From: Candidatus Rokuibacteriota bacterium
GTDB taxonomy: Bacteria; Methylomirabilota; Methylomirabilia; Rokubacteriales; CSP1-6
Direction of reading: 5' to 3'
DNA length: 39,865 nucleotides
Assembly (NCBI GenBank): GCA_040902295.1
Contig: JBBDXO010000294.1
Span: 3,232-43,096 of the forward strand
In this document: in pieces, positions 1-39,865 of the stretch
Layout: each line of letters starts with the position of its first letter
Position numbering within the stretch: the first letter of the stretch is position 1
The notes under the pieces: generated by a model
The model's database searches: none
Told to the model about the DNA's origin: nothing
The model's input: only the letters and a program-made list of their open reading frames with translations
Program-made: the position numbers and the translations under genes

Positions 1-539
1 GCGGGGGGAGGGGTGGGGGCGGGCTCGATGCCGGCGATGTGGTGGTAGGAGATCTTGAATTCGTCGCCGTGGCGGTTGAGGACGAGGCCGGAGGAGGTGA
101 GCTCCTGGAGGGTGCCGGGGATGGGGTCGGAGACCCGGACGAGGGAGACGAGGACCTGGTGGCCGACGTGGGCGACGGCTTCGCGTTGCCAGAGGACGGC
201 CATGGTGGCGGTCATCTCGTCGAGCTCGTCGATGGGGCCGATGCCCGGCGCCGTCGCGGCCATGGAGCCCGGGGGCTGGGGCCGCGACGCCGTGGGCGGG
301 TCGCCGGCGGCGCGGACGAGGCCGCGGCTGAGCTCGGAGAGCCGAGCCATGATCGAGCGCAGGATGACGAAGCCGCCGAGTGAGATGAGCAGCGAGAGGC
401 CGAGGCCGATCTGCGCGCTGTCGCGGCCGAGAGCCTCGATCGTGTAGAGCGTCCACGTGAAGATCAGCAGCGGAAGCACCGTCATGAGCACGAAGATCGT
501 CGAGGCCGCCTGGAGCAGGCTCTGCGACCGGTCCGCCAC
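1..539 (-). CDS. Hypothetical membrane protein (2 N-terminal TM helices, helical linker, small beta-rich C-terminal domain); runs off window edge
   Basis: Hand translation from GTG 539: MADRSQSLLQAASTIFVLMTVLPLLIFTWTLY...GLSLLISLGGFVILRSIM...; open to position 1, GC3-rich codons, starts 12 nt after the stop of 552..2519. Absent from the ORF track because it has no stop in the window. Confidence 0.75.
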   Translation of the reverse strand, partial: MADRSQSLLQAASTIFVLMTVLPLLIFTWTLYTIEALGRDSAQIGLGLSLLISLGGFVILRSIMARLSELSRGLVRAAGDPPTASRPQPPGSMAATAPGIGPIDELDEMTATMAVLWQREAVAHVGHQVLVSLVRVSDPIPGTLQELTSSGLVLNRHGDEFKISYHHIAGIEPAPTPPP

Positions 540-551
540 GGCGGTGCCCTT

Positions 552-2519
552 CTACCGCTTCTTCGGCGCGAACGGTGAGGGCTTCGGCGGAGTGAAGGTG
601 GCGGCGGCGGGCGGTGCTGCGCGGGCCTTGCGCTTCAAGGTGATCGCCAGCTCGTAGGTCTTGTCGTTGTTGGGGTCCGGATTGAAGACGCCGATCCACA
701 CGAGACGATGTTGCTTGCCGAGCTCCGGGACCACCGTGCCGCCCGCCTTGTGCTTCTTCGGCGCCTCGGGCTGGCCCGTCACGGGCACGCTTACCACCCA
801 CGCACGATCGGAGGGGGCGTCGTTCTCCTTGAGCTTGACCTCGACGTCGGGGGGATCGGTGAGCTCGCCCGCCTCCACCTTGAAGAAGCGTGTGGTGAGG
901 GGACCGAGGGTCGCCGCGAAGAGCCGCGGCGCCCCGCGCTCGGCGTCGTCCGTCAACGATGCCATCTGGAGCGCCTTCGTCCCCGCCGGGTCGACGCGCA
1001 CGAAGCTGGCCGTCTCCGCCTGGCCTTCGGTGAGGCCGCCCTGCACCCACAAGCCGGGCTCGGGGATGACGCGGGTCATGACCTCCTTGACGAAATCCGG
1101 GTACGTCTTGTAGAGGCGGCCCTCGGCGACGACGTAGAGGTAGAGCTCCTGCCCGAGCTGGTAGGTCTGCTCCGTGCCTCGCGTCGTGAACTGCGGATTG
1201 AGCCGCGTGAGCGCTTCCTTCACGAACCCCTCTTCCTGCTTCTCCACGTGCTCGAGCAGTAGCGCGTACCCTTCGGCGAGGCGGCCGCCCTCGTGCTCGG
1301 CGCTCTTCTGGATGGGCACGGACAGCAGGTAGGGATAGCGCTTGAGTGTCTCCTTCGCCGCGTCCGCGAAGGAGGCGCCGCTGGCGCGGAACTCGTTCCA
1401 GCCCTTGCGAGCGCCCACCCACCATTGCGCGGTCTCGGCCGCCATCGCCTCCAGCGAGGCCTCGCGGTCCTGCTGCTCCTCCGAGCTCTCCACCTGCACC
1501 TTCGTGCCCGCGAGCCGGATCTGGGCGCCCGTGCTGGCCGGCGCCGACGTGACGACGGGCTGTGCGGGCGGCCTCACGGGCGGCGGCACCGGTAGAGGAG
1601 GCGGGGGCGCCTCGACGCTCCTCGCCACCGTGGGGCGCTCGATGAGGGGCGGCGGCGGGGCGGGTGTCCGCGCGGCAACGACGCGCTGGAGCGCCGCCGG
1701 CGTCTCTTCGGCCGCCTCCGCCTCCGGCTCCGGCGCGGCGGCGGCGGCGGCGAAGGAGACGCGCTCGGCGGCCGGCTCCGGCACGGCCGGTGGTGCGGGC
1801 GGCTCCGGAGCGGGCGCGGCCGGCGACGCGGTCGCGGCCCGCGCGGGAGCGGGCGCCCGTACCGGCTCGGGAGGCGCCTCGCCCTCGTTGCCGAGCTTGC
1901 CGCGCAGGGCGGCGAGAGCGAGGGGACGGCCGAAGCTCTGCGTGATCGCATCTTGAAGAAAGGCGCACCGGTCGTCGTCGAGCACGTTCCAGCCGTCCAC
2001 CAGCGCCACCAGCTCGGCGAACGCGCGCACGCGCCCGCTCACGATCGTGGCTTCCTCTCCTGGATTGTCCGGCTGCTGCGCGCTGATGGCCAGGTGCATG
2101 TCCCGCGCCTTGGCCTGGCAGGCGACCAGGCCGGCGAAGCCGCCGTCCTCGCGGTGGATCAGGGCGAGGACGCGGTCGAGGGTGGCCAGCGCCGTCTCGC
2201 GCGCGAGCTCCCACGCCGCCTGGCGCACGCGCCGCTCCTCCGCCTCGATCGCCTCCTGCAGCACTCGTTCGAGGTGCGCGAGCGACGTCAGCGAGGTGGG
2301 GTCGGGGATCGGCGACAGGGGAGCCGCCTGCTCGAGCAGCGCGTGCCGGAGCTCGACGAAGGCACGGCCCGTCTGTGCGAGAGCGTCGATGAGCTCGGCG
2401 TCCGGCATGACGGTGGCGATCATCGCGTCGGCGGCCGCGGCCGCCCGTTGCCCCGTGTCGCTGAAGCGGGTGCGCAGCGCGGAGAGCTGCCGCTGGAGAT
2501 CGTCGTGCGCCTGCTTCAC
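552..2519 (-). CDS. Hypothetical protein, 655 aa (helical N-domain, Pro/Ala-rich linker, globular C-domain)
   Basis: Long ORF with host-like codon usage and protein-like composition; GTG start. No family recognised. Confidence 0.8.
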   Translation of the reverse strand: MKQAHDDLQRQLSALRTRFSDTGQRAAAAADAMIATVMPDAELIDALAQTGRAFVELRHALLEQAAPLSPIPDPTSLTSLAHLERVLQEAIEAEERRVRQAAWELARETALATLDRVLALIHREDGGFAGLVACQAKARDMHLAISAQQPDNPGEEATIVSGRVRAFAELVALVDGWNVLDDDRCAFLQDAITQSFGRPLALAALRGKLGNEGEAPPEPVRAPAPARAATASPAAPAPEPPAPPAVPEPAAERVSFAAAAAAPEPEAEAAEETPAALQRVVAARTPAPPPPLIERPTVARSVEAPPPPLPVPPPVRPPAQPVVTSAPASTGAQIRLAGTKVQVESSEEQQDREASLEAMAAETAQWWVGARKGWNEFRASGASFADAAKETLKRYPYLLSVPIQKSAEHEGGRLAEGYALLLEHVEKQEEGFVKEALTRLNPQFTTRGTEQTYQLGQELYLYVVAEGRLYKTYPDFVKEVMTRVIPEPGLWVQGGLTEGQAETASFVRVDPAGTKALQMASLTDDAERGAPRLFAATLGPLTTRFFKVEAGELTDPPDVEVKLKENDAPSDRAWVVSVPVTGQPEAPKKHKAGGTVVPELGKQHRLVWIGVFNPDPNNDKTYELAITLKRKARAAPPAAATFTPPKPSPFAPKKR

Positions 2520-2695
2520 CGCCGGCCGCCTGGAGATGTCGTCATGGCAAAGCCGCGCCTAGTATAGCGGAGGGCGCCGCCAGAACGTGACAAGCCCTTC
2601 GCCGTTCGACTACACTGCCAAGCACACGTGCACGCGCGGACGGAGGGCACACGCATGGCCGAGGGCGAGGTCGGGATCACGGTGTGGGAGCTCAG

Positions 2696-3637
2696 GTGAG
2701 CGAGCCGGCGGCCCGGCAGGTCTACCACCGGATCGCCGCCAACCTCGCCACCGTGATGCGCGGCCAGACGCTGGCCATTCGCCGCCTGCTCGCCGCCTTC
2801 GCCAGCGGCGGCCACGTGCTGCTCGAGGACTTCCCCGGCACGGGCAAGACGACGCTCGCCAAGGCCCTGGCGCGCTCCATCGGCGTGAGCTTCAAGCGCA
2901 TTCAGTTCACGCCCGACCTGCTGCCCTCGGACATCCTCGGCGTGTCCATCTACGACCAGCGCGAGCAGACCTTCCGCTTCCACGAGGGACCCATCTTCAC
3001 CAACGTGCTGCTCGCCGACGAGATCAACCGGGCGTCGCCCCGCACGCAGTCGGCGCTGCTGGAGGCGATGGGCGAGAGCCAGGTCACGCTCGACGGCACC
3101 ACCTATCCGCTGCGCGACCTCTTCTTCGTCATCGCCACCCAGAACCCGGTGGAGTTCCGGGGCACCTACCCGCTGCCGGAAGCGCAGATGGACCGGTTCG
3201 CGCTCCAGTTCGGCCTGGGCTACGTGGAGCCCGCGGACGAGGTCGGCATTCTCTCCGCCCAGGAGCACGGTCATCCCGTGGACACCCTCGCCGCCTGCGT
3301 GGGGCTGGAGGAGGTGGCGCTGCTGCGCGCCCAGGTGCGCGGGGTGCGGGTGGCGGGCGAGCTGAAGCGGTACGTCGTGGACGTCGTGCGCGCGACCCGC
3401 ACCATGGTGGGGGTGCAGCTCGGCGCCAGTGCGCGCGCCTCCCTGGCGCTCGTGGCGGCCGCGCAGGCGCTCGCGCTCTTCGACGGCGACACGTTCGTGA
3501 CGCCCGAGCACGTGCAGGAGATGGCGGGGCCGGTGATCGCCCATCGTCTCGCGCTCGAGCCTCAGGCGCGCTTCTCGGGGCTGACCGCCGACGGCGTGGT
3601 GGCGGACATCCTCAAGGCCGTGCCCGTGCCGGCCTAG
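2696..3637 (+). CDS. moxR: MoxR family AAA+ ATPase
   Basis: Walker A PGTGKT, RIQFTPDLLPSD, Walker B LLADEINRASPRTQSALLEAM, ATQNP, LPEAQMDRF. GTG 2696 follows GGAG (alternative start 2684). Confidence 0.95.
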   Translation: MSEPAARQVYHRIAANLATVMRGQTLAIRRLLAAFASGGHVLLEDFPGTGKTTLAKALARSIGVSFKRIQFTPDLLPSDILGVSIYDQREQTFRFHEGPIFTNVLLADEINRASPRTQSALLEAMGESQVTLDGTTYPLRDLFFVIATQNPVEFRGTYPLPEAQMDRFALQFGLGYVEPADEVGILSAQEHGHPVDTLAACVGLEEVALLRAQVRGVRVAGELKRYVVDVVRATRTMVGVQLGASARASLALVAAAQALALFDGDTFVTPEHVQEMAGPVIAHRLALEPQARFSGLTADGVVADILKAVPVPA

Positions 3638-4971
3638 TGCGGCTCAGGCGCGCCGCCTACCGCGCCTTCCGGTCCAGCGCCGCGCTGCAACACGTGCTCG
3701 TCCGCCGCCTCACGCCCGCCGGGCGCCTCGTCCTCGCCGCGCTGGCGGCGGCGGCCATCATCGGCCCCAACACCCGTCTCACCGTGGCGTACCAGGCGTT
3801 CACGTTCCTCGTCGCGCTGCTGGCGATCGCGACGGCGTTGAGCGCGCGCGTGCCGCCCCGGCTCGGCGTGCGCCGGCGGCTGCCGCGCTTCGGCACCGCC
3901 GGCGAGCCGCTCGTGTACACGGTGACGCTCCAGAACCCGACCGGCCGCCTGCAGTCCGGGCTCGTCCTCATGGAAGATCTCGAGGACCCGCGGCCCACGT
4001 TCGAGGCCTTCGTCACCCAGCGCGAGCCCGGCGAGGAGCGGCGGAACTGGTTCGATCGCACGGTGGGCTTTCCCCGCTGGGCGTGGCTGATGGCCCGCGC
4101 GCGTCGCGCCGCCATCGAGGCGCAGCCGCTGCCCCCGCTGCCCTCGCGGCAGGAGGTGGACGTGCGCATCGAGGTCACGCCCGTCAGTCGCGGCTCGCTG
4201 CGCTTCACGGGGGTGACGGTGGCGCGGCCGGATCCGCTCGGTCTCGTGCGCTCGCTCGCCGAGGTGCCGGCCCCCGCCTCCATCCTCGTGCTGCCGCGGC
4301 GCTACCCGTTACCGCGCTTCGAGCTGCCCGGCGCGCGGCGCCACCAGCCGGGCGGCGTCGCGCTCGCGTCGTCGGTCGGCGATTCGGAGGAGTTCCTGTC
4401 GTTGCGCGACTACCGCCCGGGCGATCCATTGCGCCGCATCCACTGGCGGAGCTGGGCGCGCGCGGGGCGGCCGGTCGTCAAGGAGCTGCACGACGAGTTC
4501 TTCGTTCGCCACGCGCTCCTCCTCGACACCTTCCTGCCGCCGGGCGGCGATGCGCGCTTCGAGGAGGCGGTGTCCGTGGCGGCCTCATTCGTCGGCGGCA
4601 CCGGCTCCCAGGAGGCCCTGCTCGACCTGATGTTCGTGGGGCCCGAGGCCTACACGTTCACGGCGGGTCGCGGGGTGGGCCATGTCGATCGCATGCTCGA
4701 GGTTCTCGCCTCCGTGCGGCCGTGCACCGACCGCGCCTTTGCCGCGCTGGCGGATCTCGTCGTCTCGCGTCATACCGGCCTCAGCGGCGCCATCTGCGTC
4801 TTCCTGGCCTGGGACGACGCGCGCCGCTCGCTCATCGACACGCTGCGCGGGCTCGGCGTACCGGTCCTCGTGCTCCTGGTCGAGGACGCCGCCGTCCCCG
4901 GGACGGCCGAGCCCGACGGTGTTCATCGCCTCACCGCCGGCAACATCGCGCAGGGGCTGGCACGCCTGTGA
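3637..4971 (+). CDS. DUF58 domain protein (MoxR-associated)
   Basis: EFLSLRDYRPGDPLRRIHWRSWAR..VVKE motif; GTG overlaps the moxR stop. Confidence 0.9.
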   Translation: MRLRRAAYRAFRSSAALQHVLVRRLTPAGRLVLAALAAAAIIGPNTRLTVAYQAFTFLVALLAIATALSARVPPRLGVRRRLPRFGTAGEPLVYTVTLQNPTGRLQSGLVLMEDLEDPRPTFEAFVTQREPGEERRNWFDRTVGFPRWAWLMARARRAAIEAQPLPPLPSRQEVDVRIEVTPVSRGSLRFTGVTVARPDPLGLVRSLAEVPAPASILVLPRRYPLPRFELPGARRHQPGGVALASSVGDSEEFLSLRDYRPGDPLRRIHWRSWARAGRPVVKELHDEFFVRHALLLDTFLPPGGDARFEEAVSVAASFVGGTGSQEALLDLMFVGPEAYTFTAGRGVGHVDRMLEVLASVRPCTDRAFAALADLVVSRHTGLSGAICVFLAWDDARRSLIDTLRGLGVPVLVLLVEDAAVPGTAEPDGVHRLTAGNIAQGLARL

Positions 4972-7013
4972 CGCCGCCGGGACTGCTGGGCGTCGCGCTG
5001 CTGTTCTGGGGGTGGCAGACCGGCTTCCTCGCGGTGGGCGCGGGGATGGCGCTCGCGACGGAAGCGCGGCACGTGATCCGGTGGCGCTGGGACCTGGCGC
5101 GCGCCGATTTCAACCGCGTGTCGGACCTCAGCGCGGTCCTGCTCGTCGTGATCGCCGTCTACCAGGTCCTCGGCAACGAGTCCGCGCGCGCGATCACCGG
5201 CCTCTTCCAGTGGCTGCCGCTCACGGTCTTCCCGCTCGTCTTCTGTCAGGTGTACAGCGTGGTGGGCACGGTCGACGCCTCCATTTTCTTCTGGTCCCTG
5301 CGGCGCCGGGCGGACGCGGAGCCGTCGCGACCCGGCACGCCGGTCGACCTGACGTATCCGTACTTCGCCCTCGTCGTGCTCGCGTCGAGCGCCGCCAACG
5401 TGCGCTCGCCATCCTTCTATGTGGGGCTGTGCGCGCTCACGGCGTGGGCGCTCTGGCGGTTGCGCTCGCGGCGCTACGCGACCGTGTCCTGGGCCGCCGC
5501 GGTGGCGGGGGCGGTGGCACTCGGGTATGCGGGGCACCTCGGCCTGGCCGAGATGCAGCGCGCGCTCGAGCAGCGCGCCTCCGCGTGGCTCCTCGAATAC
5601 ATCCGCCGGGACACGGACCCGTATCGCAGCTCGACGGCCATCGGTCAGCTCGGCACCGTCAAGCTGTCCGATGCCATCGTCCTCCGCGTGGACGCTCCCG
5701 ACGGCCGCCGTCCGCTGCTGCTGCGGGACGCGGCCTACAACGTCTACAGCTCCCCCGTGTGGTTCGCCACCGACGCCGGCTTCACCGCCGTCCGCGCCGA
5801 GGGCGACGGCGCCTCCTGGTCGCTGGCGGACGCCCCGGCCCCCGCCGCCGACTCCGTGACGATCTCGGCCTACCTGCGCCGCGGCACGGGGATGCTGGCC
5901 ATGCCTGCCGGCACCACGAGACTCGACGGCCTCGTGGTGGTCGAGCTGAGCCGCAACCGGCTCGGGGCCGTGAAGGTGGAGGAGGGGCTGGGGCTCGTGC
6001 GCTACGACGCCCGTTTCGGGCGGGCGGCGGTCAGCGACGGCCCGCCCACGCCCGCGGACCTCGCCATGCCCCCGCGGGAAGCGGACGTCGTCGCGCGCGT
6101 GCTGGGTGAGCTGAGCGTGGGACAGGGCCCGCCCGCCGACATCGTGAATCGCGTGCGAGGCTTCTTCATGGGCCGGTTCACGTACTCACGGTTTCTCCGG
6201 GGCTCCACCGTCGGCGTCTCGCCCCTGGAGGACTTCCTGGTGCGCACGCGCGCGGGCCACTGCGAGTACTTCGCCACCGCCACCGTGCTCCTGCTGCGCG
6301 GGGCCGGCATTCCCGCCCGCTACGCGGTGGGCTATGCCGTCCACGAGTGGAGCGGGCTCGAGCGCCGCTACGTGGTGCGCGCCAGCGACGCGCACTCGTG
6401 GGCGCTGGCGTGGATCGACGGCGCCTGGCGCGAGATCGACACCACGCCGCCCGAATGGATGGGGGACACCGACACCGCCCTGCTGCGGCCGCTCGACGAT
6501 CTGTGGTCGTGGCTGACCTTCGGCTTCTCGCGATGGCGGTGGGGCGAGCGCGACGACCGTCTCACCACCAGCGTGGGATGGCTGCTCGTGCCGCTGCTCG
6601 CCATCCTCGGCTGGCGGCTGTACGTGCGGCGCCGTGTGAGCACGCCGCCGCCGGCGCCGCCGCGCCGCGTGGCGCCCCCGCGCGGCGCCGACTCCGAGTT
6701 CTACCTCGTCGAGCGCCGGCTCCAGGCGCTCACGTTCGAGCGCGCGCCCGGCGAGCCGCTCTCCGCGTGGCTGAGACGGATCGAGGCTGCCCACGTGCCC
6801 GGCCTCGCGATGGCGCCGGTGGCGGCCATGCTGACGCTGCACTACCGCTACCGCTTCGATCCCGACGGCCTGCCCGAGGAGGAGCGCCGGACCCTGGCCT
6901 CGTCCGCCCGCCACTGGCTCGATCGATCAGATGTGAGGCTTGAATCGGCGGCTGCCTCCGGCGGCGCCGGCGGTGGGACGGCGCCGGGGAGCCCGGCGCG
7001 GCCCCCCCGGTAG
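4968..7013 (+). CDS. Membrane transglutaminase-like protein (TgpA type)
   Basis: Multiple N-terminal TM segments; putative Cys-His-Asp triad GHCEYFA / DAHSWA / EIDTTP; GTGA overlap with the DUF58 gene. Confidence 0.9.
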   Translation: MTPPGLLGVALLFWGWQTGFLAVGAGMALATEARHVIRWRWDLARADFNRVSDLSAVLLVVIAVYQVLGNESARAITGLFQWLPLTVFPLVFCQVYSVVGTVDASIFFWSLRRRADAEPSRPGTPVDLTYPYFALVVLASSAANVRSPSFYVGLCALTAWALWRLRSRRYATVSWAAAVAGAVALGYAGHLGLAEMQRALEQRASAWLLEYIRRDTDPYRSSTAIGQLGTVKLSDAIVLRVDAPDGRRPLLLRDAAYNVYSSPVWFATDAGFTAVRAEGDGASWSLADAPAPAADSVTISAYLRRGTGMLAMPAGTTRLDGLVVVELSRNRLGAVKVEEGLGLVRYDARFGRAAVSDGPPTPADLAMPPREADVVARVLGELSVGQGPPADIVNRVRGFFMGRFTYSRFLRGSTVGVSPLEDFLVRTRAGHCEYFATATVLLLRGAGIPARYAVGYAVHEWSGLERRYVVRASDAHSWALAWIDGAWREIDTTPPEWMGDTDTALLRPLDDLWSWLTFGFSRWRWGERDDRLTTSVGWLLVPLLAILGWRLYVRRRVSTPPPAPPRRVAPPRGADSEFYLVERRLQALTFERAPGEPLSAWLRRIEAAHVPGLAMAPVAAMLTLHYRYRFDPDGLPEEERRTLASSARHWLDRSDVRLESAAASGGAGGGTAPGSPARPPR

Positions 7014-7259
7014 CCCGATCAGCGCCAGCTTGGCGGGACGCGAGAGCTTCTTGAGCGCATGCTCGCGGCGGCTGGCGGAGGAGCGGTCCGGCCAGCGCTC
7101 GGTGTGGACGACACGGACGGGGCGCCGCGTGCGCGTATATTTCGAAGCCGAGCCCACGTTGTGCGCGGCCAGGCGCCGGCTCATGGTGGTGGTGATGCCC
7201 GCGTACAGCGTGCCGTCGGCGCATTCGAGGAGGTAGCAGAACCATCCCGTCGAAGCCAT
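6927..7259 (-). CDS. GIY-YIG nuclease family protein (UPF0213/YhbQ-like)
   Basis: CYLLECADGTLYAGIT...RRLAAHN.G.ASKYTR.RRPV...RREHALKKLSR. Confidence 0.9.
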   Translation of the reverse strand: MASTGWFCYLLECADGTLYAGITTTMSRRLAAHNVGSASKYTRTRRPVRVVHTERWPDRSSASRREHALKKLSRPAKLALIGLPGGPRRAPRRRPTAGAAGGSRRFKPHI

Positions 7260-7279
7260 CGGACGTCACGCATCCTAGC

Positions 7280-8140
7280 ATCGCCGCCCGCGATCTCCAG
7301 CGTCTGCGCGACGAGCGCTTCCGTCGCCGGCCGGCGCTGCGCGTCCGGAGCGCGCGCGGCGCGCTCGCCTTCGTCAACGCGGTCGGCTTCTGCTCCACCT
7401 TCTACTGCCTGCCGGAGGGTGTGCCGTGCCTCTGGGAGGCGGTGGTGGGCCGCGCCCATCCGCGCTGGCCGCGGCGCTCGCACCACGATGACGGCGTGGG
7501 CCTGACGTGGCGGCTGAAGGACGAGCTGCCGGCGGCGCGGCGGGTGTACTACGGCAAGCTCCTGCGCGGCCGCCCCATGCTGGTGGCGCTCGATCTGTTT
7601 CCGGCCTTCTACGCGCTCGCGCGCGGGCGCCAGCGCGCGCGCGACTACCGCGCCGAGTACGAGGGGGGCCGCCTGTCGCACACCGCCCGACGGCTGATGG
7701 ACGCGCTCGTGCGCGAGCACCCGCAGTACACCCGCGAGCTGCGCGGCAACACATTCCTGCTCGAGCCCGGCCGCACGCGCGAGTTCGAGCGCGCGATGGC
7801 CGAGCTGCAGCAGGGGCTGTGGATCGTCAAGAGCGAGGAGCGGTACGAGCCGACCTTCTCCTATCGCTGGGACCTGCTGGAGGCGTGGCTGCCGGAGGCC
7901 GTGGCCGAAGGCCGGCGCATCCCGCGCGCCGCCGCCCTCGACGCCGTGGTGGCACGCTACGCGAACGCCGCCGTCTTCACACGCCTTCCCATCCTGCGCC
8001 GCCTCTTCGCCGTCCCCGCCCCCGAAGCCGTTGCCAGCATCACCCGCCTGGTCAAGCGCGGCGTCCTCGTCGAGCGCGAAGTCCCCGGCCTACCAGGCCG
8101 CTGCCTGGTCATCACACGCAGGGGGGCTGTCGTCAGGTGA
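7280..8140 (+). CDS. AlkZ-related winged-helix protein (putative crosslink-repair DNA glycosylase); start uncertain
   Basis: PCLWEAV, WRLKDEL..RRVYYGKLLRGRP, FERAMAELQ..LWIVK, YRWDL. Frame is open and protein-like well upstream of the first canonical start (GTG 7421); 7280 is an ATC candidate. Confidence 0.6.
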   Translation: MAARDLQRLRDERFRRRPALRVRSARGALAFVNAVGFCSTFYCLPEGVPCLWEAVVGRAHPRWPRRSHHDDGVGLTWRLKDELPAARRVYYGKLLRGRPMLVALDLFPAFYALARGRQRARDYRAEYEGGRLSHTARRLMDALVREHPQYTRELRGNTFLLEPGRTREFERAMAELQQGLWIVKSEERYEPTFSYRWDLLEAWLPEAVAEGRRIPRAAALDAVVARYANAAVFTRLPILRRLFAVPAPEAVASITRLVKRGVLVEREVPGLPGRCLVITRRGAVVR

Positions 8141-8166
8141 GTGGGCAGTTGGCTCGCGCGCTTTGC

Positions 8167-8781
8167 TCAGCGCAGGTTGCCCCAGAGCGTGGGGCCTGCC
8201 TCGGCCACTTCTTGGAGGGTGTACGTGCGGCCGGGGCGGGGTTGGGTGGGAAGCCAGTGGTGGACGTGCTCGACCGAGCAGTAGAAGTTCACGAGCGGTC
8301 ACGTGTACTCGCGCAGGGAGCGACCGGGGTCGGCGTCCGCGGCCCGGATGACGACGTCGGGCGCCACGCGCGCGAGCTGCCCACCGGTGATCGAGATCGT
8401 GATGGGCGCGCGGCACGCGTGGCAGCGTGATGTCACGCGCGCGTCGGCGCCGAGCGCGGCGGGGATGCCCACGGCGTCCACGGCGCAGCAGGCGTACAGC
8501 GCAGGGCCCTCGCGCACGTGCAGCCGGTGGTCCGTGGGCGGGCGCGACAGCCCGCGCGCGACCGTGATGGCGCCGGCGCTGATGGCGAGCACGCCTTTCC
8601 CTTCGAGCGCGGCGAGTACGCGCCCGCCGGCTTCGGCGTCAATGTCGAGGCCGGAAAGGACGTCCGGGATCAGGGCGGGCGCGCCCGTGAGCAGCGCATT
8701 GAAGCAGGCGCGCGCGACGGCGACCTCTTCCGGGGTGTAGCCGCGCGCGCGCTCGGCGAGGTCGTCGAGAAAGCCGGCCAC
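8167..8781 (-). CDS. merB: MerB-like organomercurial lyase, predicted selenoprotein (Sec161 encoded by TGA 8301-8299), 204 aa
   Basis: GLSRPPTDHRL...LYACCAVDAVGIP (MerB Cys96/Asp99 motif) and VTSRCHAC (Cys117-like). Readthrough of TGA gives EYT-U-PLVNFYCSVEHVHHW...YTLQEVAEAGPTLWGNLR*, matching the MerB C159 'C.xVxFF.S' motif and C-terminal helix. Confidence 0.85.
8260..8292 (-). promoter_or_regulatory. Putative bacterial SECIS element
   Basis: mRNA reads UGA-CCGCUC-GUGAAC-UUCUAC-UGCUC-GGUC-GAGCA-C-GUCCAC: a 5-bp upper stem with a GGUC apical loop 23 nt after UGA, plus a lower stem GUGAAC/GUCCAC with one mismatch. Confidence 0.7.
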
Positions 8782-8788
8782 GCCCGCG

Positions 8789-8794
8789 ATTATA
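8789..8794 (-). promoter_or_regulatory. -10 box (TATAAT) for a probably leaderless merB mRNA
   Basis: Perfect TATAAT 7 nt upstream of GTG 8781 in an otherwise GC-rich region; no SD motif. Confidence 0.6.
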
Positions 8795-8817
8795 TGATTT
8801 ACACCCGGCCACGTCGC

Positions 8818-8833
8818 TGGCATGGCATTCGCT
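8818..8833 (+). promoter_or_regulatory. Putative sigma54 (-24/-12) promoter
   Basis: TGGCATGGCATTCGCT has GG-N10-GC spacing and ends 14 nt before ATG 8848. Confidence 0.5.
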
Positions 8834-8847
8834 CATTCGTTGCGGCC

Positions 8848-9249
8848 ATGAAGAAGAAACGGACCACAAAACGTCCGACCAAACGAGCCGAGAGCCCGCA
8901 GGACACCACGGAAGCCTCCGCGCGGCGCGGCGTGCCGGAGGAGGATCTGCAGGAGCCTGTCGGGGACGCGGTCGTCATGCCGAGCGACGCCGAGCGCCGG
9001 GCGGAGGAGGAGGCGGGCCGCTACCGATCGCGCATCAAACTGGCGGGCGGTGATCTCGACGCGGACTGGCGGCGCGCCGATCACGTCGGCGAGGAAGCCG
9101 TGGGCGGCAGCGTGGCCACGCCCGACCAGGACATCGTCGACAATCTCGGTGAGGCCCTGGGCGTGCCGCGGGCGCCCGACGAGGAAGTGCGGACGTCGCA
9201 GGAGATCCTCGAGGAGCGGGACCGCAACCGCTGGGAGCTGGAGGGGTGA
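8848..9249 (+). CDS. DUF6335 family protein
   Basis: LAGGDLDADW..A..VGEEAVGGSVATPDQDIVDNLGEALGV...ERDRNRWEL. Confidence 0.8.
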   Translation: MKKKRTTKRPTKRAESPQDTTEASARRGVPEEDLQEPVGDAVVMPSDAERRAEEEAGRYRSRIKLAGGDLDADWRRADHVGEEAVGGSVATPDQDIVDNLGEALGVPRAPDEEVRTSQEILEERDRNRWELEG

Positions 9250-9932
9250 GCCGGCGCGCCACCCTGCAGCCGCCGGTGACGACGATGCGCGAGGCCGAGC
9301 GGTGGGGCTCGGCCATGAGCGGCGGCGCCCTGCTCGTCTACGGGCTGAGGCGCCGGTCGCTCGGCGGCGCCCTGCTCTCGGTCGTCGGCGGCGGCCTGGT
9401 GTACCGGGCCACGCTCGGCCGCGGGCCCTCGCTCACGCGCGTGGCCGGCCCCCTCGTCGACCGCTGTATCACGATCAACCGGCCCGTCGAGGACATCTAC
9501 CGCTTCTGGCGTAACTTCGAGAACCTGCCGCGATTCATGCGCCACCTGCTCTCCGTCACCGTCTTCGACGCGTGCCGCTCGCACTGGGTCGCCCGCGCGC
9601 CCGCGGGCCGGACGGTGGAGTGGGACGCCGAGATCGTGGAGGAGGTGGTGAACGAGCGCATCGCGTGGCGCGCCGTGGGAGATGCGGACGTGCAGCACAC
9701 GGGGACCGTCACCTTCTCGCCCGTTCCCGGTGACCGCGGCACGGAGGTGCGCGTGATGCTGCATTACGCGCCGCCCGTGGGCCGCCTGGGCGCCGCCCTC
9801 GCGAAGGTCTTCGGCCAGGAGCCCGCGCTGCAGGTCGCGCATGATCTGAAGACCTTCAAGCAGGTGATGGAGGCCGGGGAAACGCCGAGCGTGGCGGGCC
9901 AGCCGCGCGGCGCACGGCGGAGCGGCCGTTGA
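9246..9932 (+). CDS. SRPBCC family (cyclase/dehydrase) protein with N-terminal hydrophobic hairpin
   Basis: [27 protein letters not shown]...[19 protein letters not shown]...[13 protein letters not shown]. Confidence 0.9.
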
Positions 9933-11098
9933 AGGCCGTCTGCTGGTACGGCACGGGTGACGTGCGCGTGGAGACGGTGCCGGACCCCGCCCTCATCAAC
10001 CCGCGCGATGCCATCGTGAAGGTGACGTCCACGGCGATCTGCGGCTCGGACCTGCATCTGTACGGGGGCTTCATCCCGATGATGAAGGCCGGCGACATCC
10101 TGGGCCACGAGTTCATGGGCGACGTCATCGAGGTGGGGCCGGAGTGTCACACGCTGCGGGTGGGTGACCGCGTCGTGGTGCCGTTCGCCATCGCGTGCGG
10201 GCGCTGCTTCTTCTGCACGCGCGACCTGTGGTCGCTCTGCGACAACTCCAATCCGAACGCCGAGATGCTGGAGAAGGTGTATGGGTTCTCCGGCGCCGGC
10301 CTCTTCGGGTACTCGCACCTGTACGGCGGTTACGCGGGCGGGCAGGCGGAGTACGTGCGCGTGCCCTTCGCCGACGTGGGGCCGATGAAGGTGCCCGACA
10401 GCCTCACCGACGACCAGGCCCTCTTCCTCTCCGACATCCTGCCCACCGGCTACATGGCGGCCGAGGTGTGCCGCATCCAGCCCGGCGACGTGGTGGCGGT
10501 GTGGGGCTGCGGCCCGGTGGGGCAGTTCGCGATCAAGAGCGCGTTCATGCTCGGCGCCGAGCGCGTGATCGCCATCGACCGCTTTCCCGAGCGGCTCGCG
10601 CTCGCCGCGAGCTACGGCGGGGCGGAGGCCATGAACTACGAGGACGTCGACGTCTTCGAGGAGCTGAAGGAGCGGACGGGCGGCCGTGGGCCGGACGCCT
10701 GCATCGATGCCGTGGGCACGGAGGCGCACGGCACCTCGGTGGATGCGCTCTACGACCGGGCGAAGCAGGCCATGATGCTGGAGACGGACCGCCCGCACGT
10801 GCTCCGCCAGGCCATCAACGCCTGCCGCAAGGGCGGCACCGTGTCGATCCCCGGCGTCTACGGCGGCGTTCTCGACAAGGTGCCCTTCGGGGCGGCCTTC
10901 GCCAAGGGCTTGACGCTCAAGATGGGCCAGACGCACGTGCACCGCTACATGCGGCCGCTGCTCGCTCGCATCCTGCAGGACGCGATCGATCCCACGGCCA
11001 TCATTTCCCACCGGATGCGGCTGGAGGAGGCACCCGGCGCGTACCGGATGTGGAGAGACAAGCAGGACGGCTGCACCAAGATCGTCCTGCAACCCTGA
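9929..11098 (+). CDS. Zinc-dependent alcohol/formaldehyde dehydrogenase (MDR, YbdR-like)
   Basis: [36 protein letters not shown]; TTG start overlaps the upstream stop. Confidence 0.95.
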
Positions 11099-11107
11099 GG
11101 AGGCGTA

Positions 11108-12052
11108 ATGAACACTGCTCTCATTCTCATCGGCGGCACCGGTCTCGGAGCCGGACTCATGTACCTCATGGATCCCGACAAGGGCGCGCGACGGCGCACC
11201 CGTCTGGGTGGCTCGATGTCGACGGCGGCGGAGGCCCTGCAGGCGACGTCGCGCGACGTCGCCGACCGCGGCCTCGCCCTTGCCGGGGACCTGCGTGACG
11301 CCGACGTCATCGGGCGCGCGCGCGCCCTGGCGGGTGAGCTGCGCGGGGCGGACATGGCGGGCCGCGCCCGCGCGCTCGGCAGCATGGCGCCCGTGCGGCG
11401 GCTCGGCGCCGAGCTGAGCGAGGTCGTGCGTGATCCTCGCTCCTTCCGGCCTCGCCTCCAGGGCGGCCGGCTCACCCTGCGCAAGCGCTCGGGCATGGCC
11501 GGGTTCGTCGCCGGCTACGGCTGGGTGCTCGCGGGCGTGGTGGCGGGGGTGGCGGCGGTGGCGTGGACGGCGCGGCGAGGCGCGGGCCGCATCGAGGTCC
11601 GGCACTCCATCGACATCGACGCTCCGGTGGAGCGCGTCTTCGAGTTCTGGTCGCGCTTCGAGAACCTGCCGCAGTTCATGTCCCACGTGCGCGAGGTGCG
11701 CTCGCTGGGGGCCGGCCGGACGCACTGGGTGGTGAGCGGCCCCGCGGGCACCCCGGTGGAGTGGGAGGCGGTGACGACGCGCTTGCAGGCCAACCGCATG
11801 ATCGCCTGGCGCACCGTCGAGGGCGCGCTCGTCGAGCATCGGGGCTCGGTCCGCTTCAGCCGTCACGGCCACCGCACCCGGCTGCACGTCACCATGTCGT
11901 ACCGCCCGCTGGGCGGCGCGCTCGGCCACGGCGTGGCGGCGCTCTTCGGTGCCGATCCCAAGAGCGTGCTGGTCGACGATCTCGCACGGTTCAGGGCGCT
12001 GATGGAAACGCCGCGGCCGGAGGCCGTCGGCGAGGGGCGACCGCGCCGGTGA
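11108..12052 (+). CDS. SRPBCC family protein with YtxH-like N-terminus and internal 16-aa repeats
   Basis: GLGAGLMYLMDPDKGARRR N-terminus; FWSRFENLPQFMSHVREV SRPBCC domain; SD GAGGAGG. Confidence 0.85.
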   Translation: MNTALILIGGTGLGAGLMYLMDPDKGARRRTRLGGSMSTAAEALQATSRDVADRGLALAGDLRDADVIGRARALAGELRGADMAGRARALGSMAPVRRLGAELSEVVRDPRSFRPRLQGGRLTLRKRSGMAGFVAGYGWVLAGVVAGVAAVAWTARRGAGRIEVRHSIDIDAPVERVFEFWSRFENLPQFMSHVREVRSLGAGRTHWVVSGPAGTPVEWEAVTTRLQANRMIAWRTVEGALVEHRGSVRFSRHGHRTRLHVTMSYRPLGGALGHGVAALFGADPKSVLVDDLARFRALMETPRPEAVGEGRPRR

Positions 12053-12870
12053 TGGACGTCATCCGCGTCGCCGCCGTCGGAGATCTGCACTGCACGAGGA
12101 CGACCGCGCCCGAGCCCCTCCGGGGCCTGTTCACCCAGGTCTCGGAGAGTGCGGACGTCCTGGTGCTGTGCGGGGACCTCACCGACTACGGCTTGCCCGA
12201 GGAGGCCCGCCTCCTCGCGCGCGAGCTGGCGGCGGCGCGGGTGCCCATCGTGGCGGTCTTCGGCAACCACGATTACGAGTCGGACAACGCCGAGGAGGTC
12301 GGCAAGATCCTCACGGACGCCGGCGTGACCATCCTCGACGGCGACGGGGTGGAGGTGAAGGGCGTCGGCTTCGCCGGCTGCAAGGGCTTCGCGGGAGGCT
12401 TCGGCGAGCGGGCGCTCCAGGCGTGGGGCGAGCCCACGATCAAGGCGTTCGTGCGGGCGGCCGTGGACGAGGCGCTGAAGCTCGAGCGCGCGCTGGCGCG
12501 GCTGCGCACCCCGCGGCGGGTGGCCGTGCTGCACTACGCGCCCATCGCGGCCACGGTGGCGGGCGAGTTCCCGGAGATCGCCCCCTTCCTCGGCTCCAGC
12601 CGGCTCGAGGAGCCGATCAACCGCTACAACGTGTCGGCCGTCGTGCACGGGCACGCGCACCGCGGGCAGCCGGAAGGGGTCACGAGCACGGGCGTGCCCG
12701 TGTACAACGTGGCGCTGCCGCTCCTGCGGCGGCGCTACCCCGATCGGCCGCCCTTCCGGATCATCGAGATTCCCGTGGAGCGGGCGGCCCAGGGTGAGCG
12801 CGCGGGGGGCAACGGCGCGGCGGCCGCGTACGGGACGGCCAACGGCCCGCCCGTTGCAAAGATTTCCTGA
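12052..12870 (+). CDS. Metallophosphoesterase (calcineurin-like)
   Basis: GDLH, GDLT, GNHDYE, LHYAP and HGHAH motifs. Confidence 0.9.
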   Translation: MDVIRVAAVGDLHCTRTTAPEPLRGLFTQVSESADVLVLCGDLTDYGLPEEARLLARELAAARVPIVAVFGNHDYESDNAEEVGKILTDAGVTILDGDGVEVKGVGFAGCKGFAGGFGERALQAWGEPTIKAFVRAAVDEALKLERALARLRTPRRVAVLHYAPIAATVAGEFPEIAPFLGSSRLEEPINRYNVSAVVHGHAHRGQPEGVTSTGVPVYNVALPLLRRRYPDRPPFRIIEIPVERAAQGERAGGNGAAAAYGTANGPPVAKIS

Positions 12871-12871
12871 C

Positions 12872-13705
12872 ATGGGCAACGAGCTCGATCCTGCCGCCCG
12901 CGCCTTCTATCAGCGCGCCATGTGGCTGCTCAACGAAGCGGAGCTGCCGTTCCTCGTGGGCGGCGCGTATGCCTTCGAGCGGTACACGGGCATCGCGCGG
13001 CACACGAAGGACTTCGACATCTTCGTGCACCCGCGCGATGTCGACCGCGTGCTCGACGCGCTGGCGGCGGCCGGCTGCGAGACGGACGTGCCCTTCCCCC
13101 ACTGGCTGGGCAAGGCGCACCGGGGCGGCGAGTTCATCGACGTCATCTTCAGCTCCGGCAACGGGGTGGCCGCCGTCGACGACGAGTGGTTCCGGCACGC
13201 GGTCGCCGACGAGGTCCTCGGCATGCCGGCGGGGCTCATCCCCGCCGAGGAGATGATCTGGTCGAAGGCCTTCATCATGGAGCGCGAGCGCTACGACGGC
13301 GCCGACATCGCGCACATCATCCGCGCCTCCGCCGACACGCTGGACTGGGACCGGCTGGTGGGCCGGTTCGACGGGTACTGGCGCGTGCTCCTCGCGCACC
13401 TCGTGATGTTCGGGTTCATCTACCCGTGCGACCGTCACCGTGTCCCGGCCGCCGTCATGCGCGGGCTGATGGAGCGCCTCGACCGTGAGCTGACGGTGTC
13501 GGGCCCGGAGCGGCTGTGCCAGGGCACCCTCATCTCGCGCGCGCAGTATCTCGTCGACGTCGACCGGTGGGGCTACGAGGATCCGCGCCTGGCGCCGCGG
13601 GGCAACATGACGGAGCGCGAGCGGCAGATCTGGACCGCCGGCATCGCCGACGACGGACCGCCGGAGGCGATCGAGAGCGAGGCGGCCGCGGACAAGGCCG
13701 CCTGA
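12872..13705 (+). CDS. Nucleotidyltransferase family protein
   Basis: FLVGGAYAF..YTGI.RHTKDFDIF (GG...DxD), IDVIFSSGNG, ERERYDGAD. Confidence 0.85.
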   Translation: MGNELDPAARAFYQRAMWLLNEAELPFLVGGAYAFERYTGIARHTKDFDIFVHPRDVDRVLDALAAAGCETDVPFPHWLGKAHRGGEFIDVIFSSGNGVAAVDDEWFRHAVADEVLGMPAGLIPAEEMIWSKAFIMERERYDGADIAHIIRASADTLDWDRLVGRFDGYWRVLLAHLVMFGFIYPCDRHRVPAAVMRGLMERLDRELTVSGPERLCQGTLISRAQYLVDVDRWGYEDPRLAPRGNMTERERQIWTAGIADDGPPEAIESEAAADKAA

Positions 13706-13737
13706 GCAGGGGTACACTCGCCGCGGGAGGTCCACCC

Positions 13738-14130
13738 ATGGCGAACATCGAGAAGTATTCCGCGCCGTCCGTCTTCGAGCCGGCCGCCTACAGCCAGGCC
13801 ATCAAGGTCACCGGCGCCCAGACCATCCTCTTTCTCTCCGGCCAGGTCGCCTACGACAAGGACGGCGGCGTGCTGCACCGGGGCGACTTCAAGGGCCAGG
13901 CCCGCGAGGTGTTCCGCTCCATCAAGGCGCTCGTGGAGGCGGGCGGCGGGCGCGTGGAGTCGATCGTGAAGATCACCACGTACCTCACGGACGTCCGCTA
14001 CCGGCCGGACCTCGTCGGCATTCGAGAAGAGTTCTTCGGCAAGAAGGGCCCCGCCTCCACCCTCATCCAGGTGGCGGCGCTCGCGCACCCGGACTATCTC
14101 ATCGAGATCGAGGCGATCGCGGTGGTGTGA
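13738..14130 (+). CDS. RidA/YjgF family protein
   Basis: YSQAIKV...LFLSGQV...PASTLIQVAALAHPDYLIEIEAIA; SD GGAGG. Confidence 0.93.
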   Translation: MANIEKYSAPSVFEPAAYSQAIKVTGAQTILFLSGQVAYDKDGGVLHRGDFKGQAREVFRSIKALVEAGGGRVESIVKITTYLTDVRYRPDLVGIREEFFGKKGPASTLIQVAALAHPDYLIEIEAIAVV

Positions 14131-15160
14131 ACAGCGGCGTGAGGTCGGCGCGGCTGCTCGAGTCGTTGAGGGGCGCCCAGAGATCGCCCAGCGCCCGCAC
14201 GCGCGCGGGCACGTTGTCGATGCGAAAGTCCTCGATGGCGATCCCGCGCGCGATCTCCGCCCACGTCACGGGTGTCGACACGCTGGCGCGCGGGCGCGGC
14301 CGCACCGAGTACACGGAGGCCAGCGTGCGGCCCCATGCGTTCTGGTTGTAGTCCACCAGCACCCGGCCCGGCGGCCGCGCCTGCCGCTTGTAGACGGCCG
14401 TCATCAGGGTGGGGTGGCGCCGGGCGAGGTCGTGGGCGATGGCCTTCGAGACTTCCCACACCTGCTTCTGCGTGGGGCCGCGCACGATGGGCACGTACAC
14501 GTGTACGCCCTTGGAGCCGCTCGTCTTCACGAAGGTGGGCAGCCGCAGCCGCTCCAGCGTCTCGTTCACGAGCTGCGCGGTCTCGAGCACCTGCGTGAAG
14601 GGCACGCCCTCCCCGGGGTCGAGGTCGAAGTGCAGGTAGTCGGGGCGGTCGACGTCGTCACACCGGGCGTACCACTGGTTGAGGTCGATGCACCCGAGGT
14701 TGACGACCCACAGCAGGGCGGCGACGTCGTTGATGATGGGAAAGTCGATCACGTTGCCGGAGGCGTGCGTGATGGCGCAGGTCTCGATCCACTCGGGCCG
14801 CCCCTGGGGCGCGCGCTTCATGAAGAAGAACTCGCCGTCGGCCCCGTTGGGATACCGCTTCATCACCATCGCCCGCTCGCGCACGTGGGGCAGCAGCGCG
14901 GGCGCCACGTCGGCGTAGTACCGGAGCAGGTCGCCCTTCGTGATGCCGGCCTGCCGCCAGAACACTTTGCCGAGGTTCGTGAGCTTCACCTTCCGTCCCT
15001 CGACGTCGAGCACGGCGTCGCCGGCCTCTCGCGGGATCGAGACCGAGCTCACCGCGCTCGCCGGCTTCGGCGCCGACCGCCGGGCGGGATGGACGTCACG
15101 GCTCGGGCGGGCGGCCCGCGCGGGTGGCGCCGTCTTCCTCTTCCGCGCCGGCGCGGGCAT
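14099..15160 (-). CDS. ligD: LigD polymerase/primase domain protein (stand-alone AEP)
   Basis: LTNLGKVFW..TKGDLLRYY, KRYPNG..FFMK, PDYLHFDLDP, KTSGSKGVHVYVP, VDYNQN..GRTLASVYSVRP. No ligase domain. Confidence 0.9.
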   Translation of the reverse strand: MPAPARKRKTAPPARAARPSRDVHPARRSAPKPASAVSSVSIPREAGDAVLDVEGRKVKLTNLGKVFWRQAGITKGDLLRYYADVAPALLPHVRERAMVMKRYPNGADGEFFFMKRAPQGRPEWIETCAITHASGNVIDFPIINDVAALLWVVNLGCIDLNQWYARCDDVDRPDYLHFDLDPGEGVPFTQVLETAQLVNETLERLRLPTFVKTSGSKGVHVYVPIVRGPTQKQVWEVSKAIAHDLARRHPTLMTAVYKRQARPPGRVLVDYNQNAWGRTLASVYSVRPRPRASVSTPVTWAEIARGIAIEDFRIDNVPARVRALGDLWAPLNDSSSRADLTPLFTPPRSPRSR

Positions 15161-15766
15161 CAGCGCTGTCTCGTCAGGCGCGGCGGTCGCGCGCCGTGGC
15201 GGGTGGCGCCGAGCACGGACACGTAGTCGAGCGGGCGGCCCTCGCGCACGCAGCGGAGCAGCAGCCCGCCGCGGCTCATGTCGCCGCGGCCCACGAAGGC
15301 GGCGGGAAAGAGCAGCCGCTCGCCGAAGACGGGGCCGAGGATCGACACGTACTTGTCGGAGGCGATGCTGCCGAGGAGGACGATGCGCGCGGCGGGCCCG
15401 AGCGCCGCCCCCAGCTCCGTGGCGCTCGCCTCCAGCGCGCGGCGGTACACCGGGTTGGCGAGGCTGATGTCCACGCGCGCCGCCGCCCGGAGGTCCTCGC
15501 CGGTGACGGGCGTCGCTGCCGGCCGCAGGCCTGCGTGCGGGGTGATCACGAGCACGCCGGCCTCGTCGCCGGCGAAGGCGCGCGCGTAGGCGAGCTTGCC
15601 GCGGAAATAGAGGCCGCTCACAAAGGAGAAGACGTCGCCGAGGGGAGCGCCCTCGGGTGCCCGGAGCTGCCGGGCGAGGGGAAATCCTGCGCGCGCCGAC
15701 AGCATCATGCGGGCCCGCTCGCCCCCGCAGTGCGCGGGAGAGAGCAGGAAGACCCGCGGGGGGTCA
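15160..15766 (-). CDS. Conserved hypothetical protein (start unresolved)
   Basis: RVFLLSPAHCGGERA...LGDVFSFVSGLYFRGKLAYARAF...VLLGSIASDKY...FVGRGDMSRGGLLLR; stop overlaps the ligD start. No canonical start immediately before RVFLLSPA. Confidence 0.7.
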
Positions 15767-15892
15767 GGGGTCGCTGCAGTCCCGGCAGAACCCGCAGTTC
15801 GGGCAGATGATCTTGCAGTGGTGTTCGACCATGCGCTCGCCGCAGCGCTCGCACGTGTGGACCCAGTGCGGGGTGGGCGACGGGCCGTCCAT
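15764..15892 (-). CDS. Small CPxCG-type zinc-finger protein, 42 aa (resembles HVO_2523 family)
   Basis: Hand translation: MDGPSPTPHWVHTCERCGERMVEHHCKIICPNCGFCRDCSDP*; GAAGG upstream; below the ORF-track length cutoff. Confidence 0.8.
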   Translation of the reverse strand: MDGPSPTPHWVHTCERCGERMVEHHCKIICPNCGFCRDCSDP

Positions 15893-15963
15893 GCCGTACC
15901 TTCACCCGGCGTCACGCGTGATGTCAACGATTCCGTGCGGGGCTTTCGCATTACACTGAGCCC

Positions 15964-16461
15964 ATGGGCGAGGAGTGGTCGGATCCCGAATTCCTCAAGA
16001 GCGTGTTCGACGACACGCGTGTCGTGCGCAAGCCCTTACGCGGCATCATCACGGGCTACCACGTGCTGCCGTACATCCTGGTGGGGCCCGAGCACGATCA
16101 TCCCGCGCGCTCGGTGGAGGTGCGCGGCCGCATCAAGGTGTCGCCGCGGCTCGTGATCGCGGCCGGCAACGACGGCACGACGTACGGGGAGGCGTTCGGA
16201 GAGACGGAGCTGATGGACCGGCGGCTCGTCGCGCGCGTGTTCAGCTTCCGCTACGCCTCCCGCGTGGCCGTGGAGAGCGAGGACCTCAAGATCCGCCGCC
16301 AGGAGCGCGACGCGCACGGTCATCTGGACCGCGTCCTCGAGGAGCTGGCCCAGCGCGAGATCATCGACACCGGCGTCATCGTCTCCCCGGACGCGCGCTT
16401 CTATCCCGTGTCGCTCGACCGGTTCATTCGCGAGATTCTCGACCAGGAGTTCCGAGAGTAG
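15964..16461 (+). CDS. Conserved hypothetical protein
   Basis: Protein-like 165-aa ORF with strong GC3 bias; -10 TACACT lies 6 nt before the ATG. Confidence 0.8.
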   Translation: MGEEWSDPEFLKSVFDDTRVVRKPLRGIITGYHVLPYILVGPEHDHPARSVEVRGRIKVSPRLVIAAGNDGTTYGEAFGETELMDRRLVARVFSFRYASRVAVESEDLKIRRQERDAHGHLDRVLEELAQREIIDTGVIVSPDARFYPVSLDRFIREILDQEFRE

Positions 16462-16816
16462 TCAGCAGGCGCGCGAGGTCGGCCGGGTCCACCGGCTTCA
16501 CGAGGTGCGCGTCGAAGCCCGCCGCCTCCGCGTCGCGGCGGTCTTCCGGCTGGCTGTAGCCGGTGAGGGCGACCAGGATCGGCCGCGGGCCTCCGGCGGC
16601 GACCAGGCGCCGCGCCACCTCGTAGCCGTCGAGTCCGGGCAGCCCGATGTCGATGAGGGCGATGTCGGGGTGCCGGGTGCGGGCGATGTCCAGCGCCGCC
16701 AGGCCTTCCGCCGCCGTCACCACGGCGTAGCCCTCGAGCTCCAGCAGGACCTGCAGCGCCTCGCGCGCGTCCGCGTGGTCCTCGACGAGCAGAATCGTCT
16801 GGCCTGGCATCGACAC
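16424..16816 (-). CDS. Single-domain response regulator
   Basis: ILLVEDH, LIDIGLPGLDGYEVA, ALTGY, HLVKPVD. Confidence 0.92.
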   Translation of the reverse strand: MSMPGQTILLVEDHADAREALQVLLELEGYAVVTAAEGLAALDIARTRHPDIALIDIGLPGLDGYEVARRLVAAGGPRPILVALTGYSQPEDRRDAEAAGFDAHLVKPVDPADLARLLTTLGTPGRESRE

Positions 16817-16915
16817 TCCTCTGGGGCGCTGGCGATTACGGCACTGGGTCTGGGGACGCCGTACGGGTCCACGATACCATCGGGGGCGACGGTCCGCTCG
16901 GCCGCGCGGGTCGCC

Positions 16916-16945
16916 TTGACACGCCGAATGTGCCGATGCTATGAG
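16916..16945 (+). promoter_or_regulatory. Sigma70-type promoter of the liv operon
   Basis: TTGACA-N18-TATGAG with extended TG; SD AGGAGG before ATG 16978. Confidence 0.55.
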
Positions 16946-16977
16946 TCAAGCGCGTTTACCCACCAGGAGGAACTCCG

Positions 16978-18153
16978 ATGACACTCAAGGCGCTCGGATC
17001 GTCATTCGTCGCCCTCACCGTGCTGTTCTCCAGTCTGCCCGCCACCGCGCAGGGCCCCATCCGGATCGGCGCCTCGCTCTCCCAGACGGGCACCTACGCC
17101 AAGCTCGGCAACTACCAGCGTGAGGGCTACCAGCTGTGCATCAAGGAGCTGAACGCCAAGGGCGGCCTCCTCGGGCGCAAGGTCGACCTCGTGGTCTACG
17201 ACGACCAGTCGACCCCCGCCACCGGCGTGCGCCTGTACGAGAAGCTGATCTCCGAGGACAAGGTGGATGCCGTGATGGGCCCGTACTCGTCCGCCATCAC
17301 GGAAGCGTCCGTCAACGTGACGGAGAAGTACCAGAAGGTGATGGTGGCGCCGCTCGCCGCCACCACGTCCATCTTCAAGAAGGGCCGCAAGTTCATCTTC
17401 ATGGTCATCTCGCCCGCGGAGGTCTATCTGGAGGGCCTCGTCGACATCGCGGCCAAGCGCGGGCTGAAGACGATCGCCATCGTGAACGAGGACACGCTCT
17501 TTCCGAAGACCTCCGCCAGCGGCACCGCGGAGATCGCGAAGAAGAAGGGGATGCAGGTGGTCTTCCAGGAGGCGTATCCCAAGGGCAACCAGGACTTCTC
17601 GGCCATGCTGACGAAGATCAAGGCGGCCAACCCGGACGTGCTCGCGGCCGCCACCTACTTCGACGACGCGGTGGCCATCACGCGCCAGATGAAGGAGCTC
17701 GACGTCAATCCCAGGATGTTCGGGGTGACCGTCGGCGGCGACCTGCCCGAGTTCCACAACCTGCTCAAGCAGAACGCCGACTACGTGTACGGCGCCACGC
17801 AGTGGGACGACCAGCTGCCGTATCCCGGACAGAAGGAGTTCGTGGCCGCCTACACCAAGGAGTTCGGGCACGAGCCCGTGTACCATTCGGCGGCGGGCTA
17901 TGCGGGCTGCATGATCTACGCGGAAGCCGTCAAGCGCGCCGGCACGCTGGAGGCCGGCAAGGTGCGCGACGCGCTGCTGAAGCTGGAGACGAAGACCGCC
18001 TTCGGTGATTACAAGGTGGACGAGACGGGCTTCCAGACCGCGCACAAGATGGTCCTGCTCCAGTGGCAGGACGGCAAGAAAGTCACCGTGTGGCCGGACG
18101 AGCTCGCGGGCGGTAAGCCGCGGTTCCCCACGCCGCCCTGGAACGCACGGTAA
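16978..18153 (+). CDS. livK: Branched-chain amino acid-type ABC transporter substrate-binding protein
   Basis: Signal peptide, IRIGASLSQTG, NAKGGLLGRKV, YDDQS, GPYSS. Actual ligand unknown. Confidence 0.9.
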   Translation: MTLKALGSSFVALTVLFSSLPATAQGPIRIGASLSQTGTYAKLGNYQREGYQLCIKELNAKGGLLGRKVDLVVYDDQSTPATGVRLYEKLISEDKVDAVMGPYSSAITEASVNVTEKYQKVMVAPLAATTSIFKKGRKFIFMVISPAEVYLEGLVDIAAKRGLKTIAIVNEDTLFPKTSASGTAEIAKKKGMQVVFQEAYPKGNQDFSAMLTKIKAANPDVLAAATYFDDAVAITRQMKELDVNPRMFGVTVGGDLPEFHNLLKQNADYVYGATQWDDQLPYPGQKEFVAAYTKEFGHEPVYHSAAGYAGCMIYAEAVKRAGTLEAGKVRDALLKLETKTAFGDYKVDETGFQTAHKMVLLQWQDGKKVTVWPDELAGGKPRFPTPPWNAR

Positions 18154-18165
18154 ATCGTCCGCTCC

Positions 18166-18207
18166 GCCGGTCGACAGGAACGGGGCCGCCCCCGTCCTGG
18201 CGCCGGC
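18166..18207 (+). terminator. GC-rich stem-loop after the substrate-binding gene (mRNA stabiliser or attenuator)
   Basis: GCCGG..CAGG.ACGGGG-CCGC-CCCCGT.CCTG..CCGGC inverted repeat; no U tract. Confidence 0.5.
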
Positions 18208-18226
18208 CGCTGACCCTGCCCGACCC

Positions 18227-19105
18227 ATGAGTCCCGCCATCACGCCGGCGATGATCGGCCAGGTGATCATCTCGGGGATCCTCGCCGGCTCGCTGTACGC
18301 GATGGTCGCGCTGGGGCTGTCGCTCATCTTCGGCGTCATGCGCGTGATCAACATCGCGCACGGGCCCATGCTGATGCTGGGCGCGTACACGACGTACTTC
18401 CTCTATGCCGGCTTCGGGCTCAACCCGTACCTGTCGCTGCCCATCTCGATGGCCGTCCTCTTCGTCCTCGGCGCCGTGCTGCAGCGCGCGCTCGTGTTCC
18501 GGGTGGTGGACGCGCCCGAGCTGTCGTCGCTGCTGCTGACGTTCGGCATCTCGATCGCGCTCGTCAACGTCGCCCAGCTCGCCTTCACCTCCGACCTGCG
18601 CTCCGTGGAATACCTCACCGGCTCGTGGGTGGCGGGGCCGTTCGCCTTCTCCAAGCCGCGCGTGGTGGCGTGCCTGATCGCCTCCGCCATCACCGCGGGC
18701 GCCTTCCTCTTCTTGCAGAAGACCCGCCTCGGCAAGGCCATCCGCGCCACCTCGCAGAGCCGCGAGGTGGCCATGGTGTGCGGCATCAACGTGCAGCGCA
18801 TTCACCTCCTGTCCTTCGGCATGGCGGCCGCCCTCGCCGCCGCCGGCGGCACGCTCATCTCGATGATGATCGCCATCCAGCCCGAGATGGGCCAGATCTG
18901 GACGTTCAAGTCGTTCCTCGTCATCGTCCTCGGCGGGGCCGGCAACTATCCGGGCGCGCTGCTGGGCGGCCTGCTCCTCGGACTCATCGAGCAGCTCGCC
19001 TCCCTCTTCCTCACCACCCAGCTCTCCGAGGCCGTCGCCTACGTGCTCCTCGTCGTCGTCCTCCTCGTGCGGCCAACGGGGCTGCTCGGAGGCCGGCAGA
19101 CGTGA
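18227..19105 (+). CDS. livH: ABC transporter permease LivH
   Basis: YAMVALGLSLIFGVMRVINIAHG, TRLGKAIRA, VLGGAG. Confidence 0.93.
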   Translation: MSPAITPAMIGQVIISGILAGSLYAMVALGLSLIFGVMRVINIAHGPMLMLGAYTTYFLYAGFGLNPYLSLPISMAVLFVLGAVLQRALVFRVVDAPELSSLLLTFGISIALVNVAQLAFTSDLRSVEYLTGSWVAGPFAFSKPRVVACLIASAITAGAFLFLQKTRLGKAIRATSQSREVAMVCGINVQRIHLLSFGMAAALAAAGGTLISMMIAIQPEMGQIWTFKSFLVIVLGGAGNYPGALLGGLLLGLIEQLASLFLTTQLSEAVAYVLLVVVLLVRPTGLLGGRQT

Positions 19106-20031
19106 GCGGGCGCGGCCGGATGTTCGTCGCCGGGCTCGCCGTGCTCGTGCTCGTGCTGGCGGTGTACCCGTCCTTCGGAAGCGGCTACGGGGTGCGGTCG
19201 ATGCTGCAGCTCTTCATGTGGATGGCGCTCGCCGGCTCGTGGAACCTCATCTCCGGCCTCACCGGCTACGTCTCCTTCGGCCACGTCGCCTTCTTCGGCG
19301 CCGGCTCCTACACCGCCGCCATCCTCATCACGAAGGCCGGATGGCCGTGGCTGGCCGCCTCCCTGGCGGGGGGCCTCGGCGCGTGCGTGCTCGCGCTGCT
19401 CATCGGGTATCCGTGCCTGCGGCTCAAGGGGCCCTACTTCGCCATCGCCATGCTCGGCCTCAACGAGGTGCTGCGCGCGCTCGTGTCCTATTTCGAAGGG
19501 CTGACCGGCGGCGGCCTCGGCCTCTCGCTGCCCACGCTGCAGGCGACGGTCCCCGTGTATTACGTGATGGGTCTCACCGCCATCGGGGTGACCGCGCTCA
19601 CGTACGTCATCATCACCTCGCGCTTCGGCCTGCGCCTCATGACCATTCGCGAGGACGAGGTGGCGGCGGAGGCGATGGGCATCGACACCTTCCGCCACAA
19701 GCTGTACGCCTTCCTGCTCTCCGCGGTGGGCCCGGGCATCGTGGGCGGGCTCGCCGCGCGCGACCAGGGCTACATCGAGCCCATCAGCGTGTTTCCGCTC
19801 GCCATGACCATCACGATGATCGTGATGGTGCTCTTCGGCGGCAAGGGTACGGTGTGGGGGCCCGTGCTGGGCGCCGCCACCCTCTTCATCTTCCAGGAGC
19901 TGGTGTGGGCGCAATTCATCTACCTGCACCAGCTCCTCTTCGGCGCCATCATCATCGGTGTCGTGCTCCTCATGCCGCGCGGCGTGCTGGGCCTGCTGCA
20001 GATGAAGTACCGCCTGCCGCGGACGATCTGA
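19102..20031 (+). CDS. livM: ABC transporter permease LivM
   Basis: WNLISGLTGYVSFGHVAFFG.G.Y, LRLKGPYFAI, IREDE.AAE.MGI. Confidence 0.93.
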   Translation: MSGRGRMFVAGLAVLVLVLAVYPSFGSGYGVRSMLQLFMWMALAGSWNLISGLTGYVSFGHVAFFGAGSYTAAILITKAGWPWLAASLAGGLGACVLALLIGYPCLRLKGPYFAIAMLGLNEVLRALVSYFEGLTGGGLGLSLPTLQATVPVYYVMGLTAIGVTALTYVIITSRFGLRLMTIREDEVAAEAMGIDTFRHKLYAFLLSAVGPGIVGGLAARDQGYIEPISVFPLAMTITMIVMVLFGGKGTVWGPVLGAATLFIFQELVWAQFIYLHQLLFGAIIIGVVLLMPRGVLGLLQMKYRLPRTI

Positions 20032-20738
20032 TGGTGACGCCCGTCCTTGCCGTGGAGGCGATCCGCAAGAGCTTCGGCGGTGTCACCGCCGTCGACCGCG
20101 TGTCGCTCACGCTGGCGCCCGGGAAGATCTACGGTCTCATCGGTCCCAACGGCTCCGGCAAGACGACGCTGTTCAACTGCATCACGGGCATGGAGCGTCC
20201 CGACGGTGGGCGCGTCCTGCTCAACGGCCGGCGCATCGACGGCCTCAAGCCGCACCGCATCGCCAACATGGGCGTGGGGCGCACGTTCCAGGTCATCCGG
20301 GTCTTTCCCGAGCTCACCGCGCTCGAGAACCTGCTCGTCGTCACGCGGGGCCCCCGCGAGGAGGCCGAGCAGCGCGGCCTGGAGCTGCTGCGCTTCGTGA
20401 AGATCGAGCGGCTGCGCGACGAGTTCGCGGGCAACCTCTCCTACGGCCAGCAGAAGCTCGTCGAGTTCATCCGGATGCTGATGACCGAGCCCTCGCTCAT
20501 CCTGCTCGACGAGCCCGCGGCGGGCGTCAACCGCACGCTGCTCAACGACCTGCTGGAGGCGGTGCGGGGGCTGCGCGACGAGGGCCGGACCGTCCTGCTC
20601 GTCGAGCACGACATGAAGGTGGTCATGGGCCTGTGCGAGACGGTGTTCGTGCTCGACCACGGCGAGAAGATCGCGGAAGGGCCCCCCGGCGTCATCCAGT
20701 CGGACGAGCGTGTCATTGAAGCGTACTTCGGCCGCTAG
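20031..20738 (+). CDS. livG: ABC transporter ATP-binding protein LivG
   Basis: GPNGSGKT, RTFQ, LSYGQQK, LLDEPAAG, VIEAYFG. Confidence 0.93.
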   Translation: MVTPVLAVEAIRKSFGGVTAVDRVSLTLAPGKIYGLIGPNGSGKTTLFNCITGMERPDGGRVLLNGRRIDGLKPHRIANMGVGRTFQVIRVFPELTALENLLVVTRGPREEAEQRGLELLRFVKIERLRDEFAGNLSYGQQKLVEFIRMLMTEPSLILLDEPAAGVNRTLLNDLLEAVRGLRDEGRTVLLVEHDMKVVMGLCETVFVLDHGEKIAEGPPGVIQSDERVIEAYFGR

Positions 20739-22185
20739 CGCCGCCCTCGTGGGGGGGCTCGCGGCCCTCGTGGCGTGCCTGACGTGGAGGTCGCTGCCCT
20801 GGCCCCTCATCCACGACGCGCCCATCATGCACGACGTCGCCACCCGGATCGCCGCCGGCGACGTGCCGTACCGCGATCTGTTCGACATGAACATGCCGGG
20901 CGTCTGCCTGCTCCATCTCGCGCTCGTGCAGACGCTCGGCACGGGCGACGTCGCGTGGCGGGTGTTCGACCTCGCGTGGCTCGCCGCGGGCGCGGTCGCC
21001 ATCGCGGCCCTGGCCGCGCCGTGGGGGCGGCCGGCAGCCGCGGGCGGCGCCCTCTTCTTCGCGGCCTACCACCTGGCCGGCGGCGCCTGGCAGGCCGGGC
21101 AGCGCGACGTCCTGCTCTGCCCGTTCCTCCTCGTGGGCGCCCTCGGCGCCGCGCGGTGGGCGGAGGACGGCTCGCGCCGCCGGCGCGCCGTGAGCGTGGC
21201 GGCATCCGGGCTGGCGCTCGGCGCGGCGATGTCGATCAAGCCGCACGCGGCGATCTTCGCGGGCGCGCTTCTCGTCTTCATCGCCGTCGTCGCCGGGCGA
21301 GCCGCCGTCGGCGCGGCGGCGATCTTCGCCGCGGGCGTCGCCGTGGTGCCTGCCGCGCTCGTGCTGTGGCTGGCGGCGGCGGGCGGCCTCGCCGCGTGGA
21401 CGGACATCGTCGTGCGCTATCTCCTGCCGGTGTACTCCACGATCGGCCGGCCCGCCCTGTGGGCCGTTCACCGGTGGCACGTGTGGATCCCGCTCGCGCT
21501 CGCGGTGGCGCTGTCGCTCACGAGCGCGGCGTGGGCCCGGCGGTTGGGTCCGCGGCACGCGGTGGCGGTGCTCGGCCTGGCGTACGGGCTCGCGCACTAC
21601 GTCGGGCAGGGCAAGGGGTGGGAGTACCACCTCTACCCGCTGGCGGCCTTCGCCGCCGTCCTCGCCTTCTGCGAGCTGGAGGCGCTGCTGGCCGCGCGGC
21701 GGCTCCTCCTCGGCGCGCCGCTGGCGCTGAGTCTCGCCGCCGCCGCCGTCCTCCTCGGCGTCAAGGGCGTGGAGGCGTCGCCGGCGGCGTGGAGCTGGGA
21801 CAAGGAGGGCGTCGTGCGCCAGCTCGAGCGTGACCTTCGCCTGCGCGTGGCGCCCGGCGACCGCGTGCAGGTGCTCGACACGGCCGAGGGCGGTGTGCAT
21901 GCGCTGCTGCGCCTGCAGGCGCGCCAGCCCACGCGCTTTCTGTACGATTTCCCGCTCTTCACGGCAGACCGGGCGCCCATCACCGCCGCCTTGCGCCGCG
22001 AGTTCATCCGCGACATCGACGCGCGCCCGCCGCGCTTCATCGCGCTCTTCGAGCGCGGCTGGCCCGCGGGCGGCCACGATCGCGTCGACCGCTTTCCCGA
22101 GCTGCGCGCGCGACTCGCGGCGCGGTACGAGCTGGTGGAGTGGCGCCCCGCCTTCAAGCTCTATGGCCGACGACCCCGTCCGTAG
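20710..22185 (+). CDS. Multi-pass membrane glycosyltransferase (GT-C, ArnT/PMT-like)
   Basis: N-terminal TM then IHDAP...G.VPYRDLFD.NMPG loop; many TM helices; GKGWEYHLYP; C-terminal soluble domain. Confidence 0.65.
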   Translation: MSLKRTSAASAALVGGLAALVACLTWRSLPWPLIHDAPIMHDVATRIAAGDVPYRDLFDMNMPGVCLLHLALVQTLGTGDVAWRVFDLAWLAAGAVAIAALAAPWGRPAAAGGALFFAAYHLAGGAWQAGQRDVLLCPFLLVGALGAARWAEDGSRRRRAVSVAASGLALGAAMSIKPHAAIFAGALLVFIAVVAGRAAVGAAAIFAAGVAVVPAALVLWLAAAGGLAAWTDIVVRYLLPVYSTIGRPALWAVHRWHVWIPLALAVALSLTSAAWARRLGPRHAVAVLGLAYGLAHYVGQGKGWEYHLYPLAAFAAVLAFCELEALLAARRLLLGAPLALSLAAAAVLLGVKGVEASPAAWSWDKEGVVRQLERDLRLRVAPGDRVQVLDTAEGGVHALLRLQARQPTRFLYDFPLFTADRAPITAALRREFIRDIDARPPRFIALFERGWPAGGHDRVDRFPELRARLAARYELVEWRPAFKLYGRRPRP

Positions 22186-22810
22186 GATCGTGGCCGCCTA
22201 CGACGACCCCCTCGTGCGGGCCTACTGCCGCGCGCGCTTTCTGATCATGCGCCCGCGCTTTCTCGAGGAGATCGGGCAGTACCTGCCCGCGTCCGGGGCC
22301 GTGCTCGACATCGGCTGCGGGTTCGGGCTCTTCTCGCTCTACTACGCCGCCACCGCGCCCGGCCGGTTCGTGCGCGGGGTGGACGTCAACGGCCGCCGCA
22401 TCGCGCAGGCACGCCGGGCGGCGGCGCGCCTGCGCATCGACAACGTGCAGTACGAGCAGGGCGACGCGCGCGATTTCAAGGGGGACACCGCGGTGGCGGC
22501 GGCCTACATGCTCGACATCGTCCATCACGTGCCGCCCGCCACCGTGCCCCCGCTGCTGCGGCAATTGCGACGATGCCTGTCCGCGGGCGGCATGCTGCTC
22601 GTCAAGGACGTCGACACGCGGCCCGCGCTCGCGCGCTGGTTCACGTGGGCGCTCGACAAGGCGATGGCGCCCTCCGCGCCGGTGCGGTACTGGAGCGCCG
22701 ACGAGCTCACGGCGGCGCTTGCCGCGGCGGACTTCCGCGTGCGCCGTCACCGCCTGGTGGACGTGCTGCCGTACCCCCACATCCTGTACATCTGCGAGGC
22801 GCGCGCGTGA
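22163..22810 (+). CDS. Class I SAM-dependent methyltransferase
   Basis: VLDIGCGFG, GVD, GDARD, DIVHH, L..GG.LLVKD. Confidence 0.9.
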   Translation: MADDPVRRIVAAYDDPLVRAYCRARFLIMRPRFLEEIGQYLPASGAVLDIGCGFGLFSLYYAATAPGRFVRGVDVNGRRIAQARRAAARLRIDNVQYEQGDARDFKGDTAVAAAYMLDIVHHVPPATVPPLLRQLRRCLSAGGMLLVKDVDTRPALARWFTWALDKAMAPSAPVRYWSADELTAALAAADFRVRRHRLVDVLPYPHILYICEARA

Positions 22811-23535
22811 TGGCGACCATGGACACCACGCTGCTGCTTGCGGAAGGGATCACGGCCGGCTACGGCAAGATCGACATCCTGCACGACGTGTCGCTGCACG
22901 TGAAGCCGGGCGAGATCGTGAGCATCATCGGTCCCAACGGCGCCGGCAAGTCGACGGCCTTCAAGGCGATCGTCGGCTTCATCACGCCGCGCCGGGGCCG
23001 CATCGTCTTCAACGGCGAGGAGATGACAGGGCTGCGGCCCGATCTCGTGCTGCGCCGGGGGCTGGCCTACGTGCCCCAGGGCCGCATCGTCTTCCCGCAG
23101 ATGACCGTGCTCGAGAACCTCGAGATGGGCGCCTACATCGAGCGTGACGCCGGCCGCATCGCGGCCTCCCTCGAGGTGGTGTACGGCCTCTTCCCCATCC
23201 TCGCCGAGCGGCGCCGGCAGAAGGCGGGCACGATGTCCGGCGGCGAGCAGCAGATGGTGGCCATCGGCCGCGCCCTCATGACGGCACCGAAGCTCATCAT
23301 GCTCGACGAGCCGTCGCTGGGGCTGTCGCCGAAGTTCGTGACGCTCATCTTCGAGAAGCTCGTGGAGATGAAGCGGAGCGGCTACACGCTGATGGTCGTC
23401 GAGCAGAACGCCGCCCGCGCCCTCGCCATCGCCGACCGGGGCTATGTCCTCGAGCTGGGCCGCAACCGGTTCGAGGGGGCGGGCCCGGCACTGCTGGCCG
23501 ATCCGGAGGTCAAGCGCCTGTACCTCGGCGGCTGA
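22810..23535 (+). CDS. livF: ABC transporter ATP-binding protein LivF
   Basis: GPNGAGKST, YVPQGR, MSGGEQQM, LDEPSLGLSP, VEQNA, YLGG. Confidence 0.95.
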   Translation: MATMDTTLLLAEGITAGYGKIDILHDVSLHVKPGEIVSIIGPNGAGKSTAFKAIVGFITPRRGRIVFNGEEMTGLRPDLVLRRGLAYVPQGRIVFPQMTVLENLEMGAYIERDAGRIAASLEVVYGLFPILAERRRQKAGTMSGGEQQMVAIGRALMTAPKLIMLDEPSLGLSPKFVTLIFEKLVEMKRSGYTLMVVEQNAARALAIADRGYVLELGRNRFEGAGPALLADPEVKRLYLGG

Positions 23536-23543
23536 CGCGCCGG

Positions 23544-25070
23544 TCAGCGCGCCCAGGCCATCGCCTCGAAGTCGGCGAAGGCCCGCTCCAGCTCCCATTG
23601 CAGCCGCGCCTTGTCGCTGGCGTCGAGGAACGCCCGACACGCAGGCGAGGCGTGGCCACCCGCCGGCTCGGCCGCGCACGCCGGCACGGGGTGGAGGCTC
23701 GCCGGCGATTGCCAGAGGCTGGCGCCGGCCAGGAAGCTGTAGGTCAGGCTGTTGCGCGCGAGCTGCTTGAGGTCCCGGTAGCGCAGCCGATACGTCGTGG
23801 CTGCCCGCAGATATTCGTTCGTGAGGTCGATCCGGGAGACGCCTTCGTCGTCGGTGGCCAGGGTGACCGGCACGCCCGCGCTCAGGTAGTGGGGAAAGGG
23901 ATGCTGCGCGCCGGCGACGCCGAGGATCACGGCGTTGCTGGTGAGGCAGATCTCGACGAGCACACCGCGCTCTTGCATGATCCTGAATAGTCCCGCGGCG
24001 TCACGCTCGTAGGCGATGGCGACGCCATGCCCGATCCGTCTCGCCCCGGCCACCTCGACGGCCTCGCGGATGTGGAACCGCAGATCGGCCGGCGGTACCA
24101 GTCCGAGCGTCAGCTCGCCGGCATGCAGCGCCACGTTCACCTCGGGGTACTGCTCGGCGAGCCAGCCCACCATCCGCATGTGCAGGCTGTAGTCGCGGCG
24201 CGCCACGTGGAAGTCCTCGGGCGCGACCATGTTGATGCCGACGACGCGCCGCTCCGCCCGCGCCAGCTCGAAGGCGTAGACGAGCTGCGCGAACACGAGC
24301 GGCGGCTCGGCCGTCCGGGTCGTCTGTTGCAGATAGCGCCGCGTGACACGACAGGCCGGCGGCGGGCTGGCGCCGCCGCACGCGAGAATCATCGAGACGT
24401 CCCGCTCGAGCGCGTCGAGGTCGTTCGTGGCCTGCCCGACGAGGTCACGGAGCCCCGCGTCGAGCAGCCGTTGCCGGCTCGCGGCCAGGTCGCCCGCATC
24501 GAAGGGGAGGCCTCGCGCCAGCGCCTGCACCTCGCGTCCCCGCAGGGTGAGCATGATCTCCAGGTACACCACGTGCTGGTCGGCCGCCCGCGCCGCCAGC
24601 TCGGCCACCATGTCCGGCCAGCGCCGGTCGGTGGCGGCGCCGAACCGCCGGAAGGCGCCGAAGAACTGGTCGTGCCCGGACTGCGGCTGGGCGGCGAGGT
24701 TGCGGGTCGACAGGCCGTCGACGAGCGCGCTGTAGAAGGTGGGATCGCCGAGCGCCTCCGCCACCGGACGGCCGGCGCAGCCTGCGCAGCAGGGAGCGAT
24801 CACCCCCGTCGTGCTGTCGGCGCACAGCGGCGGGTCCGCCGTCGCCGCCCACGCGATATAGCTCTCCGCGTAGACGGCGCCGCTCAGGTGCGTGTGGATG
24901 TCGCCGCCCTTGGGCATCCGCTGCAGGAACATCCGCAGCATCGGCGGGTGATCGCGATGCCCATCGAGCCAGGCCCGGGCGCGCTCGTCGTTCGTGCCGC
25001 CATGGCCGCCCGCGGTGGCGCAGGCGGTGAGGAGCAGGAGGAGGCCGGCCAGCGCGATGCCTCGCGTCAT
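23544..25070 (-). CDS. Adenosine deaminase family lipoprotein
   Basis: Signal and lipobox (LLLLLTAC), MPKGGDIHTHLSG, LHAGE, RIGHG, EICLTSN, TDDEG. Confidence 0.88.
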   Translation of the reverse strand: MTRGIALAGLLLLLTACATAGGHGGTNDERARAWLDGHRDHPPMLRMFLQRMPKGGDIHTHLSGAVYAESYIAWAATADPPLCADSTTGVIAPCCAGCAGRPVAEALGDPTFYSALVDGLSTRNLAAQPQSGHDQFFGAFRRFGAATDRRWPDMVAELAARAADQHVVYLEIMLTLRGREVQALARGLPFDAGDLAASRQRLLDAGLRDLVGQATNDLDALERDVSMILACGGASPPPACRVTRRYLQQTTRTAEPPLVFAQLVYAFELARAERRVVGINMVAPEDFHVARRDYSLHMRMVGWLAEQYPEVNVALHAGELTLGLVPPADLRFHIREAVEVAGARRIGHGVAIAYERDAAGLFRIMQERGVLVEICLTSNAVILGVAGAQHPFPHYLSAGVPVTLATDDEGVSRIDLTNEYLRAATTYRLRYRDLKQLARNSLTYSFLAGASLWQSPASLHPVPACAAEPAGGHASPACRAFLDASDKARLQWELERAFADFEAMAWAR

Positions 25071-25852
25071 CGCAGGGGTCTTCGCAGGCGTGCGGAGAGC
25101 CGCTCTCGAAGCGACCGCACGTCGCTGGGCAGGCGATGCTTCCACTTCGTCGCGAAGTGGCGGAGAGCCGCCCGGCGCTGGGCAAGGTCCTCGCGCGGGC
25201 GCGCGGGCGCGCCGTCGGCCGTTCGGGTGCCGCCGCCACGGTGGAGGAAGGGGCTGTTGACGACGGCACAGGTGTGCCCGGTCTCGCGGACGGCGAAGGA
25301 CAGATCGCGGTCGTAGCCGTGGAAGAAGCCGTACGACTCGTCGAAGCCGCCGATGGCGTCGAAGAGGGGGCGGCGCACGGTGAGGCACACGCCGTCCACC
25401 GCGGCCACCTCCACGTGCTCGCCGCGGACGTTGCCGCCCTCCTGCAGGCAGTGCACGATCGTGCGGCCGGCGAAGCGCCCGTCCCGCCGTAGCCGGCGCG
25501 CGCCGTAGAGGCCCGCGAGGCCCACGCGACCGGCGTCGAGCGCCCCCCGCAGCCGGCTGAGCCAGCGCACGTCCTTCATCTCCGTGTCGTTGTGCAGGAA
25601 GCAGAGCACGTCGCCGGCGGCGAGGGCGGCCCCCTGGTTGAGGGCCCGGATGAGCCCGACGTTGTCGGCGTTACGGTGATAGCGGACGGGGAAGTGATGG
25701 CGGGCGCGCGCGAAGTGCTGCTCGGTGCCGTCCGTGGAGCCGTTGTCGATCACGCACAGCTCGAACGCTTCGCTGGTGCCGCGCAGGCTGTCGAGGCAGG
25801 CGCGCGTGAGCGCCAGCTGGTTGTACACCGCCATCACCACGCTCGTCGTCAT
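25067..25852 (-). CDS. Glycosyltransferase family 2
   Basis: SVVMAVYN, IDNGSTDGT, ALNQG, FLHND, GGFDE.Y..FHGYD.D. Confidence 0.9.
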   Translation of the reverse strand: MTTSVVMAVYNQLALTRACLDSLRGTSEAFELCVIDNGSTDGTEQHFARARHHFPVRYHRNADNVGLIRALNQGAALAAGDVLCFLHNDTEMKDVRWLSRLRGALDAGRVGLAGLYGARRLRRDGRFAGRTIVHCLQEGGNVRGEHVEVAAVDGVCLTVRRPLFDAIGGFDESYGFFHGYDRDLSFAVRETGHTCAVVNSPFLHRGGGTRTADGAPARPREDLAQRRAALRHFATKWKHRLPSDVRSLRERLSARLRRPLR

Positions 25853-25882
25853 CGCCCGCCTGTCGGAAGAGGAGAACGTCAA

Positions 25883-25912
25883 ACGGGGCTACGGATCGCT
25901 CCGTAACCCCGT
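25883..25912 (-). terminator. Hairpin terminator downstream of tRNA-Ala
   Basis: ACGGGGTTACGGA-GCGA-TCCGTAGCCCCGT followed by a short T run. Confidence 0.6.
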
Positions 25913-25920
25913 CCGGAATT

Positions 25921-25996
25921 TGGTGGAGCTGAGGGGAGTCGAACCCCTGACCCCAAGACTGCCAGCCTTGTGCTCTCCCAACTGAGCTACAGCCCC
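25921..25996 (-). tRNA. tRNA-Ala(GGC)
   Basis: GGGGCTGTAGCTCAGTTGGGAGAGCACAAGGCTGGCAGTCTTGGGGTCAGGGGTTCGACTCCCCTCAGCTCCACCA; full cloverleaf, G3:U70, encoded CCA. Confidence 0.97.
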
Positions 25997-26008
25997 ACGC
26001 GCCCGACC

Positions 26009-26037
26009 ACGATACAGGCCTCACGCGAGGCCGTCAA
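26009..26037 (-). promoter_or_regulatory. Sigma70 promoter of tRNA-Ala
   Basis: TTGACG-N17-TATCGT, 12 nt before the tRNA 5' end. The palindrome GGCCTC-N4-GAGGCC spans the spacer. Confidence 0.7.
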
Positions 26038-26044
26038 TGCAGGG

Positions 26045-26133
26045 TGGTAGGGGAGAGGGGATTTGAACCCCTAAGCCCTTGCGGGCACCGAATTTTGAGT
26101 CCGGCGCGTTTCGCCAAGTTTCGCCACTCCCCC
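26045..26133 (-). tRNA. tRNA-Leu(CAA), intact, with long variable arm
   Basis: GGGGGAG TG GCG AAACTTGGCGAAA CGC G CCGGA CTCAAAA TTCGG TGCCCGCAAGGGCTT AGGGG TTCAAAT CCCCT CTCCCCT A CCA; discriminator A73. Confidence 0.92.
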
Positions 26134-26982
26134 GCGCTCAGGATACTCCGGATCAAGTCGCGAGATAAACCGTTCGGCGATCGCGCGCTTACGCGCGAGG
26201 CAGGGGAGATCCGGAGCGTAGTACATCCACCCGAGGATCCGGAGAGATTTTCGCTTTGCGTATCGAAGACACCAGATCGGATGGTGGTTCGGGCGGGACG
26301 GCTGGCGCACCGTCACGCTTCCGTTCGCGCCGGTCATCTCGTGAACGACCGCCTGCAGCCATCTCACGAACGGGTAGCTTGCGGATACTATCGACACATA
26401 GAGACGCTCGTACACGTACCGTGGGTTCTTGGGCGCATGGTAGCGGTCAGTGTACGAGATGATCGAACCGTCTCCGTCGATGCAGCCACGGAAGAAGTCT
26501 GCGAAGTACTCGTGCGGGATGGCAAGAGGGCCCAGCGTGAGGCTCTTTGCCGGTGTCACTCCGATGTTCTCCAGCCAGTCATACAGCACCCGGTCGCTCC
26601 ATTGGAGCTTGTAGTACACGCCGCCGCACCCGCTGCGGTATCGCGTTATGCCGTTCGTGAGGCCGAGGCATCGTCGTAGACTTTGCAGGAGCGCAACATC
26701 TTTCGATGGAATCGCGAGATGCCTGCCGTCTCGGGAAAGGTTGCCGTCCGTAGCGATAAGGCCGACCGCATATGCGAGCGCCGGAGTCCAACGAGAGTGG
26801 GATTCGCCCCGCTTGGCTGGCGGTCCTCGCCGCCTCGGGGGTATCCCGAAACGCTGCAGGCGTCGACGAATGGTCATATCGCTGCACCCAGCAGTTGTTG
26901 CGATCTGGCTGATCGTGAGTCGATCCTCCAGGTAGAGGCGCCGCACCATCTCGGCATCGATCGGCACGTACCAGGGGTGCAT
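26071..26982 (-). CDS. Free-standing double-motif LAGLIDADG homing endonuclease with N-terminal HTH
   Basis: LAYAVGLIATDG and FFRGCIDGDG motifs; HTH LYLEDRLTISQIA..AGCSDMTIRRRL. Visibly less GC-biased than its flanks. Stop TAG lies inside tRNA-Leu. Start 26982 or 26997. Confidence 0.88.
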   Translation of the reverse strand: MHPWYVPIDAEMVRRLYLEDRLTISQIATTAGCSDMTIRRRLQRFGIPPRRRGPPAKRGESHSRWTPALAYAVGLIATDGNLSRDGRHLAIPSKDVALLQSLRRCLGLTNGITRYRSGCGGVYYKLQWSDRVLYDWLENIGVTPAKSLTLGPLAIPHEYFADFFRGCIDGDGSIISYTDRYHAPKNPRYVYERLYVSIVSASYPFVRWLQAVVHEMTGANGSVTVRQPSRPNHHPIWCLRYAKRKSLRILGWMYYAPDLPCLARKRAIAERFISRLDPEYPERGGVAKLGETRRTQNSVPARA

Positions 26983-26989
26983 CGCGTGC

Positions 26990-27018
26990 AGGATCATTCA
27001 AGGGTCAACACACGTCAA
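26990..27018 (-). promoter_or_regulatory. Putative sigma70 promoter for a leaderless endonuclease mRNA
   Basis: TTGACG-N17-GATCCT, 7 nt before ATG 26982. Confidence 0.45.
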
Positions 27019-27234
27019 TGTGCAATGTTAGAGACATCAGTACACTTTGGTCGCACGGAGTCGTTCATACCGCAGCGCGCGGAGGTGGCGGGGCGCGCCG
27101 CGCAGATGTTGCGGCGCGACGGTGCGCCGGCAGGACACGGTGGCGGAACCCGGGGCGGACGCGCCCGGGGTCGCCGCCGGTGCCGCGATCGGCTCGCGGC
27201 GGGCGACCGCGCGGGCGCTGACTCTGTTCGCGCC

Positions 27235-27504
27235 TCAGCGCACGATCGTGAGCTTGGAGACCTCGAGGTCGAGGCCGAGCCGCTCGAGGAGCATGCAGGC
27301 GTTCCGGCCCGGCTCCGTGGAGGCGAGGATCGGGGTGCGGCGGGCGACCTCCTTGATGCGATACGCGCAGGCGACGTTCTGCCAGGTGCGCGCCTGCTGG
27401 CGTTGTTCGTACCCCCACGCGACGGGGAGCACGATGAGACCCACGAGTGTCACGATGCCAAGCATCCTGAGCGTGGTCTGGATCTCCGAGCGAAAGATTC
27501 GCAT
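27235..27504 (-). CDS. Small single-TM hypothetical protein with two Cys
   Basis: SD GGAGG; TM segment LGIVTLVGLIVLPVAW; upstream sigma54 motif. Confidence 0.75.
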   Translation of the reverse strand: MRIFRSEIQTTLRMLGIVTLVGLIVLPVAWGYEQRQQARTWQNVACAYRIKEVARRTPILASTEPGRNACMLLERLGLDLEVSKLTIVR

Positions 27505-27528
27505 GACGACCTCCGGCGGGGATCAATA

Positions 27529-27543
27529 GCAACTCCCCTGCCA
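27529..27543 (-). promoter_or_regulatory. Sigma54 (-24/-12) promoter
   Basis: TGGCAGGGGAGTTGC matches TGGCAN-N5-TTGC, 24 nt upstream of ATG 27504. Confidence 0.7.
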
Positions 27544-27667
27544 GAGCCGGCGCCGCCTCAGGTAACGGCGGTCCCGGCGGGCGGGGCGAGCCCGCCCGCG
27601 GCGCACGAGGGGAGAATCACGGCAGACCCCGACTCAGACTGTCCAAGTTCTTTCCGTGCCGGGCGGG

Positions 27668-28366
27668 CTAGCGCTTGGTGATGCGGGCGACGAGGTCGCG
27701 GATGCGCAGCGCGTCGCCGTCGGGCAGATGCACGAAGGACAGGCCGACGCCGTCCGAGTCCAGCCGCGCGACGAGGCAGATCACCTCGATGGGCGCGCCC
27801 CCGTCCGGGGTGAAGTGGACTTTCACGGCGGCGCCCTGCATGAGGGTGGCGTCGGTGCGGGCGCGCATGCCGGTCGCGCTCATCTCGACGCACTCGCTGT
27901 CCCACACGGTGCCGCGATATTCGACGATACGCGCCGGAAAGCCGACCGCGGCGCGCGCCGAGCGCCGGCGCTCACGCGCGCCGGGCTCGGAGTCGTGGCG
28001 GCGGTTGAGCGCGTGCGGCTCGAGGAACGCGAGCACCTCGCTCAGCCGCTCGAGGGCCACCGGCTTGCCGACGAAATCGAGCGCGCCCAGGCGCAGGCAC
28101 TCGCGGGCCTGGCTCTCGGTGACGACGCCGGACACGGCAACGATAGGTAAGCCCGCCTCGCGCACGGGACGCAGCTGCAGGAAGTCGAGGCCGCTCATGC
28201 CGGGCAGGTGGATGTCGAGGATGATGGCGTCGAGCCGCTCGGCGGCCAGGGTGCCGAGGGCGGCCTCGGCGCTGCGAACGACCACCGCCTGATGGCCGAG
28301 CTCGGACAGAAAGTCGCGGAAGATGCTGCCGAGATCCTCTTCATCCTCGACGACGAGCACCCGCAT
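27668..28366 (-). CDS. Response regulator with C-terminal PilZ domain
   Basis: REC motifs (VVEDE, LDIHLPGMSG, KP) plus PilZ motifs ERRRSAR and EMSATG. Confidence 0.85.
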   Translation of the reverse strand: MRVLVVEDEEDLGSIFRDFLSELGHQAVVVRSAEAALGTLAAERLDAIILDIHLPGMSGLDFLQLRPVREAGLPIVAVSGVVTESQARECLRLGALDFVGKPVALERLSEVLAFLEPHALNRRHDSEPGARERRRSARAAVGFPARIVEYRGTVWDSECVEMSATGMRARTDATLMQGAAVKVHFTPDGGAPIEVICLVARLDSDGVGLSFVHLPDGDALRIRDLVARITKR

Positions 28367-28922
28367 GGCGACGCGAGTCTAGCACGATGCGCGGGCGGGG
28401 CTCCGGCTCGTGTCGGGGCGGAGACGCTCGACGCCGGGAGCCCGCGAAGAACGCGCTCCAGAAATGCGCGGGCGCCGGGCGCAGGTCGGTGTCGCCGAGC
28501 AGCGTCCGCGCGTCGAACCGGTGTGCGAGCCGGTAGCCGAAGCTGTAGAAGGCGACGATGGAGTGGGGCGTGAGGCGGCCATTAAAGGTGATGTCCAGCG
28601 CCAGGTGCATGAGGGCGCCCACCAGGTAGCCCCCCAGCCACGGGGAGGCGGTGATCCAGGCGAGGACGCCCAGGAGCGCGAACACCTCGTAGGAGTGCAG
28701 CACCAGCACCGTGCGCCGGACCCGACCCTCGACGTAGTAGCGCAGAAAGGCGCTCGGCCGCAGGTCCCGCGCCCCGTCGAAGAGGACGTAATCGACGGCG
28801 TGGTCGAGGTCGATGAGGAAGCCGCCCGCCGCTACCGCCGCCGCCAGGGGCCACGATCCGGTGGCGGCCACGGTGGCGGCGCAGGCAGCGGCGGTGGTGA
28901 CCAGATGTCCGCCCGGGCTCAT
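28341..28922 (-). CDS. Membrane protein, probable metal-dependent hydrolase
   Basis: MSPGGH, LIDLDH..DY, LHSYE and HLALD motifs among TM segments. Confidence 0.7.
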
Positions 28923-29072
28923 GCACGCGCTCCTGTGCGGTCCACAGGGTGTTCCGAGGCAAGGTTCGTGCCCGCCGCGCGGGCGCGTCTGCGCGGGCGT
29001 TTGCGCCCGCGGCCGTGCAGCGGAATGCCGTGATCGGCGACGGCGGTGCCGCGTCGGTGACGAAAATTCGCG

Positions 29073-29081
29073 TGCTATACT
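29073..29081 (+). promoter_or_regulatory. Extended -10 promoter of the nuo operon
   Basis: TG-C-TATACT, 35 nt upstream of the nuoA GTG; SD GAGGAG. Confidence 0.55.
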
Positions 29082-29116
29082 CACGGCTTGGGTCGATTTC
29101 TCGGGAGAGGAGCCCT

Positions 29117-29470
29117 GTGTCCGGCTACGTGCCCGTCGCGATCTTCGGCGCGCTGATCATCGGCTTCGGGGTCGTGTCGCTGGCGATGTCGGCCATGCTG
29201 CGGCCGAGCCGTCCCGACATCGTCAAGCTGATGAACTACGAGTGCGGCGCCGAGCCCATCGGCCCCACCTGGATCCAGTTCCCCGTCGGCTTCTACCTGG
29301 TGGCGCTCGTCTTCATCGTCTTCGATGCCCTCGCCGTCTTCCTCTTCCCGTGGGCCCTCGTGCTGCGGGCGGTGGGGATGCCGGCCTTCTGGGTGATGGC
29401 CGCCTTCATCGGCATCGTGGGGTTGGGCTGGCTGTACGCGTATCGCGAAGGAGTGCTGGAGTGGAAGTGA
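29117..29470 (+). CDS. nuoA: NADH-quinone oxidoreductase subunit A
   Basis: [33 protein letters not shown]. Confidence 0.95.
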
Positions 29471-30099
29471 AGCGCCCGGTGCCCGTCATTCCGGCGCCCG
29501 TCTGGACCGAGTTCAAGGACCTGCAGGAGTTCGAGAAGTACCGCCAGCACCGCGCCGACGACGACAAGACGTCGAACACGCTGGCGGCCATCGCGGACGC
29601 CATCCACCACATGCCGGGGGGCTGGATCGTCACCACCTCCACCGACAAGGTCTTCAACTGGGCGCGCAAGTCGTCCATCTGGCCCGCCACCTTCGGCCTC
29701 GCCTGCTGCGCCATCGAGATGATGGCCACCTTCGCCTCCCGCTTCGACGTGGAGCGCTTCGGCATGGTGCCGTTCGCCTCGCCGCGCCACTCGGACCTCA
29801 TGATCGTCTCCGGCACCGTGACCATCAAGATGGCCCCCATGCTCAAGCGCATCTACGACCAGATGCCGGATCCCAAGTGGGTGGTCTCGATGGGCTCGTG
29901 CGCCAACTCGGGCGGGCCCTTCCGTCACGGGTACCACGTGGTCAAGGGGGTCGATCGCGTGGTGCCGGTGGACGTGTACGTCCCGGGCTGTCCGCCCACG
30001 CCGGACTCCCTCATGTACGGCCTGCTGAAGCTCAAGGACCAGGTGTCGGAGTTCCAGAAGACCGGCACCCGCGCCGGCGTCCCCCCCGACGCCCGGTGA
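29461..30099 (+). CDS. nuoB: NADH-quinone oxidoreductase subunit B
   Basis: [29 protein letters not shown] (N2 cluster ligands). Confidence 0.95.
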
Positions 30100-30554
30100 C
30101 CCCGACGAGCGCCGACGCCTCGACGCGGATCGAGGAGCGCTTCGGCGTGACGCCCGTGCGCGCCGACGGCGCCCTCGACGTCACGCTGCCCGTGGAGCGG
30201 TGGCAGGAATTCGCGCGCTTCGCCAAGCACGAGCTCGGCTGTCTCTATTTCAACTGGCTGAGCGCCGTGGACTGGAAAGAGCAGGGCTTCGAGGTGCTGT
30301 GCCGGCTCGATGATCTGCAGCACGGCGGCGCCGTCCTGATGCGGGCGCGGCTGGGCGCGGGCGCCTCGCGCATCGCGACGCTGACGGGCGAGTACCGCGG
30401 CGCCGACTGGTCGGAGCGCGAGTGCTACGACATGTTCGGCATCGTCTTCGAGGGCCATCCCGACCTGCGCCGGATCCTGCTCGGCCAGGACTGGGAGGGC
30501 CATCCCCTCCGCAAGGATTACGCCGTCGACACGCCCCACGCGCCATACCGCTAG
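30096..30554 (+). CDS. nuoC: NADH-quinone oxidoreductase subunit C
   Basis: [23 protein letters not shown]...GHPLRKDY. Confidence 0.95.
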
Positions 30555-30567
30555 ACAGGAGCCTGCG

Positions 30568-31203
30568 ATGATCTACGAGCTGAGGACGTACACGCTGCTG
30601 CCGGGCAAGCAGGGGGAGTACCTGAGGTTGTCCGCCGAGGTGGGGCGCAAGGCGCGGGGCGACAAGTACGGCACGCTGGAGGGCTTCTGGTCCACGGAGT
30701 TCGGCACCCTCAACCAGGTCGTGCACCTGTGGCAGTTCTCCGACCTCGTCGAGCGCGAGCGCCTGCGCGCCGACCTCGCGAAGAACGAGGAGTGGACGCG
30801 CAGCTACGTGCCGCAGATCCGGCCCCTGCTGGTGGCGCAGGAGAACAAGATCCTCTCCGCCGCCGTGCCCCTCACGCCGCCCGCGGACACCGGCAACGTG
30901 TACGAGCTGCGCTGGTACCGCACCCACGTGGGCCGGAGCGGGGAGTGGATGAGCCTCTTCAAGGACATCCTGCCCGTGCGCGGGCAGTTCATGCGGCGGG
31001 TCGGCGTGTGGACGACGGAGATCGCGCAGCTCAACGAGGTCGTGCACATGTGGGTCTTCAAGGACCTCAACGACCGCGCCGCCTCGCGCGCCACGCTCGG
31101 GCAGAACGCGGAGTGGCAGGCCTTCCTCGCCAGGTCGACGGCGCTGCTCGCCCACATGCAGTCCACCGTCCTCCTTCCCGCGCCCCACTCGCCGATGAAA
31201 TAG
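30568..31203 (+). CDS. Tandem NIPSNAP domain protein
   Basis: Two repeats: IYELRTY...G.LNQVVHLW and VYELRWY...LNEVVHMW, ending P.PHSPMK; own SD AGGAG. Confidence 0.9.
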   Translation: MIYELRTYTLLPGKQGEYLRLSAEVGRKARGDKYGTLEGFWSTEFGTLNQVVHLWQFSDLVERERLRADLAKNEEWTRSYVPQIRPLLVAQENKILSAAVPLTPPADTGNVYELRWYRTHVGRSGEWMSLFKDILPVRGQFMRRVGVWTTEIAQLNEVVHMWVFKDLNDRAASRATLGQNAEWQAFLARSTALLAHMQSTVLLPAPHSPMK

Positions 31204-31206
31204 CCC

Positions 31207-32370
31207 ATGAGCGATCCCGAAGCGCGCAAGGTCATCGAGATGGGCTACGGGGGCAACGAGCGCCTCACCATGAACATGGGGCCGCAGCACCCGTCCGCCC
31301 ACGGTGTCTTCCGCGCCATCCTCACCCTCGAGGGCGAGACGGTGGTGGCGGTGGACTCGGTGATCGGCTATCTCCACCGCTGCCACGAGAAGCTCGGCGA
31401 GACGCTCACGTACGTGCAGTACCCGACCATCGCCTCCAAGACGGACTACGTGGCGGCCATGACGGCGGAGCTGGCGTACGTGTCGGCGGTGGAGAAGGTG
31501 GGAAAGTTCGAGGTGCCCCGCCGCGCGCAATACCTGCGCGTGATGGCGGCCGAGCTGCAGCGCATCGCCTCCCACTGCCTGTGGCTGGGCACCTGGTGCC
31601 TGGACATGGGCGGCGCCCTCGGCGGCGGCGCCACCATCTTCCTGTACTGCATCCGCGAGCGCGAGCTCGTCCTCGACCTCTTCGAGTCGCTCACGGGCGC
31701 GCGCCTGCTCTACGGCTTCCACCAGATCGGCGGCACGCGCTACGACATCCCGGCGGGCTGGGCGCAGCGGTGCCGCGACACCGTCACCCTCATCGACGAG
31801 CGCGTGGACGAGTACGAGGCGATGCTGGAGGACAACGCGTTCTTCCTCGCCCGTACGCAGGGCGTGGGCGTCGTCTCCGCCGCGCTGGCGCAGGACGTCG
31901 GCCTCTCCGGCCCCCTCATCCGGGGCTCGGGCATCGACTACGACCTGCGCAAGCGCGCGCCCTACTCGTCCTATGAAGACTTCGACTTCAAGGTGCCGGT
32001 GGAGACGGCGGGGGACTGCTTTGCGCGCTACCGCGTCCGGATGGTGGAGTTCCGCGAGTCGATCAAGATCGTGCGCCAGGTTCTCGACGGGCTGCCGGAA
32101 GGGCCCATCTCCTCGCGGCCCGGCGTGAAATCGGTGGGGCAGGTGCGCGTGCCGAAGGGCGAGGGCTACACGGCGGTGGAGGGCGCGCGGGGCGAGATCG
32201 GCTGCTACATCGTCGCCGACGGCGGTCCCAAGCCCTACCGGCTGAAGTGGCGCGGCGCCTCCTTCTCGAACCTGTCGATCCTTCCCCACATCATCCCCGG
32301 CCACAAGGTGGCCGACGTGGTGGCCATCATGGGGTCGGTGGATCCGGTCTTCGGCGAGGTGGATCGATAG
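31207..32370 (+). CDS. nuoD: NADH-quinone oxidoreductase subunit D
   Basis: NMGPQHPSAHG, GYLHR, ELQRIASH, EGARGE, DPVFGEVDR. No NiFe CxxC motifs. Confidence 0.95.
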   Translation: MSDPEARKVIEMGYGGNERLTMNMGPQHPSAHGVFRAILTLEGETVVAVDSVIGYLHRCHEKLGETLTYVQYPTIASKTDYVAAMTAELAYVSAVEKVGKFEVPRRAQYLRVMAAELQRIASHCLWLGTWCLDMGGALGGGATIFLYCIRERELVLDLFESLTGARLLYGFHQIGGTRYDIPAGWAQRCRDTVTLIDERVDEYEAMLEDNAFFLARTQGVGVVSAALAQDVGLSGPLIRGSGIDYDLRKRAPYSSYEDFDFKVPVETAGDCFARYRVRMVEFRESIKIVRQVLDGLPEGPISSRPGVKSVGQVRVPKGEGYTAVEGARGEIGCYIVADGGPKPYRLKWRGASFSNLSILPHIIPGHKVADVVAIMGSVDPVFGEVDR

Positions 32371-32372
32371 CC

Positions 32373-33353
32373 GTGGCCGATCTGGCCTACCACGTCATGG
32401 TGGGGTTCATCGTCCTCAACGCCGTCATCGTCATGGTGACCTACGTCACGCTGCTGGAGCGGAAGTTCGCCGCGCGCATGCAGTCGCGGATCGGGCCCTA
32501 CGACGTGGGGCCGCACGGCCTGCTGCAGCCGATCGCCGACGCCATCAAGCTCATGCTGAAGGAAGACATCGTGCCCACGCTGGCGGACCGGCACGTGTAC
32601 AACCTGGCGCCCATCGTCTTCCTCGTCCCCTGCGTGCTGATCTTCGCCACGCTGCCCTTCGCGCCCGGCCTCGGCGTGGCCGATCTCAACATCGGCGTCC
32701 TCTTCTTCCTCGCCGTGTCGTCGCTCGAGATCGTCGGACTGTTCATGGCGGGATGGGGGTCGAACAACAAGTACGCCCTGCTGTCGGCCATGCGGGCGGT
32801 GAACCAGATCATCTCCTACGACCTGCCCTTCATCTTCGCCGCCCTCGTGCCGGTCATCCTCACGGGCTCCATGCAGATGTCCGCCATCGTGACCGCCCAG
32901 GAAGGGCTGTGGTTCGTGGCGTACCCGGTCATCGGGCAGCTCGCCTTCCTCGCCTATCTGGTGTCGACGCTGGCGGCGGAGAATCGCGTGCCCTTCGACA
33001 TCCTCGAGGCGGAGTCGGAGCTGGTGGCGGGCTTCCGCGTGGAGTACAGCGGCATGAAGTTCGCCCTCATCCAGCTCGGCGAGTACGCTCACATCATCGG
33101 CACCTCGTTCCTCGGCGCCCTCCTCTTCCTCGGCGGCTGGCTCGGGCCCGGGCCCGCGTGGCTGGGGCCGGTCTGGTTTCTGCTCAAGGCCATGGCGATC
33201 TTCCTCGTGCTCACGTGGGTGCGGTGGAGCTTCGTGCGCATCCGCGTGGACCAGATCCTCGCCATCTCCTGGAAGCTGCTGCTGCCCGCCACCATCGTCC
33301 TCCTCCTCGCCACCGCGCTGTGGGTGGCCACCAGGGGTCCCGGTGCGGTCTGA
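32373..33353 (+). CDS. nuoH: NADH-quinone oxidoreductase subunit H
   Basis: ERKFAARMQSRIGP, GLLQPIADAIKL..KE, R.PFDILEAESELVAGF.VEYSG. Confidence 0.96.
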   Translation: MADLAYHVMVGFIVLNAVIVMVTYVTLLERKFAARMQSRIGPYDVGPHGLLQPIADAIKLMLKEDIVPTLADRHVYNLAPIVFLVPCVLIFATLPFAPGLGVADLNIGVLFFLAVSSLEIVGLFMAGWGSNNKYALLSAMRAVNQIISYDLPFIFAALVPVILTGSMQMSAIVTAQEGLWFVAYPVIGQLAFLAYLVSTLAAENRVPFDILEAESELVAGFRVEYSGMKFALIQLGEYAHIIGTSFLGALLFLGGWLGPGPAWLGPVWFLLKAMAIFLVLTWVRWSFVRIRVDQILAISWKLLLPATIVLLLATALWVATRGPGAV

Positions 33354-33918
33354 CGGCCGGTCGTTCCTCGGGGAGACCGTGCAGCTCGTGCGCGCGGTCG
33401 GCCGCGCCATGGGGATGACCCTCAGGAACTTCATCCGCAAGCCGGTCACGGTGAACTACCCGACGGTGAAGCGCCTCTATCCCGACCGCTTCCGCGGGCT
33501 GCTCGCGCTCACCTACGATCCGCAGACGGGCGAGGAGAACTGCATCGGCTGCCGGCTCTGCGAGTTCATCTGCCCGCCCCAGGTCATCAAGGTGGAGATG
33601 CTGAAGGCGGAGAAGCGCAACTGGGCCAGGACGTTCACGCTCGAGCTGTACGCGTGCGAGTTCTGCGAGCTGTGCGTGCAGGTGTGCCCGACGGACGCCA
33701 TCATCATGATGAAATCGTTCGACCTCGCCACCGCCGACCGGCGCACGCTCCTGCTCGACAAGGACCGCCTGCACGCCCTCGGCCTGGACTTCGATCCCTC
33801 GTGGGCGACGGGCAACAGGCTGCGCGACATGCAGGCGCCGCCCAAGCCCGCCAAGGCGGACGTCAAGCCGGGCGCGCCCGCGGCACCGGCGCCGGCGTCC
33901 ACGGAGGCCGCGGAATGA
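33343..33918 (+). CDS. nuoI: NADH-quinone oxidoreductase subunit I
   Basis: CIGCRLCEFICP and CEFCELCVQVCP (2x[4Fe-4S]). Confidence 0.95.
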   Translation: MRSDGRSFLGETVQLVRAVGRAMGMTLRNFIRKPVTVNYPTVKRLYPDRFRGLLALTYDPQTGEENCIGCRLCEFICPPQVIKVEMLKAEKRNWARTFTLELYACEFCELCVQVCPTDAIIMMKSFDLATADRRTLLLDKDRLHALGLDFDPSWATGNRLRDMQAPPKPAKADVKPGAPAAPAPASTEAAE

Positions 33919-34409
33919 CGGCCGAGGTGCTGGGCTTCTGGGTCATGGCGGTGGTGCTCGTCGGCGCCAGCCTCGGCGTGGTCCTGACGCCGAACCTCTT
34001 CCACGCGGTCCTCTACCTGGCGGCCGCGCTCGTGGCGACGGGCGGCGTCTTCCTGCTGCTGCAGGCGGCCTTTCTCTTCGGCGTGCAGCTGCTGCTGTAC
34101 GCGGGGGGCGTGGTGACCATCGTCGTCTTCGCCATCATGCTCACGGAGCGGCTGGTGGGGCAGAGCATCGTGCAGACCAGCCGCCATATCGTCAACGGCG
34201 CCGTGCTCGCGGTGGCCGTCTTCGTGGGGATCGCCGGCTTCCTGGTGGGCGGGGAGCCGGCGGCGCCGCGGCCGCCGTGGAGCGGCGACGCCACCGTGGA
34301 CATCGGCCGCGCCCTCGTCGGCCCCTACGCGGTCCCCTTCGAGCTGCTGGGCGTGCTGCTCGTGGTCGCCCTCCTCGGCGCGCTGTACTTCGCGAGAACC
34401 GAAGACTAG
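33915..34409 (+). CDS. nuoJ: NADH-quinone oxidoreductase subunit J
   Basis: QLLLYAGGV..FAIML, PFELLGVLL. Confidence 0.93.
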   Translation: MTAEVLGFWVMAVVLVGASLGVVLTPNLFHAVLYLAAALVATGGVFLLLQAAFLFGVQLLLYAGGVVTIVVFAIMLTERLVGQSIVQTSRHIVNGAVLAVAVFVGIAGFLVGGEPAAPRPPWSGDATVDIGRALVGPYAVPFELLGVLLVVALLGALYFARTED

Positions 34410-34708
34410 TGCCGCTGCGCGCCTACCTGCTGCTGGCGGCCGTCGTGTTCGCCCTCGGCCTCTACGGCGTGCTCACGCGCCGGAACGGCGTCGGCATCCT
34501 GCTCGGAATCGAGCTCATGCTCAACGCCGTGAACATCAACCTCGTGGCCTTCTCGCGGTTCCACGGCGACGTGGCGGGGATGCTCTTCGCGCTCTTCACG
34601 ATCGCCATCACGGTGGCCGAGGTGGCCGTCGGCCTCGCCATCATCATCGTGATCTTCCGGGTGCGCAAGACGATCGAGGCCGACCACCTCGATCTGCTGC
34701 GAGGCTGA
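34409..34708 (+). CDS. nuoK: NADH-quinone oxidoreductase subunit K
   Basis: RRN...GIELMLNAVNINLVAFS...AEVAVGLA. Confidence 0.95.
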   Translation: MPLRAYLLLAAVVFALGLYGVLTRRNGVGILLGIELMLNAVNINLVAFSRFHGDVAGMLFALFTIAITVAEVAVGLAIIIVIFRVRKTIEADHLDLLRG

Positions 34709-34712
34709 CGGG

Positions 34713-36566
34713 ATGCGGATCGGCTCGCCCGCCCTCGCGCTCCTCGTGCTCGCGCTGCCCTTCGCCTCCTTCGTGCTCATCGCCCTCGTGCGGCCGCTGC
34801 GGCGCGCGGGCCGCGCGGCCGGCTTCGTCAGCATCGGCTGCATGGCGGCGGCGCTCGCGGCCTCCTTCGCCGTGTGGACGCGCGGGATGATCGTGGACGG
34901 CGGCCACAACCCGTCGCGGACGTGGGGCTGGCTGCCCGGCGACGGCGGGCCCATGGCCACGGTGGGCGTCATGGTCGACGGCCTGTCGATGATGATGCTG
35001 ATGCTGGTCACGCTGGTGTCGCTGCTCGTGCAGCTCTACTCGCTCGACTACCTGCACGACGAGCCGCCGCCGTCGCTCGGCCGCTACTACGCCTACCACT
35101 CGCTGTTCGCCTTCTCCATGCTCGGCCTCGTGCTGTCGCCCGGGTTCTTGCAGATGTTCATGTTCTGGGAGCTGGTGGGCCTCTGCTCCTACCTGCTCAT
35201 CGGCTTCTGGTACGACAAGCCCTCGGCGGCGCGCGCGGCGGTGAAGGCGTTCTGGATCACCAAGCTCGGGGATCTCGGCTTCGTGGCCGGCATCGTGATG
35301 CTGTGGGTGCAGACGGGGACCTTCGACTTCTTCGAGCTCTTCCAGATGGCGAACTCGGGGGCGCCGGCGGCGGCCGGGTTCAGCGTCATCATGTTCCTCA
35401 TCTACCTCGGCGCCGTCGGCAAGTCGGCGCAGTTCCCGCTGCACGTGTGGCTGCCGGATGCCATGGAAGGGCCCACGCCGGTGTCCGCGCTCATCCACGC
35501 CGCCACCATGGTGACGGCGGGCGTCTTCATGGTCACGCGCGCCTTCCCGCTCTTCGCCCTCGTGCCGGACCTGCTCACCCTCATCGCGTACGTGGGCGCC
35601 TTCACCGCGCTCCTCGCGGCCACCATGGCGTGCGTGGAGAGCGACATCAAGCGCGTGCTCGCCTACTCCACGGTCTCGCAGCTCGGCTTCATGATGGCGG
35701 CGGCGGGGGCGGGCGTGCCCGAGGCGAGCTTCCGGCACCTCATCGCGCACGGCGTGTTCAAGGCGCTCCTCTTCCTCGGCGCGGGCGTGGTCATCCACCT
35801 CGTCCACACCAACGACATGTGGCGGATGGGCGGCCTCTTCCGGCGCTTTCCGTGGGTGGGCGCGCCCTTCCTGATCGCCACCCTCGCCCTCGCGGGCGTG
35901 TGGCCGCTGCCCGGCTTCTTCACGAAGGAAGCCATCCTGGCCGGCGTCCTTGCCGAAGGGCTGACGGTGCCCTTCGCGATGCTGGCGCTCGGCGCCTTCC
36001 TCACCGCCTTCTACATGGCGCGCGCCGTGTTCCTCGTCTTCTTCGGCCACCCCCACGCCGCCGCCGCGCATGACGACCACGGGCATCCCGTCCCCTTCCT
36101 GATGGACGCGGTATGCCGCGCGCTGGCGGTCCTCACGGTGGCGCTGGGCCTGAGCCACGCGCTGTCCGCGCACCACGACGCGGCGCCGGGATGGCTGCCG
36201 TGGTTCTCCCTGGCGCTCGCCTTCGGCGGCATCGCGCTGGCGTGGGCCGTGTACCAGCGCCGGGCCGTCGATCCCGCGCGGCTGTCCGCCGCCCTCGGCC
36301 CCCTCGACTTCATGGCGCGGCGCCGGTACGGCCTCGACGCCCTCTACGCCGGCGTGTACCGCGGCCTCCTCCTGGGATTCTCGCGCCTGGTGGGATGGAT
36401 CGACCGCTACCTCGTGGACGGCCTCCTCAACGTCTTCAGCGCGTGGACGCTGCGGGCGGGGGATGCCGCGCGCATGGTGCAGACGGGCCAGCCCCAGGAT
36501 TACGTCTACGGCGTCACCGTCGGCGTGCTCGTGCTCATGATCTGCGCGCAATGGCTGTGGCAATGA
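34713..36566 (+). CDS. nuoL: NADH-quinone oxidoreductase subunit L
   Basis: WELVGLCSYLLIGFW, GKSAQFPLHVWLPDAMEGPTPVSALIHAATMV. Confidence 0.96.
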   Translation: MRIGSPALALLVLALPFASFVLIALVRPLRRAGRAAGFVSIGCMAAALAASFAVWTRGMIVDGGHNPSRTWGWLPGDGGPMATVGVMVDGLSMMMLMLVTLVSLLVQLYSLDYLHDEPPPSLGRYYAYHSLFAFSMLGLVLSPGFLQMFMFWELVGLCSYLLIGFWYDKPSAARAAVKAFWITKLGDLGFVAGIVMLWVQTGTFDFFELFQMANSGAPAAAGFSVIMFLIYLGAVGKSAQFPLHVWLPDAMEGPTPVSALIHAATMVTAGVFMVTRAFPLFALVPDLLTLIAYVGAFTALLAATMACVESDIKRVLAYSTVSQLGFMMAAAGAGVPEASFRHLIAHGVFKALLFLGAGVVIHLVHTNDMWRMGGLFRRFPWVGAPFLIATLALAGVWPLPGFFTKEAILAGVLAEGLTVPFAMLALGAFLTAFYMARAVFLVFFGHPHAAAAHDDHGHPVPFLMDAVCRALAVLTVALGLSHALSAHHDAAPGWLPWFSLALAFGGIALAWAVYQRRAVDPARLSAALGPLDFMARRRYGLDALYAGVYRGLLLGFSRLVGWIDRYLVDGLLNVFSAWTLRAGDAARMVQTGQPQDYVYGVTVGVLVLMICAQWLWQ

Positions 36567-36568
36567 GG

Positions 36569-36691
36569 CGGAGCCGACGATAATGGCGCATCTGCTTCGT
36601 TGGCTCGTCGTTCGTCGCTGCGGCGTACGCGGCGTACGCCTCACTCCTCTCTTCCTCGCCGCCTCGCATCTGCACCATTCTCGTCGCTCCG
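36569..36691. repeat. Palindromic REP/MITE-like element between nuoL and nuoM
   Basis: Imperfect terminal inverted repeats of about 26 bp: CGGAGCCGACGATAATGGCGCATCTGC versus the reverse complement of the right end, CGGAGCGACGAGAATGGTGCAGATGC. Central palindrome GGCGTAC-GCGGC-GTACGCC. Confidence 0.7.
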
Positions 36692-36722
36692 GCGACCGGT
36701 GTTCAAACCCCGGAGCGACGGC

Positions 36723-38252
36723 ATGATTCCGTTTCCTGTTCTCTCGATCATCACGTGGATGCCGCTGGTGGGGGCGGTGCTGATCATGTTCACGGCCCGG
36801 CACCACCCGCTTGCGGTACGGCTCATCGCGCTCGTCACCACGGCGGTGTCGGCGGTGCTGTCGGTGTTCATCTTCGTCGCCTACGACCGCGAGGCGGCGG
36901 GCTTCCAGTTCTACGAGAAGGTGCCGGTGGTGCCGCCGCTCGGGATCTCGTACGAGGTGGGCGTGGATGGCATCAGCCTGCTCATGGTGCTGCTGACGTC
37001 GATCATCATCATCGCCGGGGTCTTCGCCTCGTGGACGGTGGCCACGCGCAGCCAGGAGTTCTACGCGCTGCTGCTCGCCCTCGTCACCGGCGTGTACGGC
37101 GTGTTCGTGTCCCTCGACCTCTTCGTCCTCTTCCTCTTCTACGAGCTGGCCGTGCTGCCGATGTACCTGCTCATCGGCATCTGGGGCTCCAGCGGCGAGG
37201 TGCGGCCGCGCGGCATCTTCGCGTGGTCGTTCCGCGAGACGGGCGTGGGCACCAAGGAATACGCGGCGATGAAGCTGACCCTGTACCTGCTCTTCGGGTC
37301 CGCCTTCATCCTCGTCGGCATCTTCGCCCTCTACGTCACCAGCGGCACGGCGTCATTTTCGTTCCTCGATCTGGAGGCGGTCACCTTCGACCCCACGCTG
37401 CAGCGCTGGGCGTTCCTGGCCTTCTACATCGGCTTCGGCATTCTCGCCGGCATCTGGCCGCTGCACACGTGGTCGCCGGACGGGCACGCTTCCGCGCCCA
37501 CCGCCGTCTCCATGCTGCACGCGGGCGTGCTCATGAAGCTCGGCGCCTACGGCGTGGTACGGGTGGGCATGGGCCTGCTGCCCGAGGGGGCGGCGGAGCT
37601 GGCGTGGCTCGTGGGCGGCATCGCCTGCATCAACATCGTGTACGGCGCCCTGTCGGCGATGGCGCAGGTGGACCTCAAGTACGTCATCGCGTACTCCTCC
37701 GTGTCGCACATGGGCCTCGTGATGCTGGGCGCGGCCACCCTCACCGAGGCCGGGCTCAACGGCTCCGTCTTCCAGATGTTCGCCCACGGCGTCATGACCG
37801 GGCTCTTCTTCGCGCTGGTGGGGCTCGTGTACGAGAAGACGCACTCGCGGGAGATCTTCAAGATGGGCGGCTTCGGCCGCGTCATGCCGGGCATCGCCAC
37901 CGCCTTCACCATCGGCGGCCTGTCGTCGCTCGGCCTGCCCGCCACCTCCGGCTTCGTGGCCGAGGTGCTGACGTTCATGGGCGCGTGGCGCTCCGCCCAT
38001 CCGTGGTGGCTCGTGCCCGCGGTGGCCGGTACCTTCCTCACCGCCGTCTACGTCCTGCGCGTCACCAAGCAGATCTTCTGGGGGCCGCCCTCGCCGCACT
38101 TTCCGCACCTCGACGATGCGCACGGCCCGGAGTGGGTGGCCATCGTGCTCCTCGTGGCCGTGATCATCGCCTTCGGCATGGCGCCCGGCTTCGCCCTCGT
38201 GCCGGTCGACACCGCCACCGTGCCGCTGCTCTCGCGGTTCCCGGCGCCGTGA
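36723..38252 (+). CDS. nuoM: NADH-quinone oxidoreductase subunit M
   Basis: FYELAVLPMYLLIGIWG, PLHTWSPDGH.SAPT, MKLGAYG, IAYSSVSHMG; ATG 36723 after GGAG. Confidence 0.95.
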   Translation: MIPFPVLSIITWMPLVGAVLIMFTARHHPLAVRLIALVTTAVSAVLSVFIFVAYDREAAGFQFYEKVPVVPPLGISYEVGVDGISLLMVLLTSIIIIAGVFASWTVATRSQEFYALLLALVTGVYGVFVSLDLFVLFLFYELAVLPMYLLIGIWGSSGEVRPRGIFAWSFRETGVGTKEYAAMKLTLYLLFGSAFILVGIFALYVTSGTASFSFLDLEAVTFDPTLQRWAFLAFYIGFGILAGIWPLHTWSPDGHASAPTAVSMLHAGVLMKLGAYGVVRVGMGLLPEGAAELAWLVGGIACINIVYGALSAMAQVDLKYVIAYSSVSHMGLVMLGAATLTEAGLNGSVFQMFAHGVMTGLFFALVGLVYEKTHSREIFKMGGFGRVMPGIATAFTIGGLSSLGLPATSGFVAEVLTFMGAWRSAHPWWLVPAVAGTFLTAVYVLRVTKQIFWGPPSPHFPHLDDAHGPEWVAIVLLVAVIIAFGMAPGFALVPVDTATVPLLSRFPAP

Positions 38253-39664
38253 TGGCGCTCGCGCCCTTCGTCCTCGAGATCGGCCTCGGCGCCCTCATGC
38301 TCGCCGTCTTCGTCGCCAACCTCGTCATGCGCGGCGAGGACCGCCGCGCGCTGGCGTGGCTGTCCACGGCGGGCGTGCTGGTGCTCACCGCCGTCGCGTT
38401 CCTGCTGGCTCCCACCGCGCCCGCGATGGGGGGCATGTTCGTGCAGGACGGGCTCGCGATCTTCGCCAAGCGGCTCTTCCTCGTCGCCACCTTCATCGGG
38501 CTACTGGCGGGCCTGTCGCTGCCCGAGCGCGCCTTCGCCCGCCGCGCGGCGGAGTACCACCTGCTCATCCTCGCCTCGCTGCTCGGCATGCTCGTGCTCG
38601 CCTCCGCCCGGGACCTCATCCTGCTCTTCCTTGCCTTCGAGCTGATGTCCATCCCGCTCTACCTGCTCGCGGGATTCCTCAAGCGGCAGGCGAAGGCGGT
38701 GGAGGCGTCGCTGAAGTTCTTCCTGGTCGGATCCGTCTCCTCCGCGGTCATGGTCTACGGGCTGTCATTCATGTATGGCGCCACCGGCAGCACCGACCTC
38801 GCCGTCATCGCCCGCGCGGGGCTGGGCGATCCCATGCTGAGCCTCGGCCTGGTGGCGGCCTTTGCCGGGTTCGCGTTCAAGATCGCCGCCTTTCCGTTCC
38901 ACATGTGGGTGCCGGATACGTACGAGGCGGCGTCCACGCCGTTCGTGGCGTGGCTGAGCGTGGCGCCCAAAGCGGCGGGGTTCGTGGCGCTCTTCCGCGT
39001 CTACTTCGAGGGGGCGGGCGGCCACGCGGGAGCGTGGATCCCCATCGCGGCCGGCTTCGCCGTCGTCACCATGCTCGCGGGCAACCTCATGGCCCTGCCG
39101 CAGCAGAACACCAAGCGGCTGCTGGCGTACTCCGGCATCGCGCAGATCGGCTACATGCTGGTGGGCTTCGCCGCCGCCTCCGCCTCCGGCACCGCGATGG
39201 TGCTCTTCTACCTGGTCGCTTACGTCTTCGGCAACATGGGCGCCTTCCTCGTCGTGGAAGCCGTGGCCCGCTCGGAAGGCTCGGAGAGCACCGCCGCCTT
39301 CCGGGGCCTCGCGCAGCGCTCGCCCCTGCTCGCGCTCGCCATGCTGCTCTTCCTGCTCTCGCTCGGCGGCATCCCGTTCGTCGCCGGCTTCTGGGCCAAG
39401 CTCTACGTCTTCTGGGCGGCCGCCGAGCGCGGCCTGTACTGGCTCGTCCTCGTGGGCGCCATCCTCACCGTCGTCGCGCTCTTCTACTACCTCCTCATCG
39501 CCAAGCGCATGTACATCGAGCCCCCGGCTCGCCCGGATCCCGTCGTGGTGGCGCCGGCGCTGGCGTGGGCGGTGCTGATCTGCGCGGTGGGCGTGGTGGC
39601 GCTCGGCCTGTACCCGAAGGCCGTGGTCATGGCGGCCCTGCTCGTCGCCGCACCCCTGTTCTGA
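38252..39664 (+). CDS. nuoN: NADH-quinone oxidoreductase subunit N
   Basis: ELMSIPLY, EASLKFF, FKIAAFPFHMWVPDTYE, KRLLAYSGIAQ.GY. Confidence 0.95.
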   Translation: MALAPFVLEIGLGALMLAVFVANLVMRGEDRRALAWLSTAGVLVLTAVAFLLAPTAPAMGGMFVQDGLAIFAKRLFLVATFIGLLAGLSLPERAFARRAAEYHLLILASLLGMLVLASARDLILLFLAFELMSIPLYLLAGFLKRQAKAVEASLKFFLVGSVSSAVMVYGLSFMYGATGSTDLAVIARAGLGDPMLSLGLVAAFAGFAFKIAAFPFHMWVPDTYEAASTPFVAWLSVAPKAAGFVALFRVYFEGAGGHAGAWIPIAAGFAVVTMLAGNLMALPQQNTKRLLAYSGIAQIGYMLVGFAAASASGTAMVLFYLVAYVFGNMGAFLVVEAVARSEGSESTAAFRGLAQRSPLLALAMLLFLLSLGGIPFVAGFWAKLYVFWAAAERGLYWLVLVGAILTVVALFYYLLIAKRMYIEPPARPDPVVVAPALAWAVLICAVGVVALGLYPKAVVMAALLVAAPLF

Positions 39665-39680
39665 CGCAACGGCGCACGGC

Positions 39681-39865
39681 TCAGAGGAGTGCGATGAACT
39701 CGCTGACCTCGATTCCGGCCTGTCTCAGGATCGCCCGGAGTGTGCCTCTGTCGAGTTCCTTGTGGTCAGGAACCACGATTTGGGTGAAGGGTTGATCGCG
39801 GCGGAGGATCATGTGGCTTCCCTCCCGCCGTTTCTGATAGAAGCCCACCCGTCCGAGAGCCGTGG
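39681..39865 (-). CDS. hicA: HicA family toxin (type II TA), 5' end outside the window
   Basis: Hand translation: ...ALGRVGFYQKRREGSHMILRRDQPFTQIVVPDHKELDRGTLRAILRQAGIEVSEFIALL*; GSH, VP.H and GTL..IL motifs. Confidence 0.9.
   Translation of the reverse strand, partial: TALGRVGFYQKRREGSHMILRRDQPFTQIVVPDHKELDRGTLRAILRQAGIEVSEFIALL

What the first reader, a model, noticed from the sequence alone, without database searches (positions are those of the whole stretch)
8167..8781. Hidden selenoprotein: MerB-like organomercurial lyase with Sec at the catalytic Cys159 position and a SECIS
Seen: the ORF track stops this gene at TGA 8301-8299, but the frame continues for 43 sense codons (PLVNFYCSVEHVHHW...TLQEVAEAGPTLWGNLR). 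A hairpin UGCUC-GGUC-GAGCA starts 18 nt after the UGA. Known: MerB uses Cys96, Asp99 and Cys159. Here C96/D99 are present (YACCAVD), and the TGA (codon 161) sits where Cys159 precedes the 'xVxFF.S' motif. The GGUC loop matches that of the E. coli fdhF SECIS. Inference: this is a Sec-containing organometal lyase that standard pipelines would truncate. Selenium binds Hg very strongly, so the chemistry could differ from canonical MerB. From memory, MerB-like selenoproteins (SaoL) have been proposed in clostridia, so the class may not be wholly new; this orphan version looks undescribed.
Basis: partly seen in the sequence, partly recalled or inferred. Interest (0 to 1): 0.92.

Follow-up and report, generated by a model that had tools for sequence, protein, structure and literature searches.

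The report
Selenocysteine-containing MerB-like organometal lyase gene
This is a real gene, cut short in public databases, for a relative of the enzyme that breaks mercury-carbon bonds; one of its two metal-binding cysteines is replaced by selenocysteine, and the same arrangement recurs in many soil and groundwater bacteria of the Rokubacteria/Methylomirabilota group.

Summary
A MerB-family gene (start GTG 8781 or ATG 8823, minus strand) has an in-frame TGA at 8301-8299. The frame runs 43 more codons to TGA 8169-8167. Read-through raises the Pfam MerB score from 61.4 to 89.8 bits and completes the domain. The TGA aligns with catalytic Cys159 of E. coli MerB, and the Cys96 and Asp99 equivalents are present.

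Neither the open frame nor the 5-bp hairpin is significant alone. The proof is comparative: 84 of 91 non-redundant homologous genes carry TGA at this column and 7 carry Cys. Stem-forming synonymous codons downstream are fixed. selD (itself with an in-frame TGA) and selB are in the genome. selA appears lost at a contig break, and tRNA-Sec was not recovered.

This is not SaoL, the known MerB-like selenoprotein: 49 bits against a cut-off of 140, a T-U motif rather than C-U, and no SAO locus. It is also below the canonical MerB cut-offs. Database relatives are truncated at the TGA. I call it a new member of a known kind, widespread in this phylum (157 of 251 genomes). The substrate is inferred, not shown.

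The parts
8302..8823 (-). First part of the MerB-like coding sequence, up to the Sec codon. ATG 8823 is the most upstream start. GTG 8781-8779 is the more likely start and gives a 204-aa product.
   Evidence: ORF list and translation. Database relatives and the same-genus homolog start at the position of GTG 8781. Residues 1-14 counted from ATG 8823 have pLDDT below 50.
8485..8487 (-). Codon of the Cys aligned with MerB Cys96 (C113 counted from ATG 8823).
   Evidence: Invariant in the 21-sequence alignment A1. Aligned to the Cys of LYAWCALD in PDB MerB chains.
8476..8478 (-). Codon of the Asp aligned with MerB Asp99 (D116 counted from ATG 8823).
   Evidence: Invariant in A1. Alignment to PDB MerB.
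8299..8301 (-). In-frame TGA read as selenocysteine (U175 from ATG 8823; U161 from GTG 8781), at the MerB Cys159 position.
   Evidence: TGA at this column in 27 of 30 loci from relatives, in 73 of 79 loci from all species genomes, and in 84 of 91 non-redundant genes.
8267..8280 (-). Candidate minimal SECIS hairpin UGCUC-GGUC-GAGCA inside the coding sequence. The loop is at 8275-8272, which is +24..+27 after the UGA.
   Evidence: Sequence and fold. The stem-forming codons UGC, UCN and GAG are kept in 20 of 20 Sec-type clade-A genes, against 73%, 68% and 63% elsewhere in the same genes. The loop distance lies within the 16-37 nt stated for bacterial SECIS (PMC10778597, passage read).
8170..8298 (-). 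Second part of the coding sequence: 43 codons that encode the MerB C-terminal strand and helices.
   Evidence: Pfam model positions 88-124 of 126. Conserved across clades in A1 (N179, S183, W190 and G198 invariant). Modelled with high confidence.
8167..8169 (-). True stop codon (TGA).
   Evidence: The closest homologs end at the same aligned position with TAA, TAG or TGA.

Best explanation
The gene encodes a 204-aa protein (218 aa if ATG 8823 is used) of the MerB (alkylmercury lyase) fold.

Shown by comparison: UGA 8301-8299 is decoded as selenocysteine by the bacterial Sec system, that is Sec-tRNA(Sec) delivered by SelB. The guide is a short stem-loop inside the coding sequence whose GGUC loop starts 24 nt after the UGA.

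Shown by alignment: the Sec occupies the position of Cys159 of E. coli MerB. Together with the Cys96 and Asp99 equivalents (C113 and D116 from ATG 8823) it completes the MerB catalytic triad.

Inferred from the known MerB mechanism: the thiolate and selenolate bind the metal of an organometal, most probably an organomercurial, and the Asp protonates the leaving carbon, cleaving the C-metal bond. A selenolate should be the better nucleophile and the tighter Hg ligand.

The gene belongs to a clade (A, motif HT-U-PLINFFCSVEH) that is distinct from SaoL and scores below the curated cut-offs for canonical MerB. It stands alone here, with no mer or SAO genes beside it.
For: 1. Homology and fold.
- Read-through lifts Pfam MerB from 61.4 to 89.8 bits and extends the match to positions 1-124 of 126.
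- The AlphaFold2 model has mean pLDDT 88 and pTM 0.85.
- The best PDB matches are MerB2 5c17 (TM 0.79/0.83) and MerB 3f0o (0.74/0.78); the 11 matches with E <= 0.001 are all MerB chains.

2. Position. U aligns with Cys159. The Cys96 and Asp99 equivalents are invariant in A1.

3. Sec/Cys alternation.
- TGA at this column in 27 of 30 loci from 60 relatives plus the own genome; the other 3 have Cys.
- 73 TGA and 6 Cys in 79 loci from a scan of all species genomes, after one spurious second hit was dropped.
- 84 TGA and 7 Cys among 91 non-redundant genes.
- No homolog has Trp or any other residue at this column.

4. Conserved coding sequence after the TGA in all clades.

5. RNA-level constraint.
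- In sister clade B (64 non-redundant Sec genes), the hairpin UUCUUCC-GGUC-GGAAGAG uses CGG in 64 of 64, UCG in 64 of 64 and GAA in 61 of 64. Elsewhere in the same genes these codons make up 34%, 48% and 17%.
- All 3 non-redundant Cys forms of clade B have lost the 3' arm.
- In clade A, the stem codons UGC, UCN and GAG are kept in 20 of 20 Sec genes, including low-G+C lineages.
- The clade A and B hairpins sit in different codon registers (loops at +24 and +20) yet have the same kind of short stem closed by a 4-nt loop, GGUC in all clade B genes and 13 of 20 clade A genes.

6. Sec machinery.
- selD scores 346 bits and has an in-frame TGA at its active site.
- selB scores 361 bits.
- selA is over its cut-off in 21 of 26 relatives, including both same-genus genomes.
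- selA lies directly upstream of selB in 3 of 3 relatives checked, and the own contig C52 starts 31 nt before selB.

7. Link to mercury. A MerA (TIGR02053, 571 bits against a cut-off of 454) lies directly downstream of a Sec-type clade-A gene in L053. MerA-like genes also flank L059, L067 and L064.
Against: - No experiment of any kind: neither selenium incorporation nor lyase activity has been shown.
- selA and tRNA-Sec were not found in this assembly. ARAGORN recovered only 27 tRNAs, so the tRNA result says little.
- The window's hairpin has only 5 bp and folds no better than shuffles (z = -0.12).
- In clade A the stem and the G-U of the loop are partly forced by the conserved peptide C-S-V-E-H. 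Two of the 4 Cys-type clade-A genes (L064, L084) still have the stem. So the clade A hairpin evidence is weaker than that for clade B.
- Cys forms are not explained by loss of the Sec trait: selA is present in 5 of 5 Cys-form genomes tested.
- There is no mer operon here. The best MerA-model hit in the genome scores 308 bits against a cut-off of 454, and the neighbours are unrelated (AlkZ-related, DUF6335, SRPBCC, Zn-ADH). No gene was a conserved neighbour across the 25 clade-A loci.
- The protein scores below the NCBIfam MerB equivalog cut-offs (82 against 193; 70 against 200), so its substrate may differ.
Confidence: 0.85

Rival explanations
1. It is a genuine selenoprotein of the MerB fold, but organomercurials are not its physiological substrate. 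It may act on another organometal(loid), or serve as a metal-binding or metal-transfer protein.
For: - It scores below the curated cut-offs of both NCBIfam MerB models.
- There is no MerA over its cut-off in the genome, and no mer genes in the neighbourhood.
- An extra invariant C-H-x-C motif (C134, H135, C137) is absent from E. coli MerB.
- The SaoL authors argue that a Sec at the metal site makes the substrate uncertain (preprint passages).
Against: - All three catalytic positions of MerB are kept.
- The closest solved structures are organomercurial lyases.
- A bona fide MerA is adjacent to a Sec-type clade-A gene in L053, and MerA-like genes are adjacent in three further loci.
Confidence: 0.35
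2. The TGA is a true stop. The gene is either a 160/174-aa truncated MerB-like protein or a pseudogene created by a recent nonsense mutation or a sequencing error. The open downstream frame and the hairpin would then be by-products of high G+C.
For: - An open 43-codon continuation follows 439 of 1113 stops in this window.
- The hairpin energy is unremarkable.
- Gene callers and databases end the protein at the TGA.
- selA and tRNA-Sec were not found in the assembly.
Against: - The same TGA occurs in 84 of 91 non-redundant homologs, from about 25% to 93% identity and from several phyla. The other 7 have Cys.
- The downstream peptide is conserved and completes the MerB domain.
- Truncation would remove the third catalytic residue and the last strand and helices of the fold.
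Confidence: 0.03
3. TGA is read genome-wide as an ordinary amino acid under an alternative genetic code, so no Sec is involved.
For: the genome search flags in-frame TGA codons in several genes of this lineage.
Against: - TGA is the commonest stop triplet in the window across all six frames (842 of 1117).
- This gene itself terminates at TGA 8169-8167, where its homologs use TAA, TAG or TGA.
- The aligned residue in TGA-less homologs is always Cys (7 of 7).
- The other in-frame TGA examined is at the SelD active site, a classical Sec position.
Confidence: 0.01

Closest known systems
SaoL, the MerB-like 'selenocysteine-assisted organometallic lyase' (NCBIfam NF040728; Haft & Gwadz, bioRxiv 10.1101/2022.07.06.499078, passages read; listed in the 2026 review PMC13188914, passages read)
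   Same: - MerB fold (PF03243).
- In-frame UGA about 45-50 codons before the true C-terminus.
- Sec aligned with MerB Cys159, with the Cys96 and Asp99 equivalents kept.
- Routinely truncated at the UGA in databases.
   Different: - Scores 49.4 bits against the SaoL cut-off of 140.
- The motif is T-U (L-U in clade B), not C-U.
- No nine-gene SAO neighbourhood: SaoB and SaoC had no match and SaoP stayed below its cut-off in the own genome.
- The hosts are mainly Rokubacteria/Methylomirabilota-type MAGs (names on loci), not Firmicutes, spirochaetes or deltaproteobacterial anaerobes.
- It is closer to canonical MerB than to SaoL by HMM score (82 against 49 bits).
Canonical organomercurial lyase MerB (plasmid R831b; PDB 1s6l, 3f0o, 3f0p) and MerB2 (PDB 5c17)
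   Same: - Full-length fold match: TM 0.74-0.83.
- Sequence E-values of 4e-16 to MerB2 and 1e-9 to MerB.
- The Cys96 and Asp99 equivalents and the hydrophobic 'xVNFFxS' strand after position 159.
- Some clade members sit next to merA.
   Different: - Sec instead of Cys159.
- Below the NCBIfam equivalog cut-offs (82.2 against 193; 70.3 against 200).
- An extra conserved C-H-x-C motif.
- In this genome there is no mer operon and no MerA over its cut-off.
E. coli fdhF SECIS (minimal upper stem-loop)
   Same: - A short G+C-rich stem closed by a GGUC tetraloop inside the coding sequence.
- Loop at +19..22 in fdhF, against +24..27 here and +20..23 in clade B.
   Different: - Here only 5 bp are conserved.
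- No conserved bulged U and no lower stem were seen.
- SelB binding was not tested.

Membership tests
MerB family (Pfam PF03243) | Match to the family model above the gathering score, over the whole domain | tested here: met
   89.8 bits against a cut-off of 27, model positions 1-124 of 126, when the TGA is read through.
MerB family (Pfam PF03243) | MerB three-dimensional fold | tested here: met
   Predicted model with pLDDT 88. Foldseek TM 0.79/0.83 to 5c17 and 0.74/0.78 to 3f0o. This is a prediction, not a solved structure.
MerB family (Pfam PF03243) | Catalytic residues Cys96, Asp99 and Cys159 | tested here: met
   C113 and D116 align with Cys96 and Asp99. Position 159 is occupied by a TGA codon (Sec) instead of Cys.
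Canonical organomercurial lyase MerB (NCBIfam NF009710 / NF033555 equivalogs) | Score above the curated equivalog cut-off | tested here: not met
   82.2 against 193 bits and 70.3 against 200 bits.
Canonical organomercurial lyase MerB (NCBIfam NF009710 / NF033555 equivalogs) | mer operon context (merA, merR, merT/P nearby) | tested here: not met
   The neighbours are AlkZ-related, GIY-YIG, DUF6335, SRPBCC and Zn-ADH genes. The best MerA-model hit in the genome scores 308 bits against a cut-off of 454. The feature is met in some other clade members (L053: MerA at 571 bits).
Canonical organomercurial lyase MerB (NCBIfam NF009710 / NF033555 equivalogs) | Protonolysis of C-Hg bonds (EC 4.99.1.2) | not testable with these tools
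   Needs an enzyme assay.
SaoL (NCBIfam NF040728) | Score above the curated cut-off (140 bits) | tested here: not met
   49.4 bits. Clade relatives score 48-78 bits.
SaoL (NCBIfam NF040728) | C-U dipeptide at the Sec site | tested here: not met
   The motif here is E-Y-T-U-P. Clade A has T-U and clade B has L-U. The C-U criterion is taken from the preprint.
SaoL (NCBIfam NF040728) | Location in the nine-gene SAO neighbourhood | tested here: not met
   SaoB (NF040727) and SaoC (NF040734) gave no match in the own genome. SaoP (NF040733) scored at best 166 bits against 295, on other contigs. Caveat: the SaoB and SaoC searches had no positive control.
Bacterial selenoprotein gene | In-frame UGA aligned with Cys in homologs (Sec/Cys pairs) | tested here: met
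   84 TGA and 7 Cys among 91 non-redundant homologs.
Bacterial selenoprotein gene | Stem-loop (SECIS) with its apical loop 16-37 nt after the UGA | tested here: met
   5-bp stem with a GGUC loop at +24..27. Conserved through synonymous-codon choice. The distance rule is from PMC10778597. The hairpin is not significant by folding energy alone. bSECISearch was not available.
Bacterial selenoprotein gene | Sec-decoding machinery selA, selB, selC and selD in the genome | tested here: inconclusive
   selD (346 bits, itself with a TGA) and selB (361 bits) were found. selA was not found, but it lies directly upstream of selB in relatives and the own contig starts 31 nt before selB. tRNA-Sec was not found; only 27 tRNAs are present in the assembly.
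Bacterial selenoprotein gene | Selenium in the protein | not testable with these tools
   Needs 75Se labelling or mass spectrometry.

The most novel reading that the evidence does not exclude
The window's gene represents an undescribed, phylum-wide set of selenocysteine-dependent MerB enzymes. There are at least three clades in Rokubacteria/Methylomirabilota, and related genes occur in Chloroflexota, Sumerlaeota, Planctomycetota, Entotheonella and others. One rare form carries Sec at both metal-binding positions. Clade A, the closest to true MerB and sometimes fused into a merB-merA unit, would be a selenium-based methylmercury demethylase. It would act in soils and groundwater and would be invisible to current merB surveys, because databases hold only its truncated form.
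Probability: 0.4. Interest if true: 0.75.

Novelty: new member of a known kind. Interest (0 to 1): 0.6.

Why it matters
MerB is the only known enzyme that detoxifies methylmercury. Environmental surveys count merB genes to estimate demethylation potential.

A Sec-containing MerB close to the canonical enzyme, present in well over half of the sampled genomes of a major soil and groundwater phylum, would be missed or mis-scored by such surveys. Public protein entries stop at the UGA and lack the third catalytic residue.

Biochemically it offers a natural test of what a selenolate does at the Hg-binding site of a C-Hg lyase. That bears on selenium-mercury antagonism.

For annotation, no NCBIfam model (release 20.0) captures these clades, so a curated model with the Sec position would correct the truncated entries.

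The general idea, a MerB-like protein with Sec at the Cys159 position, is already published as SaoL. The advance here is one of scope and context, not of principle.

Tried and rejected
- Folding energy as evidence for the SECIS was tried and gave no signal: z = -0.12. The argument rests on comparative data instead.
- An Rfam scan of 8000-8900 at E <= 10 gave only chance-level hits and no SECIS family.
- A sigma-70 promoter scan of 7900-9100 found 0 sites.
- Clustering ORFs of 25 clade-A loci for conserved neighbours found none shared by all. The multi-locus clusters were shadow frames of the gene itself, apart from a MerA-like gene in 4 loci and a sigma-54 activator in 4 loci.
- The idea that Cys forms mark genomes that have lost the Sec trait is rejected. 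selA is over its cut-off in 5 of 5 Cys-form genomes tested. G009, which has a Cys form, did lack a selA match.
- A MerA search of the own genome gave nothing over the cut-off.
- SAO-system searches of the own genome gave nothing over the cut-off.

Literature. Searches for MerB + selenoprotein, organomercurial lyase + selenocysteine, alkylmercury lyase + selenoprotein, MerB-like + selenoprotein, Rokubacteria + selenocysteine, and selenoprotein + groundwater + Methylomirabilota found only SaoL-related mentions.
- The main texts of Zhang & Gladyshev 2008 and Peng et al. 2016 contain no 'MerB'.
- deep-Sep (PMC12013277) contains none either.

Supplements are closed. Any of these could already list this family, so 'not in print' is limited to the searches named.

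Full report
**What is in the sequence**

On the minus strand an ORF starts at ATG 8823. An alternative start, GTG 8781, is the one used by database relatives. Under table 11 the ORF stops at TGA 8301-8299. The same frame continues for 43 sense codons to a second TGA at 8169-8167. Exactly 18 nt after the first TGA lies UGCUC-GGUC-GAGCA (8280-8267).

Their 'codon 161' is correct when counting from GTG 8781. From ATG 8823 it is codon 175, the numbering used below.

**Is it more than chance?**

Not by itself. The window is 70.6% G+C, and 439 of 1113 stop codons, counted over all six frames, are followed by at least 43 open codons. The 60 nt after the UGA fold at -11.3 kcal/mol, against -11.0 +/- 2.5 for shuffles (z = -0.12). 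Rfam has nothing there. The case therefore rests on homology and comparison.

**Homology and fold**

- The truncated product matches Pfam MerB (PF03243) over model positions 1-72 at 61.4 bits.
- The read-through product matches positions 1-124 of 126 at 89.8 bits.
- The 43-residue tail alone aligns to positions 88-124.
- Against PDB sequences the best hits are MerB2 5c17 (E = 4e-16) and E. coli MerB 1s6l/3f0o (E = 1e-9).
- In those alignments, including the C160S mutant that fixes the numbering, the TGA column falls on Cys159, and L-Y-A-C-C-A-V-D aligns with L-Y-A-W-C-A-L-D (Cys96, Asp99).
- An AlphaFold2 model built on a 21-sequence alignment has mean pLDDT 88 and pTM 0.85. Only residues 1-14 are disordered, which favours the GTG 8781 start.
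- Foldseek's 11 PDB matches with E <= 0.001 are all MerB chains. TM is 0.79/0.83 to 5c17 and 0.74/0.78 to 3f0o, and the next match has E = 0.16.

**Comparative test of the TGA**

*Relatives.* A six-frame search of the own genome plus 60 relatives found a match in 46 of 61. Almost every match was flagged '1 TGA'. In the 30 loci returned, the TGA sits at the aligned column in 27, one of them after correcting a 4-residue alignment slip in L028. The other 3 have Cys.

*All species genomes.* A pattern scan of one genome per species returned 79 loci. After one spurious second hit in L091 was dropped, 73 have TGA and 6 have TGC or TGT.

*Pooled.* Merging both sets and removing identical gene regions leaves 91 genes: 84 with TGA and 7 with Cys. 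No homolog has Trp or any other residue there.

*Hosts.* The loci names are mostly Candidatus Rokuibacteriota/Methylomirabilota. They also include Chloroflexota, Sumerlaeota, Planctomycetota, Gemmatimonadota, Acidobacteria, Entotheonella, a Syntrophales MAG, a Bacillota MAG, archaeal MAGs (Cys forms) and Geobacter argillaceus (a Cys form).

*Phylum tally.* Across 251 genomes of the phylum, 157 have a match at E <= 1e-8. Of the 150 match rows listed, 121 contain a TGA and 29 do not. Several of those 29 are partial matches that end before the site, and most of the rest belong to two families that carry Cys forms. Four of the 251 genomes are marked unpublished; they enter only these tallies.

**Two clades and their hairpins**

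The window's gene belongs to clade A (motif HT-U-PLINFFCSVEH: 20 Sec and 4 Cys non-redundant genes). A larger sister clade B (SL-U-TTLNFFRSEEH: 64 Sec and 3 Cys genes) is 22-26% identical to it. Both conserve the peptide after the UGA to a common C-terminus.

*Clade B.* The hairpin is UUCUUCC-GGUC-GGAAGAG, with its loop at +20..23.
- The codons that build it are CGG in 64 of 64, UCG in 64 of 64 and GAA in 61 of 64.
- Elsewhere in the same genes these codons supply 34% of Arg, 48% of Ser and 17% of Glu.
- The three GAG exceptions keep pairing through G-U.
- All three non-redundant Cys forms have lost the 3' arm.

*Clade A.* The 5-bp stem UGCUC/GAGCA is kept in 20 of 20 Sec genes.
- UGC is used in 20 of 20 (73% elsewhere), UCN in 20 of 20 (68%) and GAG in 20 of 20 (63%). 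This holds even in low-G+C lineages.
- The loops are GGUC (13), AGUU (4), AGUC (1) and CGUG (2).

*Register.* The two hairpins sit in different codon registers yet have the same kind of short stem closed by a 4-nt loop, which points to selection on the RNA.

*Caveats.* In clade A the stem and the loop G-U are partly dictated by the conserved C-S-V-E-H peptide, and 2 of the 4 Cys-type genes still form the stem. These genes are also related to one another, so the counts overstate independence.

*Fit to known SECIS elements.* The loop distance fits the 16-37 nt rule for bacterial SECIS (PMC10778597, passage). A 5-6 bp apical hairpin is the usual minimal element (PMC4607533, passage). E. coli fdhF has GCA-GGUC-UGC at +19..22.

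**Sec machinery**

The assembly is 3.1 Mb in 311 contigs and 93% complete.
- selD scores 346 bits against a cut-off of 125. It has an in-frame TGA in S-C-A-G-U-A-S-K, followed by an 8-bp hairpin.
- selB scores 361 bits against a cut-off of 242.
- selA was not found. It is over its cut-off in 21 of 26 relatives, including both same-genus genomes. It lies immediately upstream of selB in the 3 relatives checked, and the own contig C52 begins 31 nt before selB. An assembly gap is the simplest explanation.
- tRNA-Sec was not found by Rfam or ARAGORN. Only 27 tRNAs were recovered in total.

**What it most likely does**

*Shown.* It has the MerB fold with Cys, Asp and Sec at the three catalytic positions.

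*Inferred from the MerB mechanism* (established knowledge, recalled). The Cys and Sec bind the metal of an organomercurial, and the Asp protonates the carbon that leaves. A selenolate should attack faster and hold Hg(II) more tightly, so product hand-off may need a partner.

*Support for a mercury link.* A MerA (TIGR02053, 571 bits against a cut-off of 454, with an HMA domain) lies directly downstream of a Sec-type clade-A gene in L053. L025 is the same gene. MerA-like genes also flank L059 (Chloroflexota, Sec form), L067 and L064 (Cys forms).

*Against.* In this genome the gene stands alone among unrelated genes: AlkZ-related, GIY-YIG, DUF6335, SRPBCC and Zn-ADH. No MerA passes the cut-off. 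The protein scores below the NCBIfam MerB equivalog cut-offs.

My odds are about 0.9 for Sec, and about 0.5-0.6 for organomercurials as the substrate given Sec.

**Comparison with what is known**

A MerB-like selenoprotein is already published. SaoL has a C-U motif with Sec at the Cys159 position. It lies in a nine-gene SAO locus of anaerobes and is also truncated in databases (Haft & Gwadz preprint, passages). Reviews from 2022 and 2026 list it as the only MerB-like selenoprotein family (passages).

The present protein is not SaoL:
- 49.4 bits against a cut-off of 140.
- A T-U motif.
- No SAO genes.

No NCBIfam model (release 20.0) captures clade A or clade B. In the 5.8-billion-protein collection most of its relatives are entries of about 160-161 aa that cover 73% of the query, as far as those retrieved show ending at the TGA, and named 'organomercurial lyase', 'alkylmercury lyase' or 'hypothetical protein'.

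I found no description of these clades in the searchable literature. Three relevant papers and all supplements were out of reach, including a 2026 groundwater-MAG survey cited for a Methylomirabilota MAG with 63 predicted selenoprotein genes.

**Verdict**

This is a new member of a known kind: selenocysteine MerB-like lyases. It is notable for its closeness to true MerB, its occasional pairing with merA, its abundance in one phylum and its systematic mis-annotation. Interest is 0.6.

Noticed in passing
L026-L048 and L068-L127 (for example L029:1486-2136, minus strand): A larger sister clade B of MerB-like selenoproteins (motif SL-U-TTLNFFRSEEH) has a 7-bp GGUC hairpin built from near-invariant rare codons. 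In 16 of 61 loci searched (L067-L127) it is followed by a LysW-like zinc-ribbon protein and a small membrane protein with a weak MerT match (21.7 bits against a cut-off of 32.9).
   Followed up: partly
L144-L147 (G001:C482, G015:C16, G016:C533, G206:C89): A third clade C (FL-U-TGMNLFRSEEH) has the same TGA column and the same GGUC hairpin. The Asp99 position is Glu (motif Q-C-G-F-E-A). It occurs in the same genus as the window's genome, but no copy was found in the window's own genome, where the Pfam MerB search gave a single match.
   Followed up: partly
L148 (G012:C148) and L149 (G049:C172): Two MerB-like paralogs carry two in-frame TGA codons, one at the Cys96-equivalent position (W-Y-G-L-U-G-L-D) and one at the Cys159-equivalent position. 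Each TGA is followed by a hairpin. If real, both metal ligands of these enzymes would be selenocysteine.
   Followed up: partly
G000:C103:17552-18505 (L002), outside the window: The genome's selD gene has an in-frame TGA at its active site (S-C-A-G-U-A-S-K), followed by an 8-bp hairpin CUCCUGGA-GAUC-UCCAGGAG. SelD is therefore itself a selenoprotein in this organism.
   Followed up: partly
window 8789-8794 (minus strand): A perfect TATAAT hexamer stands out in the 70% G+C sequence, 7 nt upstream of GTG 8781. It could be a -10 box for a leaderless transcript that starts at the GTG. The sigma-70 scan, which also needs a -35 box, reported no site.
   Followed up: no
window 8413-8424 (codons C134-H135-x-C137 counted from ATG 8823): A C-H-x-C motif is invariant or nearly so across clades A and B. 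E. coli MerB has only the first Cys (its Cys117). It could be a second metal site or a hand-off site.
   Followed up: no
L037 (G054:C5), downstream of the clade B gene: The reading frame stays open for 353 codons after the Sec codon and runs into a second protein-like segment that begins M-S-D-T-G-F-G-P-V-V-T-T-A-W-L. Whether this is a fusion or an adjacent gene was not examined.
   Followed up: no
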